Shown here in pieces: positions 1-64,000 of a DNA stretch of 64,000 bases. The DNA comes from an uncultured Phycisphaerales bacterium. Its GTDB lineage: Bacteria; Planctomycetota; Phycisphaerae; Tepidisphaerales; Tepidisphaeraceae. The notes below the pieces were generated by a model that ran no database searches, had not been told where the DNA came from, and worked only from the letters and a program-made list of their open reading frames with translations. The position numbers and the translations under genes are program-made. The stretch spans positions 2,176,001 to 2,240,000 of the forward strand of contig CAVWLP010000002.1 of NCBI GenBank assembly GCA_963755915.1, given 5' to 3'. How positions within the stretch are numbered: position 1 is the stretch's first letter; each line of letters starts with the position of its first letter.

Positions 1-336
1 CCAGGTGGCATTCAAACACCATAGCTCTCCTCGCACCCTGGGCGGGATAAACGATGGGGCTGTTGAAATATCAAGATCATGGTGCGAAGATTCCTCGCAT
101 GTCGAGATTGAAAACATTTTCCGCTGGACGTCTCCGGTGCACGCTTCCACTGGCCGAATGGAAATTTTTGCGTAACAATTTCGTGCGACGGAATCGCCTC
201 GGTATCCGTCAACTGCGAAGACATTTAGCGCTCAGCCCACTGCCACATTGGCGTGTGATGGCTATCTAAGGGAACGCATGACCAAGCGAGGCGGCGAGCT
301 AACGACCGCAACATCGCTCGACACGAAATTCAAAGC

Positions 337-630
337 ATGGCTTGGGCGCGCGTGAAAGGGGCGACGGAGAACGCGTTGATGCAGGTGTTCAAACGTGCGT
401 TTATGTTTCGGCCGGGGTTTTTGAAGGCGACGCCCGGACAGAGGAATCTGCCGACGTCGTACCGCCTTTTTCAGTGGGTCTATCCTATCGGGCGGCTGGC
501 ATATCCGGCGGGGTTTTGCACGTTGCACGAATTGGGGCGGGCGATGATCAATGTGGCGATGAAGGGGTATGCGAAGCCGATTCTGGAAGTGAAGGATATT
601 GTTCGAGCGGGCTCCGATATGAGTCACTGA
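337..630 (+). pseudogene. C-terminal fragment of an NAD(P)-binding epimerase-like protein
   Basis: MWARVKGxTENAL...FRPGF...ILEVKDI pattern resembles the C-terminal half of this family; no N-terminal Rossmann motif upstream. Confidence 0.5.
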
Positions 631-831
631 TGGTAACCGCGGATGAACCCTGATAACGGCTGATGGTGCCGGGTTAATGCTCCATGACATCCGGCGGTGA
701 AACGCCGTCCTTCGGCCGATGCACCCTGCCGGTGGTGACCATTATTTAAGTCGAGAGGTTCATCGATATTTCAATGTCATGCGGTGATTTGTGAGGTTAT
801 AATGCACTAGAGCCGATAAGGATTGAAGCTT

Positions 832-1124
832 ATGTACCAGGTCCAACTAAGCGAAAAGCTATACCGTGAGGCCGAGCGCCAGCGCGCGAGGCGGGTTTCA
901 CGACTGTCGACGAATACGTGGCCGAAATTGTCAGTCAGGACCTGGTGGACGATTTTGTCGTGGAGACTCCCAACCTGGATCATCTGTTTACGCCCGACCG
1001 GCTCGCGGAGATCGACGAAGCGCAGGAGCAAATCAAAGCCGGGAACTTTTACACCGCCCAGCAGGTGCGCGAACATTTCAAGCGGAAGCGGGCAGAATGG
1101 AAAAAGAGGAATCCTTCGGCCTGA
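832..1124 (+). CDS. Putative antitoxin, frameshifted near 880
   Basis: Two frames join to give MYQVQLSEKLYREAERQ...AGFTTVDEYVAEIV...; lies directly before a ParE-like toxin; TATAAT at 798-803. Confidence 0.55.
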
Positions 1125-1444
1125 CCGTCATCTACGCGGCCAACGCTCTCGCGGAATTGGATGAAATCTGGGATTGGAACGAGGAATTCTACAGCGCCAA
1201 CCACGCGGACCAGTACGTGGCGTTTTTGCAGCGGCACATCGATAAGCTGGGGGAAGATCATCAGCGGGGACAATCGCTCAGTTTTCGCTCGGAATTGAGA
1301 TATATTTTTATTCGTCGCAGGTCCAAAGGATACGGCCACGTTGCCGTCTACCGCGTTGATCAAGAGCGAGTGAATGTTCTTCATGTCTTTCATTCGGCTC
1401 AGGACTGGCGGACGAAATTAAAGGAAGAGCTGGATGAGGAATGA
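1097..1444 (+). CDS. RelE/ParE family toxin
   Basis: VIYAANALAELDEIWDW...HVAVYRV...VLHVFHSAQDW, a typical ParE pattern. Confidence 0.8.
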   Translation: MEKEESFGLTVIYAANALAELDEIWDWNEEFYSANHADQYVAFLQRHIDKLGEDHQRGQSLSFRSELRYIFIRRRSKGYGHVAVYRVDQERVNVLHVFHSAQDWRTKLKEELDEE

Positions 1445-1543
1445 ATCGCGGAGCGATTCGGGTTGCAGCTATTGGGCCGGTTTGTGGGGGGAAAGGATCA
1501 TTGGAAGGCTCGTTTATGAGAACTTCAGGCAGTGTTCAGTTTA

Positions 1544-1585
1544 GGCCCTCACCCCGACCCTCTCCCGGCGTACCGGGAGAGGGGG
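1544..1585. repeat. REP-like palindrome family A, copy 1
   Basis: GGCCCTCACCC..CCCTCTCCCGG-CGTA-CCGGGAGAGGG hairpin; related copies at 1964, 22528, 45210, 59018, 61123. Confidence 0.8.
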
Positions 1586-1638
1586 AAGAGACGCAAAAGC
1601 GGTTGCCCGGGTAAATCTCTGGGGATTCACTTGCGTGC

Positions 1639-1876
1639 TTGGCGGAGGTATTGACGCACGCGGAATACAGCGAAGATCATTGGAAGGCTCGTTTACCCGC
1701 TTGAGATTTTGCGGTTCCTGATGGAGCAAAACGATATGAATGTTTCCGACCTCGGCAAAGTCCTCGGCAACAAAACTGCCGCCTCGCTCGTCCTCAGCGG
1801 CAAAAGAGAATTGAGCAAAGCCCACATCCGCAAACTTGCGGCCCGGTTCAAAGTCGATCCCGGCCTGTTTCTGTAA
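1639..1876 (+). pseudogene. Remnant of a HigB-HigA toxin-antitoxin pair
   Basis: VLTHAEYSEDHWKARL (HigB-like C-terminus) abuts PLEILRFLMEQNDM...SLVLSGKRELSKAHIRKLAARFKV (HigA-like HTH, 1697-1876); both lack N-termini. Confidence 0.7.
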
Positions 1877-1963
1877 GCGAAACGCTACCCGCACCGTCTC
1901 GTAATTGGAGCGGAAGCAATACAGCCATTATGCTGTGTTGAGGTCCTTGTTGATCGGTATTCC

Positions 1964-2011
1964 GGCCCCCACCCTCACCCTCCCCCGGAGTACCAGGAGA
2001 GGGGATAAGAG
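1964..2011. repeat. REP-like palindrome family A, copy 2
   Basis: GGCCCCCACCCTCACCCTCCCCCGGAGTACCAGGAGAGGGGATAAGAG. Confidence 0.75.
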
Positions 2012-2053
2012 CGCGGATTGCCGAAGGTTATCAACAGAGCAGCGCGTTCAGGC

Positions 2054-3052
2054 ATGGGCAGCGAATCTCCATCCCACTCTCGACCCAACTACGGCATCGA
2101 TGCCCCCGATGTCGTCCGCAACCTTTTCGTTATCGGAGCCGTCGGCATCATCCTCGCCACTCTGCTCGCCCTCGCTGAATCCCATGGCTTTCTCATCTTC
2201 ATCCGGTTTCTCCTCACCCCCCTCTGGTTCATCGGCATCACCTTCGTTCTGCAGGGCTTCGTCATGCTCTGGGGCAGCAAGGTCGGAAAACTCCGCCTTC
2301 GCGACAAGCTGATCGCCTCGATGCCCTGGCGTGGCGACGAAACCGTCCTCGACGTCGGCTGCGGCCGCGGGCTTCTCCTCATCGCCGCCGCCCGGCAGCT
2401 CCGCTCCGGCAAAGCCATTGGCGTTGATATCTGGCAAACCGAAGATCAAACCGGCAATTCCCCCGACGCCACCTGGCAGAACATCCGCCTCGAAAACGTC
2501 GTCGACCGCATCGAACTGCAAGACGCCGATGCTCGCAAACTGCCCTTCCCCGACAACACCTTTGACGTCGTCCTCTCAAGCTGGGCGATTCACAACATCT
2601 ACAGCACCGCCGGCCGCGAGACGGCGCTGGGCGAAATGATCCGCGTCCTGAAGCCCGGCGGCCGCCTCGCCATCGTCGACATTCGCCACGTGCCGCAGTA
2701 CGCCGAATTCCTCAGCCGGCACAATTTGCTCGATATCCAGCAATCGCGCCCCAGCTATCTGTTCGTCATCCCCACGCTCACGCTCACCGCCCGGAAACCG
2801 CAAAGCTCTGTTCCGGCAGCCTCTCTTCCCGATGCGTCGGCAGCGACTCCAGAAACTCCTCCCCCGCCCCCGCAAACCACGCCAGCCCATGATGCACCCG
2901 CCGGGGCCGCAGGATCGGGCGAAACGTCGCCGCCGCTGCCAGCAAAATCATCGGCAGCACGATTGCCAGAATCTCCAGGAGAGGGCGGATTTTCGCCGCA
3001 TAGCGGCAGTCCACCCAGCAGAATAGATTCGCCAGCCCCAGAAATCCGATGA
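2054..3052 (+). CDS. Class I SAM-dependent methyltransferase with N-terminal membrane anchor
   Basis: VLDVGCGRG motif I, DARKLPFPDNTFDVV, RVLKPGG; the Pro-rich tail overlaps the convergent gene, so the true stop may be earlier. Confidence 0.85.
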   Translation: MGSESPSHSRPNYGIDAPDVVRNLFVIGAVGIILATLLALAESHGFLIFIRFLLTPLWFIGITFVLQGFVMLWGSKVGKLRLRDKLIASMPWRGDETVLDVGCGRGLLLIAAARQLRSGKAIGVDIWQTEDQTGNSPDATWQNIRLENVVDRIELQDADARKLPFPDNTFDVVLSSWAIHNIYSTAGRETALGEMIRVLKPGGRLAIVDIRHVPQYAEFLSRHNLLDIQQSRPSYLFVIPTLTLTARKPQSSVPAASLPDASAATPETPPPPPQTTPAHDAPAGAAGSGETSPPLPAKSSAARLPESPGEGGFSPHSGSPPSRIDSPAPEIR

Positions 3053-3383
3053 TCGCCGCGCGCCCGAGTACCTGCATCCGATGCCGCAGGCACATGCTGT
3101 ACGCGACGTCGATCGGCCGGTCGTCTGCGCAGTGCGCATTCCATCCCGCAGAACTGAAAAGCGGATACCACGGGCTCAGCGTCGAAATCCGCCGGACCAT
3201 GCGCAGCCCCCCGCACTCGGCGTTGCACTTCACGCAGCGCGTCGGAAGCACGCACGCGGGCGAGATCACAAACAGCATCCCGTCGCGCTGCGGAGTTAGA
3301 ACGGCCTCAGATGTTTCCAGTTCGATCAAGTACGTTCGCGCGGCTTGCGCCGTGCGCCTCAGTTCCTCTATCGCAATATCCAA
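2784..3383 (-). CDS. Hypothetical membrane protein with CxxC motif
   Basis: LPTRCVKCN motif, two hydrophobic segments, GAGEEFLESLP ending. Confidence 0.6.
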   Translation of the reverse strand: MDIAIEELRRTAQAARTYLIELETSEAVLTPQRDGMLFVISPACVLPTRCVKCNAECGGLRMVRRISTLSPWYPLFSSAGWNAHCADDRPIDVAYSMCLRHRMQVLGRAAIIGFLGLANLFCWVDCRYAAKIRPLLEILAIVLPMILLAAAATFRPILRPRRVHHGLAWFAGAGEEFLESLPTHREERLPEQSFAVSGR

Positions 3384-3408
3384 TAGAACCCCCGGCCCCG
3401 CAAAACCC

Positions 3409-4002
3409 TCACCAAACCCGGTTCACGGCTTCCACAACCGCCAGAATATCGGCCGTCACTTCTTGCACCGGCCTCGTCGCGTTGATGTTATAAACCTTAT
3501 TCCTCCCGTAAAACTCCAGCAGCGGCTGCGTCTGCTCTTCATACACATCGATGCGGTGGCGGATCACTTCGATATTCGTGTCATCCGCGCGGTTTTCAAT
3601 CGCCGCCCGCTTGCTGAGCCGGGCGACGATCTGCTCCACGTCATTGCAGTAAAGGTTCAGCACGGCGCGCACGTCCAGGTCCTCGGCCATGAGGCGTGCC
3701 TGATCGAGCGTCCGCGGAATCCCATCCAGCAAAAGAAACTGATCCACCGGCTTATATTTTCCGGACGCCACCCGCTCCTGAATCGCGCCGCGCCACAATC
3801 GGACCGTGAGCTCATCCGGCACCAGCGCCCCACTCTTCGAATACTTCGCAAACTCCTTGCCGATGTCGCTATTCGGATCCAGCGCCCGAAAGACGTCGCC
3901 GCACGCGCAATGATAATAGGGCGGCATGGCGCCAAGAACCTTCCCCTGTGTTCCCTTCCCGCTGCCGGGCGGGCCGAAAAGCAGAATGGTGCGGTATGGC
4001 AT
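3409..4002 (-). CDS. adk: Adenylate kinase
   Basis: GPPGSGKGTQ P-loop, LLDGIPRT, RADD. Confidence 0.9.
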   Translation of the reverse strand: MPYRTILLFGPPGSGKGTQGKVLGAMPPYYHCACGDVFRALDPNSDIGKEFAKYSKSGALVPDELTVRLWRGAIQERVASGKYKPVDQFLLLDGIPRTLDQARLMAEDLDVRAVLNLYCNDVEQIVARLSKRAAIENRADDTNIEVIRHRIDVYEEQTQPLLEFYGRNKVYNINATRPVQEVTADILAVVEAVNRVW

Positions 4003-4092
4003 AGAGGAGCGATTTCTCGATTGGCCAGGCAAACTGCCCGACGGGCGAAAGTATACCGGACAGAGCCTTTAGGGCATGAGGTTCAAAAACGA

Positions 4093-4620
4093 TCACGAAT
4101 TCAAGCCCAGCCGCCTGCGGTAAATCGCCGCATCGCCCGAGTCAAAGCAGCAAAATATGATTTCTTTCGGACGCGGATTCCGGGCCAACCACTCGACCAC
4201 CGCGGCCACCGCCACGTCACAGGCCTCCGCTTTCGGATACCCGTAAACCCCTGTGGAAATGCACGGAAAAGCAATCGACTCCAACCCCGCCTCAGCGGCA
4301 AGGCGAAGCGACTCGCGATAACACGCCCCCAGCAATTCCGCCTCACGGTATCCACCCCCATCCCAAACCGGCCCCACCGCGTGAATCACATGCCGCGCCT
4401 TTAGCCGATGCCCGCCCGTCATCTTCGCCATCCCCGTCGCGCAACCGCCCAACTTTCCGCACTCCGCCAAAAGCCCCGGCCCGGCTGCCTGATGAATCGC
4501 CCCATCAACTCCGCCACCGCCAAGCAGCGAGTGATTGGCGGCGTTCACGATGGCGTCAACTTCCAACTTCGTGATATCGCCCTCGATAACTCGGATGCGG
4601 TTGTGTAAAGCGAGTGCCAT
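4093..4620 (-). CDS. Macro-domain O-acetyl-ADP-ribose deacetylase (YmdB-like)
   Basis: GDIT...DAIVNAANxSLLGGGGVDGAIH, FPCISTGVYGYP. Confidence 0.9.
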   Translation of the reverse strand: MALALHNRIRVIEGDITKLEVDAIVNAANHSLLGGGGVDGAIHQAAGPGLLAECGKLGGCATGMAKMTGGHRLKARHVIHAVGPVWDGGGYREAELLGACYRESLRLAAEAGLESIAFPCISTGVYGYPKAEACDVAVAAVVEWLARNPRPKEIIFCCFDSGDAAIYRRRLGLNS

Positions 4621-4723
4621 CCAGGGTTATTTTACTTTTTCAGTATAGGGTCGCCACAGTCAGGTGGTCTGGCCCAACACGTTGCGATCGCGTTGGGGAC
4701 TCGCTTCAGGTTAACGCACAAAT

Positions 4724-5329
4724 TCAATCGGCCCGCGGACTATGTCTAAGCGAATCAAGATATCGCGGAAGTTCCGTAAGCGGCAAAAATCCATGGTCGC
4801 CAGGGGATTCCGGAAGAGCGGTCACCTCAACGGGACCAATCTCGCTCGACGAGCTTCGTTCGCCCAGCGCGGTATCGAGGATGACATACACGGCGTTTAC
4901 CGCTTGCCGCCTCGTCGTTTTTGCCATGTTCCGAATACCAACTCTAAGCCCCAGCCGCTCGGCTTGTGAGCTCTTCCTCAGCGGCAAAAACCACATCGAT
5001 TCAGGATCGAACTCAACCCCTTCATAATTTGTTTTGAAATCAAAACCCATCGGAGGTTTAAGCGCCGTAAATTTCCAACCCGCGATTTTTGGCGCACGAG
5101 CGATTATGGCCTCAACTACCGGAAACGCCTCTCGATCACCCTGTGCTGTAATGACGAAGTCGCGAATGCCACCATCGGGGTTCGAAACCTCGAACCAAAG
5201 GCGTTTATCAATACGCTTCAATTCCGCCAGCGGAATATCCCAGGAAGGGTCACCTCCGTTGGTCAGTGCACTTACCTCGGGCAGGTGAGATTGAAACCAG
5301 GTCCAGAACTCGTGAATTAGGTCACTCAT
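4724..5329 (-). CDS. Hypothetical protein
   Basis: ORF of about 200 aa (FWTWF...LDTALGE) directly downstream of the MNIO partner gene. Confidence 0.6.
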   Translation of the reverse strand: MSDLIHEFWTWFQSHLPEVSALTNGGDPSWDIPLAELKRIDKRLWFEVSNPDGGIRDFVITAQGDREAFPVVEAIIARAPKIAGWKFTALKPPMGFDFKTNYEGVEFDPESMWFLPLRKSSQAERLGLRVGIRNMAKTTRRQAVNAVYVILDTALGERSSSSEIGPVEVTALPESPGDHGFLPLTELPRYLDSLRHSPRAD

Positions 5330-5346
5330 CACCAACCTGTGAACCG

Positions 5347-6255
5347 TCAGCCTCGTTTACAAAACCACCCCAGCCCCGTCCAACTCTCAAACCACCGCCG
5401 AATCAATTCCGGATCGGGGCTGTTCGCAAAGGCCGCCTTGATCGCCTTCCCCAGGGTTGCCCCCTTATCGAGTTCCGTCAGCAACTGATACCCGCGCTCC
5501 TCGATCCGCTTGTAATACAACATATTCTCCACCCGATGCACCACCACAAACGTCTCCTTCGCCCGCGGAATCGGCGGCTGTCTCACCACCCGCGCCTTTT
5601 CCGGCGATTGCTCCTCCATCGCATTGCTCGCATCCTTGCGCAGATCCCTTTTTTTAAGCCGGATCAGATACTCATCCAGCGGATACCCCAGCCGCAGCAC
5701 CGTCAGATAAGGCTGAAGCCCCAGCCGGATTTTCGCCGGATCTTTCCCCAGCAGATCGTCCACCGTCACCGCCGGCAGCGCGTTGCCGTCAAACGCCTCC
5801 ACCTGGGCCCACTCGAACCTGGCCATATCCAGCGCCAGCCCAAGCCGCGGCGAAACCAGTTTTGGATTCTTCTCGATAAATTCCGCTAGCGCGTGCCCCA
5901 AATTTCTCATCGTGAAGGAGGTCGACGGATGCGTCTCCAGATATCGGACCGCGAGTTTGTTGAATTTCAATCGCCCCAGTATCGCCCGCAGCCCCGGGAA
6001 ATCGCCGTAAAACGAATCGATGAGCCGAAACCAGTATTGCCGGTTGTAGATTTCGATCCGCTCGAAGCTCGTCAATCGGTCGTTGGGCTTGATGAATTCC
6101 GCCGTCACCTTGCGCATATCGCGCTGGTTTTTCCATTTCGATTGCATCCTCCACTGACGCGACAGCGGCCGCATGATGACCGCCCCGGCGAGCCGCTGAA
6201 GCTCGCGCAGTTCCCCCAGCGTCTGCCTTCTTCGTTTTGGGACGGTCTTTGTCAT
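5347..6255 (-). CDS. DUF2063-type MNIO partner/chaperone (BufC/HvfC-like)
   Basis: ERIEIYNRQYWFRL..DFPGL..LG..F..L..YL..HPS..DMARFEWA; overlaps the DUF692 stop. Confidence 0.8.
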   Translation of the reverse strand: MTKTVPKRRRQTLGELRELQRLAGAVIMRPLSRQWRMQSKWKNQRDMRKVTAEFIKPNDRLTSFERIEIYNRQYWFRLIDSFYGDFPGLRAILGRLKFNKLAVRYLETHPSTSFTMRNLGHALAEFIEKNPKLVSPRLGLALDMARFEWAQVEAFDGNALPAVTVDDLLGKDPAKIRLGLQPYLTVLRLGYPLDEYLIRLKKRDLRKDASNAMEEQSPEKARVVRQPPIPRAKETFVVVHRVENMLYYKRIEERGYQLLTELDKGATLGKAIKAAFANSPDPELIRRWFESWTGLGWFCKRG

Positions 6256-7139
6256 ACCATCGCCACCGCCGTTTGCGCTGCCAGCTCCCGGTCGTTTTTC
6301 TTATCCTTCACGGCATCCAGAAATTTCTTCGCCTTCATCGCCTCGCGATGAACCTCCTCGAACGACGGAATATTCGCGTCCCACTCCAGCAGCGTCGACG
6401 TCGGCCCGCATTTGCGGATCGCATGTGCATACATCTTCCACACCGGGTCCAGCACCGGATGGTCGTGCGTGTCCAGGATATATTTCTCGTACTTCGTATG
6501 CCCCGCGATGTGCATCTGTCCGACCCGATGGTGGGGAATGTTGTTCAGATATTCATACGGATCGAAACTGTGGTTCTTGCTCGACACATAGATGTTGTTC
6601 ACATCCAGCAAAATCCCGCAGTCCGCCCGTTCCACGACTTCGCTCAGGAATTCCCACTCCGTCATCTCCGAAGCGTGGTATTCCGCGTAGCTGCTCACGT
6701 TCTCCACGCAGACGGGAATCTCCAGAAAATCCCTGACCTCTTTAATCCGCTTGGCCGTATTCTTCGCGCACGCAAACGTGTAAGGCGTCGGCAGCAGGTC
6801 GTGCGTATAGGTTCCATCCACGCTTCCCCAGCACAGATGATCCGACAAGAACGGCGTCTTCGTCCGCTTCACCAGGTTCTTGAGCCGTTTGAGCTGCTCC
6901 CGATCCATCCGGTCGGTCGAGCCGAAATAAAGCGCCACCCCATGCTGAATCACCTGGTACTGCTCAAGAATCTCGTCCAGCACTTCCAGCGGCCGCCCCG
7001 CGTCGCACATATAGTTTTCGGAAATAATCTCAAACCAATCGCAGGTCGGCTTCTTGCTCAGAATATGCCGGTAGTGCGGAATCCTCAGCCCGATCCCAAT
7101 CCCCAGCTCCGTAAACCCGTTAAATCGATTGGCCGGCAT
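6252..7139 (-). CDS. DUF692 family multinuclear non-heme iron oxidase (MNIO)
   Basis: GIGLR, FEIISENYM, SDHLCW, ENVSSY, LLDVNNIYV, HIAGH, DTHD, LLEWD motifs. Confidence 0.93.
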   Translation of the reverse strand: MPANRFNGFTELGIGIGLRIPHYRHILSKKPTCDWFEIISENYMCDAGRPLEVLDEILEQYQVIQHGVALYFGSTDRMDREQLKRLKNLVKRTKTPFLSDHLCWGSVDGTYTHDLLPTPYTFACAKNTAKRIKEVRDFLEIPVCVENVSSYAEYHASEMTEWEFLSEVVERADCGILLDVNNIYVSSKNHSFDPYEYLNNIPHHRVGQMHIAGHTKYEKYILDTHDHPVLDPVWKMYAHAIRKCGPTSTLLEWDANIPSFEEVHREAMKAKKFLDAVKDKKNDRELAAQTAVAMV

Positions 7140-7167
7140 AGGTCCTCACGCGCTTCGATATGATCCG

Positions 7168-7200
7168 AAAAAAGGGACCCGGCGCTTGCGCCGGATCCCT
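7168..7200 (-). terminator. Intrinsic terminator between precursor and MNIO genes
   Basis: Minus strand AGGGATCCGGCGC-AA-GCGCCGGGTCCC followed by a T-run. Confidence 0.65.
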
Positions 7201-7225
7201 CATTTTTTCAAGCAACGCTGTCCGA

Positions 7226-7549
7226 TTAGAACGACAGCGAGCCGGAGGTCTTGCAACCGCCGTTGCCTTTGCAGCTATTCTTGCCTTTACACCCGTTGTC
7301 GCCGGTGCTGCACCCGCCCTGGCCCTTGCAGTCGTTCTTGCCTTTGCAATCGTGCTGGGTCGTCGCGCCGTCCATCGCCCGGGCCTTCACGCCCGCGTTG
7401 GCCACGATCGACGCCTTGACCGACGTAGACTGCGAAATTCCCGCCGTCGCCGCCTTCGCATGGCTCGTTGCTCCGCTGAGCAGTCCCGCGAACGCCGCCG
7501 CCGCCAGCAATCCCGTCGACGATCCCAATATTTTCGTGCTGCGCTTCAT
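7226..7549 (-). CDS. Secreted Cys-rich RiPP precursor (bufferin-like)
   Basis: Signal-peptide-like N-terminus and two CKGKNxCKGxGGC repeats; lies upstream of DUF692/DUF2063. Confidence 0.85.
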   Translation of the reverse strand: MKRSTKILGSSTGLLAAAAFAGLLSGATSHAKAATAGISQSTSVKASIVANAGVKARAMDGATTQHDCKGKNDCKGQGGCSTGDNGCKGKNSCKGNGGCKTSGSLSF

Positions 7550-7940
7550 AGAATCTTTCCTTTCGAGGTGGAACCTCGGAACCTTGCAAAACGTTTGCAA
7601 TGCCCCGCGATTCATTATTTGTTTTGCGTACCCTGATCGTTAAAAACAACCAGTTATCTCTTTCGCTGCTGCGTCGAAAAGCCTCCTTTCCGATTCCAGA
7701 GCGAATAGCCCTGCGTTGCTCCCTGTTTCGAGGTGTCTCCACACCCATTATACGAATCCGGCATTTCCCACAAAAAACTGCCAGTTTTCCTACACACCCA
7801 CTATACGCAAACCCCAATTGCCCGGATGAGTTAAAAACATGCAAGCGCTATGTTAAGCGCAAAGAGCGGCCATCCCGCCGCCCGCTATTCCCACGACGAA
7901 ATGACGCAAATCCCGACTTCGCGCCGCCTATTTCCACGGC

Positions 7941-9062
7941 TTACTTTTTTTGCGGTTCCGACCCGTGCCCCAGTTTTGCCTTCAGCTCTTCGACCTCTTC
8001 CTTCAACTTTCGGATGGTGACCACCAGGTCCGGCAGCCGTCGCTGCGCCGCGTTTTCCCGCAGGCTCTGCCGATGCGGAAGCGCCGGCATGCCGCTGACG
8101 ATCTCGTTCGCCTCGACGTCGTTCGCCACCGCCGCGCACGCCGCCACCATCGCCCCATCCCCGATCCGGATATGGTCGCGCAGCGCCGCCTGTCCTCCCA
8201 GCGAAACCTGCGTTCCCAGCACCGCGCTTCCCGCCAAACCCGCCTGCCCGGCGATAACGCAGTGCTCCCCGATCACCACGTTATGACCGATCTGCACCAG
8301 ATTATCGATTTTGGTCCCCCGTCCGATCTGCGTCACGCTGAATTTCGCCCGGTCGATGCAGACGCATGAACCGATCTCCACATCATCCCCGATCACCACG
8401 TTCCCGATCTGCGGAATCTTCGCCTGCTTCGTCCCATCCCACCGGTATCCGAATCCATCCGTCCCCAGCACGCTACCGGCATTGATCGACACCCGCGACC
8501 CAATCCGAATCCGCTCGCGGATCGTCACATTCGGGAAAATCTCGCAATCCTCCCCGATCACCACGTCCTTCCCGATGTAGACCAGCGGGTGAATGACCGA
8601 TCCCTTCCCGATCTGCGCTCCCGCCCCGATCACGCAAAACGCCCCGATCGAAACATTGGGTCCGATTTTTGCCGTCGGATCGACCACCGCCCGCGCATCC
8701 GTCCCCGGCGCCGGACGCTCCCGCTCCGGCGCAAATGCCTCCAGCACCTTCGCCATCGCCAGGTCCGCGTCGCTTACCGTCAGAACGATCGCCCGCGGCG
8801 TCTCCGTCAGGTGGATCTTCTTATGCACCAGCACCGCCCCCGCGGCCGTCGCATTGAACTCCTTCAAAAACGCTTCCGAACCCAGAAACGAAATGTCGCT
8901 CGGACCCGCTTCCGTCAGCGCGGCAACGCCCGTGATCCGCAAGTCCCCCGGTGGGGCGCAACCCAGCATCGCCGCGATCTCACGTAAACCGATCCCTCGA
9001 GAACCATTCTTCATCGGCCTCTGATCTGATTCGAGAAGCGATCGCTCATCCATCACGCTCAA
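7941..9062 (-). CDS. lpxD: UDP-3-O-acylglucosamine N-acyltransferase
   Basis: Hexapeptide repeats, GTDGFGY, KIDNLVQIGHNV. Confidence 0.93.
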   Translation of the reverse strand: MSVMDERSLLESDQRPMKNGSRGIGLREIAAMLGCAPPGDLRITGVAALTEAGPSDISFLGSEAFLKEFNATAAGAVLVHKKIHLTETPRAIVLTVSDADLAMAKVLEAFAPERERPAPGTDARAVVDPTAKIGPNVSIGAFCVIGAGAQIGKGSVIHPLVYIGKDVVIGEDCEIFPNVTIRERIRIGSRVSINAGSVLGTDGFGYRWDGTKQAKIPQIGNVVIGDDVEIGSCVCIDRAKFSVTQIGRGTKIDNLVQIGHNVVIGEHCVIAGQAGLAGSAVLGTQVSLGGQAALRDHIRIGDGAMVAACAAVANDVEANEIVSGMPALPHRQSLRENAAQRRLPDLVVTIRKLKEEVEELKAKLGHGSEPQKK

Positions 9063-9709
9063 TGGCTGGGTTCCGGCGCTGGTGCGGGCGCCGCCCCACC
9101 CGTGTTGTCCGTGCTGTACTTCTTGTCCATTTCGATCACCACTTTATCCGTGATGTCCAGCGCGGGATCGCTGTACAGGACCGTGTGTTCCAGGATCGTC
9201 TGCAAAAACGCCCCTGCATCCAGCTTATCGAGTTCCGGAAAATCGGGCTGGCCCCCGTTGACCACGACCGTCAGCCCGTCTTCCTTCGCCACGTCCGCAA
9301 CCGCGTCCTGGATCTTCTTGAACAGCGCCTTCTCCTCCTCGCGCTGGATCCGCATCATGTTCACTTGCTTCGCCTGCAGCCACGCCTGCGAATTCGCCTG
9401 GTCTTCCGTGAACTTCTCCACCTTGTCGTCATATTCCTTCGACGTCGGCAGCAGCAGCTTCAGCTCGTCGGCTTCCGTTTGAAGCTCGCCCTTCTTCACG
9501 GTCGCTTCGTTCTGAAGCGTCTCCCCATCCGCTTTCCACTTCGACATGACGTCTTTGCCTTCCTGAATCTTGTTCAGGACGGTCACCGGGTCGCAAACGC
9601 CCAATTTCAGCGGTGGGGCGCTCGTGTCGTCCGCCAACCCAACACCCGCCGACATCATCATTCCCGCCGCGCCCACCAACACCGCCAACAACGCTGATCG
9701 AACTTTCAT
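9059..9709 (-). CDS. skp: OmpH/Skp outer-membrane chaperone
   Basis: Signal peptide, coiled coil, LDITDKV ending; located between bamA and lpxD. Confidence 0.8.
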   Translation of the reverse strand: MKVRSALLAVLVGAAGMMMSAGVGLADDTSAPPLKLGVCDPVTVLNKIQEGKDVMSKWKADGETLQNEATVKKGELQTEADELKLLLPTSKEYDDKVEKFTEDQANSQAWLQAKQVNMMRIQREEEKALFKKIQDAVADVAKEDGLTVVVNGGQPDFPELDKLDAGAFLQTILEHTVLYSDPALDITDKVVIEMDKKYSTDNTGGAAPAPAPEPSH

Positions 9710-9857
9710 ATCAATTCCTCTGGAAAAGAATCCAAGAACACTGGTCAGATAGTAATGGAAACCGCCTTTATGCGAAACTTCAAGCCCCACCCTTTGCCGA
9801 CGCGTCTCCTCCCCGAAATGTCCTCAAAATGCCTTATTTTGCAGTTAACCTGTTATC

Positions 9858-12290
9858 CTATCGGGTAATCCCGAACGAAAAGCTCAATACCTGCTCATTA
9901 TCCTGTGGACTGTGAGTGATGGGGATGCCGAAGTCAAGCGCCAGCGGCTGCTTCCCGAAGATCGGCAGAACCAGCCTGAAGCCAAAGCCCACCGCCGTCC
10001 GGATGTCCCCAAACTTCATCGTCGATTCGAAATCCCCCGCATCGAAGAATACAACGCCGCGTAAAAAGTCCTCGATCATCGGGAATTGATACTCAGCCGT
10101 CCCCGACATGTAAAAATCCGCTCCCACCGCGTCCTCGCTGATCCCACCGCGCGGGCTGATGCCCCAATATTCAAACCCGCGGATGCTTCCGATGCCGCCT
10201 CCGTAAAACCGCTCGTAAAACGGCGCCTTGCGGGGGTCGTCGCCCCCTTCGATATGAAAGTCCAGCACCGATTTGCGGTCCAGCAGGTCGTTGGTGACAA
10301 GCTGGTAAGCCGTCGCCGACCACGTATACCTCAGGTAGTTCACCGTCCCGCCCATCGCCCCCGCGTCCGTCAGCGATATCCATGAGTCCAGCCCCTCATA
10401 GGTGATCGGTCCATGATTCGTCGTATCCCGCTCGAACTTGACCGTCGCCGTCGTCAGCGTGTGATGGCCAAGCCCCTCAATGATCTCCGGCGCTCGCGCA
10501 AACTCCGGGAACTCCAGGTTCTTTATATCAACGTCCGCCGCCCCCAGCTCCACCGACGCCGAATAAATATAGTCAAACCGCCGCCCCACCCCGATCGACG
10601 CGCCCAGCCGATCGTCGTTGTACACCGGCCGGATGTGCGTCTGGTAATACCCCGAGGTCGAAAGGCTGTACGGCTGATCCAGAAAGTAGGGCTCGATGAA
10701 CGTCAACTGTGCATCCGTTCCCTGCGTTCCCGGATCAAACCGCGCGATGAACTGCTGCCCCGCCCCCGTAAACGTCCGGTCGCTGAAAACCTCATCGGCA
10801 GCTCGTCGGCAAGTTGGCGATGTCGAAATTCGATTGCTCGTATCCGAGCTGCCCGCCGAACCCTCCGTTACTGTTGACCCCGATCCCCGCGTTGATCTGC
10901 GCCGTCTTCTGCTCCGTAACCTGCACCAGCAGGTCCCGCACCTCCGGGTCGTCTCCCACCGGTGAAATCGTCACCGACTGAAATTCCGGCAGCCCCTTCA
11001 ACCGGTCTTCCGCGTCCTGCACTTCCGCCGAGTCATAAACCTGCCCCGGATACATGTGCATTTCCCGCAGCATCACCTTGTCCTGCGTCTTCTCGTTCCC
11101 CTTGATCAGGATACGCCCGGTGCGGAACTGCTTCCCCTCGCTTATCTCGTACACCAGCCGGACTTTCCCCACGTCTTTCTCATAATACGTCTCCGGCGTG
11201 ATGTGCAGATATTCCAGGTTCGGCTGGATCCGGCTGCTCCTCGTAAATAAACCCTCCCCGTTTGCTGTAAGTCTTCACCATCTCGCGAACATCGTTGTCG
11301 ATAATGTCCTGGTCATAGGCCACCCCCTCCACGTCCTTGATCGACGACCGCAAATCCCCTTCGCTTACCGACACGTTCCCGTCGAACAATACCTGGTCGA
11401 TCGTATATCGCACCCCCTCGTCGATCACGAAGGTGACCTGCATCTCCTTCATGTCCGTCGATCGTGACAGCTTCCTTCCCACCCGCACGTCGAAAAATCC
11501 CTTGCTTCGATAAAACTTGATCAGCGAATTCACGTCATCATCAACCTGGTCCGGGTCGTATTTCCCCGGGATTGAAAATGAAAATGTATATCCCCGTCTT
11601 CATCTGGTCCTTCAGCTTCCAGGCGCTGAAGCTGTTGTTGCCGATGAAGTCGATCTTCCGCACCCGCAGCCGTGGACCCTCCACGATCGTGAAGACCAGC
11701 ACCCCCGTCTCTTGAAGCTGCTCGTAAGACCACTGCACGTGCACATACGGATAATTCTTGTCCCGGTAAAACTTCTCCAGCGACTGCTGCGCCAGGTTGA
11801 TCCGGAACTGGTCGATCGCCTCCCCCACGTGCAGTTCCGTCTGCTGCCCAAGGTCCTTGTTGTTGATGTGAAAATTGCCGACGTATCTGATCTCTTTGAT
11901 CTGCTGCTGCTCCGTCACCAGGAACGTGACGATCACCCCCGTCTCCGTCGCCTGGACGCGCGCCTCCACATCCGCGAATTTTCTCATCTTGTCGTAGATT
12001 CGCTGGTAATCTCCCACCACCGTCTGCGGATCGAATTTGTCCCCCACCCGCGTTCTCACCAGTTGCAGGATCGCCGACGTGCTTACCTGCGTGTTGCCAG
12101 TCACCCGCACTTCTTCAACGGTTCTCCCCGCATATTCCCCCGCCGCCCCGGCCTCCAATGCCGGCCCCACTGTCGCTCGTTCCGTTGTCGCCTGTCCTGT
12201 TGCCGCCTGACCCCACGCGTGCGAAACCGCGGCGATTACTGCCAGCACCAGCCAACACCAAAAGTGTTTTTCAAACGAATTCGATCGCAC
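9858..12290 (-). CDS. bamA: Outer membrane protein assembly factor BamA, split by several frameshifts
   Basis: POTRA-like segments in 11541-12290, 11180-11533 and 10792-11172; barrel with FYGGG..SIRGF and a terminal FSFG in 9858-10706. Confidence 0.88.
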
Positions 12291-12531
12291 GCGCTGCCCG
12301 ATTCCCTTTGGCCTTGCTGCCCGTCAACTTTCCTTTCCCGGCAGTTCAGCGGTCGTCTGAAAACCCCTGTGGCCGCCGCACTTGCAGGGTGCGACCTTAA
12401 TGATTCTTTGGTTTCAAAACAGCCACGCCGCGCAGTGTAGCCGCACCCCAGTCGTTTTCAAAATGAAGCGCCTATGATAACGCGCATTGTCGCGCCAATT
12501 CTCTTGCCCGCCGCGTTTCATCGCCGATATC

Positions 12532-13224
12532 ATGATCGAGCTCATGCGCCTTCTCGTTGTTGAAGACTTCCAACCTCTCCGCGAGTCGCTCGTCCAGGGA
12601 CTGCGCGAAGCCGGCTTCGCCGTCGACGAGGCCGCCGACGGACAGACCGCCCTCTGGCACGCCCGCACCGGTGAGCACGACGTCATCATCCTCGACATCA
12701 TGCTCCCCAAGCTGGACGGCCGCGCCGTCCTTCAGCAGCTCCGCGAGCAGAAGAGCCCATCCATGGTCCTTTTCCTCACCGCCAAAGACACCGCGCAGGA
12801 CCGCGTCGATGGCCTCGAACTCGGCGCCGACGACTACCTCGTCAAACCCTTCGTTTTCGCCGAGCTCCTCGCCCGCGTCAGGGCCATGATCCGCAGAAAA
12901 TACGACACCAAATCCACCGTCGTCCGCATCGCCGATCTCGAAGTCGACACCACCCATCGCATCGTCCGCCGCGCCGGAAAGCCCATCGACCTCAGCGGCC
13001 GCGAATACGCACTGCTCGAATACCTCGTCCACAACGCCGGTCGAATCGTCTCCCGCGCCGACATCTGGCAGCACGTCTACGACTTCAACGCCTCCCCCGA
13101 AAGCAACGTCGTCGACGTCTACATCGGTCTGCTCCGCAAGAAAATCGAACGACCCGATTCCCCTCGCCTTATTCACACCCGACGCGGTCAAGGGTATCTT
13201 CTTGCGGAACTGGAACCGGTATGA
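12532..13224 (+). CDS. OmpR-family response regulator
   Basis: LLVVED, LDIMLP, GADDYLVKPF, HTRRGQGY. Confidence 0.92.
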   Translation: MIELMRLLVVEDFQPLRESLVQGLREAGFAVDEAADGQTALWHARTGEHDVIILDIMLPKLDGRAVLQQLREQKSPSMVLFLTAKDTAQDRVDGLELGADDYLVKPFVFAELLARVRAMIRRKYDTKSTVVRIADLEVDTTHRIVRRAGKPIDLSGREYALLEYLVHNAGRIVSRADIWQHVYDFNASPESNVVDVYIGLLRKKIERPDSPRLIHTRRGQGYLLAELEPV

Positions 13225-14740
13225 TCCGCTCGCTCCGCGCCCGCCTGCTCGTTCAGACTTCCATCGCCGCCACCCTCGTCCTCGGACTGCTTGGCGTCGC
13301 CCTCTATTTCGGCATCCGCTATTCCGTCCGCAACGAATACGACCACGCCCTCCAGTCCGAAGCCGGCGCCCTCGCCTCCACCGCCGAGCAGCACGGCAAC
13401 GACATCGTCTTCGACTTCGCCCCCGACGAGCTCCCCCAGTTCTTCACCAAGCAACACCCCGATTACTACGAAGCCTGGATCGATCCCAACACCATCCTCC
13501 GCTCTCCCTCCCTCGGCGCCGGCGAGCTTCCCCGCCCCTCCACCGGCAGCGCCTATAGCTATCGCAACATCACCCTTCCCGACGGACGCCCCGGACGAAT
13601 GATCGGCATGTCCTTCACCACCACCATCGAGGCAGATGCCGCCCACGATTCCGCCGTCTCCGACCGGCCACACACCGTCCTCCTTGCCCTGGCCCACGGA
13701 ACTCAGGCCATTGACGAATCGACGGGAAACTTCGCCTGGGTCCTCGTCGGCTGGTGCGGACTCGCCGTCGCGCTTTCCGGGATCCTCCTCTACTGGATCG
13801 TCGGCCGCGCCGTCCGACCCGTCGAACGCATCGCCCGCGAAATCGACCAGCTCCGCGAGCAAGACCTCTCCGTTCGCCTCCAGGCCCCCGATGCCCCCAC
13901 CGAGCTCCAGCCGGTCGTCGATAAGCTCAACGGCCTGCTTTCCCGCCTCGACGCCGCCTTCTCCCGCGAGCGCGCCTTCACGTCCGACGTCGCCCACGAG
14001 CTGCGCACGCCCCTCGCGGCCCTGCTCACCACCTTCGAGGTCTGCCGCTCGCGCCGCGCGAAGAGGCCGACTATGTCTCCGCCATCGACAAATGCAGACA
14101 GGTCGCCCGCCGAATGCAGGAGATGGTCGAAACCCTCCTCGTCCTCACCCGCGCCGATGCCGGCCAGCTTTCCCTCAAGACTCAAAAAATCGACGCCGCC
14201 GATCTCCTCGACGACTCCTGGGCCTTCTTCACTCCCCGCGCCGAGCAGCGCAATCTCAATGTCCAATGGCAGGTCGCCGGCCCCATCTTCATCGAATCCG
14301 ACCCCGAAAAACTCCTCATCATTTTCCAGAATATCTTCGACAACGCCGTCTCCTACGCCAACGACTCCGGCTCCCTCCGCGTCTCCGCCAACGTCAACCC
14401 ACAGCGCCTTCTCATTGAGGTCGCCAACACCGGCAGCCGCATAACCCCCGACGAAAAACAAGACCTCTTCCGCCGATTCTGGCGCGGCGACCAGGCCCGC
14501 ACCGACACCGGCCTCCACTGCGGCCTCGGCCTCTCCCTTTGCCAGCGCCTCGCCCGCTTCCTGCACGGCCAGATCGATATTCAGCTTCAGGACCCCGACT
14601 GGTTCGTCGTCCGACTTACCCTGCCGGCAATCGCCCAAGCTCCGGCAATTCCTATTTCCCCGCCTACTTCCTCGCCGCCGACCCCACCGGCATCGCCTCC
14701 CCAGCCTCCAGCCCCGCAGACCCAGTCCTCGGTAGCGTAG
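13221..14740 (+). CDS. Sensor histidine kinase, frameshift near 14060
   Basis: TM-HAMP-HisKA (AHELRTPL) in 13221-14060; HATPase (DNAVSY, GLGLS) in the 14114-14740 frame. Confidence 0.85.
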
Positions 14741-16718
14741 CCATCCCCAAAACTTCGCTCGCATACGCCCGCAGCAGTTCCGCCGCGCCCAGCGCCGAGG
14801 CCGGCGCCCCGCGACCATCCTTCGGCGAGCTTCCGTCAAATATCTCGCAAATCTGCCCCATCCCGTCCCCCGCCATGTAATTCAGACACGGCTGAATCCA
14901 TCCCGAAACCGTCCCAATCGTCTCCTCGCCGCGCCCATGCACTTTCAGATACGCGCTCGCCAGAGGCGCCAGCAGCCACGGATAAACCGACCCCTGATGC
15001 ATCGCCTTGTCCCTGGACACAACATTCCCCTCGTATTTCCCCGTAAACGCCGCATCGCTCCGCGCCAAACTCCGCACCCCCATCGGCGTGAGCAGCTCCT
15101 CCACCACTTTCCGAATCACCGCCTTATGTCTCTCCGGCGCCAAAACCGCGTGCGATAAACTCACCGCGAAAATCTGGTTCGGACGAATCGACCCATCCGC
15201 GTTTTTCCCATCCAGCACGTCAAAGCAGCATTCCGCCTGCGCGTTCCAGAACCGCTCGTTGAACGATCCAAACACCCGCTTCGCCATCTCCTCCCACTTG
15301 AGGCTCAGCGCCGTTTTCCCCAATTTCGCCGCCAGCCGTGCGCCGGTAAACAGCGCGTTGTACCAAAGCGCGTTCAATTCCACCGTCTGCCCCGCCCGCG
15401 GCGTCATCACCCAATCCCCCACCTGCGCGTCCATCCACGACTTCGCCTCGCCCGCTTTCTTCGTCCCAATCAATCCGCTGCCGTCGCAATAAACGTCTCC
15501 GTCCGCCTGCTGATACGTCCCGATGATTTTCTCCACCGCCGCGAACAGCGCCGCCGCCGTCTTCTCGTCCCCGCTCCTCCGGCAATATTCCCCAACCGCA
15601 TCGACAAACCAAAGCGACGTATCCGCCCCGCTAAACGTCGGCTCACCTGTCTCCGCCAATTCCGTCGGCACCATCCCCCCGCGCATCTGCGCCGCCAGCC
15701 CAAACAGCAGCGCCTTTCCCTCCGCCATCCTGCCCGGAACCATGAACATCCCGCGAAATCCGATCAGCGACGCCCGACCGCTGCACGACGACCACGGATA
15801 CTGCTTGATCACGTGTACGGCTCTCTCCCCCTCGCTCTGCCCCGGCAGCGTCACCACGAACGATCCCGCCGCGCGCGACAGCATCTCCAGCGTATCGTTC
15901 GGCTCCGACGCCAGAATCGCCGTCATCCGGTCAAACTCATCCCGCGCCCGCTCCAGCTCGCCGCAAACCCGCTTCAAGTCCGCCGGCTCAGTCGAGAAAA
16001 CCAAATGCACCGTCTTCCCGGGCGAAAGCGTCCATCGGAAAGTCCCCGGCTTCCACAAATCCTCCAGCCCGCTGTAGCCACGCTCGTTCTCACGCCGGTA
16101 AATCGCGTTCAAATGCCAGTGCGGCTCCGTCCGGAACTCCCCATCATGCACGAAGAAAACCTCCGGCGTCCGCGTCGTCGCCGCGATCCTCACCGTGCCA
16201 TTCTTCACCTCGGTCGCCCACCGGCTGTTCCACTGGTACATCAATTCATGAATCCCCCGCAGCGCCAGCAGGGGCCTGATCTCCAGCGACACCTCCTTCT
16301 CCCCCGTCAAAAGCGAGTAAGACAGGCACGCCGTATTCTCCCCGCGCAAAAGCCGCAATGACTTCTCGATCGTAAATCCATCCCCCTGGTACGCCCACCG
16401 CGGAAACGGCTCGACGTTAAACGCCCGCAGGTGGTTGAACCCGTGCGGATAGATCGTCCCCGGATACTCATTGTTGCCAAGAAAAAATTCCCCCGCCGAG
16501 GTCCGGACCGTCTCTTCAACGTGCGAAAGCAAAACCATCCGCCGCGCCGGCGGCGACATCGCCGCCACCAGCAGCCCGTGATACTTCCGCGTGTTCAATC
16601 CGCAAAGCGTCGAGCTGGCATATCCCCCCAGCCCATTGGCGGCAATCCATTCACGCCCGATCAACGCTTCAAAATCCATCTCCGAAATGTTCACCGGCCG
16701 CATGACACGGTCCTCCAT
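14664..16718 (-). CDS. Glycogen debranching enzyme-like amylo-alpha-1,6-glucosidase
   Basis: EWIAANGLGGYAS, TRKYHGLL, SWMDA, ELNALWYN, IRPNQIFA. Confidence 0.88.
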   Translation of the reverse strand: MEDRVMRPVNISEMDFEALIGREWIAANGLGGYASSTLCGLNTRKYHGLLVAAMSPPARRMVLLSHVEETVRTSAGEFFLGNNEYPGTIYPHGFNHLRAFNVEPFPRWAYQGDGFTIEKSLRLLRGENTACLSYSLLTGEKEVSLEIRPLLALRGIHELMYQWNSRWATEVKNGTVRIAATTRTPEVFFVHDGEFRTEPHWHLNAIYRRENERGYSGLEDLWKPGTFRWTLSPGKTVHLVFSTEPADLKRVCGELERARDEFDRMTAILASEPNDTLEMLSRAAGSFVVTLPGQSEGERAVHVIKQYPWSSCSGRASLIGFRGMFMVPGRMAEGKALLFGLAAQMRGGMVPTELAETGEPTFSGADTSLWFVDAVGEYCRRSGDEKTAAALFAAVEKIIGTYQQADGDVYCDGSGLIGTKKAGEAKSWMDAQVGDWVMTPRAGQTVELNALWYNALFTGARLAAKLGKTALSLKWEEMAKRVFGSFNERFWNAQAECCFDVLDGKNADGSIRPNQIFAVSLSHAVLAPERHKAVIRKVVEELLTPMGVRSLARSDAAFTGKYEGNVVSRDKAMHQGSVYPWLLAPLASAYLKVHGRGEETIGTVSGWIQPCLNYMAGDGMGQICEIFDGSSPKDGRGAPASALGAAELLRAYASEVLGMATLPRTGSAGLEAGEAMPVGSAARK

Positions 16719-16789
16719 GATTCCCCGAAACTTGAAAACCCATTATCCCAACGCTCCGTTCCGGTGGCAACAAGCTAATTTCTATGCAT

Positions 16790-17206
16790 CTAAGGATTTC
16801 CGGCCAACCAATTCTCCGTTTGAACTTCCTTCAGCGCCGAAAAGTCCTGATCGGAAGTCACCAGGCTCAGATTCATCTGCCGGCACAATGCGGCCAGAAT
16901 CATGTCTACTTGTGACAGCACGCGTCCTCGCTGCTTCAGGTCGTGATGGATAGCGCCGTAATACTGTGCCGTTACGCGGTCAATTGGCCAGATTCGAACC
17001 TGCCGCAGTAGGCGCTCCAAGTTCAAACGATAGGCCTCGGGGTGGCTAACCTGCTGGATTCCCGCCTCAATCTCACACAGGACTGGAACGCACGTCCCGA
17101 TCTTGTTTCCACTGGGACGGAGCTCCGCGATTCTCTTCCGAACCATCGAACCCGGCGTCACCGCGTGACCCACGTGATTCGTGTCGAGCAGATAGCCCGA
17201 CGTCAC
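16790..17206 (-). CDS. VapC PIN-domain toxin
   Basis: YLLDTN, DMILAA, LVTSDQDF; GTGA overlap with the upstream gene. Confidence 0.85.
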   Translation of the reverse strand: MTSGYLLDTNHVGHAVTPGSMVRKRIAELRPSGNKIGTCVPVLCEIEAGIQQVSHPEAYRLNLERLLRQVRIWPIDRVTAQYYGAIHHDLKQRGRVLSQVDMILAALCRQMNLSLVTSDQDFSALKEVQTENWLAGNP

Positions 17207-17463
17207 GGCAGCCCCCACTCGCGGCGTACCACGTTCTTGCTCTCGCGTTCGATCTCTTCCAGTGCTTTGCGAAACCGTTCGTGCTCGCCCGCCGGTACTC
17301 GCGCCACGGCCTCGTCCAGTTCCGTCGCCCACTGATCGATCTTCGCGCCGCTGGCGCTGCCATCAGGCTGTTCGATGATCAATTCCTGTCCCTCCCGCCA
17401 TTCGGACGGGAGCGGTTCGATCGGCTCGATGCGACCATTCTGAATAACCGCCTTTATTGTCAT
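17203..17463 (-). CDS. Putative antitoxin
   Basis: 86 aa, TIKAVIQNGRIEPIEPLP start, translationally coupled to vapC. Confidence 0.7.
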   Translation of the reverse strand: MTIKAVIQNGRIEPIEPLPSEWREGQELIIEQPDGSASGAKIDQWATELDEAVARVPAGEHERFRKALEEIERESKNVVRREWGLP

Positions 17464-17562
17464 GCGTTCGCCTCGCCCAAATTATACAATCCGTCCCGGC
17501 AACTACCTATCTTCCTCAACCCGCCCCTACGAAATACCGAATAAAACACTAAGGGAACCCCT

Positions 17563-18342
17563 GTGCTCATCCAGTTCCAGAACACGCAGGAAGACTTCAA
17601 GGAGCTTGGCGACGCCATCACGGCCGCCCGCCGCCCCGTCAATTCGCCCATGCAGATCGTCATCCTCGTCGCCGTTTTCGGGGTTTACTACTTCGTCACA
17701 CGTTATCTATGGATTAAAGCGGGAGACCTGGACGGCCAGAATGCCTGGATCAACATGTGGATCGCCATCGTCGCCTTCGGCTTCACCTGGCTCGGCATCT
17801 CCCTCCCCTCCAGCTTCCGGGCCCGCCGATTCCCATGGCTTACCGGCCGCCAGGTCGTCTCCCTCTCCACCTTCCTGGGCCTCATCGGCGCCCTCCTCTT
17901 CGAGCACTGGCTCAACCACAAGTTCAACCCCAAGGCCCACGCCGACACCCTCACCTGGCAAGTCCTCCTCCCCCACAGCATCTGGCTCACGATCATGTTC
18001 TATGTGGCCTGCATCGGCGCCTACAACCACAGCAAGTCTCTGCCACGCCATTGGCAAAACCGCCCCGACCTCCATCGCCATCAGTCGGTCGATATCTCAG
18101 CCCAAGGCGTAGTCTTCTCTGACACTGAGACCCGGCGGGAATATCACTGGCCCGCCTTTGTAAAGGGAGAGGAGACACGGCACCTGTTTCTGCTCTTTAC
18201 CAGCGAGCACATCGGGCTGATGCTGCCCAAGAGGGCCTTTGACTCCGATGAGCAGATGGAGGCGATGCGGAATTTGATGAAGCTGATTCCCAAATCCGAA
18301 ACCCGCGGGTTCGCGGTCCTCCCGGCGGCCAAAGCCGCCTAA
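17563..18342 (+). CDS. YcxB-like membrane protein
   Basis: Four hydrophobic segments, then W....ET...FLLF....LMLPKRAF. Confidence 0.7.
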   Translation: MLIQFQNTQEDFKELGDAITAARRPVNSPMQIVILVAVFGVYYFVTRYLWIKAGDLDGQNAWINMWIAIVAFGFTWLGISLPSSFRARRFPWLTGRQVVSLSTFLGLIGALLFEHWLNHKFNPKAHADTLTWQVLLPHSIWLTIMFYVACIGAYNHSKSLPRHWQNRPDLHRHQSVDISAQGVVFSDTETRREYHWPAFVKGEETRHLFLLFTSEHIGLMLPKRAFDSDEQMEAMRNLMKLIPKSETRGFAVLPAAKAA

Positions 18343-18642
18343 GAATTTCGAACCCGCCCAGAACCCCCAGTAACCTTTCCCAACAAGCCTGAGCCGGGCC
18401 GTCCCCGGCCCGATCTTCCGCCTTTCCGCGTCCACACCAAATGCTATCGCTTTCTCTTTCTTCTATGGCAACATTGTCTCTTCTTGCGCTCTTGGCGACT
18501 TAGCGGTTAAAAATCTTTCTAACCGCCAAGAAACTATGAAGCCGAGCCTTTCTCGGGACGTGAACGGGGTCAAAATGCCCCAAGTATGAACGAGCGTACC
18601 GCGTAGGTCGCTCAAACGTCTTTTTTGAGAAAGGACTCGGCA

Positions 18643-19686
18643 ATGCGAATTCTCGCTTTGGACCTGGGAAAGAACAAGAGCGTTTTTGTGGATTATGTCA
18701 CCGGCGGTGGAGAAAGAACGTTCGGCAAGATCGGCACCAATGCCCACGAGGTGCAAAAACTACTCGAGCGGGTGCGTCCGGATCGACTGGTCATCGAGGC
18801 CGGTCCGGCGGCAGGATGGGTTTGTGATCTGGCGGAGCGGAACAATGTTCCCGTCCAGGTGGCCAATGGCAACGATGAACGCTGGCGCTGGAAGACGGTG
18901 AAGGAGAAGAGTGATCGTAAAGACGCGCTGAAGATGGCGGCGATGTCGGAGATGGATTCGCTGCCGACGGTGCACGTGCCCAAGGCATCGGTTCGGCAGT
19001 GGCGTTCATTGATTGAATACAGACACGGCCTGGTGGATCGCCGCACGGTGCTCAAGAACTCGATCCGATCAATCTACGAGCGGCAGGGTTTGTATTTGCC
19101 CTCGGCGACCAAGGCGTGGACGAAAGCGCGACTGGAGGAAATGAGGAAGGAAGCAGCGGCCGCATCGGCGGAAGATCTGTGGCTGTTTCAGATCGGTTGT
19201 GAGGTGGCGCAACTGGAGCACCTGGAGAAGCAGATCGAAACTGTCGAAAGCAAGCTTCAGGAGTTGGGCCAGGCCAACAAAGCGGTGAAACGATTGCAGG
19301 AGGTGCCCGGCGTTGGTCCGCGGCTGAGCGAGGCGGTGGCGGTGATCATTGATGATCCCAGGCGATTCAAGAATGCACGTCAGGTGGGATGTTACGTGGG
19401 TCTGACGCCGCGGCGCTGGCAGAGCGGCGACAGCGATCGCCAGGGGCGGATCAGCAAGGCAGGCAACGCGCTGCTGCGGGAGTTGCTGGTGGAGGTGGCG
19501 TGGCTGGGGGTTCATCGCAATACGTGGATGAAGGACGTGTACGAGAGGGTTCTACGTGACAGCGAGAAGCGCAAGAAGATCGCGATTGTTGCGGTAGCCA
19601 GGAGATTACTGGTGAAGCTGTGGGCGATGCTGCGGGACGGAACCCGATGGAGAGAACCCCAGCGATCGCTGACGGCGGCCACTTGA
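18643..19686 (+). CDS. IS110-family transposase/recombinase
   Basis: ILALDLGK..IEA..KSDRKDA (DEDD RuvC-like); VPGVG, YVGLTP...QSG...GRISKAGN, AIVAVARRL. Confidence 0.95.
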   Translation: MRILALDLGKNKSVFVDYVTGGGERTFGKIGTNAHEVQKLLERVRPDRLVIEAGPAAGWVCDLAERNNVPVQVANGNDERWRWKTVKEKSDRKDALKMAAMSEMDSLPTVHVPKASVRQWRSLIEYRHGLVDRRTVLKNSIRSIYERQGLYLPSATKAWTKARLEEMRKEAAAASAEDLWLFQIGCEVAQLEHLEKQIETVESKLQELGQANKAVKRLQEVPGVGPRLSEAVAVIIDDPRRFKNARQVGCYVGLTPRRWQSGDSDRQGRISKAGNALLRELLVEVAWLGVHRNTWMKDVYERVLRDSEKRKKIAIVAVARRLLVKLWAMLRDGTRWREPQRSLTAAT

Positions 19687-19689
19687 AAA

Positions 19690-19995
19690 TCGAAAAGGCG
19701 ATGACTGTCCCGACAAGTCGGTACAGGCGATGGAGTATCTCCCCTCCGGAAGACACCGTGTCAGAAAGCCGTTGTCTTCTGTGCAGGGGATTGAGTAGAG
19801 TTGAAGTGAAGTGGAATTGACGCGTTCGTGCAGGTTGAATGAGCAAGGCCAGACCCCGGTTGGCGTCTTAAGCTTCAAAGCTTGCCGCTAAGAATAGGGC
19901 TGGCCATTTGTACAGTTGAATAGGCCCGCCGCCAGGCGAGAGCACTGAATAGAAGGCTCACCCAATCGACCGCATGAGCGATCAACGCCCCTTGA
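19690..19995 (+). ncRNA. Candidate bridge/seek RNA of the IS
   Basis: Stem-loop at 19847-19905 presents two segments matching the insertion-site flanks; boundaries approximate. Confidence 0.7.
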
Positions 19996-20139
19996 CAAGG
20001 CTCGGCTCATAGAAGACGCCAAGAGCGCCAAGAAAGACAAAGAAAACGCCCCGCTTCGGGGCGTGGCTATCAATCGAGCCGACCGGCTGTTTCTGATCCG
20101 GCCCCTCTCGGCAGAAATGCCTGATTCAGTCGGCGGCCA

Positions 20140-20349
20140 TTAATTCGCCCGCACCGCCTCAAATCCATCGCACCCGCTCGCGGGGGTCACCTTGAGATGC
20201 AGCGAGGCGTGCCTGGGATGCGCACAATCATCGACAAACGTCTCCGGCGCCTTACGACTCGTGCGAATCTCGACCAGCTTGGAATCCTTCGAATGCTCTT
20301 CGCCAAAATGAGTGCACAGCCCGCATTGTCCGCTATGAAGTTGCAACAT
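20140..20349 (-). CDS. Small Cys/His-rich hypothetical protein (69 aa)
   Basis: AAGGAG RBS; CGLCTHF...C.HP.H......GCDGF. Confidence 0.65.
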   Translation of the reverse strand: MLQLHSGQCGLCTHFGEEHSKDSKLVEIRTSRKAPETFVDDCAHPRHASLHLKVTPASGCDGFEAVRAN

Positions 20350-20605
20350 GATTAGCTCCTTGAAAATGCCATCTAGTCCAGTCGAATTATCGAATCCGAA
20401 CCGCCCAAAGTCCACGCGAAAACCGCCGCATTGCAAAGTGAGAATGAGTCGCAATCTGCCTGTAAAGCCGGTATTCACGAGTCGACTGAACTCGTCAAAG
20501 TCCGCCCGCTTCGCTTGAGGACGCGGAGAGCCGTTCGAGAGCGCTCACGGGGAGCAAGCTCGCCGGCTACACGCTGGTGCGCAGATGGGTCAGGATTTTG
20601 TTTTT

Positions 20606-21340
20606 TTAATTCTTCCGGTTCCCCAGAATCCGCAGCAGGAACAGGAACATATTGATGAAATCGAGGTAAAGGACCAGCGCCCCGACGATCGACATTCGTG
20701 CCGCCAGGGCGGAGTTGCCCCCGATGCTCAGGGCCATCTGGCGAAGCCGCTGCGTGTCGTAAGCCGTCAGCCCTGCGAAGATGATCACGCCCGCATAGGA
20801 GACCAGCCAGTAAAGCGCGCTGCTGGCGACGAAGATGTTGATGATGGAGGCCACGATCAGCCCGATCAGGGCCATGAACATAATCTTGCCCAGGCTGGTC
20901 AGATCGGTCTTCGTGACCATCCCATAGACGCTCATCACCGCGAACATCGACGCACAGGCGGCAAATGTGGCGCCGATGCTCGGCAGCGTATAAACCAGGA
21001 AAATGACTGACAGCATCAGCCCGTTGAGGGCTGCGAAGACGAGGAAGAGCAATGTGGCCATCGTGGCGTTGATGGCCCGGATCGCGCTGGAGATCACCAC
21101 GACCAGAACCAACTCGGCGATGAAGATCCCGATGGCCGCGCCGGGGCTCCTGACCGATTGCATCGCCGCCGGGTGCGTGTAGACGAGCCAGCCGACCACC
21201 GCGGTCAGGGCCAGCCCAACGGACATCCACGCGTAGACGGCATTGAAGAATTGGACCATCACGCCTTGGCCGGTGTAGTCCGCTTCGTAGTCCAGGGGCT
21301 GCGATCTGCCGGCCATTGGTTGGGGATTCCACATGCTCAT
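20606..21340 (-). CDS. Bax inhibitor-1/YccA family membrane protein
   Basis: About seven TM segments, TAYDTQ, LYLDFINMF. Confidence 0.9.
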   Translation of the reverse strand: MSMWNPQPMAGRSQPLDYEADYTGQGVMVQFFNAVYAWMSVGLALTAVVGWLVYTHPAAMQSVRSPGAAIGIFIAELVLVVVISSAIRAINATMATLLFLVFAALNGLMLSVIFLVYTLPSIGATFAACASMFAVMSVYGMVTKTDLTSLGKIMFMALIGLIVASIINIFVASSALYWLVSYAGVIIFAGLTAYDTQRLRQMALSIGGNSALAARMSIVGALVLYLDFINMFLFLLRILGNRKN

Positions 21341-21408
21341 AGTTATACGTCTCCTTAATTGGCTTCAGGGGGATTGTATAGCCGGGTTGGCACTGGGGTC
21401 CAGTGAAA

Positions 21409-21482
21409 CGCACCCGGCAGGATTCGAACCTGCGACCGGTGGATTAGAAATCCACTGCTCTATCCATCTGAGCTACGGGTGC
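21409..21482 (-). tRNA. tRNA-Arg(TCT)
   Basis: Reverse complement GCACCCGTAGCTCAG...GTGGAT-TTCTAA-TCCAC...GGTTCGAATCC...CGGGTGC. Confidence 0.93.
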
Positions 21483-21550
21483 TCCGGATGGTTAATTTAC
21501 ATTTGGAGGGCATGAGTTGCGAGTTGCGAGTTGCGAGGGAAGATGGAGGC

Positions 21551-22891
21551 ATGACGATTCTTGGCCTCGACGTCGGCAGCTCTTCGATCAAGGCGGGGAT
21601 CGTGCGCGAGGGTCGGATCATCGGCCGGCTGGCCGTCTCGGGATATTCGACGCGCTTCGACGGAACGAAGGCGGAGGTCGATCCCGAAAAAGTTCTGGCC
21701 GCCATCGCGCGGGCGATTGGGGAATTGGGTGAGCACGCCCGGCGCGTCGATGCCATCGGGCTTTCCGTGATGGGCCCGGCCTGGGTGGCGATGGATTCTT
21801 CGGGCCGGGCGATTACGCCGATCGTCACCCATCAGGATCGGCGGAGCGTGGTCGAGGCGCGGGAGCTTTTAGATCGGGTAGGCGAGAAGACGTTTTTGCA
21901 GATCGCCGGGAATTTGCCGTTTCCGGGGAGCATGACCGTTACGAATTATGCGTGGTACGCGAAGCACGAGCCGGGCGTGATTCGGCGGGCGGATCTGATC
22001 GGGCATCTCAATACCTTTTTGCATCGCCAGTTCACCGGGGCGAGGGTCATCGATCCTTCGAATGCTTCGTTTACCGGGATGTATGAGACAATGAAGTTGG
22101 GCGGATGGAGCAGAGAGATTTGCGACGCGGCGGGGGTGGCGATCTCGAAGTTGCCGGAGATTGTTTCGGCTGATCGGACGCCGGGAAAGGTTACCAAGCG
22201 AGCGGCGGGCCGGTTTGGAATAACGGCGGGAACGCCGGTCTTTACGGGGATGATTGATACCGGGGCGGCACTGATGCTCTGGGGGCCGCGCGAGGGGCAG
22301 CTTATTAATGTGAGCGGGTCGACGGATGTTTTGATGCTTTGCACGACGCGCCCCCGGCCTCATCCGAAACTGCTGACGCGGGCGCTGGGGGTGGGAGATT
22401 TTATGCTGTCGGTTTCTTCAATCGCGGCGGCGGGGTCTTCAATTCATTGGATGAAGGAGGAGTTTTTTCGCGAGATGAGCGAGGGAAAGTTTTATGGGCT
22501 GGTGAGGAAGCTGGCGAGAACAAAGCCGCCCCCTCCCCATCCCTCCCCCGGAGTACCGGGGGCGGGGGAAGGAGCGGTGGTGTTTGAGCCCTATTTGGCG
22601 GGGGATCGGGCGAGCATCGAGCAGAAGCGGGCGGCCTTTCACGGCCTGACGCTCTCCACCACGCGCGAGCAGATGCTCCTGGCGGTGATCGACGCGCTGG
22701 CCAAAGCCAGCGGTGAGCGATTGAAGTTGCTCAAATTCACCGGCGCAAAGATGCGGCGCAAGGTCTTTGTCAGCGGCGGAACGGCGCGGGTGATGGGCGA
22801 GGTGCTGCATCGGGATTGGCCGGGGAAGTGGAAGTTTGAGGCGGAGAGAGAGGCGTCGCTTAGGGGGCTTTCATGCATTGAGCCCGTCTGA
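21551..22891 (+). CDS. FGGY-family carbohydrate kinase (xylulokinase-like)
   Basis: ILGLDVGSSSIKA, QDRRS, DPSNASFTG, FEPYLAGDR. Confidence 0.85.
   Translation: MTILGLDVGSSSIKAGIVREGRIIGRLAVSGYSTRFDGTKAEVDPEKVLAAIARAIGELGEHARRVDAIGLSVMGPAWVAMDSSGRAITPIVTHQDRRSVVEARELLDRVGEKTFLQIAGNLPFPGSMTVTNYAWYAKHEPGVIRRADLIGHLNTFLHRQFTGARVIDPSNASFTGMYETMKLGGWSREICDAAGVAISKLPEIVSADRTPGKVTKRAAGRFGITAGTPVFTGMIDTGAALMLWGPREGQLINVSGSTDVLMLCTTRPRPHPKLLTRALGVGDFMLSVSSIAAAGSSIHWMKEEFFREMSEGKFYGLVRKLARTKPPPPHPSPGVPGAGEGAVVFEPYLAGDRASIEQKRAAFHGLTLSTTREQMLLAVIDALAKASGERLKLLKFTGAKMRRKVFVSGGTARVMGEVLHRDWPGKWKFEAEREASLRGLSCIEPV
22528..22569. repeat. REP-like palindrome family A, intragenic copy
   Basis: GCCCCCTCCCCATCCCTCCCCCGGAGTACCGGGGGCGGGGGA, translated as PPPHPSPGVPGAGE. 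Confidence 0.75.
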
Positions 22892-22923
22892 AGCGAATTT
22901 CGACTTTCGAATTTTCATCCCCC

Positions 22924-23316
22924 CTAGTCTTCCATCATCAACGCCTGGAGCTGGTCCAGCGCCTTGTCGTCCTGGCCCGTTTGTTTGTAGAGATTGAAGA
23001 GGACCAGATGGATTTGCCGCCGTACGGCGGCGTTGTGGGTGTCGTACATGGCCTTGGTGAGCCAGTCGATTTCCACCTGCGGTTCCTTGGTGGCTTTCAG
23101 GAACTCATCCGCCTGGATGACGGCCTGGACGCCGGCCATTTCGGGGTCCTTGGCGATGCCGGCGGCGTGCTCGATGTTCCAGAGGTAGAGGGCCAGCGCC
23201 TGGCCGTGCTCTTCGCCGCCGGGGGGCGGTCCGGGAGTGTAGTCGTCTGCCCTTAGCAGCCCGCTTATTCCCGCGGCGAGGACTGCGGGGGCTAGAATCA
23301 TTGCCAGCTTATTCAT
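22924..23316 (-). CDS. Secreted helical hypothetical protein
   Basis: Signal-peptide-like start, GGAGG RBS. Confidence 0.6.
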   Translation of the reverse strand: MNKLAMILAPAVLAAGISGLLRADDYTPGPPPGGEEHGQALALYLWNIEHAAGIAKDPEMAGVQAVIQADEFLKATKEPQVEIDWLTKAMYDTHNAAVRRQIHLVLFNLYKQTGQDDKALDQLQALMMED

Positions 23317-23419
23317 AAGACCTCCCAAAGGTTAGTGAGCGGTTAGACCGATTGTGCATTAGATATCGCGACGATATCCTACCCGGCCCGCAAGGATGTT
23401 CTAGAAAGAAAGACCTACA

Positions 23420-25270
23420 ATGAACCAGGTGCGTAACAATATTCGCAATGTCGCAATCATCGCCCATGTCGATCACGGGAAGACGACGCTGGTGGACGCG
23501 CTGCTGCGCCAGAGCGGCAATTTCAGGGACAGCCAGGTGCAGCAGGATACGCTGCTGGACTCCAATCCGCTGGAGCGGGAGAGGGGAATCACCATTCTGG
23601 CCAAGAACGTGGCGATCAATTACGTCGGGCCGGATGGGCAGACTACGAAGATTAACCTGATTGATACGCCTGGGCACGCCGATTTTGGCGGGGAAGTGGA
23701 GCGGGTTTTGGGGATGGCGGATGGGGTGTTTCTGCTGGTGGACGCGGCCGAGGGGCCGATGCCGCAGACGCGGTTTGTGCTCAAGAAGGCGTTTCAGCAT
23801 GAGCTTCGGCCGATCGTGGTGATCAACAAGATCGACCGGCAGGATGCGCGGGCGCACCAGGTGCTTGATGAAGTGTTTGATCTGTTCGTCGAGCTGGGGG
23901 CGGATGACGAGACGCTCGATTTTCCGGTGCTCTACGCCAGCGGCAGGGCGGGAACGGCTTCGTGGCATCTTGAGCAGCCGGGGAAGGATATCCTGCCGGT
24001 GTTCGAGGCGCTGCTGAAACACGTGCCGGCGCCGCATGGTGATCCGGATAAGTCGCTGCAGATTCAGATCAGCAGCATTCAATATAACGACTATGTCGGC
24101 CGGATCGGCGTGGGGAGAATTTTTAACGGGAAGATCCGCAGCAAGCAGCAGGTGATCGTGGCCCGGCGCGATGGGACGCAGATCAAGACCAAGGCCCAGC
24201 AGGTGCAGGTGTTTGATGGGCTGGGGCGCAAGGATGTCGAGGAGGCGGAGGCGGGGGATATCGTGGCGCTGATCGGGCTGGAATCGGTGGATATCGCGGA
24301 TTCGATTTGCGATCCGATCGATCCGCATCCGCTGGAGGCGACGGAGATCGAGCCGCCGACGCTGACGATGATGTTCAGCGTGAACGATTCGCCGTTTGTG
24401 GGCAAGGAGGGGAAATATGTAACCAGCCGGAATCTGCGCGAGCGTTTGTTCAAGGAGCTGGAGAGCAATGTTGCTCTGAAGGTGGAAGAGACGGCCAATA
24501 AAGACGCGTTCAAGGTTTCCGGCGCGGGCTGCTGCATCTGGGGATATTGATCGAGAACATGCGGCGGGAGGGGTATGAGCTTTCGATCAGCAAGCCGCAC
24601 GTGATTTTGAAGAAGGATGACGCGGGAAACACGCTGGAGCCGATTGAGTATCTGGTCATCGACGTTCCCGAAAAGAGCATGGGCGGCGTGATGGAACTGG
24701 CGGGGAATCGCCGCGGCGAACTGGTGCGAATGGACAACCGCGATGGGCACGTGCACCTGGAATTCACGATTCCCGCGCGGGTTGATCGGATTGCGGACCC
24801 GCATCCTGACGGCCACGCAGGGGCAGGCGATCATGCACCACAATTTCCACGAATATGCGGCCATGCGCGGCGAGGTGCCGGCGCGGAACAATGGGGTGAT
24901 GATTTCCAACGTGGCGGCGAGCGTGAACGCGTATGCGCTCAATACGCTTCAGGAGAGGGGCGTGATGTTTGTCGAGCCGACCGAGCCGGTTTATGAGGGG
25001 CAGGTGGTGGGGGAGCATTGCCGGGAGGACGACATCGTCGTCAATCCGACGAAGGCGAAGAAGCTGTCGAACATGCGGACGACGGGGAGCGATGAGAACA
25101 TTATTCTGAAGCCGGCGCGGAAGATGACGCTGGAGCAGGCGCTGGAATATATCGAGGAGGATGAGCTGGTGGAGGTAACGCCGGGGAGCATTCGGCTAAG
25201 GAAGGACCTGCTGACGGAGAATCTGAGGAAGCGGGCCAATCGGAAGCAGACGGCGACGGTGGAAGCGTAG
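23420..25270 (+). CDS. typA: Translational GTPase TypA/BipA, frameshifts near 24525 and 24780
   Basis: [50 protein letters not shown]. Confidence 0.93.
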
Positions 25271-25344
25271 GATTCGAGGATCCGCCAAGTGAAATCCGAT
25301 GCCGCGCTTCCCCAGCGGCGGGCGACTCGCATATCATCGGGCAC

Positions 25345-26061
25345 ATGCCCCGCCCCCTCATCGGCATCACGATCGACACCCACGACGACGGCGACAAATA
25401 CGAATCGCCGTTTTCGTACGCGAAATCCGTCGAGATCGCCGGCGGATTGCCGCTGCTGATTCCGTATCAGACGGATCTTTCGCTCATTCCACAGATCGTC
25501 GATGCGTTTGACGGGATTCTTTTCAGCGGAGGGAACGATCTGGACCCGGCGGCGTATGGGCAGACGTGGCATCTCATGGCGCAGCGGATCGATCCGGCGC
25601 GGCAGAAATTTGAGATGGCCCTGCTCGCGGAAGTCGAGCGGCGAAGGACGCCGATTCTGGGGATTTGCCTGGGGTCGCAGGTGATGAATGTTTATCGGGG
25701 CGGGAGTCTGCACCAGTTTCTGCCGGATGTCGATCGTGCCGAGGCGCTGGAGCATCGCAAGGTTGGGAAGGATCTGACCCGGCACCAGGTGACGCTCGAT
25801 CCGAATTCAAAAATCGGAAAGGCCATTGGCAAATCGGAGATTTCGGTGAACACGTATCATAAGCAATCGGCCGACCGGCTGGGGCGGGGGCTGCGGGTGA
25901 TCGCGACGGCGCCGGACGGCGTCATCGAGGGATTTGAGGATCCGTCGTTTCCGCTCTTCGCGGCGGTGCAGTGGCATCCGGAGCGGCTGAGCAATGAGCC
26001 GGAGCATCTGGCGCCGTTTAAATTGCTCGTGGAAGCGTCCAGGTCCCCGGGCCAAAAGTAA
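25345..26061 (+). CDS. Peptidase C26 / PuuD-like glutamine amidotransferase
   Basis: PLIGIT, LGICLG, VNTYHKQ, VQWHPE. Confidence 0.88.
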   Translation: MPRPLIGITIDTHDDGDKYESPFSYAKSVEIAGGLPLLIPYQTDLSLIPQIVDAFDGILFSGGNDLDPAAYGQTWHLMAQRIDPARQKFEMALLAEVERRRTPILGICLGSQVMNVYRGGSLHQFLPDVDRAEALEHRKVGKDLTRHQVTLDPNSKIGKAIGKSEISVNTYHKQSADRLGRGLRVIATAPDGVIEGFEDPSFPLFAAVQWHPERLSNEPEHLAPFKLLVEASRSPGQK

Positions 26062-26071
26062 GGGTGAACCC

Positions 26072-27262
26072 ATGAAATCATTTCAATTAGCGGCGGCAGT
26101 GTCGTTTTTTCTGGTGGCCTGCCTGAGCGAAATCGCGTCGGCCGGGCAGGCGGCGCCGCGGCCGGTGGTGACGCTTTCTCCCTCGGCGGACAACTCCGGC
26201 GCGATTCAAGCCGCCTGGCTTGCAGGCAAGGACGTCCTGCTTTCGCCCGGCGTGTATACGATCGAGCACATCATCCGCCGCCCGGCGCACGCGATGCTTC
26301 GTGGCGTAAATCGGCAGGTGGTGATCCTGATGCCGGCGGCGAACCAGGACCTGATCCAGGGAAGCGGTCTGCTGTCCGGCGAGTATCACGACACCGGCTC
26401 GGACAACGACGGAGGGGGGTTCAGCGATTTCACGTTCGATGCCACCGATTTTCCCGGGATCAACCTCTACCACGAGGATGCCGCCGAGCCGGGGCTGGTT
26501 TTCAAAAATCTGCGCATCATCGCGGGTCAGGGAGGGCAATGTAATTCCGTCGGCGCGAAGTGGACGAACATCGAAGTCATTCACGGGTCGCTATATTCCA
26601 ACTCCGACGGCGTGACGTTTTCGGATATTTCCTTTTTCGGGCGGCCCACGGCGCCCACGAACGAGTTTCTGCTGGGCGGCAGCAACGTGACGGTTCAGCA
26701 TGGTTTGTGGAGAAACACGCAGCGCGGGATCGTGATTCGCTGGGCGATGAATAATGCGCTGTTCAAGGACCTGGATTTTGAAGACGTATGCGCCGATCCC
26801 GAGAACGCCAACGAGGTGATTCTTCAAGAGTCGGGCGGCCCACTCACGAATTCGCTGTTCGACACGGTTCAGATCCACGGTTGCCGGGGCCGGCCGCTCG
26901 CGCTGGATGCTGGCGGGGCCACGGGTAACACGTTCATCCGCTTCGACATCGATGGCGGGGAGGGCGTTTCCATCGGTTACAAGAACGACATGGGACAGAA
27001 CGTCACCCGGAACCATTTTACGCAGTTTGAGATGCGCAACGTCGTACACTTCGCCTTCAACGCCGCCTGGGGCAACGTGCTGGATAACTGCGCGATCGTC
27101 AATATCTGCCCGAGCTGGACGAACCAGTTCAATTTCAACCCAAGGTGCTTTCAACGGCAGGCAGCTATCGTCGGCGCCGACCGGAACACGGTTGATTATC
27201 CAAACACAGTGCGCGTCATCGGCCTGCCGGAGGGATGGGTAATCGGCGCGGGCGGACAGTGA
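26072..27262 (+). CDS. Secreted putative right-handed beta-helix protein
   Basis: Signal peptide, AIQAA...VLLSPGVYTI start and Asn-rich beta repeats. Confidence 0.6.
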   Translation: MKSFQLAAAVSFFLVACLSEIASAGQAAPRPVVTLSPSADNSGAIQAAWLAGKDVLLSPGVYTIEHIIRRPAHAMLRGVNRQVVILMPAANQDLIQGSGLLSGEYHDTGSDNDGGGFSDFTFDATDFPGINLYHEDAAEPGLVFKNLRIIAGQGGQCNSVGAKWTNIEVIHGSLYSNSDGVTFSDISFFGRPTAPTNEFLLGGSNVTVQHGLWRNTQRGIVIRWAMNNALFKDLDFEDVCADPENANEVILQESGGPLTNSLFDTVQIHGCRGRPLALDAGGATGNTFIRFDIDGGEGVSIGYKNDMGQNVTRNHFTQFEMRNVVHFAFNAAWGNVLDNCAIVNICPSWTNQFNFNPRCFQRQAAIVGADRNTVDYPNTVRVIGLPEGWVIGAGGQ

Positions 27263-27280
27263 AACTGACGGGATGAAGGC

Positions 27281-28771
27281 ATGGAGCAATCGGATCTGCG
27301 GGTTCAAGCAACGGGCACGGCATTCGGGATTTTGCCGGTGAGCGGGCGCTCGCCGATCACGGTGATCGGCACGGAGGCGATCCGCGCGGGGTTTGACGCG
27401 AAATGCCTTCAGCAGGCGGTCAATTCCCGGCTGGCGCCGGGGGTGACGGAGCTGGTGCTGAATCCGGATGCGCATGCGGGGTATGGAGCGCCCGTTGGGT
27501 GCGTGATGGTTTCGCCGACGCATATTTATCCGGGGCCGGTGGGCGTGGACATCAAATGTTCGATGAGTTTGCTTCAGACCGATATTCCCGCCGATGCGGT
27601 GGCGGATCGAAAGATTCGCCGGGCGCTGATCGACGCGATTAGCCAGCGGCTTCCCACCGGGGCGGGGCGCGGGCAAAGGTCTGCGCCGAAGAGCCGGAAG
27701 ATCGGGCGCGAGGCGGGGATGAAAATCGTGGCGCAGGGCGCCAGCGAGGAAGTGTGCGAAGCGATCGGCATCCCGGCGGATTGGCCTTCGCGGTGCGAGG
27801 ACAGCCATCACCTGGGCCACGATGGCTCGGGGGATTCGCTGCTGCGCCGTCTGGAGCAGAACCTGCGCGGGCAGCAACTTTCGCTGTTCGATTCGAAGAT
27901 TTCGCAGCTTGGATCGTATGGCGGGGGGAACCATTTCGGAGAATGCGAGATCGTCTCGATTGAGGACGGCGAGGATGCCCGCGCGGTGGCCGAGGTGTTT
28001 GGACTGAAGGACAACTGCGTCGCCTTCCTCTCGCACTGCGGCTCGCGCGGGTTTGGGCATAACCTGGCGATGGGGCAGTTTCGCTCACTTCAAGATCATT
28101 TTTCGAAATGGACGATTCCGCTGCCTGGCAACGACCGCGAGCTGGTTTACGCCCCGCTGGGCACGCCCGAGGCGGATGCCTATCTTGACGACATGGCGCT
28201 GGGGGCGAACTTCGCCACGGTGAATCACATGCTGATCAACGCGCAGGTGCTGGAGGCTTTTCAGGAGGTGTTGCCGGGCACGAAAGGGACGCTGGTTTAT
28301 TTCATCAGCCACAACATCGCGCGGCAGGAGATCGTGGACAATCGTCTTGCATGGGTTCACCGCAAAGGGGCGACGCGCGCTTTTCCGGCACACCACCCCG
28401 GTTTGCGCGGGACGCCGTTCGAATCGACGGGGCATCCGATTCTTCTGCCGGGGAATCCGCGCGAAGGGAGCGTGATTATGGTCGCCGGCGAAGGGGCGGC
28501 GAAGAGCTGCTTTAGCGTCAACCACGGCGCCGGGCGGCGAATGGGCCGGAAAGACGCGATCCGCCGGCTGGATCAGGCGGCGATCGACAGTGAGCTGGAG
28601 GCTCATGATATTTTGAGCAATTGCCGGCAGTATCCGAAGGATGAAGCGCCGGATGCGTATAAGGACTTTTTTGAGGTGGTAAAGTCGGTGGAGCTTGCGG
28701 GGTTGGCGAAGCCGGTGGCACATTTGAAGGCCAGGTTCGTCATAAAGGATGGGGGAGAGGCGGATGATTGA
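27281..28771 (+). CDS. rtcB: RtcB-family RNA ligase
   Basis: PDAHAGYG, VGVDIKC, GGGNHF, HCGSRG, HRKGA, HGAGR, DEAPDAYK. Confidence 0.9.
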   Translation: MEQSDLRVQATGTAFGILPVSGRSPITVIGTEAIRAGFDAKCLQQAVNSRLAPGVTELVLNPDAHAGYGAPVGCVMVSPTHIYPGPVGVDIKCSMSLLQTDIPADAVADRKIRRALIDAISQRLPTGAGRGQRSAPKSRKIGREAGMKIVAQGASEEVCEAIGIPADWPSRCEDSHHLGHDGSGDSLLRRLEQNLRGQQLSLFDSKISQLGSYGGGNHFGECEIVSIEDGEDARAVAEVFGLKDNCVAFLSHCGSRGFGHNLAMGQFRSLQDHFSKWTIPLPGNDRELVYAPLGTPEADAYLDDMALGANFATVNHMLINAQVLEAFQEVLPGTKGTLVYFISHNIARQEIVDNRLAWVHRKGATRAFPAHHPGLRGTPFESTGHPILLPGNPREGSVIMVAGEGAAKSCFSVNHGAGRRMGRKDAIRRLDQAAIDSELEAHDILSNCRQYPKDEAPDAYKDFFEVVKSVELAGLAKPVAHLKARFVIKDGGEADD

Positions 28772-28800
28772 AGACGGTGACGGCTGAAAGCGACAGGGCC

Positions 28801-29835
28801 ATGTCCGAGGAGCTGCCGTGCCACGGCTGCGGATATGACCTTCGCGCCCATCCGGAGGAAGGGGTCCGCCCGGAGTGCGGGGCGTCAGTTGCCGAGGCGC
28901 GGCAATGGGCGGCGATTCCGCGTCGCCCGGCCTGGAATGAGAGCGACCCGCGATGGCGGCGGCGGATGCTTGCCGGGGTTTGGGTGCTGGTTCTGATCCC
29001 GCTGATGGATTTGCTCCAGAAGCTCGGATGGGCCTCGCTTGTGCCCGTGCCGACTTTCCTCAATAGCGGCCCCTTCAGCTTGGAGGAAACATTTTTGTGC
29101 AGTATGGGCGTGTATCCACTCATCCTCTTCTGTATTGGGACGGTATTGTTCTTCTCCAAAGAGCGCGGACACCGCCCGAGCCGATTGGATTGGACGCGTC
29201 GCTGGGGAATCATCTGCACTTACGTCGTGGCGCTGCTTAGCACCGCGATAACGCTCTTCATGCCGGCCCTGGTATTGGCGGGCATATCAGCCATCTTCAT
29301 GGCCATGCCGCTGAAATACCAGCCTGGCGTGACGCCATTGTTCGGTGAATTGGGCTGGATATACCTTCGCTACGGACCCCTTCCAAAGGGGATCACATAC
29401 TGCGTGCTGGTTACGTTTTCGTGGATGACGATTCTGCTGGCGTGCGTGCCGCTTTGGGAAGCGCTTTGCAGCAGCGGTTCGAAACGCTTCGCGAAAATTC
29501 TTCTTGCGCCGCTGGCTTTGTTCGCACTGATGAACATCGCCGAGGCCGGCTTGCTCGCAATTGGCTATTTACCATTGTCCCTGGCGGACCCGTTCTTCCG
29601 GCTCGGCCCATATTTCAGACCGGCTGCGCTCGTATGGAACACTGCCGGTTTCCGGTGGGCGCTTGGGTGGATTGTTACACCACAACCCGGACTAAACCTG
29701 ATTGCTGTCGAAGTTATCAAGTGGAGTATCATTTTTGCGATTGCCGTCGGGCTGAGCGTTGCGCAACTGGCGGCCTGGCGGAAAAAACGAACGGCGCGAC
29801 ATGCGAATAATGCCGGCGAAAGCCAAAAATGTTGA
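28801..29835 (+). CDS. Membrane protein with degenerate N-terminal Zn ribbon (paralog 1)
   Basis: CHGCGYDLR...RPECG followed by multiple TM segments. Confidence 0.75.
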   Translation: MSEELPCHGCGYDLRAHPEEGVRPECGASVAEARQWAAIPRRPAWNESDPRWRRRMLAGVWVLVLIPLMDLLQKLGWASLVPVPTFLNSGPFSLEETFLCSMGVYPLILFCIGTVLFFSKERGHRPSRLDWTRRWGIICTYVVALLSTAITLFMPALVLAGISAIFMAMPLKYQPGVTPLFGELGWIYLRYGPLPKGITYCVLVTFSWMTILLACVPLWEALCSSGSKRFAKILLAPLALFALMNIAEAGLLAIGYLPLSLADPFFRLGPYFRPAALVWNTAGFRWALGWIVTPQPGLNLIAVEVIKWSIIFAIAVGLSVAQLAAWRKKRTARHANNAGESQKC

Positions 29836-29892
29836 AGATCGATCCAAGAACCTTTACCCGGTTTCGCCTTGAAGGCTGACGCTGACAGCGCC

Positions 29893-30909
29893 ATGTCCGA
29901 TGAGCTGCTGTGCCACGGCTGCGGATATGACCTGCGCGCCCATCCAGAGGATGGGGTCTGCCCGGAGTGCGGGGCATCGGTTGCCGAGGCACGGCAATGG
30001 GCGGCGATTCCGCGTCGCCCGGCCTGGAAAGAGAGCGACCCGCGTTGGCGTCGGCGGATGCTTGCCGGCGTTTGGGTGCTGGCTCTGATACCACTGGTCG
30101 ATGTGCTGGAGAAGTTCGGATGGGCCTCGCTGGTGCCCGTGCCGAGTTTCTTTAATGATGGCCCGGCCACCTTGAACGAGACGTTTTTGTGCGCCGTGAA
30201 TGTGTATCCGCCGATCCTCTTCTGTATCGGGACGGTTTTGCTCTTCTCCAAAGAGCGGGGACGGCGTCCGAGCCGATTGGATTGGACCCGTCGCTGGGGG
30301 ATCATCTGCTGTTACGTCGTGGCGCTGCTCACCACCGCGCTGAAGCTCTTTCTGCCGGCGCTGGTAATGGCGGGTATATCAGCCCTCTTCATGGACATGC
30401 CGCCGAAAAACCAGCCGAGGGTGACGCAATTGTTTGTTGAGCTGAGTTGGAGATACCTTCGCTACGGACCGTATCCAAAGACGATCAATTACTGCGTACT
30501 GGATGCGTTCTCGTCGATGACGATTCTGCTGGCGTGCATGCCGCTTTGGGAGGCGCTTTGCAGCAGCGGCCTGAAACGGGTTGCGAGAATCCTGCTTGTG
30601 CCGCTGGTCCTGTTGGCACTGATGAACGTCGCGGAGGCTGGTTTGGTTGCGATTGGGTTTTCACCGTTGTTGGGGGCGGACCCGTTCTACCGGCTTGGGC
30701 CATATTTCAGGCCGGCGATCCTCGTGTGGAACACGACCGGGTATCCGTTGGGAATTATTCCACAACCCGGACTGGGCCTGTTTGTCGTCGAAGTTGCGAA
30801 GTGGAGTATTATTTTTGCGATCGCCGTGTGGCTGAGCGTTGCGCAACTGGTGGCGCGGCGCAACAAGGTCAACTCGGCTATTCTCAAACGGTCGGGTGCT
30901 GCGGCATAG
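29893..30909 (+). CDS. Membrane protein with N-terminal Zn ribbon (paralog 2)
   Basis: CHGCGYDLR...CPECG; collinear with paralog 1. Confidence 0.75.
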   Translation: MSDELLCHGCGYDLRAHPEDGVCPECGASVAEARQWAAIPRRPAWKESDPRWRRRMLAGVWVLALIPLVDVLEKFGWASLVPVPSFFNDGPATLNETFLCAVNVYPPILFCIGTVLLFSKERGRRPSRLDWTRRWGIICCYVVALLTTALKLFLPALVMAGISALFMDMPPKNQPRVTQLFVELSWRYLRYGPYPKTINYCVLDAFSSMTILLACMPLWEALCSSGLKRVARILLVPLVLLALMNVAEAGLVAIGFSPLLGADPFYRLGPYFRPAILVWNTTGYPLGIIPQPGLGLFVVEVAKWSIIFAIAVWLSVAQLVARRNKVNSAILKRSGAAA

Positions 30910-31045
30910 AGGCGGACGATCAGGAACAGGCGACTTATCTGGCATCGCCCATGCCCATTGGCGACAACCTACATCCAGCGGTATAACACCAGCGTCCGGA
31001 AGCGGAAACGATAAAGTTGATCCGATTTCCGTCCGAATAAATCCC

Positions 31046-31063
31046 GGCCGAGTACCCAAGCGG
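31046..31063 (+). repeat. Left att core (copy of tRNA-Cys nt 1-18)
   Basis: Identical to 38727-38744. Confidence 0.9.
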
Positions 31064-31245
31064 GGTACGGGGAATCTCAAAAAACCTCGGAAAAACGGGG
31101 TGTCCCTGAATCTGCGGACCACCAGTTGGACCACGCCACGGGGAAAGGCAATGAACTGCAAGCGGTGATTGAGTTATGGGACAAGCTCCCGCAAGCCGCA
31201 CGGCAAGCAATTCTGGCAACGATCCGAGCGGCGAAGGGGAAATGA
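31063..31245 (+). other. Detached 3' segment of the integrase gene (60 codons plus stop)
   Basis: Open and in frame with the integrase across the att core: GYGESQK...ELQAVIELWDKLPQAARQAILATIRAAKGK*. Confidence 0.7.
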
Positions 31246-31248
31246 GCC

Positions 31249-31704
31249 GTGGGGTATACCGGACGCGAACGTGGCTCACTGACAGGCCAAGAGCTTGAGG
31301 TTAAAGAGGCCCTGCACTTCTATTACCCGGACATCAACTCCGATTCCCGAATCTGGACTCCACTGACCGTGCTGTATGCCGCATACCTACGGCATTGGCA
31401 AGCCTGCAAGAAACGCGGATGGCGACGTGAGTCGATGAATGGCGTGCTGCTGTCCCCGCCAGTTGATCCGAAGCCGTTACGGTTGAATCAATTTGGCCGG
31501 GTGATCCGCAGAGTGTTCCCGAATGCGAGCAAGGTCCGGCGAGTTGTGCGAGAGGCGGTCCGCACCCTGATTGCTGACGATCCACAACGGGTAACGCTTC
31601 GCACCCGATGGCGTGTCCGATGGGGTTACACACTGGCCGGGCCGATGGCACTCCATTCCCACACACCACGCGGCGGGAAACGGAAGAACACCACGCCCAT
31701 TTGA
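31249..31704 (+). CDS. Putative winged-helix DNA-binding protein (RFX-like)
   Basis: LYAAY...PL..NQFGRVIRRVFPN...RR...Y pattern; the real start may be ATG 31242 with a 1-nt indel. Confidence 0.5.
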   Translation: MGYTGRERGSLTGQELEVKEALHFYYPDINSDSRIWTPLTVLYAAYLRHWQACKKRGWRRESMNGVLLSPPVDPKPLRLNQFGRVIRRVFPNASKVRRVVREAVRTLIADDPQRVTLRTRWRVRWGYTLAGPMALHSHTPRGGKRKNTTPI

Positions 31705-31898
31705 TACGCGGATGAACCGCCCTCTCACGATGCTGTACTGATCCGTTGCGTTGAGTGAATGATTGATGCTGCGATGATGCACACAGTTGAGACGGGGGGT
31801 GATACCTTTTGATCGTCAAATGGGTCCCATCCACTACCTTCTATAGCCATCAGTCGCGTATATAAAATTTAGCCTTGACGATCTTGCGAATTCGATAT

Positions 31899-32426
31899 TC
31901 AGTTTGAATTTGATGGTTGAGCGGCATCGGATGCTGACGGCATATCAGCGAACGGAGATCGAGCGGCATTCGTATTCTTGTGGGCTTGATCGTCAAGATC
32001 GTCGAATACGTCCCGTTTGTGTGATGGAGCAACGGGTACAAGATCATTTGGAATTCCGGCATTGGCAGTGGATTGCTGGACCGGCCTAACAGCGATGTTC
32101 CATGAATCAAAGACCCCGCACTGATAGAGCGCGAAAAAAGTCGCAGCGATCAATATCGGAATGAGTGTGGCCAAGACAATGACCTTGTATCTCACGATCC
32201 ATCGCCAGACTGCTCCAATCACGCCCCACGTAACAATCAGAAACACAGCGGATGCGATAAACGCGAGTGCCACGTAAGCATTGAGCAGACTGGCAACATC
32301 CATATAGACATATCGTGTCGGCATGTCCCAACGTAGATAGTACGGCGGGGGATATAGAGCGATGAAACCTGCAATCGCGAATGTCGCGAGGATGATGGAC
32401 TTTTGAGTGGCGGTGAGCTTGTGCAT
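31899..32426 (-). CDS. Hypothetical membrane protein (element cargo)
   Basis: Three hydrophobic segments and a low-complexity tail. Confidence 0.6.
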   Translation of the reverse strand: MHKLTATQKSIILATFAIAGFIALYPPPYYLRWDMPTRYVYMDVASLLNAYVALAFIASAVFLIVTWGVIGAVWRWIVRYKVIVLATLIPILIAATFFALYQCGVFDSWNIAVRPVQQSTANAGIPNDLVPVAPSHKRDVFDDLDDQAHKNTNAARSPFADMPSASDAAQPSNSN

Positions 32427-32431
32427 AGTGA

Positions 32432-32629
32432 CTACGATTTGGGGAACGCTCGATCCAGTCCTTTGCGAGCGTTGGCCAGAATACCGCATATTTTGCACAG
32501 ACGCCTTTGGGTTCCCTTGCCCGACCTCCGATGTTCCGGTTTGATCTTTTGCCCCTCCCGACAATCAGTTCGATTGTGATACACGTTGTGGTGCAGCGGC
32601 TCAGGTAAGATCGTGCGATATTCGCCCAC
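32432..32629 (-). CDS. Small basic protein with HxxxxC...CxxC motif
   Basis: Strong purine-rich RBS (GGGGAG) before GTG; VYHNRTDCREGQKIK...RRLCKIC. Confidence 0.6.
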   Translation of the reverse strand: MGEYRTILPEPLHHNVYHNRTDCREGQKIKPEHRRSGKGTQRRLCKICGILANARKGLDRAFPKS

Positions 32630-33060
32630 GGTGCTCCCCCCTTTCAGCGGATGCCCCTTGCATCGTCCATCCGGGGTAAGCTCTTGAACGGAATGCTAGA
32701 TATGTAGGCACTCTGTACCCACACGGTCATGCCCCGGACTCCGCCCGGCCCGGCGTCGGTTTTATGGGCCAGTGCGATGGGGATGACGAATGGATCGTGG
32801 GAATGAATATTGCGGGTCATAGGGGGTGGGTGGTTTAATCATTGAGACTTGACGCGGCGTGACGATCCCCTCCTGCCTCCCTTCGCCCGGCCAAGTCCAT
32901 ACGTGTCACCCCCTGCTGACACTGCTGACGCTGACAATATCCCTTTTCCAGTCAACTGCGGGGGGATTTGTCAGCACTGTTTTTCAGATAGTGCCATTTG
33001 GCGCAACCTGTACTCGATTTGTGGAGTATATTCTGAGTGCGGGGACGCTGTTTCCGCTTC

Positions 33061-33666
33061 ATGGAGTTGCCGAAGATGCAGGATATTCCGAACAGTTACG
33101 AAGCCACCATCGTCCGCCTGGCACAGACGCGGCTTTCTGATCCGAAGCGAGTGATTGCCCCGCCCATGCCTGTAGATCGAGCAATGGTAATGGCGGGGAT
33201 GTTAGAAGTGGCGGGGATAGATTCAACCCCTGTCTTAACTCTGCGGCGTAAACCGATCACGAATGAAATGTGGGAGCGTGTTGAGGATGCCACGTTGCGA
33301 GCGGTGGCGAAGGGGCAAGCGTTGGTTGCCACACTCGCCGCGCCCGACACAGGGAAAATGCGGCGGGCGAAGTCCACAGTGAGAAAGGCCAATGGTTCGG
33401 GATTGACAGACGCCGAATGGGTTGGCCGTATTGGACCGCTGCTCTATCAAAATCCAAATATGCCGGTAAGGGAAATGGCATCGGCAATTCAGTGCGACCG
33501 CACCACCCTCTACAGGAAACTGCGGGCGATTCCGGTCTTGCAGAAAATGAGGCGCGCCATTTGTGAGCACGGAAATGATGTGGACGCCAATGAAGCCGCG
33601 AATACGGCACGACGGCAAAAGAGCAGTCGGATCGCCAGCCAGCGGAAGCAGAATGACGATTCGTAG
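33061..33666 (+). CDS. Putative regulator with C-terminal HTH
   Basis: MPVREMASAIQCDRTTLYRKL HTH-like segment. Confidence 0.6.
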   Translation: MELPKMQDIPNSYEATIVRLAQTRLSDPKRVIAPPMPVDRAMVMAGMLEVAGIDSTPVLTLRRKPITNEMWERVEDATLRAVAKGQALVATLAAPDTGKMRRAKSTVRKANGSGLTDAEWVGRIGPLLYQNPNMPVREMASAIQCDRTTLYRKLRAIPVLQKMRRAICEHGNDVDANEAANTARRQKSSRIASQRKQNDDS

Positions 33667-33704
33667 CCCCAACCACAAACCCAACCACATCTGAATTTCA
33701 AATT

Positions 33705-33728
33705 AGCCCCGGTTTCTCCGGGGTTTTT
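33705..33728 (+). terminator. Intrinsic terminator
   Basis: CCCCGG-TTTCT-CCGGGG followed by TTTTT. Confidence 0.6.
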
Positions 33729-33813
33729 CATTTCGTCAACCACGCCTTCAACCACAAATCCAGTGGGGGTGTGGGCCGTATCTAACTTGGCCATTTACTT
33801 TGGAGGGTCCGTC

Positions 33814-34044
33814 ATGACGTTCTTATCTACTCGACAAGTGGCTCGCCTGCTTGGTATCGAAATACACAAGCTGACGAATGCGTTGTGGACGGGCAAAGTA
33901 GTGCCGCCCCCCAAAAGCCCCAGCGGTTCATTTCTCTGGACGGCCCATGACACGCAAAGGGCATCCTGGGCATTACGGCATAGGTCTGCGGATTTCGAAT
34001 TGGGGGAAAGCGGTGCATTTGAACCGGAGGTTAAACATGAGTGA
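33814..34044 (+). CDS. Small MerR/excisionase-like DNA-binding protein
   Basis: GGAGG RBS; LSTRQVARLLGI...PPP.....FLWT. Confidence 0.6.
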   Translation: MTFLSTRQVARLLGIEIHKLTNALWTGKVVPPPKSPSGSFLWTAHDTQRASWALRHRSADFELGESGAFEPEVKHE

Positions 34045-34255
34045 TTCAACCGTTACGACGCCAGTGTTTGTGGACGCTGGGACAGCCGCGAAAATGCTGT
34101 CCATTTCAAAGCGGTCACTGTGGCGTATGGTCAGCGTCGGTCAGCTTCAACGAATTCGCTTCGGTCCAAAGATGATTCGGTTTCGTGTAGATGACCTGAA
34201 CAGGTTGGGTTCAATCAACGCCGAGCAATCCAATCAGCTTTGTGCAAAGCAGTAG
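34037..34255 (+). CDS. AlpA/excisionase-like HTH protein
   Basis: AAKMLSISKRSLWRMV..G.L..IRFG..IRFRVDDL; GGAGG RBS. Confidence 0.75.
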   Translation: MSDSTVTTPVFVDAGTAAKMLSISKRSLWRMVSVGQLQRIRFGPKMIRFRVDDLNRLGSINAEQSNQLCAKQ

Positions 34256-34267
34256 GAGAATGGGGTC

Positions 34268-36541
34268 ATGAGTACCGAACAATTAACGCCCGAAAAGATA
34301 GCCTATTTGAATGCAAGGTATCTTCATAAACGTAACGCTCCGATAATCCCCCCATTGCCGCCCCCGCCCCGTCGCCACCAATCATCGAATGTCGATGTTG
34401 TCTCTCATTTTGCGGGAGCCGTTAAGCGTGGCGAAAATGCGTGGCAGTGTCGATGCCCGGCCCACGACGATAACAAAGCCAGCCTTACCATCACTCAGAC
34501 CCCGGATAGGTGGTTGCTTCACTGTCACGCGGGATGCACGACCGAAGAAGTTTGCGATGCGGCTGGATTGAAGATGGCAGATTTGTTCTCTCGCCGCTGC
34601 ATCGTTGCGACTTACGATTACCGCAACGAATCGGGCACACTGCTCTATCAGGCCGTCCGTTTTGTCCCCAAAGATTTCCGGCAACGCCGGCCTGACGGGA
34701 AGGGCGGATGGCTTTACAATATGGATGGCGTGCGGCGTGTTCTCTATCGCTTGCCGGAATTGCTTGCCGCTGACTCATTGCTACCTGTATTCATTGTTGA
34801 AGGGGAACGCGATGCCGATCGCCTGCATTCTCTCAGTCTCACCGCAACATGCAACGTCGGCGGGGCTGGGAAATGGCGTAACGAATACAATGCCCCGTTC
34901 AAAGATCGGCGTGTCGTAATTATCGCGGACAGGGATGAGCCGGGTCGAAAACACGCAAAGCAAGTCGCGGCGTCATTGTCGGGGATCGCCGCTGAAATCA
35001 GAATCCTTGAATGCCCTGGCGACGGCGTGAAAGACGCCAGCGATTATTTTGACGCTGGTGGGACACGCGAATCACTGTTGGCGGAGATTGAGAGTCACCC
35101 GGCAACAATCAAGCTATCTGTACTTAAAGCCGTTGACGCATGGCATCGTTTTCCCACGGAATGGCTGCCCGATCCAGTCGCGCCGTTCATCCGTGAAACG
35201 GCAGCGGCTTTGGGGTGTGACGAAGCCTATATCGCGTTGCCATTATTGAGCGCCATCGCCTCCGCTGTTGGCAATACAAGGTGCATTCACTTGAAGGCAA
35301 AGTGGTACGAGTCAAGTGTGTTGTGGGCCGTGATAATTGCTGATTCTGGCACGCTTAAATCCCCGGCCATCGCGGCGGCCCTCGAATTCAGTTGGAAACG
35401 GCAGACACAGTTGCTTGAGAATTTCCGCAAAGAATACAACGCGTATGAGGCGGAGCTTGAGAGATGGAAAAACACGCCAAAGGCCGACCGAGTGGGCGAG
35501 CAACCTAAACCCCCCTCGCATTGCCAGCATGTGGTTTGCTCCGATATCACAATCGAAGCATTAGCAGATCGTTTGGACAAGACCCGTCGCGGCGTGCTGG
35601 TAGCAATAGATGAATTGTCCGGCTGGTTTGGTTCTTTCGGTCAGTACAAGGCGAGCCGTGGCAGTGATGTTCAACACTATCTCACCATGCACCGTGCCGG
35701 AAATTTGAAGGTCGATAGGAAACAAGGCGACCAGACAACCATTTACGTCCAGCGTGCGGCAGTGTGTCTCACCGGGACCATCCAACCTAAAATCCTCGCC
35801 CGCTGTTTAACACCTGAATTCTACGCGAACGGTTTAGCTGCCCGTCTTTTATTGGCGATGCCCCCACGGCAGGTAAAGCGGTGGACCGAAAATGAAATCA
35901 GCCCCGACACGCAACAGGCAATGGAGGCATTGTTCGATTCGCTCTTTGGGTTTCAGTTGGACGCGACACCATCGGTGCTAACCCTGACAAATGAGGCCAA
36001 GGGCGCGTGGATCGAATTCTATAACCAACATGCGCAGGAGGAAAACAAGTTGGCGGGGACTGAGCTTGGGGCTGCATGGAGCAAGCTGGAAGGCTATGCC
36101 GCCCGCCTGGCGATTGCGATTCACTCAATCCGCGAAGCAACAGGATCATTGGGGGCGTTCGCTAACACCGTCGATGAATACAGCATCGCCGCTGGCGTTG
36201 CACTTGCCCGATGGTTCGGCCATGAGACGGAACGTGTTTATACGCTCCTGCATGAATCGCCTGCCGAGCATTTGGCACGTGAGCTTGTCGATTGGATTCA
36301 ATCCGTGGGCGGGCGTGTCACTGCCCGCGAGCTTCAACGCCACAGTCGCAAATACCCAGACAGCCAATCGGCTGAAGCGGCATTGGATCAACTGGTCAAG
36401 ACCGGGTTGGGGAAGTGGGAGTTTTCCGTACCAGATGGACCGGGGGCCGGACGGCCTTCGGCGGCCTTTGTTCTGTCACCGCCTGGCACTTTACCATCCG
36501 TTGACGCTGACAATATTCACGATTCCCCAGGAAAAACGTAA
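34268..36541 (+). CDS. Primase-like replication protein (Zn finger, TOPRIM, DUF3987/YfjI-like domain)
   Basis: CPAHDD..SL...HCHAGC; IVEGERDAD and IIADRD (TOPRIM); SGTLKSP, DITIEAL, IDELSGW, GTIQP, GLAARL. Confidence 0.85.
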   Translation: MSTEQLTPEKIAYLNARYLHKRNAPIIPPLPPPPRRHQSSNVDVVSHFAGAVKRGENAWQCRCPAHDDNKASLTITQTPDRWLLHCHAGCTTEEVCDAAGLKMADLFSRRCIVATYDYRNESGTLLYQAVRFVPKDFRQRRPDGKGGWLYNMDGVRRVLYRLPELLAADSLLPVFIVEGERDADRLHSLSLTATCNVGGAGKWRNEYNAPFKDRRVVIIADRDEPGRKHAKQVAASLSGIAAEIRILECPGDGVKDASDYFDAGGTRESLLAEIESHPATIKLSVLKAVDAWHRFPTEWLPDPVAPFIRETAAALGCDEAYIALPLLSAIASAVGNTRCIHLKAKWYESSVLWAVIIADSGTLKSPAIAAALEFSWKRQTQLLENFRKEYNAYEAELERWKNTPKADRVGEQPKPPSHCQHVVCSDITIEALADRLDKTRRGVLVAIDELSGWFGSFGQYKASRGSDVQHYLTMHRAGNLKVDRKQGDQTTIYVQRAAVCLTGTIQPKILARCLTPEFYANGLAARLLLAMPPRQVKRWTENEISPDTQQAMEALFDSLFGFQLDATPSVLTLTNEAKGAWIEFYNQHAQEENKLAGTELGAAWSKLEGYAARLAIAIHSIREATGSLGAFANTVDEYSIAAGVALARWFGHETERVYTLLHESPAEHLARELVDWIQSVGGRVTARELQRHSRKYPDSQSAEAALDQLVKTGLGKWEFSVPDGPGAGRPSAAFVLSPPGTLPSVDADNIHDSPGKT

Positions 36542-36728
36542 TTGTGTCAGCGTCAGCAGGGGACAAAGGCATATTGAGCGGACCGAAGTATGGTCGGAAA
36601 AGATCGTCAAGTTAGATCGTCAAGGCAGTTGACCTTATGCCCGTAAATCGAGCGTGTGTTCGATTCGGGATTGAATGAAACCACAGGAGAGACCGCCACA
36701 GGAGTTTTTATAAAAGGCAGGTTCTCCA

Positions 36729-37085
36729 ATGAGCGATAGCGTAGATCGGAATATTTGTGGCAACGTGTACGTCGAAATCTCATCCATCGAGGCCGATGGA
36801 GTGCAGGTGGAGGTTGCGACCCGCGATGGAAAATCGCCGTTCACAATCCAGCCAACGGACGCGGATGGTGTTGCTGGCGAGATTGTCGAGGCACAAAGTT
36901 TCACCGTCTTAATCGACGGCACGAATAACGTGACTGATTTGGCTGATGCCCTGCATTGGCTGGCGGATCGCGTGAAGCAACTGCAAACGGTTTGCCTAGC
37001 CATCCACGAATGCCCGGCAGGCACGTTGGCATTAGTCAGGGACATTGAACGGAAAATCTGTAACGAGGATGGTTCGCAAGTTTGA
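36729..37085 (+). CDS. Hypothetical protein
   Basis: 118-aa acidic ORF in the element's forward gene run. Confidence 0.55.
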   Translation: MSDSVDRNICGNVYVEISSIEADGVQVEVATRDGKSPFTIQPTDADGVAGEIVEAQSFTVLIDGTNNVTDLADALHWLADRVKQLQTVCLAIHECPAGTLALVRDIERKICNEDGSQV

Positions 37086-37106
37086 ATCGTAACCGGAGAA
37101 AATGGC

Positions 37107-37379
37107 ATGAATGAATATCCAGACGAAAATGTGCTCCCCAATTTCATAAGAGCGAGTAAGCTGCCAAGGATTCTGGCAGAGTGGGCAGGGCTGAAAGTGA
37201 CAAGGCAGTCGGTGTGGAATTGGATGACCACCGGACGAAACGGCCACGTGCTACTCGCTACAAAACGTGTTGATCCCGGTAGACCCTCCGCAGAGATTTA
37301 CGTCGTGCGAAGGGATGACTTGTGCCAATTCCTGCGCGATGCGTTAGGTGTTCCAGTTGTAATAATCCGAAACGTATGA
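37107..37379 (+). CDS. Putative excisionase-like DNA-binding protein
   Basis: VTRQSVWNWMTTGRNG..L...RRDDLCQFL; directly upstream of the integrase. Confidence 0.6.
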   Translation: MNEYPDENVLPNFIRASKLPRILAEWAGLKVTRQSVWNWMTTGRNGHVLLATKRVDPGRPSAEIYVVRRDDLCQFLRDALGVPVVIIRNV

Positions 37380-37420
37380 TGCAATTGCGTGGTATATTGA
37401 TCGCAACGGGAGTAGATGCA

Positions 37421-38749
37421 ATGGCACACGTTTTTAAGATCGCGGGTCGTAATGGAAAGAAACTCGCCCACTGGTACGGCAAGGTTGCTGTTTCAGCAGA
37501 CAAGAGAATCCGCGTCAAGCTGTTCACCGATAAGACGGCCAGTGAACGCCGATTGATGGCGCTACAACAAGAGGCGGACCAGCGGGCATCCGGTGTGCGT
37601 ACCGTGGCGATGGATTACGCCCTGTTATCTGTTCAGCAGCACAGTAAGGATTACATGGCATCACTTATGCTTGAAAAGCGGGACGCTGATACGCTTCGCA
37701 TCGCTCAATGGACGATGGACAGACTTTTGGAGTGGGGCAAGTGGCAACGGATCGGCGATATCACTGCGGATAGCATGAGAAGCATTCTGACCACGCTGGA
37801 TCGACGGGGATTAACGCCAAGTTACCAGAATAAATTCATCATGCGAGTCAAGGCGTTTGTCCATTGGTTACAACGTGAGGGAAGAATCACCGCGAATCCG
37901 CTGGCCAATCTGAAACGAGTTGATGAACGCAATGGAAAGCGGACGCGGGCGAGGAGAGCATTGACCGATCCTGAATCATCCGCTTTGCTTTTGAATACCA
38001 CGGAAGATCGGCGAGAGAAATACGCATGGGCCCTGCTGGCCGGACTTCGGCGGTCTGAGTTGAAAGAGTTGCGGTGGGGCGATCTTCGCTTGAATGCTCC
38101 CCGGCCATTCATCCAATTGCGACCAGAACAAACTAAAAACGGCAAAGCCGACGCATTGCCCATCCATCCGTATTTGCTCAAGCTGATTCAACAGCGAACG
38201 CCCGGAATGCCTGATACCTGCGTCGTTTCAACCGTGCCGGATATGAAAACGATGGTGAAGGATTTGAACCGAGCCGGCGTAGTGTTAGCCGATGCAAAGG
38301 GACGGCGGGCGGATTTCCACGCCTTGCGTCACACGTATTGCACTAATTTGGATCGCACGGGATGCAGCTACACCACCAAACGAGCGTTGATGCGGCACTC
38401 TGACAGTGGAGTCACCGAAGGTTATTCACACGCCCGGCTTGATGAGCTATACGCCGCAATTGAACGTCTACCGTCGCCTGGCAACGATGAGCGAAGCACC
38501 GCGATCCGCACTGGAACAGATGATAAAGCGTTGGACCACCTGTTGGACCAAAACATGGTCATTTCTGGTCCAACGGGGGCACCAACTGGCACAGAATCGC
38601 AGACAAACCATGACACTTGCCCCGATGAGGATAGGAGATATAATCCGAGTGCTGACACTGATTTGCACTCATTGGCACTAGCTGGCGTTGGGGGTTCCGA
38701 TGAGGGTATTTCGAGTGTCGATTTAGGGCCGAGTACCCAAGCGGACTAA
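37421..38749 (+). CDS. Tyrosine integrase
   Basis: GLRRSEL (R), TKNG (K), FHALRHT (HxxR), MRHS (H), TEGYSH (Y); the stop codon lies inside tRNA-Cys. Confidence 0.93.
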   Translation: MAHVFKIAGRNGKKLAHWYGKVAVSADKRIRVKLFTDKTASERRLMALQQEADQRASGVRTVAMDYALLSVQQHSKDYMASLMLEKRDADTLRIAQWTMDRLLEWGKWQRIGDITADSMRSILTTLDRRGLTPSYQNKFIMRVKAFVHWLQREGRITANPLANLKRVDERNGKRTRARRALTDPESSALLLNTTEDRREKYAWALLAGLRRSELKELRWGDLRLNAPRPFIQLRPEQTKNGKADALPIHPYLLKLIQQRTPGMPDTCVVSTVPDMKTMVKDLNRAGVVLADAKGRRADFHALRHTYCTNLDRTGCSYTTKRALMRHSDSGVTEGYSHARLDELYAAIERLPSPGNDERSTAIRTGTDDKALDHLLDQNMVISGPTGAPTGTESQTNHDTCPDEDRRYNPSADTDLHSLALAGVGGSDEGISSVDLGPSTQAD

Positions 38750-38800
38750 GGGGACGGATTGCAAATCCGTTATTCGTCGGTTCGAATCCGACCTCGGCCT
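38727..38800 (+). tRNA. tRNA-Cys(GCA)
   Basis: GGCCGAG/CTCGGCC acceptor stem, ACGGA-TTGCAAA-TCCGT anticodon arm, GGTTCGAATCC, U discriminator. Confidence 0.93.
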
Positions 38801-38844
38801 TTCTCTTAATTCCCGCGGATCTCTCAATCCAGGCCCTCATTTCC

Positions 38845-39528
38845 GTGTCAAACCCTCCTCCCATCATCGTCGCCCATCGCGGCTTGCACGGAGTGCTTCC
38901 CGAAAATTCGCTGGCGGCCATGACCGCGGCGTGGGACGCGGGGATTCTCTGGTGCGAGTGCGATGTGCAGATCAGCTCGGATGGGGTGCCGATTGTAATC
39001 CACGATGAGACGCTGGATCGCACGACCACGGGCAGCGGATGGGTCGCGGATTTTGCGCTGGAGCGACTTGGCGGTCTGCGGCTGCGCGACCGGGACGGAA
39101 ATCCAACCTCCCACAAGCTTCCAATATTGGAGGAACTGCTCGCGCTTGCCGGTCCTGCGCGGCGATTGCTGGTCGAGACCAAGCAGCCGATGGGGGAAAG
39201 GATTCACGAGATTGCGCGGCTGGTTTATCGTAAGAATGGGATGCTGCATTCGTTTCACCGGGAGGACATGCTTTGCGCCAGCCGGGCGACGGAGGGGAAG
39301 TGTCCGATCGCGCTGCTGGCGGACGATTTTGATGAGCTGCCGGGGGATTTTCCGGGGGCGATCCATATCAGGCATGAATCGTTTAAGCCGCAGGACGTTC
39401 ACAAGAGTGTCGGCGTCTGGACGGTGAACGAGCTGGGGCATATCGAGCGGCTGCTGGGGTCGAATATCACCATGCTGATTACCGATCACCCGCTGGAAGC
39501 GATGCGGATTGTCAGTTCCCGGGCGTAG
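38845..39528 (+). CDS. Glycerophosphodiester phosphodiesterase
   Basis: AHRG, PENSL, ECDV, HDETLDRTT, WTVN, ITDHP. Confidence 0.9.
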   Translation: MSNPPPIIVAHRGLHGVLPENSLAAMTAAWDAGILWCECDVQISSDGVPIVIHDETLDRTTTGSGWVADFALERLGGLRLRDRDGNPTSHKLPILEELLALAGPARRLLVETKQPMGERIHEIARLVYRKNGMLHSFHREDMLCASRATEGKCPIALLADDFDELPGDFPGAIHIRHESFKPQDVHKSVGVWTVNELGHIERLLGSNITMLITDHPLEAMRIVSSRA

Positions 39529-39586
39529 AGACCAATGCTTGCCCTCCCGCGCCATTTTGCCGATAAAGCCTTCGGAAGTGCGCTCA

Positions 39587-40780
39587 ATGACGGCAATCCA
39601 GGACCAGCCTGAAACATCCCACGGCCCCCTGTCACGCGAAGGCGATGAGGTGAACCATTCGCGCCTGGGCCACATCCCCGCCCTCGACGGCGTCCGCGGC
39701 GTGGCGATCCTGCTCGTGCTCATCAACCACTTCTCGCCAGAGAAGGATTACGGGAACATACTCGCGAAGATCTTTCAGCCGATCACCGGCAACATGGTCG
39801 TTGGGGTCGATCTGTTTTTCGTGTTGTCGGGGTTTCTGATCACGGGAATATTGCTTCGGTCTCGGTCGTCGGAGCATTATTTTCGGAATTTCTATTCGCG
39901 CCGGGCGCTGCGGATTTTTCCGCTTTATTATTTCGTGCTGATTTTGCTGTTGATCGGATTGCACACGATTCCGTCGTGGGAGAAGCTGACGACGCTTCGG
40001 GATGCTTGGCCGTGGTATTGGTTTTACGGAACGAATTACCTGATCTGCCGGACGGGGTTTACGTTTCTGGATCATGCCCAGGTTTCGCTGGGGCATTTCT
40101 GGTCGCTGGCGGTGGAGGAGCATTTTTATCTTTTCTGGCCGCTGATGGTCTGGCTGCTGTCGGATCGGGGGCTGGTGCGGCTGTGCGTTGCGCTGATCGT
40201 GATCGCGCCGATCTGCCGGGCGTATGCGGTGGTTTCGGGGGAGAATCCGCTGGTGCCGTACGTGGCGACGCAGTGCCGGATGGATTGCCTGGCGCTGGGG
40301 GCGCTGCTGGCGGTGCTGATTCAGCGGCGGTCGGCGCGGGAGCTTCTGGGAAGGTTTAAGTGGGTTGGATTGTTTTCGACGGCGGCGGCGATCGTTTGTT
40401 TTGCGCTGGATGGACGGGTCGTCGGGTCGATTCATTTCGGTAAGCCGATCGCGGTGATCAGCTATACGTTCATCGCCTTCGCGTGGGCGGCGTTTTTGCT
40501 GCTCTCGCTGCAAACTGCCGGGGTTGCCAATCGTGTTCTTTCACAGAGGTGGTTGCGGTTTTTCGGGGTTTACAGCTATGGGATGTATATCTATCACCGG
40601 CTCATTCTCAACACGCTGACGACCTGGTTCTCGATGCGAAGGATGGCGTGGCATGGGCATATCTGGACGGCCGTCATTCCGCATTATGTGCTGTGCCTGG
40701 CGGCGACGTCGCTGATCGCGTTTGCGAGCTATCACCTGTTTGAGAAGCACTTTTTGAAGCTGAAGCGGTTTTTTGGTTGA
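39587..40780 (+). CDS. Acyltransferase family 3 (OafA-like)
   Basis: LDGVRGVA, GVDLFFVLSGFLIT, RRALRIFP, WSLAVEEHFY. Confidence 0.9.
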   Translation: MTAIQDQPETSHGPLSREGDEVNHSRLGHIPALDGVRGVAILLVLINHFSPEKDYGNILAKIFQPITGNMVVGVDLFFVLSGFLITGILLRSRSSEHYFRNFYSRRALRIFPLYYFVLILLLIGLHTIPSWEKLTTLRDAWPWYWFYGTNYLICRTGFTFLDHAQVSLGHFWSLAVEEHFYLFWPLMVWLLSDRGLVRLCVALIVIAPICRAYAVVSGENPLVPYVATQCRMDCLALGALLAVLIQRRSARELLGRFKWVGLFSTAAAIVCFALDGRVVGSIHFGKPIAVISYTFIAFAWAAFLLLSLQTAGVANRVLSQRWLRFFGVYSYGMYIYHRLILNTLTTWFSMRRMAWHGHIWTAVIPHYVLCLAATSLIAFASYHLFEKHFLKLKRFFG

Positions 40781-40882
40781 GGGCTGGTGCGACTCGCGCG
40801 GAGCAGAAAGCGCACCCCTGTATAAGCAGTCGCTTCGCTTGGGGGGGGTGCGGCTAAACGGGGGCGACGGTGTCTGGCGACT

Positions 40883-42100
40883 TCACTTCATTTCATCAAG
40901 CGATCCGACTTTCGGTAGGTCGCCGACGAGGGGCTTGACGTACTGGATGAAGGCATCGGTTACGTTGTTGCCGTCGGCGATGAAGGAGGGATCCAGATGC
41001 TTGGTTTCCTTGGCCACCGTGGCCAGGGGAGTGAGGAAGGTGTCGATGCTGTAGGCGTTTCCGGGGTGGCGTTTCATGGCGACGCTGCCTTCGGTTTCGC
41101 CTTGCGAGCTGTACTTGACGGCCATGCGGCCGACGCGGCGGGCTTCCTGGGCGTCGACGGTGCTGACGAATCCGGGGAAGCTGCGCTGGAGATAGCCGAA
41201 GGTGTCGGCGCGGACGCGGAGTTTTTTGCCGCCGGGGGACTGGACTTTGCGTTTGATGAGGTCGGCCAGGAAGTCGCCTAGCGCGCCGGTGCCGGAGAGC
41301 TGGACGTTTCCGTGGCTGTCGCGGTCGAGGGTGTCGGCCATGGCTTCGGTCCAGGTGGTTCCGTCGGGGCGGACGATGCCTTCGCTGGCGGCGATGAGGC
41401 ATCGGCCCAGCTTGGAATAGACGCGCTCGACGTCGGCGATGAATTTCTGCTCGCTCAGCGGGGCTTCGGGGACGTAAATGAGATGCGGGCCGTCGTCGCC
41501 GGCGTGACGCGCCAGCGCGCAGGCGGCGGTGAGGAAACCGGCGTTGCGGCCCATGATGATGTCGACTTTTACACCGGGGAGGGATTTGTTGTCGTAATTG
41601 TCGCCGATCATGGCGGCGGCGACGAACTTGGCAGCGGAGCCGTAACCGGGCGTGTGATCGTGGACGCGGAGGTCGTTGTCGATGGTCTTGGGGACGTGGA
41701 AGACGCGGAGCTCGTATTTTTCCTTTTTCGCCAGCTCGGAAACGATGCGGGCGGTGTCGGCGGAGTCGTTGCCGCCGATGTAAAAAAAGTAGCGGACGTT
41801 ATTTTTTGAAAACGAGCGGAAGATTTTTTCGCAGTAGGCGGCATCGGGCTTGTCGCGGGTGGAGCCGAGGGCGGCGGCGGGGGTGTTGGCGACGCGTTCG
41901 AGAAGTTCGCCACTGGCTTTTTTCAGGTCGATGAATTTCTCATCGACGATTCCTCTCACGCCGTGGCGGGCCCCGAGGAGCTGGTCGATGTGGCCGCATT
42001 CCTTGACGCCCTGGATGACGCCGACGAGGGATTGGTTGATGACGGCGGTGGGTCCGCCGGATTGTCCGACGACGGCGTTTCCTTTTAGTTGGGTGCTCAT
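40883..42100 (-). CDS. 6-phosphofructokinase (probably PPi-dependent type)
   Basis: QSGGPTAVIN, IGGNDS, PKTIDND, MGRNAG. Confidence 0.88.
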   Translation of the reverse strand: MSTQLKGNAVVGQSGGPTAVINQSLVGVIQGVKECGHIDQLLGARHGVRGIVDEKFIDLKKASGELLERVANTPAAALGSTRDKPDAAYCEKIFRSFSKNNVRYFFYIGGNDSADTARIVSELAKKEKYELRVFHVPKTIDNDLRVHDHTPGYGSAAKFVAAAMIGDNYDNKSLPGVKVDIIMGRNAGFLTAACALARHAGDDGPHLIYVPEAPLSEQKFIADVERVYSKLGRCLIAASEGIVRPDGTTWTEAMADTLDRDSHGNVQLSGTGALGDFLADLIKRKVQSPGGKKLRVRADTFGYLQRSFPGFVSTVDAQEARRVGRMAVKYSSQGETEGSVAMKRHPGNAYSIDTFLTPLATVAKETKHLDPSFIADGNNVTDAFIQYVKPLVGDLPKVGSLDEMK

Positions 42101-42416
42101 ATGGCCTCCGGGAAAATTCGGGATTGGTTGATGGGGCGATGATAGAACTTCGCGCCCAAGGTTCAAGCATTTACCCCATACGCCCCAACCCGGCCTGCCG
42201 ACTTCAGTCGGCAGGTGATTCTCCTTCCCTAACGCCCTTCACCTCCCCGCCCATATCAATTTCTTTTCAATCTCACCCCCCCAAAAATAATTCCGCCCGG
42301 ATTTTTCCAAAAATAGGTACAAAACGTGCACCTTTGGACCTGTATATAGAGCCCTGATGTTTTCTCTGCCTCTACTCTCAACTTTCTATTATCTACCTAC
42401 TAACCCGGAGGGTTCC

Positions 42417-42947
42417 ATGTCACCCGATCCCGATTCTCAAATCTCAAACTTCAAATTCGAAATCTCAAGCTTCGATTCCGAACTCTCCAATCCCGAACCC
42501 CAAATCCCCGCTCCCCGCCCCCCAACTTCCCTCGACCTCCCCATCTCCTCCATCCCCCAAAAAAGTGGGGAATTTTGGGGAAATCTGGGGAATGCCCGAT
42601 CCTTCGATCTCTCCGAACGTCAGTTGCTCGCCATCGATCACACCCTCCGCGGCGTAAACGACTCCCGCATCGCCGAAATCCTCGACATCGATCGCAAGAC
42701 CCTCTGGAATTGGAAAACCTTCAACGAGGACTACCGCCGCGCCCTCGCGGAAGGCCGCGCCGCCCTCCACGCCGCCGTCATCGATCAGCTCCAGGCCACC
42801 GCCGCAAAGGCCCTCACTGCCGTTGACGATCTTCTCGACGACTCCGACGAGCAAACCCGCCTCCGCGCCGCCCAAATCACCCTGCGCCCGCTGCCTCCCT
42901 CAAACCGGTCCTTCCCGACCACCAATACCACTCCGCCCAATCGCTGA
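42417..42947 (+). CDS. HTH-containing hypothetical protein
   Basis: LSERQLLAI...IAEILDIDRKTLWNWK...RLRAA. Confidence 0.55.
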   Translation: MSPDPDSQISNFKFEISSFDSELSNPEPQIPAPRPPTSLDLPISSIPQKSGEFWGNLGNARSFDLSERQLLAIDHTLRGVNDSRIAEILDIDRKTLWNWKTFNEDYRRALAEGRAALHAAVIDQLQATAAKALTAVDDLLDDSDEQTRLRAAQITLRPLPPSNRSFPTTNTTPPNR

Positions 42948-43118
42948 AAGTCGGAATTATCGCCACAACCCCCGAACCCTGAGATCCCCTCGGCATTTGC
43001 TTAACCGCAACCCCCCAAAGCGCAGCGCCAACTCGTGTTGCGGTGCGCGTTCCGGCGCTCAGAGAATCGTGGACAAACCCTTTTTTGTCTTACGGACATC
43101 AAACCCCGACACTCTCCC

Positions 43119-43751
43119 TCACTTCAGCGAGCATCCCACCATCATCGCCATCCGCCGCCCAATCTCTCCCGGAAGCTCCCCATCTGCCGTCGATAAGCGA
43201 CACCGAATCGGCCAACCCTTCACCCTGTAGATGACTAAATCAGCGACCGTTTTTTTTCGGCTGAAGTGAAAGCGGTAAACCTTTAGCCGAATCTCTTTGA
43301 TGTCGCCCGCCCCAACCCGCCGCTCACACATTTGGAGCCAGCCCGGTTTCCTGTCGGTTATTCCTTCCCGATTTACGATCAGCTCCCGTGGTTCTCCAGC
43401 GAACTTTCGGAAACGCCACCAGTCGAACGCGGCGATCACCGTCCAGAACGCAACCGCCAGACCCGTCGCGCCAAAAATCTCAAGGCCGAATCGCAGGATC
43501 AGCTCGTGCAGAGCGGTTGGCGGTCCGAAAACTCGCATCGACGATACCCTCCAAACCATTAATAGAATCCAGATTGCCGTTACGAGTTTGCAGCACGCAA
43601 AAAAGAGCGGGGCGACGATGTCCAGGACCCACATCCATGTTGGCTTAACCGGAAAAATCACGCGAAAAGCGTCGGCGTTTTGCTCCAGCCGCAGGGCGTG
43701 GATGTCGTTGGTGTGTGTGGCGTATTCGATGACGCGATCGGGTTCCGCCAT
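43119..43751 (-). CDS. Hypothetical membrane protein
   Basis: VIEYA start motif and two TM segments. Confidence 0.55.
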   Translation of the reverse strand: MAEPDRVIEYATHTNDIHALRLEQNADAFRVIFPVKPTWMWVLDIVAPLFFACCKLVTAIWILLMVWRVSSMRVFGPPTALHELILRFGLEIFGATGLAVAFWTVIAAFDWWRFRKFAGEPRELIVNREGITDRKPGWLQMCERRVGAGDIKEIRLKVYRFHFSRKKTVADLVIYRVKGWPIRCRLSTADGELPGEIGRRMAMMVGCSLK

Positions 43752-43755
43752 ATTT

Positions 43756-45026
43756 TTAGATTACCCGGGCGGCGACGAGGGTGCGGTCGTCATCGGCGGG
43801 GGCGGGGCCGGTGAAGGCGGCTAGATCGGCGAGGACGTTTTTGAGCTTTTCCTGGGCGGATTTGGCGGGTTTTAGGATGGCGGCGTCGAGGCGTTCGATG
43901 CCGAACATGTCGCGGGCGGGGTTTCGGGCTTCGGTGATGCCATCCGTATAGAACAGCAGGTCGTCGCCGGTTTTTAGGATCAGTTTTTTCTCGGCGTATT
44001 TTTCATCTTTCACGCCCATTCCCAAGGGGAGGCCACCGACGCCGTCGAGGGGTTCGATTATTCCGGGCGCATGAACCTTGGGGGGTTGTGACCGGCGCGG
44101 GAGTAGGTGAGGGAGCGATCGCGGGGGTCGTAGATGCCGTAGAAAGCGGTGACGAAGGAGCGGCGGTCGTTGGTGTATTTGTCGGAAAGCTGGCGATCGA
44201 CGAAAGAGAGGAGATTTCCGGGGGGCTCGCCGGTGCCGGGGTGGAGATGGGCGATGGCGTGGGTGACGGCCATGATGACGGCGGCGGGTGTTCCGTGGCC
44301 GGAGACGTCGGCGATGAGAAGGCCCCAGCGGCCGTCGCCGCAATCGAAGACGTCGTAGTAATCTCCGCCGGTGCGCTGGCTGGTCTGGTAGTCGGCGGCG
44401 AGCTGTAGGCCGTCGATTTTGGGTAATTGCGAGGGGAGGAGAGATCGCTGCATTTCGCCGACTTTGTCGAGCTCGTTGTCGAGTGAGGCGAGGGCTTCGC
44501 TGAGCTCGCGGCGGAGGGCGAGGTTGAGGGTTCCGCGGCCCCAGAGGTTTGCCTGCCACATGAGGGTGGGATAGCGCTCGGTGGAGAATTGAGAGGGGTC
44601 GTTGAAAAACTGGACGAGCATGTTCTGAGCGATGCCCTCGTCGTACATGGGGAGGGTGATGAGCATTTTCATGCCCTTGAGATATTCGTAGCCGGGATCA
44701 TCGGACTTGAGGCGGGAGGGGAGATCGTAGATGAGCTGGGGTTCTTCGCTGTAGATCAGTTCACCGAGGAGGCCGCCTTTGAGGCGGGGGAGGCGATCGC
44801 GCTGGCGCCAGGGGTCGATCTCCTCGTCCCAGGTGGAGCTTCGGGTGATGAGGTATTCACCCGGGGGCATTCCGCGGCGGCTGACGGAAACCCATCGGTC
44901 GGCGGGGAACATTTTCCGGACGCGAGCGATGTAGTATTGGGCGGCTTTTTGGGGGTCGGTTTCGCGGCTTAGCCCGCGCATGAGGTCGACCACGGTTTTC
45001 ATCTGGGTTTGCCAGTCGCCGGTCAT
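43756..45026 (-). CDS. PP2C/SpoIIE (RsbU-like) phosphatase, frameshift near 44075
   Basis: GGDYYD, ADVSGHG, AGHNPP, then YTDGITEA and DDRTLV in the second frame. Confidence 0.88.
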
Positions 45027-45209
45027 GTTTGAGTTTATTCCTGTAGGGGGCGGTTAGTCGATTGTCAATTGGAATAATAAACTGGGGAGGGGGGAAGAAG
45101 AAAATTTAACCGCGGGTTTCGCGGATGGGCGCGGATAAGAAAGAATTGATTTTTATCCGTGAAATCCGTGGTTTTGGCATTGAGTCGCGAGAGTTCCGGC
45201 TTTTTTTTT

Positions 45210-45251
45210 GGCCCTCACCCCTGCCCTCTCCCGGAGTACCGGGCGAGGGGG
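45210..45251. repeat. REP-like palindrome family A copy
   Basis: GGCCCTCACCCCTGCCCTCTCCCGGAGTACCGGGCGAGGGGG. Confidence 0.75.
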
Positions 45252-45263
45252 TAAAGGTGCGGG

Positions 45264-46610
45264 CTACCGGCCCAACAATTCCCTCTCCACAAACCCGGTA
45301 TCCACTTCTCCCCTCGCGAAATTCTGGTTGTGGAGGATTTGGAGCTGGAGGGGAATGGTGGTCTTGACGGGGGAGACGTGGAACTCGCCCAAGGCGCGTT
45401 TCATGGTGGCGATGGCCTGGGCGCGGGTGGGGCGGTGGACGATGAGCTTGCCAATCATGCTGTCGTAGTTTGGGGGAATGCGGTAGCCGGCGTAGACGTG
45501 GCTGTCGATGCGGACGCCGGGGCCGCCGGGGAGGCGGAGTTCTTCGATCAGGCCGGGGGAGGGGGCGAAATTTCGCTGGGGGTCTTCGGCGTTAATCCGG
45601 CATTCGATGGCGTGGCCAATGCGGGGGATGTCTTTTTGCTTGACGCTGAGCGGCAAGCCGGCGGCGACGCGGATTTGCTCTTTGATCAGATCGACGCCGG
45701 TGATTTGCTCGGTGACGGGGTGCTCGACTTGAATGCGGGCGTTGACTTCTAAGAGATAGAAATTCTGGTCTTCATCTACCAGGAATTCGACGGTGCCGGC
45801 GTTGACGTAGCCAGCGGCTTTGACCAATCGGACGGCGGCTTCGCAGAGCTTTTCGCGGACGTCGTGCTTGAGGGCGGGGCTGGGGGATTCTTCGAGGAGT
45901 TTCTGGTGGCGGCGCTGCATGGAGCAGTCGCGTTCCCAGAGATGGACGGTGTTGCCGTGCTGGTCGGCCATGATCTGAACTTCGACGTGGCGGCCGAATT
46001 CGACGTATTTTTCGATGTAGACGGTGGAATCCTTGAAGGCGTTTTCGGCCTCGGCCTGGGCTTGCTTGAAGCCGGCCTGGAGGGAGACGTCGTTGTGGGC
46101 GGCGCGCATTCCGCGGCCCCCGCCGCCGGCGGCGGCTTTGATGATGACGGGATATCCGATCTGGGCGGCGATTTTGAGGGCGGTTTTTTCGTCGTCGACG
46201 GCGCCTTCGCTGCCGGGGACGGTGGGGACCTTGGCTTTTTTGGCGAGCTTTTTGCAGGCGACTTTGTCGCCGACGGCGGCCATGGCGCTGACGGGAGGGC
46301 CGATGAATTCGATCTTGCAGCTTCGGCAGATTTCGGCGAAGTGATCGTTTTCGGCGAGGAAACCGTAGCCGGGATGGATGGCCTGCACGTCGGCGATTTC
46401 GGCGGCGGAGATGATGGCAGGGATATTGAGATAGCTTTCGGCGGGGGGGGCGTCGCCGATGCAGATTGCTTGATCCGCGAGGCGAAGATAGGCGGCGTCT
46501 TTGTCGGCGGTGGAATAGACGGCGGCGGTTTGGACGCCCATCTCGCGGCAGGCGCGGATGATCCGCAGGGCAATCTCACCGCGGTTGGCAATGAGGATCT
46601 TGGAAAACAT
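45264..46610 (-). CDS. accC: Biotin carboxylase
   Basis: [40 protein letters not shown]. Confidence 0.95.
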
Positions 46611-46612
46611 TT

Positions 46613-47071
46613 TTAATTCGTTCCCGCGGTTACGGCCGGCCGCAGATGGCTCAGGTGATGGGCACAGTGAATCAGGTGCAGGCGGATGAAATCTTCATGG
46701 CCGACGTTTCCGAGCATTCGATGGGGGGCGAAATCGCCCTTGAACTGCTTTAATTCTTCGAGGGCGGTGAGGAAATCATCGATGGCGCTTTCGGGTACGT
46801 CCGGGGGGGGAACCACGTGCTCCGGGGATTTGATGCCGGAGGGGATTCGACCGGCCATCAGGATTGCGCGGAGTTGCATTTTTTTGACGATTCCGGTTTC
46901 GACTGGGTCATGGGGGCCTGGCCGCATTGAGGAACGGAGGGCCTTGGCGAGGTGCCAGCAGATTTGTTGGAGGGACCAGTTTCCGGATTGGGAATAGCCT
47001 TCGTGGAGAAGGCGAACGTCGGCGGCGACGGCATCCGCGTTGGCGAATTTTAGGGGCCGCTTGTTGCTCAC
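46613..47071 (-). CDS. DUF1569 / DinB-like fold protein
   Basis: [12 protein letters not shown]...HRMLG...[12 protein letters not shown]. Confidence 0.75.
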
Positions 47072-47520
47072 GGCTTAACGAGGAAAAGGACTTGCCCAAA
47101 CTCGACGACCTGGCCGTTGGTGACCATGATTTTGGCGATGGTGCCGGAGCATTCGGCTTTGACGTTGTTGAAGACCTTCATGGCTTCGATGACGCAGACA
47201 TCGGTGTCGTCGGTGATTTTGGAGCCGACGGATACGAAGGCCTTGGCATCGGGGCTGGGTGCGGAATAAAAAGTTCCGACCATGGGGCTTTTGATTTCGC
47301 GAAGGTTTTCTTTCTCATTTTCGTCGATGGAAGATGAGACTTTAGGCGCGTGGGCGGCGGGCATGGCCGACATTCCCATTTGCGGCGAGAGGGTCTGGAC
47401 CACGCCACCGGCGGGTCCGCGCTGCAGGGTGACGCGGAGGTCGCCGTCGCGGAGGTCGACCACGGTGAGATCGTTGGCTTGCATCAGCTTGACGATGCGC
47501 TCGAGGAGGGAGAGGTCCAT
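47068..47520 (-). CDS. accB: Biotin carboxyl carrier protein
   Basis: SPMVGTFY, EAMKVFN. Confidence 0.93.
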   Translation of the reverse strand: MDLSLLERIVKLMQANDLTVVDLRDGDLRVTLQRGPAGGVVQTLSPQMGMSAMPAAHAPKVSSSIDENEKENLREIKSPMVGTFYSAPSPDAKAFVSVGSKITDDTDVCVIEAMKVFNNVKAECSGTIAKIMVTNGQVVEFGQVLFLVKP

Positions 47521-47584
47521 GGGTCCTGTGGATTTCCCTGGGGATTTGAGCCTAGGAGGGGCGGGCTTCTTGGGTCGGGATTTT

Positions 47585-48715
47585 TCACTCAATGTGGCAA
47601 CCCTCGAAAGTCTTATCGAGCGTGGTGATGACTTCGCATCCGCTGTGGGTGATGAGAACGTCGTCCTCAATGCGGACACCACCGACGCCGGGGAGATAGA
47701 TACCGGGTTCGACGGTGATAATCATACCGGGTCGGAGCTCTTCGTCGCCGCCGGTTTTGCGCATGGTGGGGAGTTCGTGAATTTCGCGTCCGATGCCATG
47801 GCCGAGGCCGTGGCCGAAGAAATCTTTATATCCAGCGTTGTCGATAACATCACGGGCGACCTTGTCGGCTTTTTGGGTGGTGACGCCGGGGCGGAGGAAG
47901 TCGATGGCGGACAATTGGGCTTCCAGGACGATTTTATAGATCTCTTTCAATTTGGGAGCGACTCGGCCGAGCATCATGGTTCGGGTGATGTCGCTGCAAT
48001 AGCCTTCGTAGAGGGCGCCCCAGTCGAAGAGGAGGGGCTGGTCTTCGCGCACCAGGGCGTCGGCGGGGCGATAGTGGCACAAGCTACTGTTGGGGCCGGC
48101 GCCGATGATGACGGGGAAGGAGGCGTCGCTGGCGCCGCGGCTGCGAATCTCGAAAATCAGCAGGCCGGCGTAATAGTTTTCGGTCTGGCCGACCTTGATG
48201 TCTTCGCGGACGGCGGTGAAGGCCTCTTCGGCGATAGCGGCGGCCTTGCGGATGAGGGCGATTTCGTGGTCATCCTTTACCTTGCGGATGTTGACCATCA
48301 GGTCTTCGACCGGGACGAGCTCGAGGACCTCTTTGCCGGCTTTTTCCTTAATGGCTTTATCGAGGGCGTGAATCTGGCCGAAGCTGGCGCGATTGGCCTC
48401 GAAACCGACGCGTTTTGCCTTCGATCCGAGGAGCGTTTCGGCCAGGGCGGTTTCCATCTTGCCGTCACGGATGACGGCCTTGAGCCAGCCGGCTTCGATC
48501 TGGGCCTGCTCTTTGTAGCGGAAGTCGGTGATGAGAATGAGGTCGCTGAGGGTGATAAGGGCGATGGAATCGTCGCCGGTGAAGTTGGTGAGATAAGCGA
48601 TGTCGGCGGGGAGGGTAAGGAGGAGGCCGTCGAGATTGAGCTTGGCCAAGGACTCGCGAACGGTTTTTTGCCGGACCTTGAGATATGCCTTGGGTTTACT
48701 AGCGACGGTGGTCAT
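47585..48715 (-). CDS. Xaa-Pro aminopeptidase (M24 family)
   Basis: DWGA..GYCSDITRT, HGLGHGIG..IHE, TVEPGIY, GVRIEDD. Confidence 0.92.
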   Translation of the reverse strand: MTTVASKPKAYLKVRQKTVRESLAKLNLDGLLLTLPADIAYLTNFTGDDSIALITLSDLILITDFRYKEQAQIEAGWLKAVIRDGKMETALAETLLGSKAKRVGFEANRASFGQIHALDKAIKEKAGKEVLELVPVEDLMVNIRKVKDDHEIALIRKAAAIAEEAFTAVREDIKVGQTENYYAGLLIFEIRSRGASDASFPVIIGAGPNSSLCHYRPADALVREDQPLLFDWGALYEGYCSDITRTMMLGRVAPKLKEIYKIVLEAQLSAIDFLRPGVTTQKADKVARDVIDNAGYKDFFGHGLGHGIGREIHELPTMRKTGGDEELRPGMIITVEPGIYLPGVGGVRIEDDVLITHSGCEVITTLDKTFEGCHIE

Positions 48716-48939
48716 TGAATTTGGCCCCGCCTGGTGAGGTGGGAGCGTGCGGAACGGTACTGGACTCATAGGCGGGTTGTCAACGAAACCGAATTCCAAG
48801 GGGGGGTAACATTTCATAAATTATGTGTCAAAACGGCATGGGAATATCCTTCCACGCCGCGAGTTTGTCAGCATTACAACAAACAAATCGGCTCAATCAA
48901 TGTTGACGACGCTGGGCGAATGTTAGTAAAAAGTTTGGC

Positions 48940-50156
48940 ATGATTGAAGGGATGAATTGGCTGTTCATCGACATGAATTCCTACTTTGCTTCGGTGGAAC
49001 AGCATCTGCGCCCGGAATTGCGCGAGCGGGCCATCGGGGTGATTCCGGTGGAATCGGAATACACCTCCATCATAGCGTGCAGCTACGACGCCAAACAGTG
49101 CGGTGTGAAAACCGGGACCAGCGTGCAGGATGCGCGGCGATTGTGTCCTGGGATCCTGCTGGTAAAGGCCCGGCCCGACGTTTATGTCCGCGTGCATCAC
49201 GCCATTCTACGAAGCATCGACCTCTGTGTTCCCATCCACAAGGTCTATTCGATCGACGAATGGGCGATCCAGCTATGGGGCGAGGAACAAAAAACCGCTC
49301 GGGCCCTCGCCCTTGGGCGGCAAATCAAGAATCAGCTTCTGAAGGATTTCGGTCCCTGCCTGACCTGCTCGATCGGCATTGCCCCCACGCGGTTGCTGGC
49401 AAAGATCGCCAGCGACCTACACAAGCCCGACGGATTGACGGCATTGAGCGTCAAGGAACTGCCCGATCGCCTCGACTCGTTTTCATTGGATGATCTTTGC
49501 GGAATAGGCCATGGCATGGTCGCGCGGCTTGAAGCCCAGGGAATTCACACGGTGCGCGACCTGTGGGCGATCAGCAAACGGGAGGCGATTGCAGTTTGGG
49601 GCTCCGTCACCGGGGGAAATTGGTGGGCTGGCTTTCACGGATACGATGAGCCGGAACTACCGACACGACGCCGTTCCATGAGCCATGCCAGCGTCCTCGA
49701 TCCCAAATTCCGAAATGAGGAAGGCGCTCACGGCATCATGGTGCGACTGCTTTGCAGATTGGGCGCCCGCCTGAGGCATGATGGGTACTTCGCCCAATGC
49801 CTGCGGGCGCATGTGAAGGATGTTCACGATAACTATTGGTTCCAGGAGGCCATGCTCCCCTGCGTGCAGGACACTCCGACTCTTTTGGCAAAATTCCACG
49901 TTCTCTGGCAACGCCGTGCGCCGGCGCCCCTCGCCCGATGAAAGTAGGCGTCGAAGTCGGCGGGCTCATTCCAGCCACACAGGTGTCAGAACCCCTTTTC
50001 GATGCTATCGAGAAACCCCGGCGTGTTTCCCAGACGGTTGACAAAATTAATCAGCGATGGGGCGCTTCGACCGTTTATTTTGGGCCGATGCACAATTTTC
50101 GTCATTCCATGGACGACAAGATCGCTTTTGGCAGAATTCCCCCCGTGACGCAGTGA
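48940..50156 (+). CDS. Y-family DNA polymerase (DinB-like), frameshift near 49930
   Basis: FIDMNSYFASVEQ, SYDAK, YSIDE, LAKIASD..KPDG; C-terminal VDKINQRWG..IAFGRIP in a second frame. Confidence 0.88.
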
Positions 50157-50177
50157 GCCGCATCCCGCCAGCCGTAA

Positions 50178-50481
50178 TTATTTTCCCTTCATTGCGTTTT
50201 CGGATGCTTCGGCGCTTGTTTTCCGGCGGTGCTTTTTGACGGCTATATCGAGGGCGTGAATCTGGCCGAAGCTGGCGCGATTGGCCTCGAAGCCGACGCG
50301 TTTTGCCTTCGATCCGAGGAGCGTTTCGGCCAGGGCGGTTTCCATCTTGCCGTCGCGGATGACTGCCTTGAGCCAGCCGGCTTCGATCTGGGCCTGCTCT
50401 TTGTAACGGAAGTCGGTGATGAGAATGAGGTCGCCGGGGGTGATGAGGGCGATGGAATCGTCGCCGATGAAGTTGGTGAGA
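50178..50481 (-). pseudogene. Chimeric duplicate: peptidase fragment fused to pdxA 3' end
   Basis: 50246-50481 is near-identical to 48358-48593; 50178-50251 resembles 53498-53571. Confidence 0.85.
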
Positions 50482-50650
50482 ATATGGCCGCGCCATAAGG
50501 CTCGCGGCAGTTGACACCGCTCAGGTTGCTGAGCACGGCGGTTCAACCTGCCGGTCCGATAACCAGGAAATGCTTAACGCGGTCATATCCATTTCAGCCT
50601 CCGTTTAACCAAGCCCGATTCAGCCCAACACAAGGTTAGGACCGCACACC

Positions 50651-52756
50651 ATGAAACGACAAAAAGACGCTGGTAAACATGGGCGACATAATCCAAAACT
50701 GCTTTTGCAGTTGATCTGTCTGCTTCTGGCCGCGCCAAAAACCTGGGCGGCGCCTGTGACGCGGCCCTCCAACGAGGCGTTGCCCGCATCGCGGCCGTCT
50801 TTCGTGTCCGGGTCAGAGGTTGACGCCTCTACGTCCAATCTAACTTCGCTCAGCCTCGAAGACCTGATGAGCGTTCCCGTCACGACGGTGACCAAGACTC
50901 CCGAGCGCATTGCCGATGCTCCGGCCGCAGTGACCGTTATCTCGCAGGAAGATATCCAGCGCAGCGGCTTGGATGAAATACCCGAAATCCTGCGCCTTTC
51001 GCCGGGACTTTTCGTTCAGCGGGGAGATCAGATCACCGGATGGAGCGTCGCCGCACGCGGATTTGGAGATGTCTTCGACAACAAGCTCCTCGTCCTCGAC
51101 GACGGGATAAGCATTTATACACCGCATTTTGGGGGTGTTTATTGGAATCTGGTGGATTACCCGATTCCGGATCTGGACCGGATAGAAGTCATCCGCGGCC
51201 CCGGCGCAACCCTTTGGGGATCAAACGCGGTGGATGGTGTGATCAATATCATCTCCAAGCCGGCCGACCAGACCCAGGGACTTATGGTTGATTCCCGATT
51301 AGGCAGCGATACCTCCGATCTGGCAGTTCGCTACGGCGGGCAACTCGGTTCCAACACCTATTTCCGCGTTTTCGCCAAGGGTCGCGATTTTGGCAATGAC
51401 GACGTTCCCGGCGGCTGGTCGGCGGCGGATCGCTTCGATTCGTCGATGGGGGGCCTTCGCCTGGATAACTACGCAACTGACAAAGATACCGTGACCTTTC
51501 AAAGCGGCATGAGTTATGAAAACATAACCGATACCCAATCCTTCGGACAACCGATCCCCGGCTATGTGCACGACTATCAAAGCGAAGGAAACGCCCTTGC
51601 CCGCTGGACGCACGTGGATTCCGACACTTCCGATTTCGCATTGCAGGCCTATTACGACCGCACCGAACATCGCGACTCGTTCGTCGGCGACATCATGGAC
51701 ACCGGCGACATCGATTTCCACGACCGCTTTCAGCTCTGGCAGGGGAATGAACTCATGTGGGGCACGGGCGCCCGGCTTCAGAAGGACGATGTCAGCTCGT
51801 TTTTCCTGCCCGTGCCGATCGTCCAGCCTCCTTCGAAGGAATATTACCTCTTCAACGTCTTTGTGCAGGATACGCTCACAATTGTTCCCGATAAGCTGAA
51901 CCTGTTTATCGGTTCAAAGTTCGAATACGACTATTTCACGCGCTTCAACTATCAGCCGAGCATTCGGCTGCTGTGGACTCCGACGGCGAAAACATCTGTT
52001 TGGGGCGCCGTTTCGCGGGCCGTTCGGGTTCCTGACCGGCAGACGGAAGACTATGACTTGATCCTGCCGGTATCGTCGGGACCGCCCGAAACGGTCCTCA
52101 ACTCGATCGGGGGCGGGCCCGGCTTGCAAAACGAGGAGGAAATCTCCTACGAAATAGGTCTGCGCCACAGTTTTACCAAGACGTTTTCCGCGGACATCAC
52201 GGCATTCGCGAACGAGTACCGCGATCTGATCGCACTGGTCAATGAGCAGCCGTATTTCCTTGACGGAGTGCTGGTCATTCCGAGCATGAACGTCAACGCC
52301 CAGTCTGCGCAAACGTATGGCACCGAACTGGCGCTTAATTGGCAGGTAAATCCGCAATGGCGGCTGTCGGGATCGTACAGCTTGCTCGAACAGTACGTGC
52401 AGGGCCTGCCAACGGTCAGTTTAAACCCGGGAACCTACTTCCCGAACACCTACCCCAAGAATCAGTTTCAAATTCATTCATACATGGATTTAATGAAGAA
52501 CCTCCAGTTCAACTCGAGCCTCTACTATGTGGATGCGATCGGCCCCGGCGCAATTGTGACGCCGAATCAATTCTACGGAGTCGGCAGCTATGCAAGGCTT
52601 GATCTATCGCTGGTCTGGATGCCCAGGCCGGACCTTAGAGTGGCACTGGGCGTTCAAAATGCGCTGGACCCCCAGCACCAGGAAACCAATTCGGGGGAAG
52701 GATCCAACGCCGTTGTCAATCGTGCGGTGTATGCCCAGGTTACGTGGTCGTATTGA
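50651..52756 (+). CDS. TonB-dependent receptor
   Basis: Plug motifs APAAVTVI and RIEVIRGPGATLWGSNAVDGVINII; aromatic C-terminal strand. Confidence 0.9.
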   Translation: MKRQKDAGKHGRHNPKLLLQLICLLLAAPKTWAAPVTRPSNEALPASRPSFVSGSEVDASTSNLTSLSLEDLMSVPVTTVTKTPERIADAPAAVTVISQEDIQRSGLDEIPEILRLSPGLFVQRGDQITGWSVAARGFGDVFDNKLLVLDDGISIYTPHFGGVYWNLVDYPIPDLDRIEVIRGPGATLWGSNAVDGVINIISKPADQTQGLMVDSRLGSDTSDLAVRYGGQLGSNTYFRVFAKGRDFGNDDVPGGWSAADRFDSSMGGLRLDNYATDKDTVTFQSGMSYENITDTQSFGQPIPGYVHDYQSEGNALARWTHVDSDTSDFALQAYYDRTEHRDSFVGDIMDTGDIDFHDRFQLWQGNELMWGTGARLQKDDVSSFFLPVPIVQPPSKEYYLFNVFVQDTLTIVPDKLNLFIGSKFEYDYFTRFNYQPSIRLLWTPTAKTSVWGAVSRAVRVPDRQTEDYDLILPVSSGPPETVLNSIGGGPGLQNEEEISYEIGLRHSFTKTFSADITAFANEYRDLIALVNEQPYFLDGVLVIPSMNVNAQSAQTYGTELALNWQVNPQWRLSGSYSLLEQYVQGLPTVSLNPGTYFPNTYPKNQFQIHSYMDLMKNLQFNSSLYYVDAIGPGAIVTPNQFYGVGSYARLDLSLVWMPRPDLRVALGVQNALDPQHQETNSGEGSNAVVNRAVYAQVTWSY

Positions 52757-52848
52757 GCTGTTGCAGGTATGAGGGGCTTCTTCGCACAATTGCCAGCCGC
52801 GCCCGGACGATGATAGAATATGGCTCTTAACGAGGCGAACCATTACAA

Positions 52849-53081
52849 ATGACCTCAACATTATCAAAGGGACGGTTCACGGGAAATCCATCGAATTGGA
52901 AAGGGAATCGGGCTTTCCCGATGGGCAGCAAGTCTCTGTAGCACTGTTCGCCTCGCCACCGGCCGGTGAAGGGATGCGGCAGGCCTTTGGGTCGTGGGCC
53001 GACGACGCGGCCGAGTTGGAATCATTTCTTTCTCGGATTCGCGAGGATCGAAAACTACAACGTGGCACACCGGGCCTGTGA
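52849..53081 (+). CDS. Putative antitoxin, frameshift near start
   Basis: IIKGTVHGKSIELERESGFPDGQQVSV...AFGSWAD; GTGA overlap with vapC. Confidence 0.6.
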
Positions 53082-53471
53082 ACTTTCTACTGGACACCAA
53101 TATCTGCTCAGCCTATTTGAGGGGCGATGGCCGGGTTTTCAATCGCTTTATACAACACGCCGGAGGACTAGCGGTTTCGGCGATCGTTGTTGCTGAATTG
53201 TATTCCTGGGTGTTCCGCGCAAGACTCGACCAGATCGATTGCAGGGATTGGAATCGCTACTCTCGGAACTCCACTTTTTGCCCGTGGACCTTCAGGTGGC
53301 TCGGAAATTTGGAGAACTCCGCCGATGTTGCTGGATCAGGGCCAACCGACCCCCGAAATCGATCTGCTCATCGCGAGCACAGCGCTCGTCTATGACCTAA
53401 CCATGATTACCCACAACGTCTCGGATTTCGCGCGTGTTCCGGGTCTGAAACTTGATGACTGGATACGATGA
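53078..53471 (+). CDS. VapC PIN toxin, frameshifted
   Basis: FLLDTNICS..., then DLLIASTAL..ITHNVSDF in another frame. Confidence 0.8.
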
Positions 53472-53497
53472 AGCAACTGCTGCCGGGCGACTGAGGC

Positions 53498-54552
53498 CTA
53501 TTTCCCCTTCACCGCATCTCGCGACGCTTCCCCGCTCGTTTTCCGGCGGTGCTTTTTGACGGCTATATCGATCGCTAGTTCGATCGCCGCCCGCATACTT
53601 CCCGGGTTCGCCCGATTGCGGCCGACGATATCGAAAGCGGTGCCGTGATCGGGGCTGGTGCGGATGATCGGCAAACCGAGGGTGATGTTGACCGCCTGGT
53701 CGAAGGCGAGAAGTTTCACGGGAATCAGGCCCTGATCGTGGTACATGGCGACGACGGCGTCGAAATGGCCGTCGCGGGCTTTTAGGAAAATCGTGTCGGG
53801 GGGATAGGGGCCGGTTACGTCGATGCCCTGATCACGGGCCATGAGGATGGCGGGGGAGATGATTCGTTCTTCTTCGTCGCCGAACTGGCCGTTTTCGCTG
53901 GCGTGGGGATTGAGGCCGCAGACGGCGATGCGCGGTTTGGGGATGTCGAACCATTCGACGAGGGCCTGGTGGACCAGCTCGATCGGCTGGAAGACGGCGC
54001 CGATATTCAGGCGGCCCCAGAGGCCCATCAGGGGCATGTGTACGGTGGCGAGGACCACTTTGAGAGGTCCGCCGGCGAACATCATTGCATAGCGGCGGGA
54101 GCCGGTGCGCTGGGCGAAAAGCTCGGTGTGGCCGGGGTAGTTATATCCGGCCAGCTTCCAGCTTTCCTTGGCGATGGGGGCGGTGACGACGGCGTCGACA
54201 GCTTGCGATTGGCGGCTTCGATGGCGTCGAGGCAGAAGCGCATCGAAGCTTCGCCGCCCATTTTGCTGGGGGCGCGGATGGCGGTGCCGAGCATTGAATA
54301 TTGGTCGTAATCGACGACGACGACATCATGCGGATAGTTTCGGAGGCGGCCGTTGAACTGGTCGCGCCACCAGAAGACGTCGAACTCGGCGATGTCGGCG
54401 GCGTAGTGGAGCAGCTCGTTCATGCCGTAGACGATGAAGTGGGCCTTGTGGCGCAGGACGGGGTCGGCCAGCGCTTTGACGATGACCTCCGGCCCGATTC
54501 CGGCGGGGTCGCCCATGGTGATGCCGATGGTGGGGCGGTAATCCATATCCAT
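53498..54552 (-). CDS. pdxA: 4-hydroxythreonine-4-phosphate dehydrogenase, frameshifted
   Basis: ITMGDPAGIGPE, GLNPHA, MYHDQGL, RTSPDHGTAFDI. Confidence 0.92.
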
Positions 54553-54726
54553 TCCGGCAGTATTCTATCCGGCGGGTCCAATGGGACAGCAGATTTATCG
54601 GCTGAAAGAAGCTGGGGAATGCGACTTTTTGCGGGGTGGGCGGGGGGACCCACGGCGGCGCGGTTCGACTGGGCTCACCGAAGTCCGTGGGTGTTCCGGG
54701 AGTAAAGCGATCCATTACCGGGCGGA

Positions 54727-56382
54727 TCAGTGAATCCAGCGCATGTCGCCGAAATTGGGGATGAGGGAGATGCGGGTGCCAAAGAGGCGGTAACCGGCGG
54801 GCCAGTAGACGAAAACGGCTTTTCCGAGCATGAACTGCTCTGGAACGCGTCCCTCCTTCATTTCAAGACCCTCGTGGGGGAGGTCGATGGGGGCATCCCA
54901 ATATCGCGCATCCTTGCTAATGGCGGAGTTGTCGCCCATGGTGAAGAATTCACCTTTGCCGAGCTTAACCGGGTCGTCGGGGGTGGCGGAGTGGAGGGTC
55001 ATTCCGCCGCTGCGGTTGGTGTAATAGACGTCGCGCCAGAGGCCGACGTGATCGAGGGTGCATTGCTGGTGTTCGGCCTCGATGGTGGCCTCGCCGGCGC
55101 GGTGGCCGCGCGGATGGTTGTGATACTGGTCCATCAGCCAGGTGATGTTCGGAGCGTAAGCGAGCGGGGCGAAGGCGTCTTTGCCGTTGAGGCGAAGGGT
55201 GACGCGGTAGTCGACGTTTTCGAAGTCGATCATGATGGGCTGATTGGGGGAGATGCCGAGCTCGGCAAAAGTTTTGTGCTGGTCGGCGACTTCGAAATCG
55301 TTGGTTTGATGGATGAGGCGAACGCCGTCGGGTTCGATCTGGGCGGTGAAGGTGTGGGTGACATCGACGGTTTTCGTGAGCTGGAGGCGGAGGGCGCCGT
55401 CGCCACTTTGGCGTTGGTAGTAGGCGGTTAGTTTCAGGTCGGAGACGGGGTTGGCGTTTTCGTCGTCGTAGGATCCACCCGCGGGCTCGGGGCGGCGGGC
55501 GTAGGGGAGGCCGGCGGTGGAGTCGTAGACGAGGTAATCGGTGAGGGTTTGGGTGGTGCTGTTGGCGTTGGGATCGAAGCGGAGTATGCCGCTGCCGGTG
55601 GGGTTGTCGAATTTGAACTGGCGTCCGGAGGCGTCCCAGCCGCTGCCATCGGGTCGCCAGGGCTGGACCCATTTGAGTTGGCCGGGGCTGCGCTGGGTCA
55701 TGGTGGGATGGAAATCGTTGTCGTAGACGAGCCGCCAGAGGGCGTCCTGCGCCTCTTGGGTTTTCGGGGGGATTTCCCAGGCGCTGGTGGGGGTCGCCCT
55801 GATGTAGATATTTCCGTCGAGGACCATCAATTGCTCGCCGGGCAAGCCAACGAGGCGCTTGATGAAATTCTGTTCGTAATTGTATTGCTTGGGTTCATCG
55901 GGGCTTTTGAAGACGACGACGTCCCAGCGCTGGGGGGGGTGAAGGAGGTAGAGATATTTGAGGACGAGGATGCGGTCGCCGTAATTGACGGGTGTGGCGT
56001 CCTGCGGGTTGGTGATTTCGCCGAAGCTGTTGCGGCGTTCGTGCGAGGCGACGAGGTAGCCGCAATTGGGGCAATAGACGTCGAGCGGGGGGAAGGCCTC
56101 GGGAGGGGTGCGCATGTCCTCGTCTTCCTCTTCGGTGCGCGACTGGTAATTGACATCGAAGGTGTAGCCGCAGTCGGGGCAGACGTAGCGCATGTGAGCG
56201 CCGAGGAGGGTGGGGGCCATGGAGCCGGTGGGGATGACGAATGCCTCGACGACGAAGGCGCGGAAGATAAAGGCGAGGATGAAGGCGACGAGGATTGACT
56301 CGATCGTCTCTTTGACGTTGGTCTTATCCTCTTCGGAGGGTGGATTGAGGATGGTGGAGACGGGAGCGGCTGACTGGGTCAT
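54727..56382 (-). CDS. lepB: Signal peptidase I with large insertions
   Basis: IPTGSMAPTL, GDRILV, FIKRLVGLPG, MGDNS..SKDAR; two CxxC motifs. Confidence 0.9.
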   Translation of the reverse strand: MTQSAAPVSTILNPPSEEDKTNVKETIESILVAFILAFIFRAFVVEAFVIPTGSMAPTLLGAHMRYVCPDCGYTFDVNYQSRTEEEDEDMRTPPEAFPPLDVYCPNCGYLVASHERRNSFGEITNPQDATPVNYGDRILVLKYLYLLHPPQRWDVVVFKSPDEPKQYNYEQNFIKRLVGLPGEQLMVLDGNIYIRATPTSAWEIPPKTQEAQDALWRLVYDNDFHPTMTQRSPGQLKWVQPWRPDGSGWDASGRQFKFDNPTGSGILRFDPNANSTTQTLTDYLVYDSTAGLPYARRPEPAGGSYDDENANPVSDLKLTAYYQRQSGDGALRLQLTKTVDVTHTFTAQIEPDGVRLIHQTNDFEVADQHKTFAELGISPNQPIMIDFENVDYRVTLRLNGKDAFAPLAYAPNITWLMDQYHNHPRGHRAGEATIEAEHQQCTLDHVGLWRDVYYTNRSGGMTLHSATPDDPVKLGKGEFFTMGDNSAISKDARYWDAPIDLPHEGLEMKEGRVPEQFMLGKAVFVYWPAGYRLFGTRISLIPNFGDMRWIH

Positions 56383-56435
56383 GGGTGGTTCAATGGTAAG
56401 CCATTCCCCCCGTCAAATGGAAGGACTTGCGGTGC

Positions 56436-56625
56436 TGGAGCGATTTGCACCCGACTGTAGCGTTCGCGCCGCCTTCGGCGGCCCTTCGGGTTGCGTTCCA
56501 AGGGGTCGTCTGCGGCGTCATCGCTCCATCCTGCGGAAGCTGCCTGCAGGAGGTTCGTCGCTCTTCCTTGCATCTGACCCCTTGGAACTCAACGCAAACG
56601 CTACAGTCGGATGCAAAACGCTCCA
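56436..56625. repeat. Nested palindromic (MITE-like) element abutting the tRNA-Leu 3' end
   Basis: About 30-bp imperfect terminal inverted repeat; inner GTTCCAAGGGGTC/GACCCCTTGGAAC pair. Confidence 0.75.
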
Positions 56626-56626
56626 A

Positions 56627-56708
56627 TGCGGCTGAGAGGACTCGAACCTCCACGTCTTGCGACACAAGAACCTGAATCTTGCGCGTCTGCCAATTTCGCC
56701 ACAGCCGC
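56627..56708 (-). tRNA. tRNA-Leu(CAG)
   Basis: Reverse complement GCGGCTGTGGCGAAATTGG...CAAGA-TTCAGGT-TCTTG, long variable arm, GGTTCGAGTCC. Confidence 0.93.
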
Positions 56709-56829
56709 GGCGGTATTCCAAAGGGCCACAGGATAGCCATCCTGTGGCTTTCGTTGCGAGCGGAATCTTATGCCAGCCATCCCCCCCGTCAACACCCGTC
56801 CCGTCAAGACGATACAATGGAGGGGACTT

Positions 56830-57297
56830 ATGAAGGAGCATGACAGGGCCAATTTTTCGCCGAGAATCGCCAATCGGCGGGCGATGCATAATTATTTCAT
56901 TGAGGCGAAGATCGAATGCGGGATTTCGCTTCTGGGGAGCGAGGTGAAATCGCTGCGGCTGGGGCTGTGCCAGCTTGCGGAGTCGTTTGCGCGGATCGAG
57001 CGGGGGGAGTTGGTTTTGCATGGGTGCCATATCGACCCGTATCAAAATGCGGTGCTTGGGCATGAGCCGTTGCGGGAGCGGAAGCTGCTGGTGCATAAGC
57101 GCGAGCTGCACCGGCTGGAAGCGGAAACTCAGCAGAGCGGGACGACGCTGATTCCGCTGGCGATTTATTTCAAGGGGGGGCGGGCGAAGCTGGAGCTGGG
57201 GGTGGCCAGGGGGAAGCAGCGGCATGATAAGCGGGAATCGATTAAGAAGAAGGAGCAGGATCGGGAGTTGAGAAGGGCGATGACGAGGAGGCAGTAG
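56830..57297 (+). CDS. smpB: SsrA-binding protein
   Basis: IANRRA.HNY, GSEVKSLR, RKLLVHKRE, GKQRHDKRE. Confidence 0.95.
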   Translation: MKEHDRANFSPRIANRRAMHNYFIEAKIECGISLLGSEVKSLRLGLCQLAESFARIERGELVLHGCHIDPYQNAVLGHEPLRERKLLVHKRELHRLEAETQQSGTTLIPLAIYFKGGRAKLELGVARGKQRHDKRESIKKKEQDRELRRAMTRRQ

Positions 57298-57367
57298 GCT
57301 TGGCGGCGCGCTTCCCTGCATGAGCTGGCGCTACGCTTGGGGGGGCGCGGCTAAACGGCAGACGCGA

Positions 57368-58990
57368 TTATTGATTCAGACATCTGTCGATTCGTCGCAG
57401 GGATTTTTCTTTTCCCAAGAATCCCAGGGTTTCGAAAATTGGCGGGCTGATGCTGGTGCCGCTGACGGCGACGCGGATGGGTTGGGCGACTTTCCCCAAA
57501 CCGAGGCCGCTGGTCTCGCAGTATTTTTTTACGGCTTCTTCGATGGGGTGGGGGGTCCAGTCTGAAACGCCTTCGAGAACCGTGCGGACTTCCTTCAGGG
57601 CTTTCAGGCCCTGGCCCTCATTTTTCTTGAGCACTTTTTCAATGGCGTCGGGCTGATATTCGATCTGATCGTCAGCCATGAATAGAAACCGGCTCTTTTC
57701 CACGACTTCGCGCACGGTTCTCATGCCGGCGTTCATTTTCAAAACCCGCTGGAGCTGTTCATCGGTCGCCCCATTCATCGACGAAGTTGGCTGCAGGCTG
57801 AGCAAATCGCGCAGGGCGGCCAGGAGGCGATCTTCGGGGGCGGCGGCGCAGGCCTCGGTGTTGAAGGCGAGGAGTTTCTCGCGGTTGAATTTGGCGTTGG
57901 CCTGGCCGATGCGGTCGAGGGAGAAGAGCTCGACCATTTCCTTGACGCTCATCCGCTCTTTGTCGCCGCCGGGGCTCCAGCCTAGCAGGGCGAGGAAATT
58001 CAGCATGACTTCGGGGAGATAGCCGTTGGCGCGGAAATCGTGGATCAGAACTTCGGGGAGATCGCTTTCTTTGAGGCCGATGACGGGCATGACCTTTTCC
58101 TGCTCGGATGCTTCGAGCTGGCGGCCGTCATCTTCGAGCCACCAGGTGACGCGGTTTTCCAGGCCGGTCATGGCGGCGAGGTCTGGGGGCGTTTTTTTGG
58201 TGTTTTTCAGCCAGAGGTTTGCCTGATGGCGGATTTTTTTGTCGCGATCGCGCTTGCCCATTTTGCTGCCGTCGGTGTTGAGGATTACGGGGAGGTGGCC
58301 AAAGATCGGGCGGGAATATCCGAGGGCTTCCTGCAGGGCGATGTGATTGACTGTGTTGAGGAGGTGCTCCTGGCCGCGGAGGATGTGGGTGATTCCCATC
58401 TCGGCATCGTCGACCACCACGGCGAAGTGATAGGTTGGCATGCCGTCGGTTTTGCGAATGACGAAATCCTGGACCTGGCTGGCTGCCAGGACGATCTCTT
58501 TGCCGAGGACTACGTCGGCGAATCGGTATTCCTTTACCGGCATGGCAAATCGGACCACGGAGGCGCGGGCTTCGGATTCGAATTTTGAAATCTGTTCGGC
58601 CGACAAGTTGGGCCGCTTGTAGATATAGGCGCGTTTGGCGCGCTCGGCGATTTTGCGCTGGGCGTCGAGCTCGGCGGGGGTTTCGTATGCTTTGTAGGCC
58701 ATGCCGCGGGAGATCAGGTCGTCGATGAGGCGGTTGTAAATCTCCAGCCGCTTGGACTGGAACATTAGCTGTTGGTTGTCCCAGTTGAGGCCTAGCCAGC
58801 GGAGGTCTTCGAGGACGCTGGTGACGGATTGTTCGGTGCTTCTTGCCAGGTCGGTGTCTTCGATGCGGAGGAGGAATTGGCCACCGAAATGGCGGGCGAG
58901 GAGCCAACTGAAGAGGGCGGTGCGTGCGCCGCCTACGTGGAGGTAGCCTGTGGGTGAGGGAGCGAATCTTGTGATGACGTTGGAACTCAT
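57368..58990 (-). CDS. gltX: Glutamate--tRNA ligase
   Basis: RFAPSPTGYLHVGG, LRIEDTD, PTYHFAVVVDD, KMGKR. Confidence 0.95.
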   Translation of the reverse strand: MSSNVITRFAPSPTGYLHVGGARTALFSWLLARHFGGQFLLRIEDTDLARSTEQSVTSVLEDLRWLGLNWDNQQLMFQSKRLEIYNRLIDDLISRGMAYKAYETPAELDAQRKIAERAKRAYIYKRPNLSAEQISKFESEARASVVRFAMPVKEYRFADVVLGKEIVLAASQVQDFVIRKTDGMPTYHFAVVVDDAEMGITHILRGQEHLLNTVNHIALQEALGYSRPIFGHLPVILNTDGSKMGKRDRDKKIRHQANLWLKNTKKTPPDLAAMTGLENRVTWWLEDDGRQLEASEQEKVMPVIGLKESDLPEVLIHDFRANGYLPEVMLNFLALLGWSPGGDKERMSVKEMVELFSLDRIGQANAKFNREKLLAFNTEACAAAPEDRLLAALRDLLSLQPTSSMNGATDEQLQRVLKMNAGMRTVREVVEKSRFLFMADDQIEYQPDAIEKVLKKNEGQGLKALKEVRTVLEGVSDWTPHPIEEAVKKYCETSGLGLGKVAQPIRVAVSGTSISPPIFETLGFLGKEKSLRRIDRCLNQ

Positions 58991-59017
58991 TTTGAAAATC
59001 CGTGTCAATTGGTTGTT

Positions 59018-59065
59018 GGCCCCCTCCCTAGCCCTCCCCCGGAGTACCGGGGGCGGGGATAAGAG
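59018..59065. repeat. REP-like palindrome family A copy
   Basis: GGCCCCCTCCCTAGCCCTCCCCCGGAGTACCGGGGGCGGGGATAAGAG. Confidence 0.75.
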
Positions 59066-59078
59066 GGGCGTGTCTTTG

Positions 59079-59974
59079 TCATTGTGGCAATTTTGGGGGC
59101 CGCATCCAGCGGCGGGTGCGGGCGGCGATCCATGCGCCGGGCCCGGAGGCGGCGTAGGTCAGGCTGCCGATGCCGATCACGTACTGGTGGGCGACGACCA
59201 TCAGCAGAACGACGCAGACGATGGCGATCAGGCGTCCGATGGGTCTTCGCCCGCGCAGATATCGATTTACCAGGTGGGGATAGCGGAGAAGGCTTACCAT
59301 GAGCAATCCGGTGCCGAGCACGACGAAAGGGAGGAGGACCAAGCAGGCCTGCGACAGGAGGGTGAATGATAATCGCGCTAGATCCTGCTGCATCAGAACC
59401 AGTCCCGCGACGGCGCCTGCGGCGCCGGGTGAGGGGAGTCCGAGGAAGCTGAAATGATGCTGCTCGCCGTGCTCGTTGCTGACGTTGAAGCGGGCGAGGC
59501 GGATGGCGGCGCAGCACATGTAGAGGGCGGCGATTGCCCAGACGAGTCGGGCCAGGGGCAGGTTCCAGTTGGGGCCTTCGACGTGAAAAAGGCGAAGGGC
59601 GACGAAGGCGGGGGCGAGGCCGAAGCTGACGACGTCGGCGAGGCTGTCGAGCTGTCCGCCGAAATCGGTGGTGTGGCGGGCGAATCTGGCGAGGCGTCCA
59701 TCGAGGGCATCGAAGGCCATGGCGAGGAAGATGAGATAGGCGGCGGCGCCGAAGCCGCGGGCGACGAAGAAGCTGCCAACGGGATCGCGCGGGAGGGGGC
59801 GCCGGGGGAGACCATAGTGGCGACATAAATTGCCGCGAAACCGCAGACGGCGTTGCCGAGGGTGGCGATGCTGGGGAGGAAATAGACGGAGCGGATGTAT
59901 GCCCTTCGGCCGTGGCGGCGCAAACGGAGGCGGCGCTGCTCGCGGGAGCGGCGGGGGCGGCGGGGTTTTTTCAT
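59079..59974 (-). CDS. pssA: CDP-diacylglycerol--serine O-phosphatidyltransferase, frameshift near 59800
   Basis: LPSIATLGN; DALDGRLAR...GGQLDSLADVVSFG; RLARFNV. Confidence 0.88.
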
Positions 59975-60666
59975 GCGGGCGTCTCCCGCGAAGTGAGCGG
60001 CTCATACTCCTCTCCCACCGCTTTGGACTCCGTGTGAATGGGATTCATCAGGACGGCGATGATATCCGAAGCCCCGCGGACGTTTTGGCCGATCTGCACC
60101 TGAATTTTTGGGTCGAGGAACTTGGCGATGGTTAATTCGGTTCGGCTGCCGAACTTGATCATGCCGATGCGGGCGCCGCGTTCGACGAATTCGTCTTTGG
60201 CGACGGTGCAGACGATCCGGCGGGCGATCATTCCGACGATCTGGCGGATGACGACGATGTTTTTTCCGCCGCGCGGCTCGGCGAGGACGATGGTGTTGGA
60301 TTCATTGGTGTTTGAAGCCTCGCCATGCCGCATGGCGTTGACGAATTTGCCTTTTTTGTAGGTGATGGAGACGACTTTTCCGTCGCAGGGACAGCGGTTG
60401 ACGTGGACGTTGAAGACGGAGAGGAAGATTCCGATGCGGACGGCGGGGCCGCCGATGAGGTCGTCGTGCTCCAGTTCGGTGATGTCGGAGACTTTTCCAT
60501 CGGCGGGGGAGACGACGGTGCGCTGCTCGGCGGGAATGGGGCGTTCGGGATCGCGGAAGAAGGCGAAGAGCCAGATCAGGACCGGGATAACGATCAGGGC
60601 CAGGGGCCAGACGGCCAGGCTGAGAGCCCAGGCGGTGACGGCCAAAACCATTGATCCAATAAGCAT
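59971..60666 (-). CDS. psd: Phosphatidylserine decarboxylase
   Basis: FFRDPER, SPADG, FLSVFNVHVNR, IKFGSR. Confidence 0.92.
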   Translation of the reverse strand: MLIGSMVLAVTAWALSLAVWPLALIVIPVLIWLFAFFRDPERPIPAEQRTVVSPADGKVSDITELEHDDLIGGPAVRIGIFLSVFNVHVNRCPCDGKVVSITYKKGKFVNAMRHGEASNTNESNTIVLAEPRGGKNIVVIRQIVGMIARRIVCTVAKDEFVERGARIGMIKFGSRTELTIAKFLDPKIQVQIGQNVRGASDIIAVLMNPIHTESKAVGEEYEPLTSRETPA

Positions 60667-60780
60667 TTCCCGCCAGCCGTGGCGCGTGAGTCGGAACAGA
60701 TTTTTAGAAGCTAGACCCGGCCTGTGGGGATGTCAACGAATGAATGTCGGGTGTGCGACCGGCAGTAATTGCCGGGTCGG

Positions 60781-60987
60781 TTACCGCTGCGCCAAGGGCG
60801 TCTGACCCTGGGGGATGGTGACGCTGGCGGGCTCCGCGCGCACGACGGCGGCGGGGTTGACGATGCCGCTGGATTCGTCGGGCAATTCCCTGGGGACCAG
60901 GGTCCAGCAGATCAGGCCGGCGGCGCCGATCCAGAGCGCGAAACAGAAGCCTACGATGATTCCCCGATCAAATGAGAAGAAATGCAT
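60781..60987 (-). CDS. Small membrane protein
   Basis: GGAGG RBS and one TM segment. Confidence 0.45.
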   Translation of the reverse strand: MHFFSFDRGIIVGFCFALWIGAAGLICWTLVPRELPDESSGIVNPAAVVRAEPASVTIPQGQTPLAQR

Positions 60988-61122
60988 GATCCGGACCTCC
61001 ATGTCCGAAAAGAACGACCGTTCATCCTTGAACGAACCGCAGCATACCACCGCGGAAAGCAGAATCAATGGCCCGGTTTTTATCGGGCGTGAAGGGCGTT
61101 TCTCAGCAACTAAAAACAACGT

Positions 61123-61180
61123 GCCCCCACCCTTGCCCTCCCCCGGAGGACTGCGTCCCGCGTACCAGGGAGGGGGAAGA
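61123..61180. repeat. REP-like palindrome family A variant with loop insertion
   Basis: Same arms with extra GGACTGCGTCCCGC before GTAC. Confidence 0.65.
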
Positions 61181-61183
61181 TCG

Positions 61184-62614
61184 CTACCGTTTGAAAAACG
61201 TCTTGCCCCGGCCGTTATATTTGCTGAGGCGGTTGTTGACGTAGAGGGATTCGAGCAGGAATTCGCCTACGCTGGCGAGCATGGCGGGGTCGGCGGCGTC
61301 GAGTTCCATTTCCTTGGCGAGTTGGGTGGCGCCCTGGGCCAGGCCCTTGATGGCTTTCATGTTGGCGACGAATTCTTCTGCCGGAAGGTCGTCGCCGGCG
61401 GGGAAGGTGAGATTTCCCTTGAACTGCTCGGTGATGTTTTCGTAATCCTCCGGATCGCCGTGGCGGGCGAAGACGGCCTTGACGGATTCGCCGACGAGGG
61501 AGCGAATGAGCTTGTCCTCGGCGCCTTCCTCCTCGGCGAGGGTCATTTCGATTTTTCCCCGGCAACTGGCGACGAGGTAATTCAGGTCGCACATGCGCGG
61601 GACGACGCGTTTTTCTTTGGTGGCCAGGGCGCGGCGCTCGGCGTTGCTGACCATGGTTTCCATGTTGGCGATGCTGGTGCGTACGGAAACGCCGGAGGCC
61701 TGCGAGACGTGCGGGCTGCTGCGGGCGAGGCGGACGACTTCTTCGACGATTTCGTTCATGAAGGCGGGGACGTCTACCTTTATGCCGGTGGTCGCGTCGG
61801 CGCCGCGGTCGAGCCAGGCGTTTTCCTGGGCGATTTGAATGCCCTCGGCGATGGTTTCGGGATAGTGGGTGCGGATGACGGAGCCGACGCGGTCTTTGAG
61901 GGGCGTGACGATTCGGCCGCGATTGGTGTAATCCTCGGGGTTGGCGCTGAAGACGAGGCAGACGTCGAGCTCGAGGCGGATGGGATAGCCGCGAATTTGC
62001 ACGTCGCGCTCTTCGAGGACGTTGAAAAGGCCGACCTGAATGCGCGGGGCGAGATCGGGCAACTCGTTGATGGCGAAGATTCCGCGGTTGCTGCGCGGGA
62101 TCAGGCCGTAGTGCATGGTGGATTCATCGGAGAGATAGCGCCCTTCGGCGTGCTTCACGAGGTCGATCTCGCCGATGAGATCGGCGATGGTTACGTCCGG
62201 CGTGGCGAGCTTTTCCTGGTAGCGGTCGTCGCGATGAACCCATTCGATGGCGGCGTCGTCTTTCTGCTCGGCGATGAGGCGCTTGCCGGTTTTGGTTATG
62301 GGGGCGAGGGGTTCGTCATTGATCTCGGTGCCGGCGAGGACGGGAATCCATTCGTCGAGCAAGTTGGGGAGCATGCGGAGAATCCGGGTTTTGGCCTGGC
62401 CGCGCAGGCCGAGGAAGAGGAGGTCGTGGCGGGAGAGGATTCCGTTGACGATCTGGGGGATGACCGAATCGCGGTATCCGACGATGCCGGGGAAAAGCTC
62501 TTCGCCGGCTTTGATCTTGCGGATGACGTTTCGCCGCAGCTCGTCTTTGACGGAGCATGGGTGATAGCCGGAATCTTTTAATTGGCCTACGGTTGCGGGA
62601 CGGGGGTGATTCAT
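61184..62614 (-). CDS. Mg-chelatase ChlI-like AAA+ ATPase
   Basis: GLRGQAKT, EKLATPD, INELPDL, ANPEDYTNRGRIVTPLKDR. Confidence 0.85.
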   Translation of the reverse strand: MNHPRPATVGQLKDSGYHPCSVKDELRRNVIRKIKAGEELFPGIVGYRDSVIPQIVNGILSRHDLLFLGLRGQAKTRILRMLPNLLDEWIPVLAGTEINDEPLAPITKTGKRLIAEQKDDAAIEWVHRDDRYQEKLATPDVTIADLIGEIDLVKHAEGRYLSDESTMHYGLIPRSNRGIFAINELPDLAPRIQVGLFNVLEERDVQIRGYPIRLELDVCLVFSANPEDYTNRGRIVTPLKDRVGSVIRTHYPETIAEGIQIAQENAWLDRGADATTGIKVDVPAFMNEIVEEVVRLARSSPHVSQASGVSVRTSIANMETMVSNAERRALATKEKRVVPRMCDLNYLVASCRGKIEMTLAEEEGAEDKLIRSLVGESVKAVFARHGDPEDYENITEQFKGNLTFPAGDDLPAEEFVANMKAIKGLAQGATQLAKEMELDAADPAMLASVGEFLLESLYVNNRLSKYNGRGKTFFKR

Positions 62615-62711
62615 CGACAGATCTTCTCCCAAAATGAGCCAGTCGATAATAGGGCGGGTGCGCGGGCAATCGCCACTGTGGGACGGAAAAACGTCAGACG
62701 GGGCCGTGTGG

Positions 62712-62951
62712 CTAGCCTGCGAGGGCGTATTGGGATTTTTTGCCCGATCGGCGGTTCTCAATAATGAGCTTTTTCACCCGCTGCGAGCCCAATTGCTGGT
62801 TTGCATTGAGCAATTCGATGCCGTAGACGCGGCCGTCGGGCCCGATGTCGACGTTCAACTCATCCGAAACTTCGATCGTTTTTACCTTCGCGCGTTTGGT
62901 GCGGAAGCGAATGTAGGCGATGTTGAATTCGGGATCGTAGGTCAAATACAT
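62712..62951 (-). CDS. DUF2283-like protein (putative antitoxin)
   Basis: YDPEFNIAYIRF...D....G...GIELLNA. Confidence 0.75.
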   Translation of the reverse strand: MYLTYDPEFNIAYIRFRTKRAKVKTIEVSDELNVDIGPDGRVYGIELLNANQQLGSQRVKKLIIENRRSGKKSQYALAG

Positions 62952-62964
62952 CGTCAGCCTCGAT

Positions 62965-63216
62965 TCAAAAATATTTCACGATTACCGTCACCACGAGCCA
63001 TCCACCGGGGATTGTAGCCGCAAACGCATCGATCTGCTTGTGCGCGTAACGGCTGCCGTTCCAGAGCTGGTCAAAGCGGAATACTCTGCGAAATCGTGTA
63101 CGCCCGAACTTGGCGATTGCCTGCCGGCCGCCGTCAACACATTGACGAACTTCCGCGACGGTTGCTCCTCGCTCTTGCATCCTGGTTCGAGCATGGGGCA
63201 AGATGCGAATCACCAC
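62965..63216 (-). CDS. DUF4258-like protein (putative toxin)
   Basis: PHARTRMQERG.T..EV...WLVVTVIVKY. Confidence 0.7.
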   Translation of the reverse strand: MVIRILPHARTRMQERGATVAEVRQCVDGGRQAIAKFGRTRFRRVFRFDQLWNGSRYAHKQIDAFAATIPGGWLVVTVIVKYF

Positions 63217-63249
63217 TGGGTCGGCTCCTAAAGATCAAAAAGTCGCCGC

Positions 63250-63585
63250 CTACTCCTCCGGCGGCCGCATCCGTTTTCCGGCTTCGGTCCAGGCATCGGT
63301 GTACTTCGTTTTCGGTTCGCCCTGGTCTGGTTGCTGACCTTGCCCTGGGAAAAAGTATCGGCCGACGCGAAAAATCAGCATCCAGCAGAGGCCCAGGACG
63401 ATCAGGACGGCACACATCAGTAGCAGGGCGTGGATGCCGATCAATTTTTTGCCGGCTTCGTCGGCGGATTTGAAATCCTCCAGGGCGCGGAGGAGATAGA
63501 CTTTTGTCAGCATCGCCAGCAGGAAATAGGAGAGGGCCAGGAATCCGACAAAGGCCCAGATCGATCGTCCCAACCGTTGCGGCAT
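63250..63585 (-). CDS. Hypothetical membrane protein
   Basis: Two TM segments, DAWTEAGKR ending. Confidence 0.55.
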   Translation of the reverse strand: MPQRLGRSIWAFVGFLALSYFLLAMLTKVYLLRALEDFKSADEAGKKLIGIHALLLMCAVLIVLGLCWMLIFRVGRYFFPGQGQQPDQGEPKTKYTDAWTEAGKRMRPPEE

Positions 63586-63600
63586 GATGGGTCCTTGAAA

Positions 63601-64000
63601 TTACGGGATCAGCCAGGGCACATCCGCGCGTGGGTTGAGGGGGTGCTTTTTGGCGATCTTGTCGATGGCGGAGCGGTCTTCGTCGTCGAGATTTTTGGGG
63701 ATGGCGATTTTCAGGACGACGATCTGGTCGCCTTTTTCTTCGCCGCGGTGAACGCCGTGGGCTTTGATGCGCAGCTTGGCGCCGCCGCTGGTTTCGGGGG
63801 GAATGGTGAGCGTTCGGGTGCCATCGAGGGTTGGGACGTCGACCTTTGCGCCGAGAATCGCTTCGTACATGCTGACGGGCAGATCGAGATAGACGTCGAG
63901 CCCATCGCGGCGGAAATAGGGGTGGGGGGAGACGCGGGTGACGATGTAGAGATCGCCGGCCTCGCTGGGGCCGGCCTGGCCGCGACCTTTTACACGGACG
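63601..64000 (-). CDS. DnaJ-class chaperone, C-terminal part (runs off the window)
   Basis: RVKGRG...GDLYI...HPYFRRDGLDV..EAILGAKVDVPTLDG. Confidence 0.85.
   Translation of the reverse strand, partial: VRVKGRGQAGPSEAGDLYIVTRVSPHPYFRRDGLDVYLDLPVSMYEAILGAKVDVPTLDGTRTLTIPPETSGGAKLRIKAHGVHRGEEKGDQIVVLKIAIPKNLDDEDRSAIDKIAKKHPLNPRADVPWLIP

Follow-up and report, generated by a model that had tools for sequence, protein, structure and literature searches.

A probable target-reading RNA loop downstream of the recombinase gene of an IS1111-group insertion sequence in a planctomycete-type soil genome

The stretch of DNA analysed here (64 kb; referred to as the window) contains an insertion sequence (IS) of the IS110 family that sits in one arm of a REP-like palindrome. 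The RNA-guided mechanism of IS110/IS1111 elements has been known since 2024 (PMC11187229, PMC11208160, PMC11208158). When occupied sites were compared with empty ones, the insert came to 1,485 bp; 4 nt, AAGA, are ambiguous at either junction, and the boundaries of the IS can be placed anywhere from 18528–20012 to 18532–20016. The element and its surroundings are laid out as follows.

18480–18519, no strand assigned: REP-like target palindrome, left arm and loop; a variant copy with TTAGCGG in place of the consensus TTGGCGG
18520–18531, + strand: left target half TAACCGCCAAGA, the left flank in nine of nine copies; it ends in AAGA, the 4 nt that are ambiguous at the junction, with the crossover core inside
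18528–20016, + strand: insertion sequence, IS1111 group (IS110 family), 1,485 bp and a further copy of AAGA
18534–18548, + strand: left subterminal inverted repeat CTATGAAGCCGAGCC; apart from one extra A it is the right repeat in reverse complement
18643–19686, + strand: recombinase (transposase) gene, an open frame of 347 aa
19726–19790, + strand: strong hairpin in the non-coding region, 5' of the guide RNA and outside the guide loop
19999–20012, + strand: right subterminal inverted repeat GGCTCGGCTCATAG
20013–20034, + strand: core AAGA and right target half CGCCAAGAGCGCCAAGAA, seen as AAGACGCCAA in nine of nine copies and in the empty sites

The recombinase carries the motifs LALDLG (D7), VIEAG (E52), SDRKDA (D91, D94) and GLTPRRWQSG (residues 253–262; S261), and it was matched by the Pfam domains PF01548 (E 9.5e-10) and PF02371 (E 2e-24). 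Against the NCBIfam model NF033542, 'IS110 family RNA-guided transposase', it scored 215 bits, where the cutoff is 140. Its C-terminal half could be aligned to the PDB entries of ISCro4 (9t56, E 3e-18) and IS621 (8wt6, E 1e-16), two bridge recombinases with solved structures; in the alignment with ISCro4, SDRKDA falls on TDAVDA and GLTPRRWQSG on GLTPRRYESG. The latter motif is the form taken here by the conserved serine motif GL-P----S(t)G that is described for IS1111 transposases (PMC11187229). For the IS1111 group, subterminal inverted repeats of 7–17 bp have been given (PMC11208160); those of the present element, CTATGA(A)GCCGAGCC and GGCTCGGCTCATAG, lie 2–6 nt in from the ends of the IS, depending on how AAGA is assigned. 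The non-coding regions measure about 111–115 nt upstream (18528/18532–18642) and about 326–330 nt downstream of the gene (19687–20012/20016), and it is on this short upstream and long downstream arrangement, together with the inverted repeats and the protein length, that the element was assigned to the IS1111 group. It thus combines the Pfam domains, the NCBIfam match, the subterminal inverted repeats and the long 3' non-coding region of an IS110/IS1111 element. The strong hairpin at 19726–19790 is also carried by unrelated IS21-family elements in the same genome.

Nine copies of the IS are present in the genome, differing from the window copy by 0–2 bases over 1,489 nt and having identical guide modules; the window copy has a private T at position 19049, where the other eight have C. 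The element appears to be intact, a judgement that rests on the open 347-aa frame with its catalytic motifs and on these nine copies 0–2 bases apart. All nine are inserted at the same position in the right arm of the REP-like palindrome and in one orientation, flanked by AACCGCCAAGA on the left and AAGACGCCAA on the right. The uninterrupted palindromes that were recovered read CTTGGCGCTCTTGGCGTCTTGGCGGTTA - loop - TAACCGCCAAGACGCCAAGAGCGCCAAG or, with the insertion point marked, CTTGGCGCTCTTGGCGTCTTGGCGGTTA - loop - TAACCGCCAAG^ACGCCAAGAGCGCCAAG, so written that the empty target site is AACCGCCAAG^ACGCCAAG. The exact 16-mer around the insertion point occurs at 21 sites in the genome. Compared with the empty sites, AAGA alone is common to both junctions, and the insertion is without true target duplication. 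The left and right halves of the target are direct repeats of CGCCAAGA.

The initial annotation of this DNA had singled out a part of the downstream non-coding region as a readable RNA guide loop that matches the insertion site of the IS itself. The outer stem, the inner hairpin and the flank strings on which this claim was built were all found at the coordinates that it gave, and the loop can be described as follows.

19847–19905, + strand: target-binding stem-loop according to fold and covariation, made up of an outer stem, an internal loop with two guides and an inner hairpin
19847–19856 and 19897–19905, + strand: the two sides of the outer stem, GGCCAG.CCC and GGGCTGGCC
19860–19869, + strand: 5' guide UUGGCGUCUU, whose expected partner is the top strand of AAGACGCCAA, comprising core and right target half
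19870–19883, + strand: inner hairpin AAGCTT-CA-AAGCTT, between the two guides
19885–19893, + strand: 3' guide CCGCUAAGA, whose expected partner is the bottom strand of CCGCCAAGA, comprising left target half and core; one of the pairs would be an rU:dG wobble

In DNA letters, the 5' guide TTGGCGTCTT is the exact reverse complement of the right flank AAGACGCCAA at 20013–20022 (10/10), as had been claimed, and the 3' guide CCGCTAAGA agrees with the left flank CCGCCAAGA at 18523–18531 in 8/9 positions, or 9/9 if one rU:dG is counted. The mismatch places an RNA U opposite a bottom-strand DNA G, and this wobble is found in all nine copies and in a relative with 91% protein identity that is described below. 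The two matches overlap in the target at AAGA. A further match claimed by the annotation, that of CCGCTAAG to the opposite hairpin arm, stands as far as the letters go, for its reverse complement is present at 18499–18506 in the left arm of this palindrome copy, but it was treated as incidental because other copies of the palindrome have CTTGGCGG there. In published IS1111 seekRNAs, the segment matching the top strand lies 5' of the one matching the bottom strand, and both overlap in the target (PMC11187229); the loop in the window has the same order and the same overlap.

The likelihood of such matches arising by chance was estimated with 3000 dinucleotide-preserving shuffles of the IS interior. 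An exact 10-mer, as in the 5' guide, appeared in 2 of the 3000 shuffles. A 9-mer with at most one mismatch, as in the 3' guide, appeared in 614 and is not significant alone; the two together, ordered as observed and within 45 nt, were obtained in none (0/3000). A version of the 3'-guide test that let every C or A wobble was set aside as too permissive (826 of 2000 shuffles).

Folding of the region had been proposed in the annotation. A 76-nt stretch folds into the hairpin that was described, with a free energy of -31.1 kcal/mol (z -2.83), and 2 of 200 shuffles were as stable. The two segments that had been called single-stranded are paired with each other in this single-sequence fold (UUGGCG with CGCUAA, 6 bp), whereas in a consensus fold of eight relatives they are unpaired; this consensus consists of the outer stem, two open loop strands and the inner hairpin. 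The guides are complementary to each other because the target halves are direct repeats and one guide is sense while the other is antisense. The consensus structure has 16 pairs, and 84.8% of its cells are paired, against 25.6–49.6% with slid partners. Changes on both sides were found in 10 of the 16 pairs, including 4 of the 5 pairs of the inner hairpin across relatives, and the observed pairing or covariation score was reached by none of 500 shuffles. A stable GC-rich hairpin 3' of a gene might also act as DNA or as a transcript end, that is, as a terminator or a stabiliser of the mRNA, in which case the matches to the flanks would be incidental. No T-run follows the hairpin, however, and a scan of this strand inside the IS found no terminator; such a role would moreover give no reason for loop strands that track the flanks in nine lineages, and we consider it extremely improbable.

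The likeness between loop and flanks could in principle stem from shared DNA ancestry without any guiding, if the hairpin had been taken along from a former insertion site as a degenerate form of the REP-like palindrome. The loop does resemble a miniature palindrome: the consensus left arm cTTGGCGTCTTggcgg contains TTGGCGTCTT unchanged, the right arm is similar to CCGCTAAGA, and the two loop strands are able to pair together. Yet neither the outer nor the inner stem has a counterpart in the palindrome, and both are nevertheless kept by compensatory change. The two explanations make different demands on relatives of the IS, for which the annotation had suggested a test of covariation between guide and target. 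Relatives were sought by a scan of genome contigs, which gave six loci, and by a search at the protein level in 401 genomes of the phylum, of which 7, the window's own included, gave matches at E values up to 1e-40. One near-duplicate (L041, of L040) was omitted from the matrices, and an element with 30% identity (L036) lay outside the comparison.

The relative with 91% protein identity (L031, from a Phycisphaerales MAG) is present in four copies, inserted into palindromes of the same family at a point shifted onward by one repeat unit, between a left flank ending in ...GACGCCAAGA and a right flank beginning with AAGAGCGCCAAG... Its hairpin differs from that in the window solely in the 5' guide, which reads TTGGCGCTCT and is the reverse complement of its own right flank AGAGCGCCAA; the match is exact in three of the four copies, the fourth having the flank AGAGCACAAG. 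That the 3' guide is unchanged fits this shift, because the left halves of both sites are nearly the same repeat. The core of this relative lies one position nearer to the inner stem than the core in the window. The two elements are thus set apart in their targeting by a 3-base change in one guide, which goes together with a shift of one 8–9-bp repeat unit. In elements of other planctomycete genomes that are 36–51% identical to the one in the window, the stems are kept by compensatory changes and the loops match the respective flanks.

L035: 5' guide AATTGAAC, right flank GTTCAATT; 3' guide AAAAAGA, left flank the same
L038: 5' guide AGCCCCT, right flank AGGGGCT; 3' guide CCGCCAAGA, left flank the same
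L040: 5' guide GTAGAGCAT, right flank ATGCTCTAC; 3' guide CAGTTTGAA, left flank the same
L042: 5' guide CGGGTGCCAT, right flank ATGGCACCCG; 3' guide AGCAGTGAA, left flank the same
L047, in the genome of L042: 3' guide AACTGTGAA, left flank the same

In the last two elements, which share one genome, the 3' guides AGCAGTGAA and AACTGTGAA differ from each other exactly as the left flanks do. When the guide regions of nine lineages were set against the flanks of all nine, the longest exact matches between the 5'-guide region and its own right flank were 10, 10, 8, 7, 6, 9, 10, 9 and 7 nt, and the own flank was the strict row maximum in seven of the nine. The exceptions are L047, for which the flank of its sister element, with the same target, was longer by 1, and L043, for which there was a tie at 7 and the flank is cut to 7 nt by the end of the contig. 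For the 3' guide, exact 9-nt equivalents of the own flank are present in L038, L040, L042 and L047, while the match is weak or depends on wobble in the window, L031 and L039; with exact matching, the 3' guide gave no own-flank signal in the window (6 nt) or the 91% relative (5 nt), where wobble is required. This strand discriminates poorly because AAGAA is common to the left flanks of several lineages, and the loop of L035 matches the left flank of L039 over 10 nt against 8 nt for its own.

A covariance model, named R1, was built from eight of the hairpins. In the 64-kb window its sole match is 19847–19905; in the window's genome it has nine matches, one per IS copy, and across the sample of the phylum 3 of 151 genomes were matched, the window's own counted. 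R1 also found an element outside its training set, L063, of which the 5' strand GGTTTTTCAAC has an 11-nt match to the right flank and the 3' strand agrees with the left flank at 8/9. A gene-less mini element was seen in L063. Among distant relatives, the hairpins of L036, L039, IS5075 (L059) and an Acaryochloris element (L060) were not detected by this model.

The relatives are taken as the decisive evidence for the reading of the two strands as guides. Those with unrelated targets (L035, L040, L042, L063) keep the stems and have loops that match their own flanks, and the 91% relative has altered the guide alone, in step with the shifted site. On the former observation, descent of the hairpin from a captured palindrome was excluded, and it is given a very small weight here. 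The covariation that the annotation had called for is seen in the 91% relative, in the 36–51% relatives, in the nine-lineage matrix and in L063, and its view that the specificity can be read directly from the element holds, as nine of nine copies lie at the site spelled by the guides. By all features testable here, the region is an IS1111-type seekRNA or bridge RNA, and we put the probability at about 90% that 19847–19905 is the target-binding internal loop of such an RNA, encoded in the 3' non-coding region of an IS1111-group IS.

The loop appears to be one module of a larger structure. Folded as a single sequence, the whole non-coding region reaches -129.1 kcal/mol (z -4.03), and a predicted closing helix, UGAGC/GCUCA, encloses the target hairpin, a second hairpin and two linkers.

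19840–19844, + strand: 5' strand of the closing helix, UGAGC, paired with 19956–19960 in the minimum-energy and centroid folds
19913–19947, + strand: second predicted hairpin of a three-way junction, poorly conserved in sequence
19956–19960, + strand: 3' strand of the closing helix, GCUCA

The consensus fold of the second module, for which the MAFFT alignment was poor, gave just 5 pairs, and the three-way junction consequently rests on the single-sequence fold and on helices found by eye. Such closing helices, different in sequence and flanking the same modules, were found in L035, L040, L042, L043 and L063, for instance CGATG/CATCG (L035), GGGATT/AATCCC (L040), GGGATGAC/GTCATCCC (L043) and GGGATC/GATCCC (L063). 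A scan of 18000–20600 with 4,227 Rfam models at E values up to 1 returned no relevant family, the match to sR28 (E 0.06) being one of chance, and the RNA therefore has no support from a curated model.

The linkers of this predicted structure contain candidates for guides that would read the ends of the IS.

19912–19917, + strand: possible left-end guide ACAGTT in the 5' linker, a weak candidate; in the 91% relative it is ATAGTT, the reverse complement of the left-end AACTAT
19949–19955, + strand: putative donor-side guide AUAGAAG, in the same sense as the right-end tip and core (CATAG followed by AAG), which would pair with the bottom strand

It had been noticed in the annotation that an ATAGAAG downstream of the loop matches the right end of the IS and may be part of a donor loop. 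This segment is identical to the right-end junction at 20009–20015, and the suggestion is strengthened by the relatives: in all nine lineages, the segment at the end of the 3' linker matches the right-end junction of its own element exactly over 7–8 nt and changes alongside it (the forms being ATAGGAGT, ATAGAAGG, ATAGTCGT, ATGGATGC, ATGGATGG and ATAGATGC). The match extends to 9 nt in L063 and is 8 nt in IS5075. For the left-end candidate, the nine-lineage matrix showed matches of 4–6 nt and no clear diagonal. In L040, L042 and L047, a segment AGTTTCA(C) located 5' of the closing helix was seen by eye to match the core and left end of these elements.

When the junctions of the lineages were aligned, they were consistent with a core of two nucleotides, with AAACTATG... 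as the left end and with ...CAT(A/G)G(A/G) as the right end. On this scheme we infer a core of AG in the window, L031, L035 and L038, and of TG in L040, L042, L047, L043 and L063; the junction of L039 did not fit cleanly. The scheme rests on the cross-lineage alignment, and for the window just the 4-nt AAGA ambiguity is directly shown. Empty sites were recovered in the window's own genome and in no other. For the clade with the TG core, none were found in the genomes G043 and G300, and the five matches in G344 are not clean empty sites, four of them being what we take to be the guide region of the IS itself; the TG assignment is accordingly an inferred one.

The donor-side guide may even read past the end of the IS, so as to cover the tip (5 nt), the AG or TG core and the first 1–2 bases of the right flank. 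The base that follows the 7-nt donor match is the same as the first base of the right flank in seven of nine distinct junctions (L035, L038, L039, L040, L042/L047, L043 and L063) and unlike it in the window and the 91% relative, and we regard this extension as a tentative suggestion, somewhat less likely to be right than wrong. If it is true, the RNA would inspect the point where the right end meets the target, at once the excision substrate and the insertion product, and the donor guide would be partly dependent on the target. The contact would be similar to the 'handshake' in IS621 but on a different strand; a description of it for IS1111 seekRNAs was not found in the literature consulted.

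A scan for sigma-70 promoters found 0 complete sites in the integrated copy. One half of a promoter may be supplied by the right end.

19992–19997, + strand: TTGACA, 15 nt before the end of the right repeat

TTGAC or TTGCC occurs 13–17 nt from the right-end tip in relatives, and TTGACA is probably the -35 box of a promoter that is completed at the circle junction, although no good placement of a -10 box was found for it. A circle-junction promoter is described for ISEc11, and expression in the family is reported to depend normally on such a promoter (PMC11187229); a missing promoter in the integrated copy is therefore to be expected. The region is overlapped by contigs from two RNA libraries: X9 is identical over 19646–19850, and X20, of the type of the 91% relative, covers 19818–20016 and runs into the flanks of that relative. 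As assembled contigs, they cannot show transcription and say nothing on transcript ends or habitat. It could be argued from these observations that the element is a recent relic, with the right layout but with an RNA that is not made or a recombinase that is inactive, so that its specificity is readable and no longer acting. The promoter-less integrated copy, the overlap with RNA libraries in the form of contigs alone and the private T at 19049 of the window copy would agree with this. Against it speak the nine copies, which have the same guide modules and are 0–2 bases apart in 1,489 nt, and the open frame with all catalytic motifs, and we consider it very improbable.

If the loop is read as a target guide, the element could work in the following way. 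The RNA would be transcribed with or after the recombinase gene, likely from the promoter that is completed when the ends join in a circular intermediate. It would fold into the three-way junction and be bound by the DEDD/Ser recombinase, as the family suggests. The circular IS would then be recombined into one fixed position in the right arm of the REP-like palindrome, the catalysis being presumed from that of its relatives.

IS5075 and IS4321 are classical elements of the IS1111 family and target the inverted repeats of Tn21-type transposons. The recombinases of IS5075 and the window element share 22.9% protein identity. By eye, IS5075 shows two of the features of the window element, arranged as they are there: its non-coding region contains AAAACGGAA, the reverse complement of its right flank, and GGATAGATTC, which matches its right-end junction CATAGATTC, the segment set against that junction also being given as ATAGATTC. 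Because the hairpin of IS5075 was not detected by R1, the RNA scaffolds of the two appear to have diverged beyond the reach of this model.

The window element shares with the published seekRNA elements ISEc11, ISPa11 and ISKpn4 an RNA region on the 3' side of the gene, subterminal inverted repeats, a recombinase of 330–350 aa and the motif GL-P----S(t)G, and ISPa11 likewise targets REP sequences (PMC11187229). The natural retargeting described for ISEc11 and ISXne4 (PMC11187229) is paralleled by the window element and its 91% relative. It differs from ISEc11, ISPa11 and ISKpn4 in that its host is a planctomycete-type soil genome and that it is known here from sequence alone, and, unlike in the classical seekRNA members, retargeting consists of a shift by one repeat unit inside the same palindrome. 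As in the bridge RNA of IS621, one RNA would read both target and donor, the left guide would pair with the bottom strand and the right guide with the top strand, and the core is contained in both (PMC11208160, PMC11208158). DEDD and serine chemistry is also common to both, the residues D11, E60, D102, D105 and S241 of IS621 (PMC11208160, PMC11208158) having counterparts here. In contrast, the RNA of IS621 is encoded in the left end, its subterminal repeats are 2–3 bp long and the order of the guide strands is the reverse of that in the window (PMC11208160, PMC11208158). The donor nucleotides in the window would lie in a multi-branch junction and not in a second internal loop as in IS621 (PMC11208160, PMC11208158), and a multi-branch arrangement has been noted for 'many IS1111 orthologues' (PMC11208160). 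The core is CT in IS621 (PMC11208160, PMC11208158), whereas here it lies within AAGA and is probably AG. An IS110-family element of Pseudomonas putida, ISPpu9, is inserted in REP sequences and has a small-RNA gene downstream of its transposase gene; extra copies of that RNA gene elsewhere in the genome resemble, as far as the description goes, the gene-less mini element in L063 (PMC12288879).

The finding leaves the known mechanism of these elements unchanged. What is new is the distant host lineage, the natural retargeting by one repeat unit and the possibility of a donor guide with a base that reads the flank. The guide, the target, the empty sites and a naturally retargeted sister element can all be recovered here from the DNA itself, and a distant branch, with about 23% identity to IS5075, is thereby added to the bridge and seek recombinases that may be tried as tools for genome insertion.

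In one planctomycete genome that carries relatives of the window element (G344), a single IS was found in two variants, one represented by locus L042 and the other by L047, L051 and L058. The 3' guide of the former reads AGCAGTGAA vs AACTGTGAA in the latter, and the inner hairpin differs between the variants as well. The left flanks of the two variants were found to differ in step with their 3' guides. At another copy in this genome, L055, the match to the guide is off by a single base.

A locus outside the training set of the covariance model R1 that found it (L063, genome G070) contains a minus-strand mini element of about 235 bp without a recombinase gene, in the region of locus positions 1501-1561. 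It begins with a left end, ACTATGAAGGAAGCC; an intact guide-RNA module lies no more than about 45 nt beyond it, and the right end, GGCTTCCTCATGG, comes next. The guides match the element's own flanks over 11 nt and at 8 of 9 positions, and the right-end junction matches over 9 nt. The mini element looks like a non-autonomous derivative with its own guide. The closest plasmid-borne relative is L060, which lies on the Acaryochloris marina plasmid pREB2 and shows 40% identity. It shares the end sequences AATCCATGTAAGCCGTG and ACGGCTTCATAGTCG with the planctomycete element L039, and its right-end junction has a 7-nt match with the donor-side segment GGATAGTCGG.

The features in and around the window element discussed below are the following:

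18480-18531 and 20013-20034, target palindrome
19700-19797 (core 19726-19790), strong hairpin downstream of the recombinase stop codon and upstream of the guide RNA
20046-20064, minus strand, terminator-like hairpin with the sequence ACGCCCCGAAGCGGGGCGT and a T-run after it, directly outside the palindrome

The target palindrome is REP-like, and each of its arms is made up of three CGCCAAGA-type units. The 16-mer insertion site occurs in 21 exact copies genome-wide, and an intact palindrome offers one site in each of its two arms. Of the nine occupied sites, three (L006, L008 and L009) have no left arm, so the target does not need to be able to form a hairpin. The hairpin at 20046-20064 presumably terminates the converging minus-strand gene. 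The window copy also carries a private substitution within the recombinase gene, with T at position 19049 where the other eight copies have C.

The hairpin upstream of the guide RNA follows the pattern CCCC.CCGGAAGACACCG ... GTTGTCTTCTG ... GGGG, and its stem is invariant, without compensatory changes. A search of Rfam gave no matches to it. Two IS21-family elements of the same genome carry, at the 3' end of their istB frame, a 58-bp stretch that is 84-86% identical to the 19700-19797 hairpin. The exact pattern occurs 40 times, nine times among the copies of the window IS and 31 times in one IS21 type, and a near variant is present in a second IS21 type with at least nine copies. The hairpin could be something that unrelated mobile elements have in common, either a 3' element of their RNAs or a site for a host factor.

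Follow-up and report, generated by a model that had tools for sequence, protein, structure and literature searches.

An integrase gene in a planctomycete tRNA-Cys element that contains its own attachment site and has its C-terminal tail replaced upon integration

The window, i.e. the whole stretch of 64,000 nucleotides that was analysed, comes from an uncultured Phycisphaerales bacterium and carries a mobile element at a tRNA-Cys gene. Apart from the integrase gene, the element carries genes for an excisionase-like protein and a primase/helicase as well as small ORFs. Its ends and the genes other than the integrase are as follows:

31046-38744: mobile element of 7,681 bp, bounded by exact 18-bp direct repeats
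31046..31063, + strand: attL core, a displaced copy of tRNA-Cys positions 1-18
31249..31704, + strand: ORF of 151 aa without family match, common to a second element of the same genome, along with the tail motif described below
33947..34255, + strand: excisionase-like HTH_17 protein, candidate directionality factor (PF12728, E 7e-6; phrog_66)
34268..36541, + strand: primase/helicase with Toprim and DUF3987 domains
38727..38744, + strand: attR core, the second copy of the 18-bp repeat
38727..38800, + strand: reconstituted tRNA-Cys(GCA)

The repeat, GGCCGAGTACCCAAGCGG, had already been proposed as the shared core of both ends by an earlier, sequence-only reading of this DNA, and it is indeed exact. 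The tRNA-Cys(GCA) was called at 38726-38801; acceptor-stem pairing places it at 38727-38800, so that the repeat corresponds exactly to tRNA positions 1-18. With the comparison extended past the core, 25 of 28 nt are identical between the two copies. The junctions were confirmed by the empty site in G205, a genome of the same genus, in which the left flank directly adjoins an intact tRNA-Cys. The G+C content is lower within the element. Having an intact tRNA gene at one end, a 5' tRNA fragment displaced to the other and an integrase in between, the element is a tDNA island. It resembles the 5'-fragment class of Islander, to which 159 of 3,919 islands belong. Contigs from four soil-metagenome runs of one study span attL and attR and thus represent the integrated form; they hold no joints of an excised form, and contigs drop rare variants. 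A loose end at 31189 in these contigs was traced to the second element of the same genome.

The integrase gene and the sequence that continues it at the other end of the element comprise:

37421..38749, + strand: integrase gene, integrated short form, 442 aa, with the catalytic domain at aa 202-339 (38024-38437)
31063..31245, + strand: stranded integrase C-terminal tail, 60 codons plus TGA, in frame with the integrase across the core
31064..31073, + strand: tRNA-like bases past the core, GGTACGGGGA against the tRNA's ACTAAGGGGA, with TAA changed to TAC
31150..31242, + strand: helical-hairpin motif of the tail, NELQAVIELWDKLPQAARQAILATIRAAKGK, in which W44 and L47 (alignment numbering) are invariant and which is matched by HMMs

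As first read, the integrase ORF crosses the core, ends in GPSTQAD and stops at the TAA 38747-38749 in the D-loop of the tRNA. The protein matches PF00589 over aa 202-339 (E 1.3e-14) and phrog_1 (integrase), and is therefore a tyrosine recombinase. Among 30 homologues, residues R210/R211, H300, R303, H326 and Y335 show little or no variation. Because all of them lie upstream of the core, the short form retains the catalytic residues, in agreement with the earlier claim. The same is true for the coding sequence of all three domains, i.e. the N-terminal, core-binding and catalytic domains. In the predicted structure of a 26%-identical homologue, the N-terminus is a three-strand-plus-helix unit, residues 350-464 are disordered, and the best fold match is full-length lambda Int (1z1b_A, E 2.5e-11, 368 columns).

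When the two cores are joined, the frame of the integrase stays open for 60 more codons. The peptide and the open frame are those of the sequence-only reading, which had placed the whole continuation within 31063-31242; the TGA, though, occupies 31243-31245. Integration thus swaps the final 60 amino acids for a single D and a stop. In the chromosomal flank, the frame of the tail is closed by a stop codon 10 codons ahead of the core, and the tail has no ATG of its own. The hairpin motif forms two helices in the homologue model (pLDDT about 88), and it is on account of this model that we consider the tail in the window to be helical. The overlap between the stop of the tail and an ATG (ATGA) had been highlighted before, and was considered as a translational coupling signal. 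It was rejected, since the ORF that begins at this ATG (31242-31244) is only 18 codons long; the next real ORF, in a different frame, has its GTG start at 31249.

The tRNA-like sequence on the element side extends beyond the core, except that the in-frame TAA reads TAC. The same change is found in the related genomes G003 and G001, and in G001 it is the sole difference in 28 nt. In an element at a tRNA-Arg gene (L010), TAG is replaced by CAA on the element side. Judged by these comparisons, the in-frame stop codon of the tRNA has specifically been mutated away on the element side.

The stretch between the catalytic domain and the hairpin also holds DNA signals on either side of the core:

38477..38726, + strand: integrase linker, doubling as the P arm of attP; as a protein poorly conserved except at DNA signals
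38531..38573, + strand: P arm-type repeats, namely TTGGACCA at 38531, again at 38543 (12-nt spacing) and in inverted orientation at 38566; peptide DHLLDQ
38617..38644, + strand: promoter-like site TTGCCC-16-TATAAT, located in the linker 83 nt ahead of tRNA position 1
31116..31133, + strand: P' arm-type repeats, GGACCA followed 12 nt on by TTGGACCA; peptide DHQLDH

Four of the five copies of TTGGACCA in the window are located in the attP arms. In 13 of 16 elements, a 7-mer is present in two copies per arm, P as well as P', at about 12-nt spacing. Such putative arm-type sites, together with the lambda Int-like model, might fit a heterobivalent integrase of the lambda type, the model being that of a 26%-identical homologue. 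Both promoter-like hexamers are conserved in three other loci (L008, L089 and L012), and are present in only four of the eight aligned loci of the sense type. The site may serve as a replacement promoter for a tRNA-Cys that has been cut off from its native one. Reviews state that the recombinant tRNA nearly always retains its own promoter; unlike in those usual islands, the native upstream region of the window tRNA has been moved to attL, and the promoter-like site stands in the integrase linker. The target was also considered as the sole tRNA-Cys of the genome, an idea rejected because ARAGORN finds four such genes. Given these four genes, a replacement promoter is not strictly required. Much of the conservation of the linker "peptide" is that of DNA signals, namely the arm repeats, the promoter hexamers and the tRNA core.

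The arrangement is not peculiar to the window. Among 159 related loci with an integrase match, the integrase ORF ends in a tRNA gene in 95, seven of them in sense at the 5' end of the tRNA and 88 in antisense at the 3' end. The integrase frame is open across the core in 22 of the 24 elements that could be delimited, i.e. with both ends found, and these are inserted, in one orientation or the other, at 12 or more different tRNA targets. Exceptions are G004, in which the tRNA TAA is retained in attL and the integrase is decayed, and G002, a remnant without a tail. A repeat of at least 14 bp delimited the element in 15 loci. In all 15, the integrase frame runs on for 53-98 codons, the longest of the three frames, and the W..L(P) motif occurs in 12 of the tails and is absent from three. 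Of the 54 loci that had 3 kb or more of upstream sequence, the other 39 were left unscored, as the fetched flank contained no repeat. All five elements of this genome have the integrase frame open into the tail, and so do those of G001 and G003. One protein that is 85% identical to the window integrase (P0002) continues after the core with an unrelated, Arg-rich end of 65 aa. Taken together, these comparisons indicate that the in-frame continuation into the tail is not due to chance.

At the end of most tails is a hairpin (W..LP...R.AIL) that is conserved and resembles a helix-turn-helix. The sequence-only reading had suggested looking for this peptide in relatives, with random frames of the distal segment as the finding that would speak against it. 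The peptide turned out to be a conserved family motif, and the distal segment keeps the integrase frame in the proportion given above. Of 201 genomes sampled from the phylum, 28 have the motif, and all 26 tail-HMM matches in the loci are on the integrase strand. A word-index search with the tail for longer proteins gave no match, and HMMER and local HMMs later showed this to be a limit of sensitivity; similarly, a single-protein scan of genome contigs gave no match, while an alignment query did. Ten of twelve phmmer matches to the tail are stand-alone ORFs of 74-125 aa, so the suspicion that stranded tails are annotated as orphan ORFs was justified. Differences within the motif number 4510/3429/6038 by codon position, the third being the most variable. 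In close pairs pN is below pS (e.g. 0.19 vs 0.69), and the overall pN/pS is only 0.63 with synonymous sites near saturation.

Integrase and tail also occur in one piece, in metagenome proteins as well as phage contigs. Contiguous forms comprise proteins (P0008, P0013, P0048 and P0056) and genes (loci L140 and L152). In two phage contigs (L169 and L188) the contiguous long gene is situated between primase/helicase and terminase genes, and L152 has an identical second copy of the tail 6.3 kb upstream. Many viral homologues, on the other hand, stop soon after the catalytic domain, without any tail. A 97%-identical block covering the tail motif is shared by the window element and the second element of its genome, whose integrases are only about 30% identical. 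Therefore, there is no tight co-adaptation between the hairpin and one particular catalytic core. The 151-aa ORF was considered as a general partner of the tail and rejected, being present only in these two elements. The coding pattern and the frame comparisons show that the long reading frame is under selection, in an arrangement that extends throughout a large family of phage and island integrases of planctomycetes and their relatives. With 22 of 24 frames open and contiguous long forms in existence, the earlier claim that excision restores a longer integrase, which integration shortens, stands. A recombination-linked switch between a long and a short integrase is well supported.

Two precedents for an att site within an integrase gene had been named, Myxococcus phage Mx8 and archaeal SSV1, and the literature bears them out. 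According to reviews, attP of Mx8 is inside int, and integration into a tRNA gene alters the 3' end and the specificity of the integrase; for Mx8, and also Mx9, the result is a shorter 3' end and an enzyme that is still active. Like Mx8 IntP/IntX, the window has its attP core within the integrase coding sequence, downstream of the catalytic domain, and on integration the C-terminus is exchanged while the catalytic domain remains unaffected. The Mx8 IntP sequence shows a catalytic domain, an antisense tRNA T-arm peptide and a tail of about 110 aa, which is longer than that of the window and in which, on reading, the W..LP motif was not seen. The target of Mx8 is tRNA-Asp, at its 3' end and in antisense; that of the window element is the 5' end of tRNA-Cys in sense. 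The two integrases share no significant similarity (BLASTP E 0.07), and Mx8 was not among the best 25 of 118 phage records in a tblastn search with the window integrase. The layout in the window works like that of Mx8, yet it belongs to an integrase lineage unrelated to that of Mx8 and extends over a whole family. In print, we found no bacterial cases other than Mx8 and Mx9, and the open-access literature searched contained no planctomycete or PVC case of such an overlap between int and attP. The prophage-encoded form of the Mx8 integrase reportedly has altered or lower activity.

In archaeal integrases of the SSV1 type, att likewise lies within the integrase gene, and integration partitions the gene and is expected to inactivate the enzyme; a review describes these "suicidal" integrases as exclusively archaeal. 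The window integrase is similarly split by its att site. Unlike the SSV1 type, it loses only the C-terminal hairpin while all three domains, catalytic, core-binding and N-terminal, remain in one piece, so the integrated gene still encodes a complete catalytic protein. The likeness to lambda Int consists of the fold of the homologue model, including the N-terminal domain, and the paired short repeats in both attP arms. In lambda, unlike in the window, attP lies outside int, and lambda Int has neither a long disordered linker nor a terminal hairpin.

The element is inserted at the 5' end of tRNA-Cys, and we propose that it uses a lambda-type tyrosine recombinase with putative arm-type sites. The entire attP lies in the 3' part of int: the catalytic domain is followed by a disordered linker of about 85 aa, which as P arm carries two arm-type repeats and the promoter-like site, then by the 18-bp core, by about 30 codons that form the P' arm with two more arm-type repeats, and by a conserved helical hairpin some 30 aa long. 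As long as the element is circular or free, the gene would be whole, at about 500 aa, and integration replaces the last 60 residues by one residue and the tRNA's own stop. By analogy with IntP and IntX of Mx8, the long form may be the efficient integrating enzyme and the prophage-encoded short form less active or differently specific, which would stabilise the integrated state. An effect of the isoform switch on directionality or stability may be expected on this analogy. Excision would still rely on the excisionase-like protein. Since the short form keeps its catalytic residues and an excisionase-like gene is present, ordinary directionality-factor control could suffice. We regard this account as a whole, with its anatomy, the family-wide overlap of int and attP and the Mx8-like stabilisation of the integrated state, as likely to be correct.

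The tail might instead be a constitutive part of the enzyme and not a switch. The short form would then be essentially inactive, as in the archaeal suicidal integrases, and for excision a complete integrase would have to be supplied by a second copy in tandem, by a circle or by a related element. Such a logic has been published, the motif is conserved across phyla, tandem arrays that recreate the whole gene exist (L152), and several related elements coexist within one genome. However, the short form retains all catalytic residues as well as the N-terminal and core-binding domains, many viral homologues manage without a tail, and the truncated Mx8 form stays active according to a review; we therefore think this unlikely. 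Even less probable, indeed hardly credible to us, is that the tail does not belong to the integrase at all, its frame continuity being incidental. It would then be either a small gene in its own right at the left end of the element or a stretch conserved for the DNA signals of attP. Gene callers do predict short stand-alone ORFs there, much of the conservation of the linker "peptide" is that of DNA signals, and the motif block travels with the 151-aa ORF between two elements. Yet that ORF is missing from all other loci, in the window the tail lacks a separate start codon, and variation within the motif is greatest at third codon positions. The specific removal of the tRNA stop codon, the contiguous genes in phage contigs and the open frames of 22 of 24 delimited elements at 12 or more tRNA cores also speak against this reading.

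Going beyond the Mx8-like account, recombination-coupled isoform switching could be a control device that is ancestral to, and under selection in, a large clade of integrases from phages and islands of Planctomycetota, Verrucomicrobiota and related groups. The hairpin would then be an integration-specific module, a directionality factor covalently attached only in the circle, and the overlap of codes would be extreme. We hold this idea only tentatively, and on balance lean against it. If true, one stretch of 280 bp would be a protein linker, a recombination site with four arm sites and a stop-edited tRNA fragment; in the branch that targets the 5' end, it would also provide the promoter through which a host tRNA gene is taken over.

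In practice, the arrangement also bears on annotation. Integrases of this kind are called truncated and their tails orphan ORFs, as in the ten found here. For island finders, an integrase gene running into a tRNA gene, together with an upstream tail motif on the same strand, provides a precise boundary signature. Linker peptide motifs that are shadows of DNA signals call for caution in conservation-based domain calling. Self-rewriting integration has so far been treated as a curiosity of Mx8 and the archaeal fuselloviruses, and here it is the rule for a widespread integrase family. The C-terminal module is conserved and easily mutated; it is found in 28 of 201 genomes, and the genome of the window has five elements. 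How a tyrosine integrase tells integration from excision may thereby become testable in a new system.

The integrase gene of the element is split by its own attachment site, and the sequence-only reading, which had proposed this arrangement with an in-frame tail, was structurally right. The features concerned are:

31046-31063, attL core, left copy of an exact 18-bp direct repeat
38727-38744, attR core, right copy of the exact 18-bp direct repeat, identical to nucleotides 1-18 of tRNA-Cys(GCA)
38726-38801, tRNA-Cys(GCA) as called by ARAGORN (38727-38800 by acceptor-stem pairing)
37421-38749, integrase ORF in its integrated form, 442 aa, with the PF00589 catalytic domain at residues 202-339
31063-31242, stranded tail, 60 open codons in the integrase frame after the left core copy, stop at 31243-31245

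The integrase ORF passes through the right core and stops at TAA 38747-38749, in the D-loop of the tRNA. The 60-codon continuation predicted past the left core is there, with a peptide identical to the one proposed; it lacks its own start codon, and its frame is closed by a stop in the flank, 10 codons upstream. One detail of the sequence-only reading does not hold: the ATG that overlaps the tail's stop opens 18 codons only, and the next gene starts from GTG 31249, in a different frame. The long integrase gene is whole only in a circular, free or tandem element, and integration takes away a C-terminal hairpin while every catalytic part stays.

The element interval has a lower G+C content than its surroundings and encodes an excisionase-like HTH_17 protein, a Toprim/DUF3987 primase-helicase and small ORFs without known family. 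In G205, a genome of the same genus, an intact tRNA-Cys directly adjoins a homologue of the window's left flank (90.8% identity), which is the empty site; the element is therefore a precise 7,681-bp insertion. No claim made here relies on G218, an unpublished genome. About 1.4 kb separates the tRNA-Cys from the right-flank gene homologue in G205, and about 60 nt in the window. Immediately left of the element lie two tandem paralogous genes (28768-29835 and 29869-30909; 355 and 346 aa, approximately 82% DNA identity) for polytopic membrane proteins whose N-terminus opens with a zinc-ribbon-like CxxC...C; G205 has a single copy. The 13-nt word GCTGACGCTGACA occurs at 32924-32936, 36500-36512 and 36547-36559 (inverted), the inverted pair being directly 3' of the primase/helicase gene, and once outside the element, at 29875-29887. 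Inside the element it may be an origin or operator.

Relatives of the integrase end in a similar way. Among 106 database homologues, 42 have the C-terminus P[SD]TQ[AV][DV], which results when the tRNA-Cys 5' end is translated in the frame used in the window, and three more have close variants. In ten others the last residues are RSS[VG]G, from the 5' end of a different tRNA, and the terminal peptides of more distant homologues are tRNA 3' halves read antisense. We assembled 160 related loci from genomes and metagenomes, 159 of them with an integrase match reaching the catalytic tyrosine. In 95 of the 159 the ORF stops inside a tRNA gene, 7 times at the 5' end in the sense direction and 88 times at the 3' end in the antisense direction; by the criterion used it does not in 54, and in 10 it runs off the contig end. 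At least 3 kb of upstream sequence was available for 54 of the 95, and a direct repeat of at least 14 bp (18-50 bp) bounded the element in 15 of these; the other 39 were left unscored, the element reaching beyond the 10-kb flank (as later proved for three) or the repeat being shorter than 14 bp. In all 15 delimited loci, when the integrase frame is followed over the core into the left end, it remains open for 53-98 codons, longer than either of the other two frames.

Five such elements are present in the genome from which the window comes, with the tail in frame in every one; their targets are tRNA-Cys, tRNA-Val, tRNA-Met, tRNA-Gly and one unnamed 5' fragment. The other four, each with the integrase split from an in-frame tail, are:

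C2:3529165-3538801
C2:3019505-3031062
C2:3918132-3934144
C3:160176-170465

The sequence that follows the right junction of the first of these four does not resemble the remainder of a tRNA, and no tRNA is called by ARAGORN at that place. For four tRNA-Cys-targeting relatives (G001-G004), the second core copy was located in the whole genome. Tails are open and in frame in G001 (22.8 kb) and G003 (16 kb), and G002 retains only a remnant, on another contig. In G004 the tail is in the same frame, but the tRNA's TAA is kept and the integrase has stops before the core, so this element is decayed. Altogether, the comparison of tail and distal integrase frames proposed by the sequence-only reading gives open, in-frame tails in 22 of 24 elements, which are kin and not independent, over at least 12 different tRNA cores in both orientations. 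When distinct cores alone are counted, with a one-in-three chance for each, the odds of this are about one in 500,000 or less.

Contiguous long forms also occur. The core peptide is internal and followed by a tail in four database proteins (P0008, P0013, P0048 and P0056), with the full tail motif in P0013 and P0048. Integrase and tail are contiguous in loci L140 and L152, and L152 has a second, identical tail copy 6.3 kb upstream, as would be expected of a tandem array. Contiguous integrases of 528 and 573 aa are encoded on two viral contigs, L169 (49 kb) and L188 (43 kb). No tRNA gene is called where either ORF ends; upstream of each is a gene for a primase/helicase or a helicase, and a large terminase gene follows 4-6 kb downstream. 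This is the arrangement of a free phage. P0002 runs against the pattern: it shares 85% identity with the window integrase, yet has an unrelated Arg-rich 65-residue end after the core; it may represent a junction at another site.

At the protein level, the tail itself forms a conserved module. When the full library was searched by HMMER with the 65-residue tail, 12 proteins matched. Of these, ten are short ORFs (74-125 aa) with the core peptide, a DHxLD stretch and W..LP...R.AIL; these are stranded tails or attP fragments named as orphans by gene callers, as had been foreseen. The remaining two are unrelated repeat proteins. P0117, a predicted 86-aa protein from this search, carries two tail motif copies in tandem. 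The motif suggested as a search term does recur in relatives, and across 22 aligned tails W44 and L47 never vary. With a local HMM built on the 30-residue motif, 26 matches were obtained over 24 loci, all on the integrase strand: about 20 upstream, three contiguous with the integrase and two weak ones downstream. Of 201 genomes sampled from the phylum, 28 have a match to the tail profile (27 of 171 genera). Motif differences by codon position number 4510/3429/6038, the third position being most variable, and close pairs show pN < pS (e.g. 0.19 vs 0.69); the overall pN/pS of 0.63 is a weak ratio because synonymous sites are near saturation.

AlphaFold was applied to the L152 integrase in its natural long form (mean pLDDT 77.8). 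In the model, an N-terminal three-strand-plus-helix unit, a core-binding domain and the catalytic domain extend to residue 349. Residues 350-464 are disordered (pLDDT <50), and two terminal helices (477-488 and 491-504, pLDDT ~88) span the motif. The best structural match is full-length lambda Int. An (R/K)TGT(D) peptide just past the catalytic domain (TGTD in the window, ~38510-38525) is conserved in the sense and antisense branches. Window positions 31153-31884, comprising the motif and ORF151 (31249-31704, 151 aa), are 97.1% identical over 732 bp to C2:3529275-3530006, in another of this genome's elements, which points to a recent swap of modules, with the breakpoint where the conserved motif begins. 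The integrases of the two elements are only ~30% identical and their att cores differ. The hairpin is thus exchangeable between enzymes, a caution for the mechanism proposed below. ORF151 was found in no other locus of the set.

On the element side, the tRNA-like sequence runs on past the 18-bp core (in the window, 25 of 28 nt match), and the differences abolish the tRNA's in-frame stop (TAA to TAC). This is the sole change in 28 nt in G001, and in L010, a tRNA-Arg element, TAG has become CAA. Stop removal of this kind is direct evidence that read-through of the core is selected. In 13 of 16 elements, one 7-mer occurs twice in the P arm (integrase linker side, 125-205 nt before the core) and twice in the P' arm (tail side, 38-77 nt after it), spaced ~12 nt and mostly in one orientation. 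The window has five copies of TTGGACCA in its 64 kb, against 1.55 expected; four are in the arms, where they translate to the 'conserved' DHLLDQ and DHQLDH peptides. The fifth (21251-21258), ~150 nt from tRNA-Arg(TCT) at 21409-21482, may be there by chance or may be left over from another element.

Insertion at the tRNA 5' end has left the native upstream region at attL, parted from the tRNA. In the tRNA-Cys branch the linker contains the following site, which lies 83 nt ahead of the tRNA:

38617-38644, promoter-like site, TTGCCC-16-TATAAT

Both hexamers are kept in L008, L089 and L012, making four of eight aligned sense-type loci with the window, and surface as a C......YN peptide in the protein consensus. 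Since the native region is displaced, this site may drive tRNA-Cys. ARAGORN calls three other tRNA-Cys genes in the genome.

The layout works like that of IntP/IntX, the integrase of Myxococcus phage Mx8 before and after integration, and the Mx8 IntP sequence has the same order of parts. However, the two integrases share no significant similarity, and Mx8, unlike the window element, targets a tRNA 3' end in antisense. The layout also differs from the SSV ('suicidal') type, exclusively archaeal according to a 2021 review, in which the split is thought to inactivate the enzyme. In the open-access full texts searched, neither a case from planctomycetes or their relatives, nor the tail motif, nor the family-wide pattern is described. 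The principle is not new, because Mx8 set the precedent in 1996. The arrangement is a new, much broader variant of it, in an unrelated, widespread integrase family with a conserved terminal module. Further features of the variant are an attP wholly embedded in coding sequence, with the tRNA stop codon edited out, and a branch aimed at the tRNA 5' end with a candidate replacement promoter.

Magrini and colleagues reportedly found in 1999 that IntX is less active and limits excision. According to a review, Mx8 integration gives the gene a new 3' end and modifies the enzyme's specificity. By analogy with Mx8, the circular or free element would encode a long integrase that integrates efficiently, and integration would swap in a short prophage form, less active or differently specific, so that the integrated state is stabilised; we give this about an even chance.
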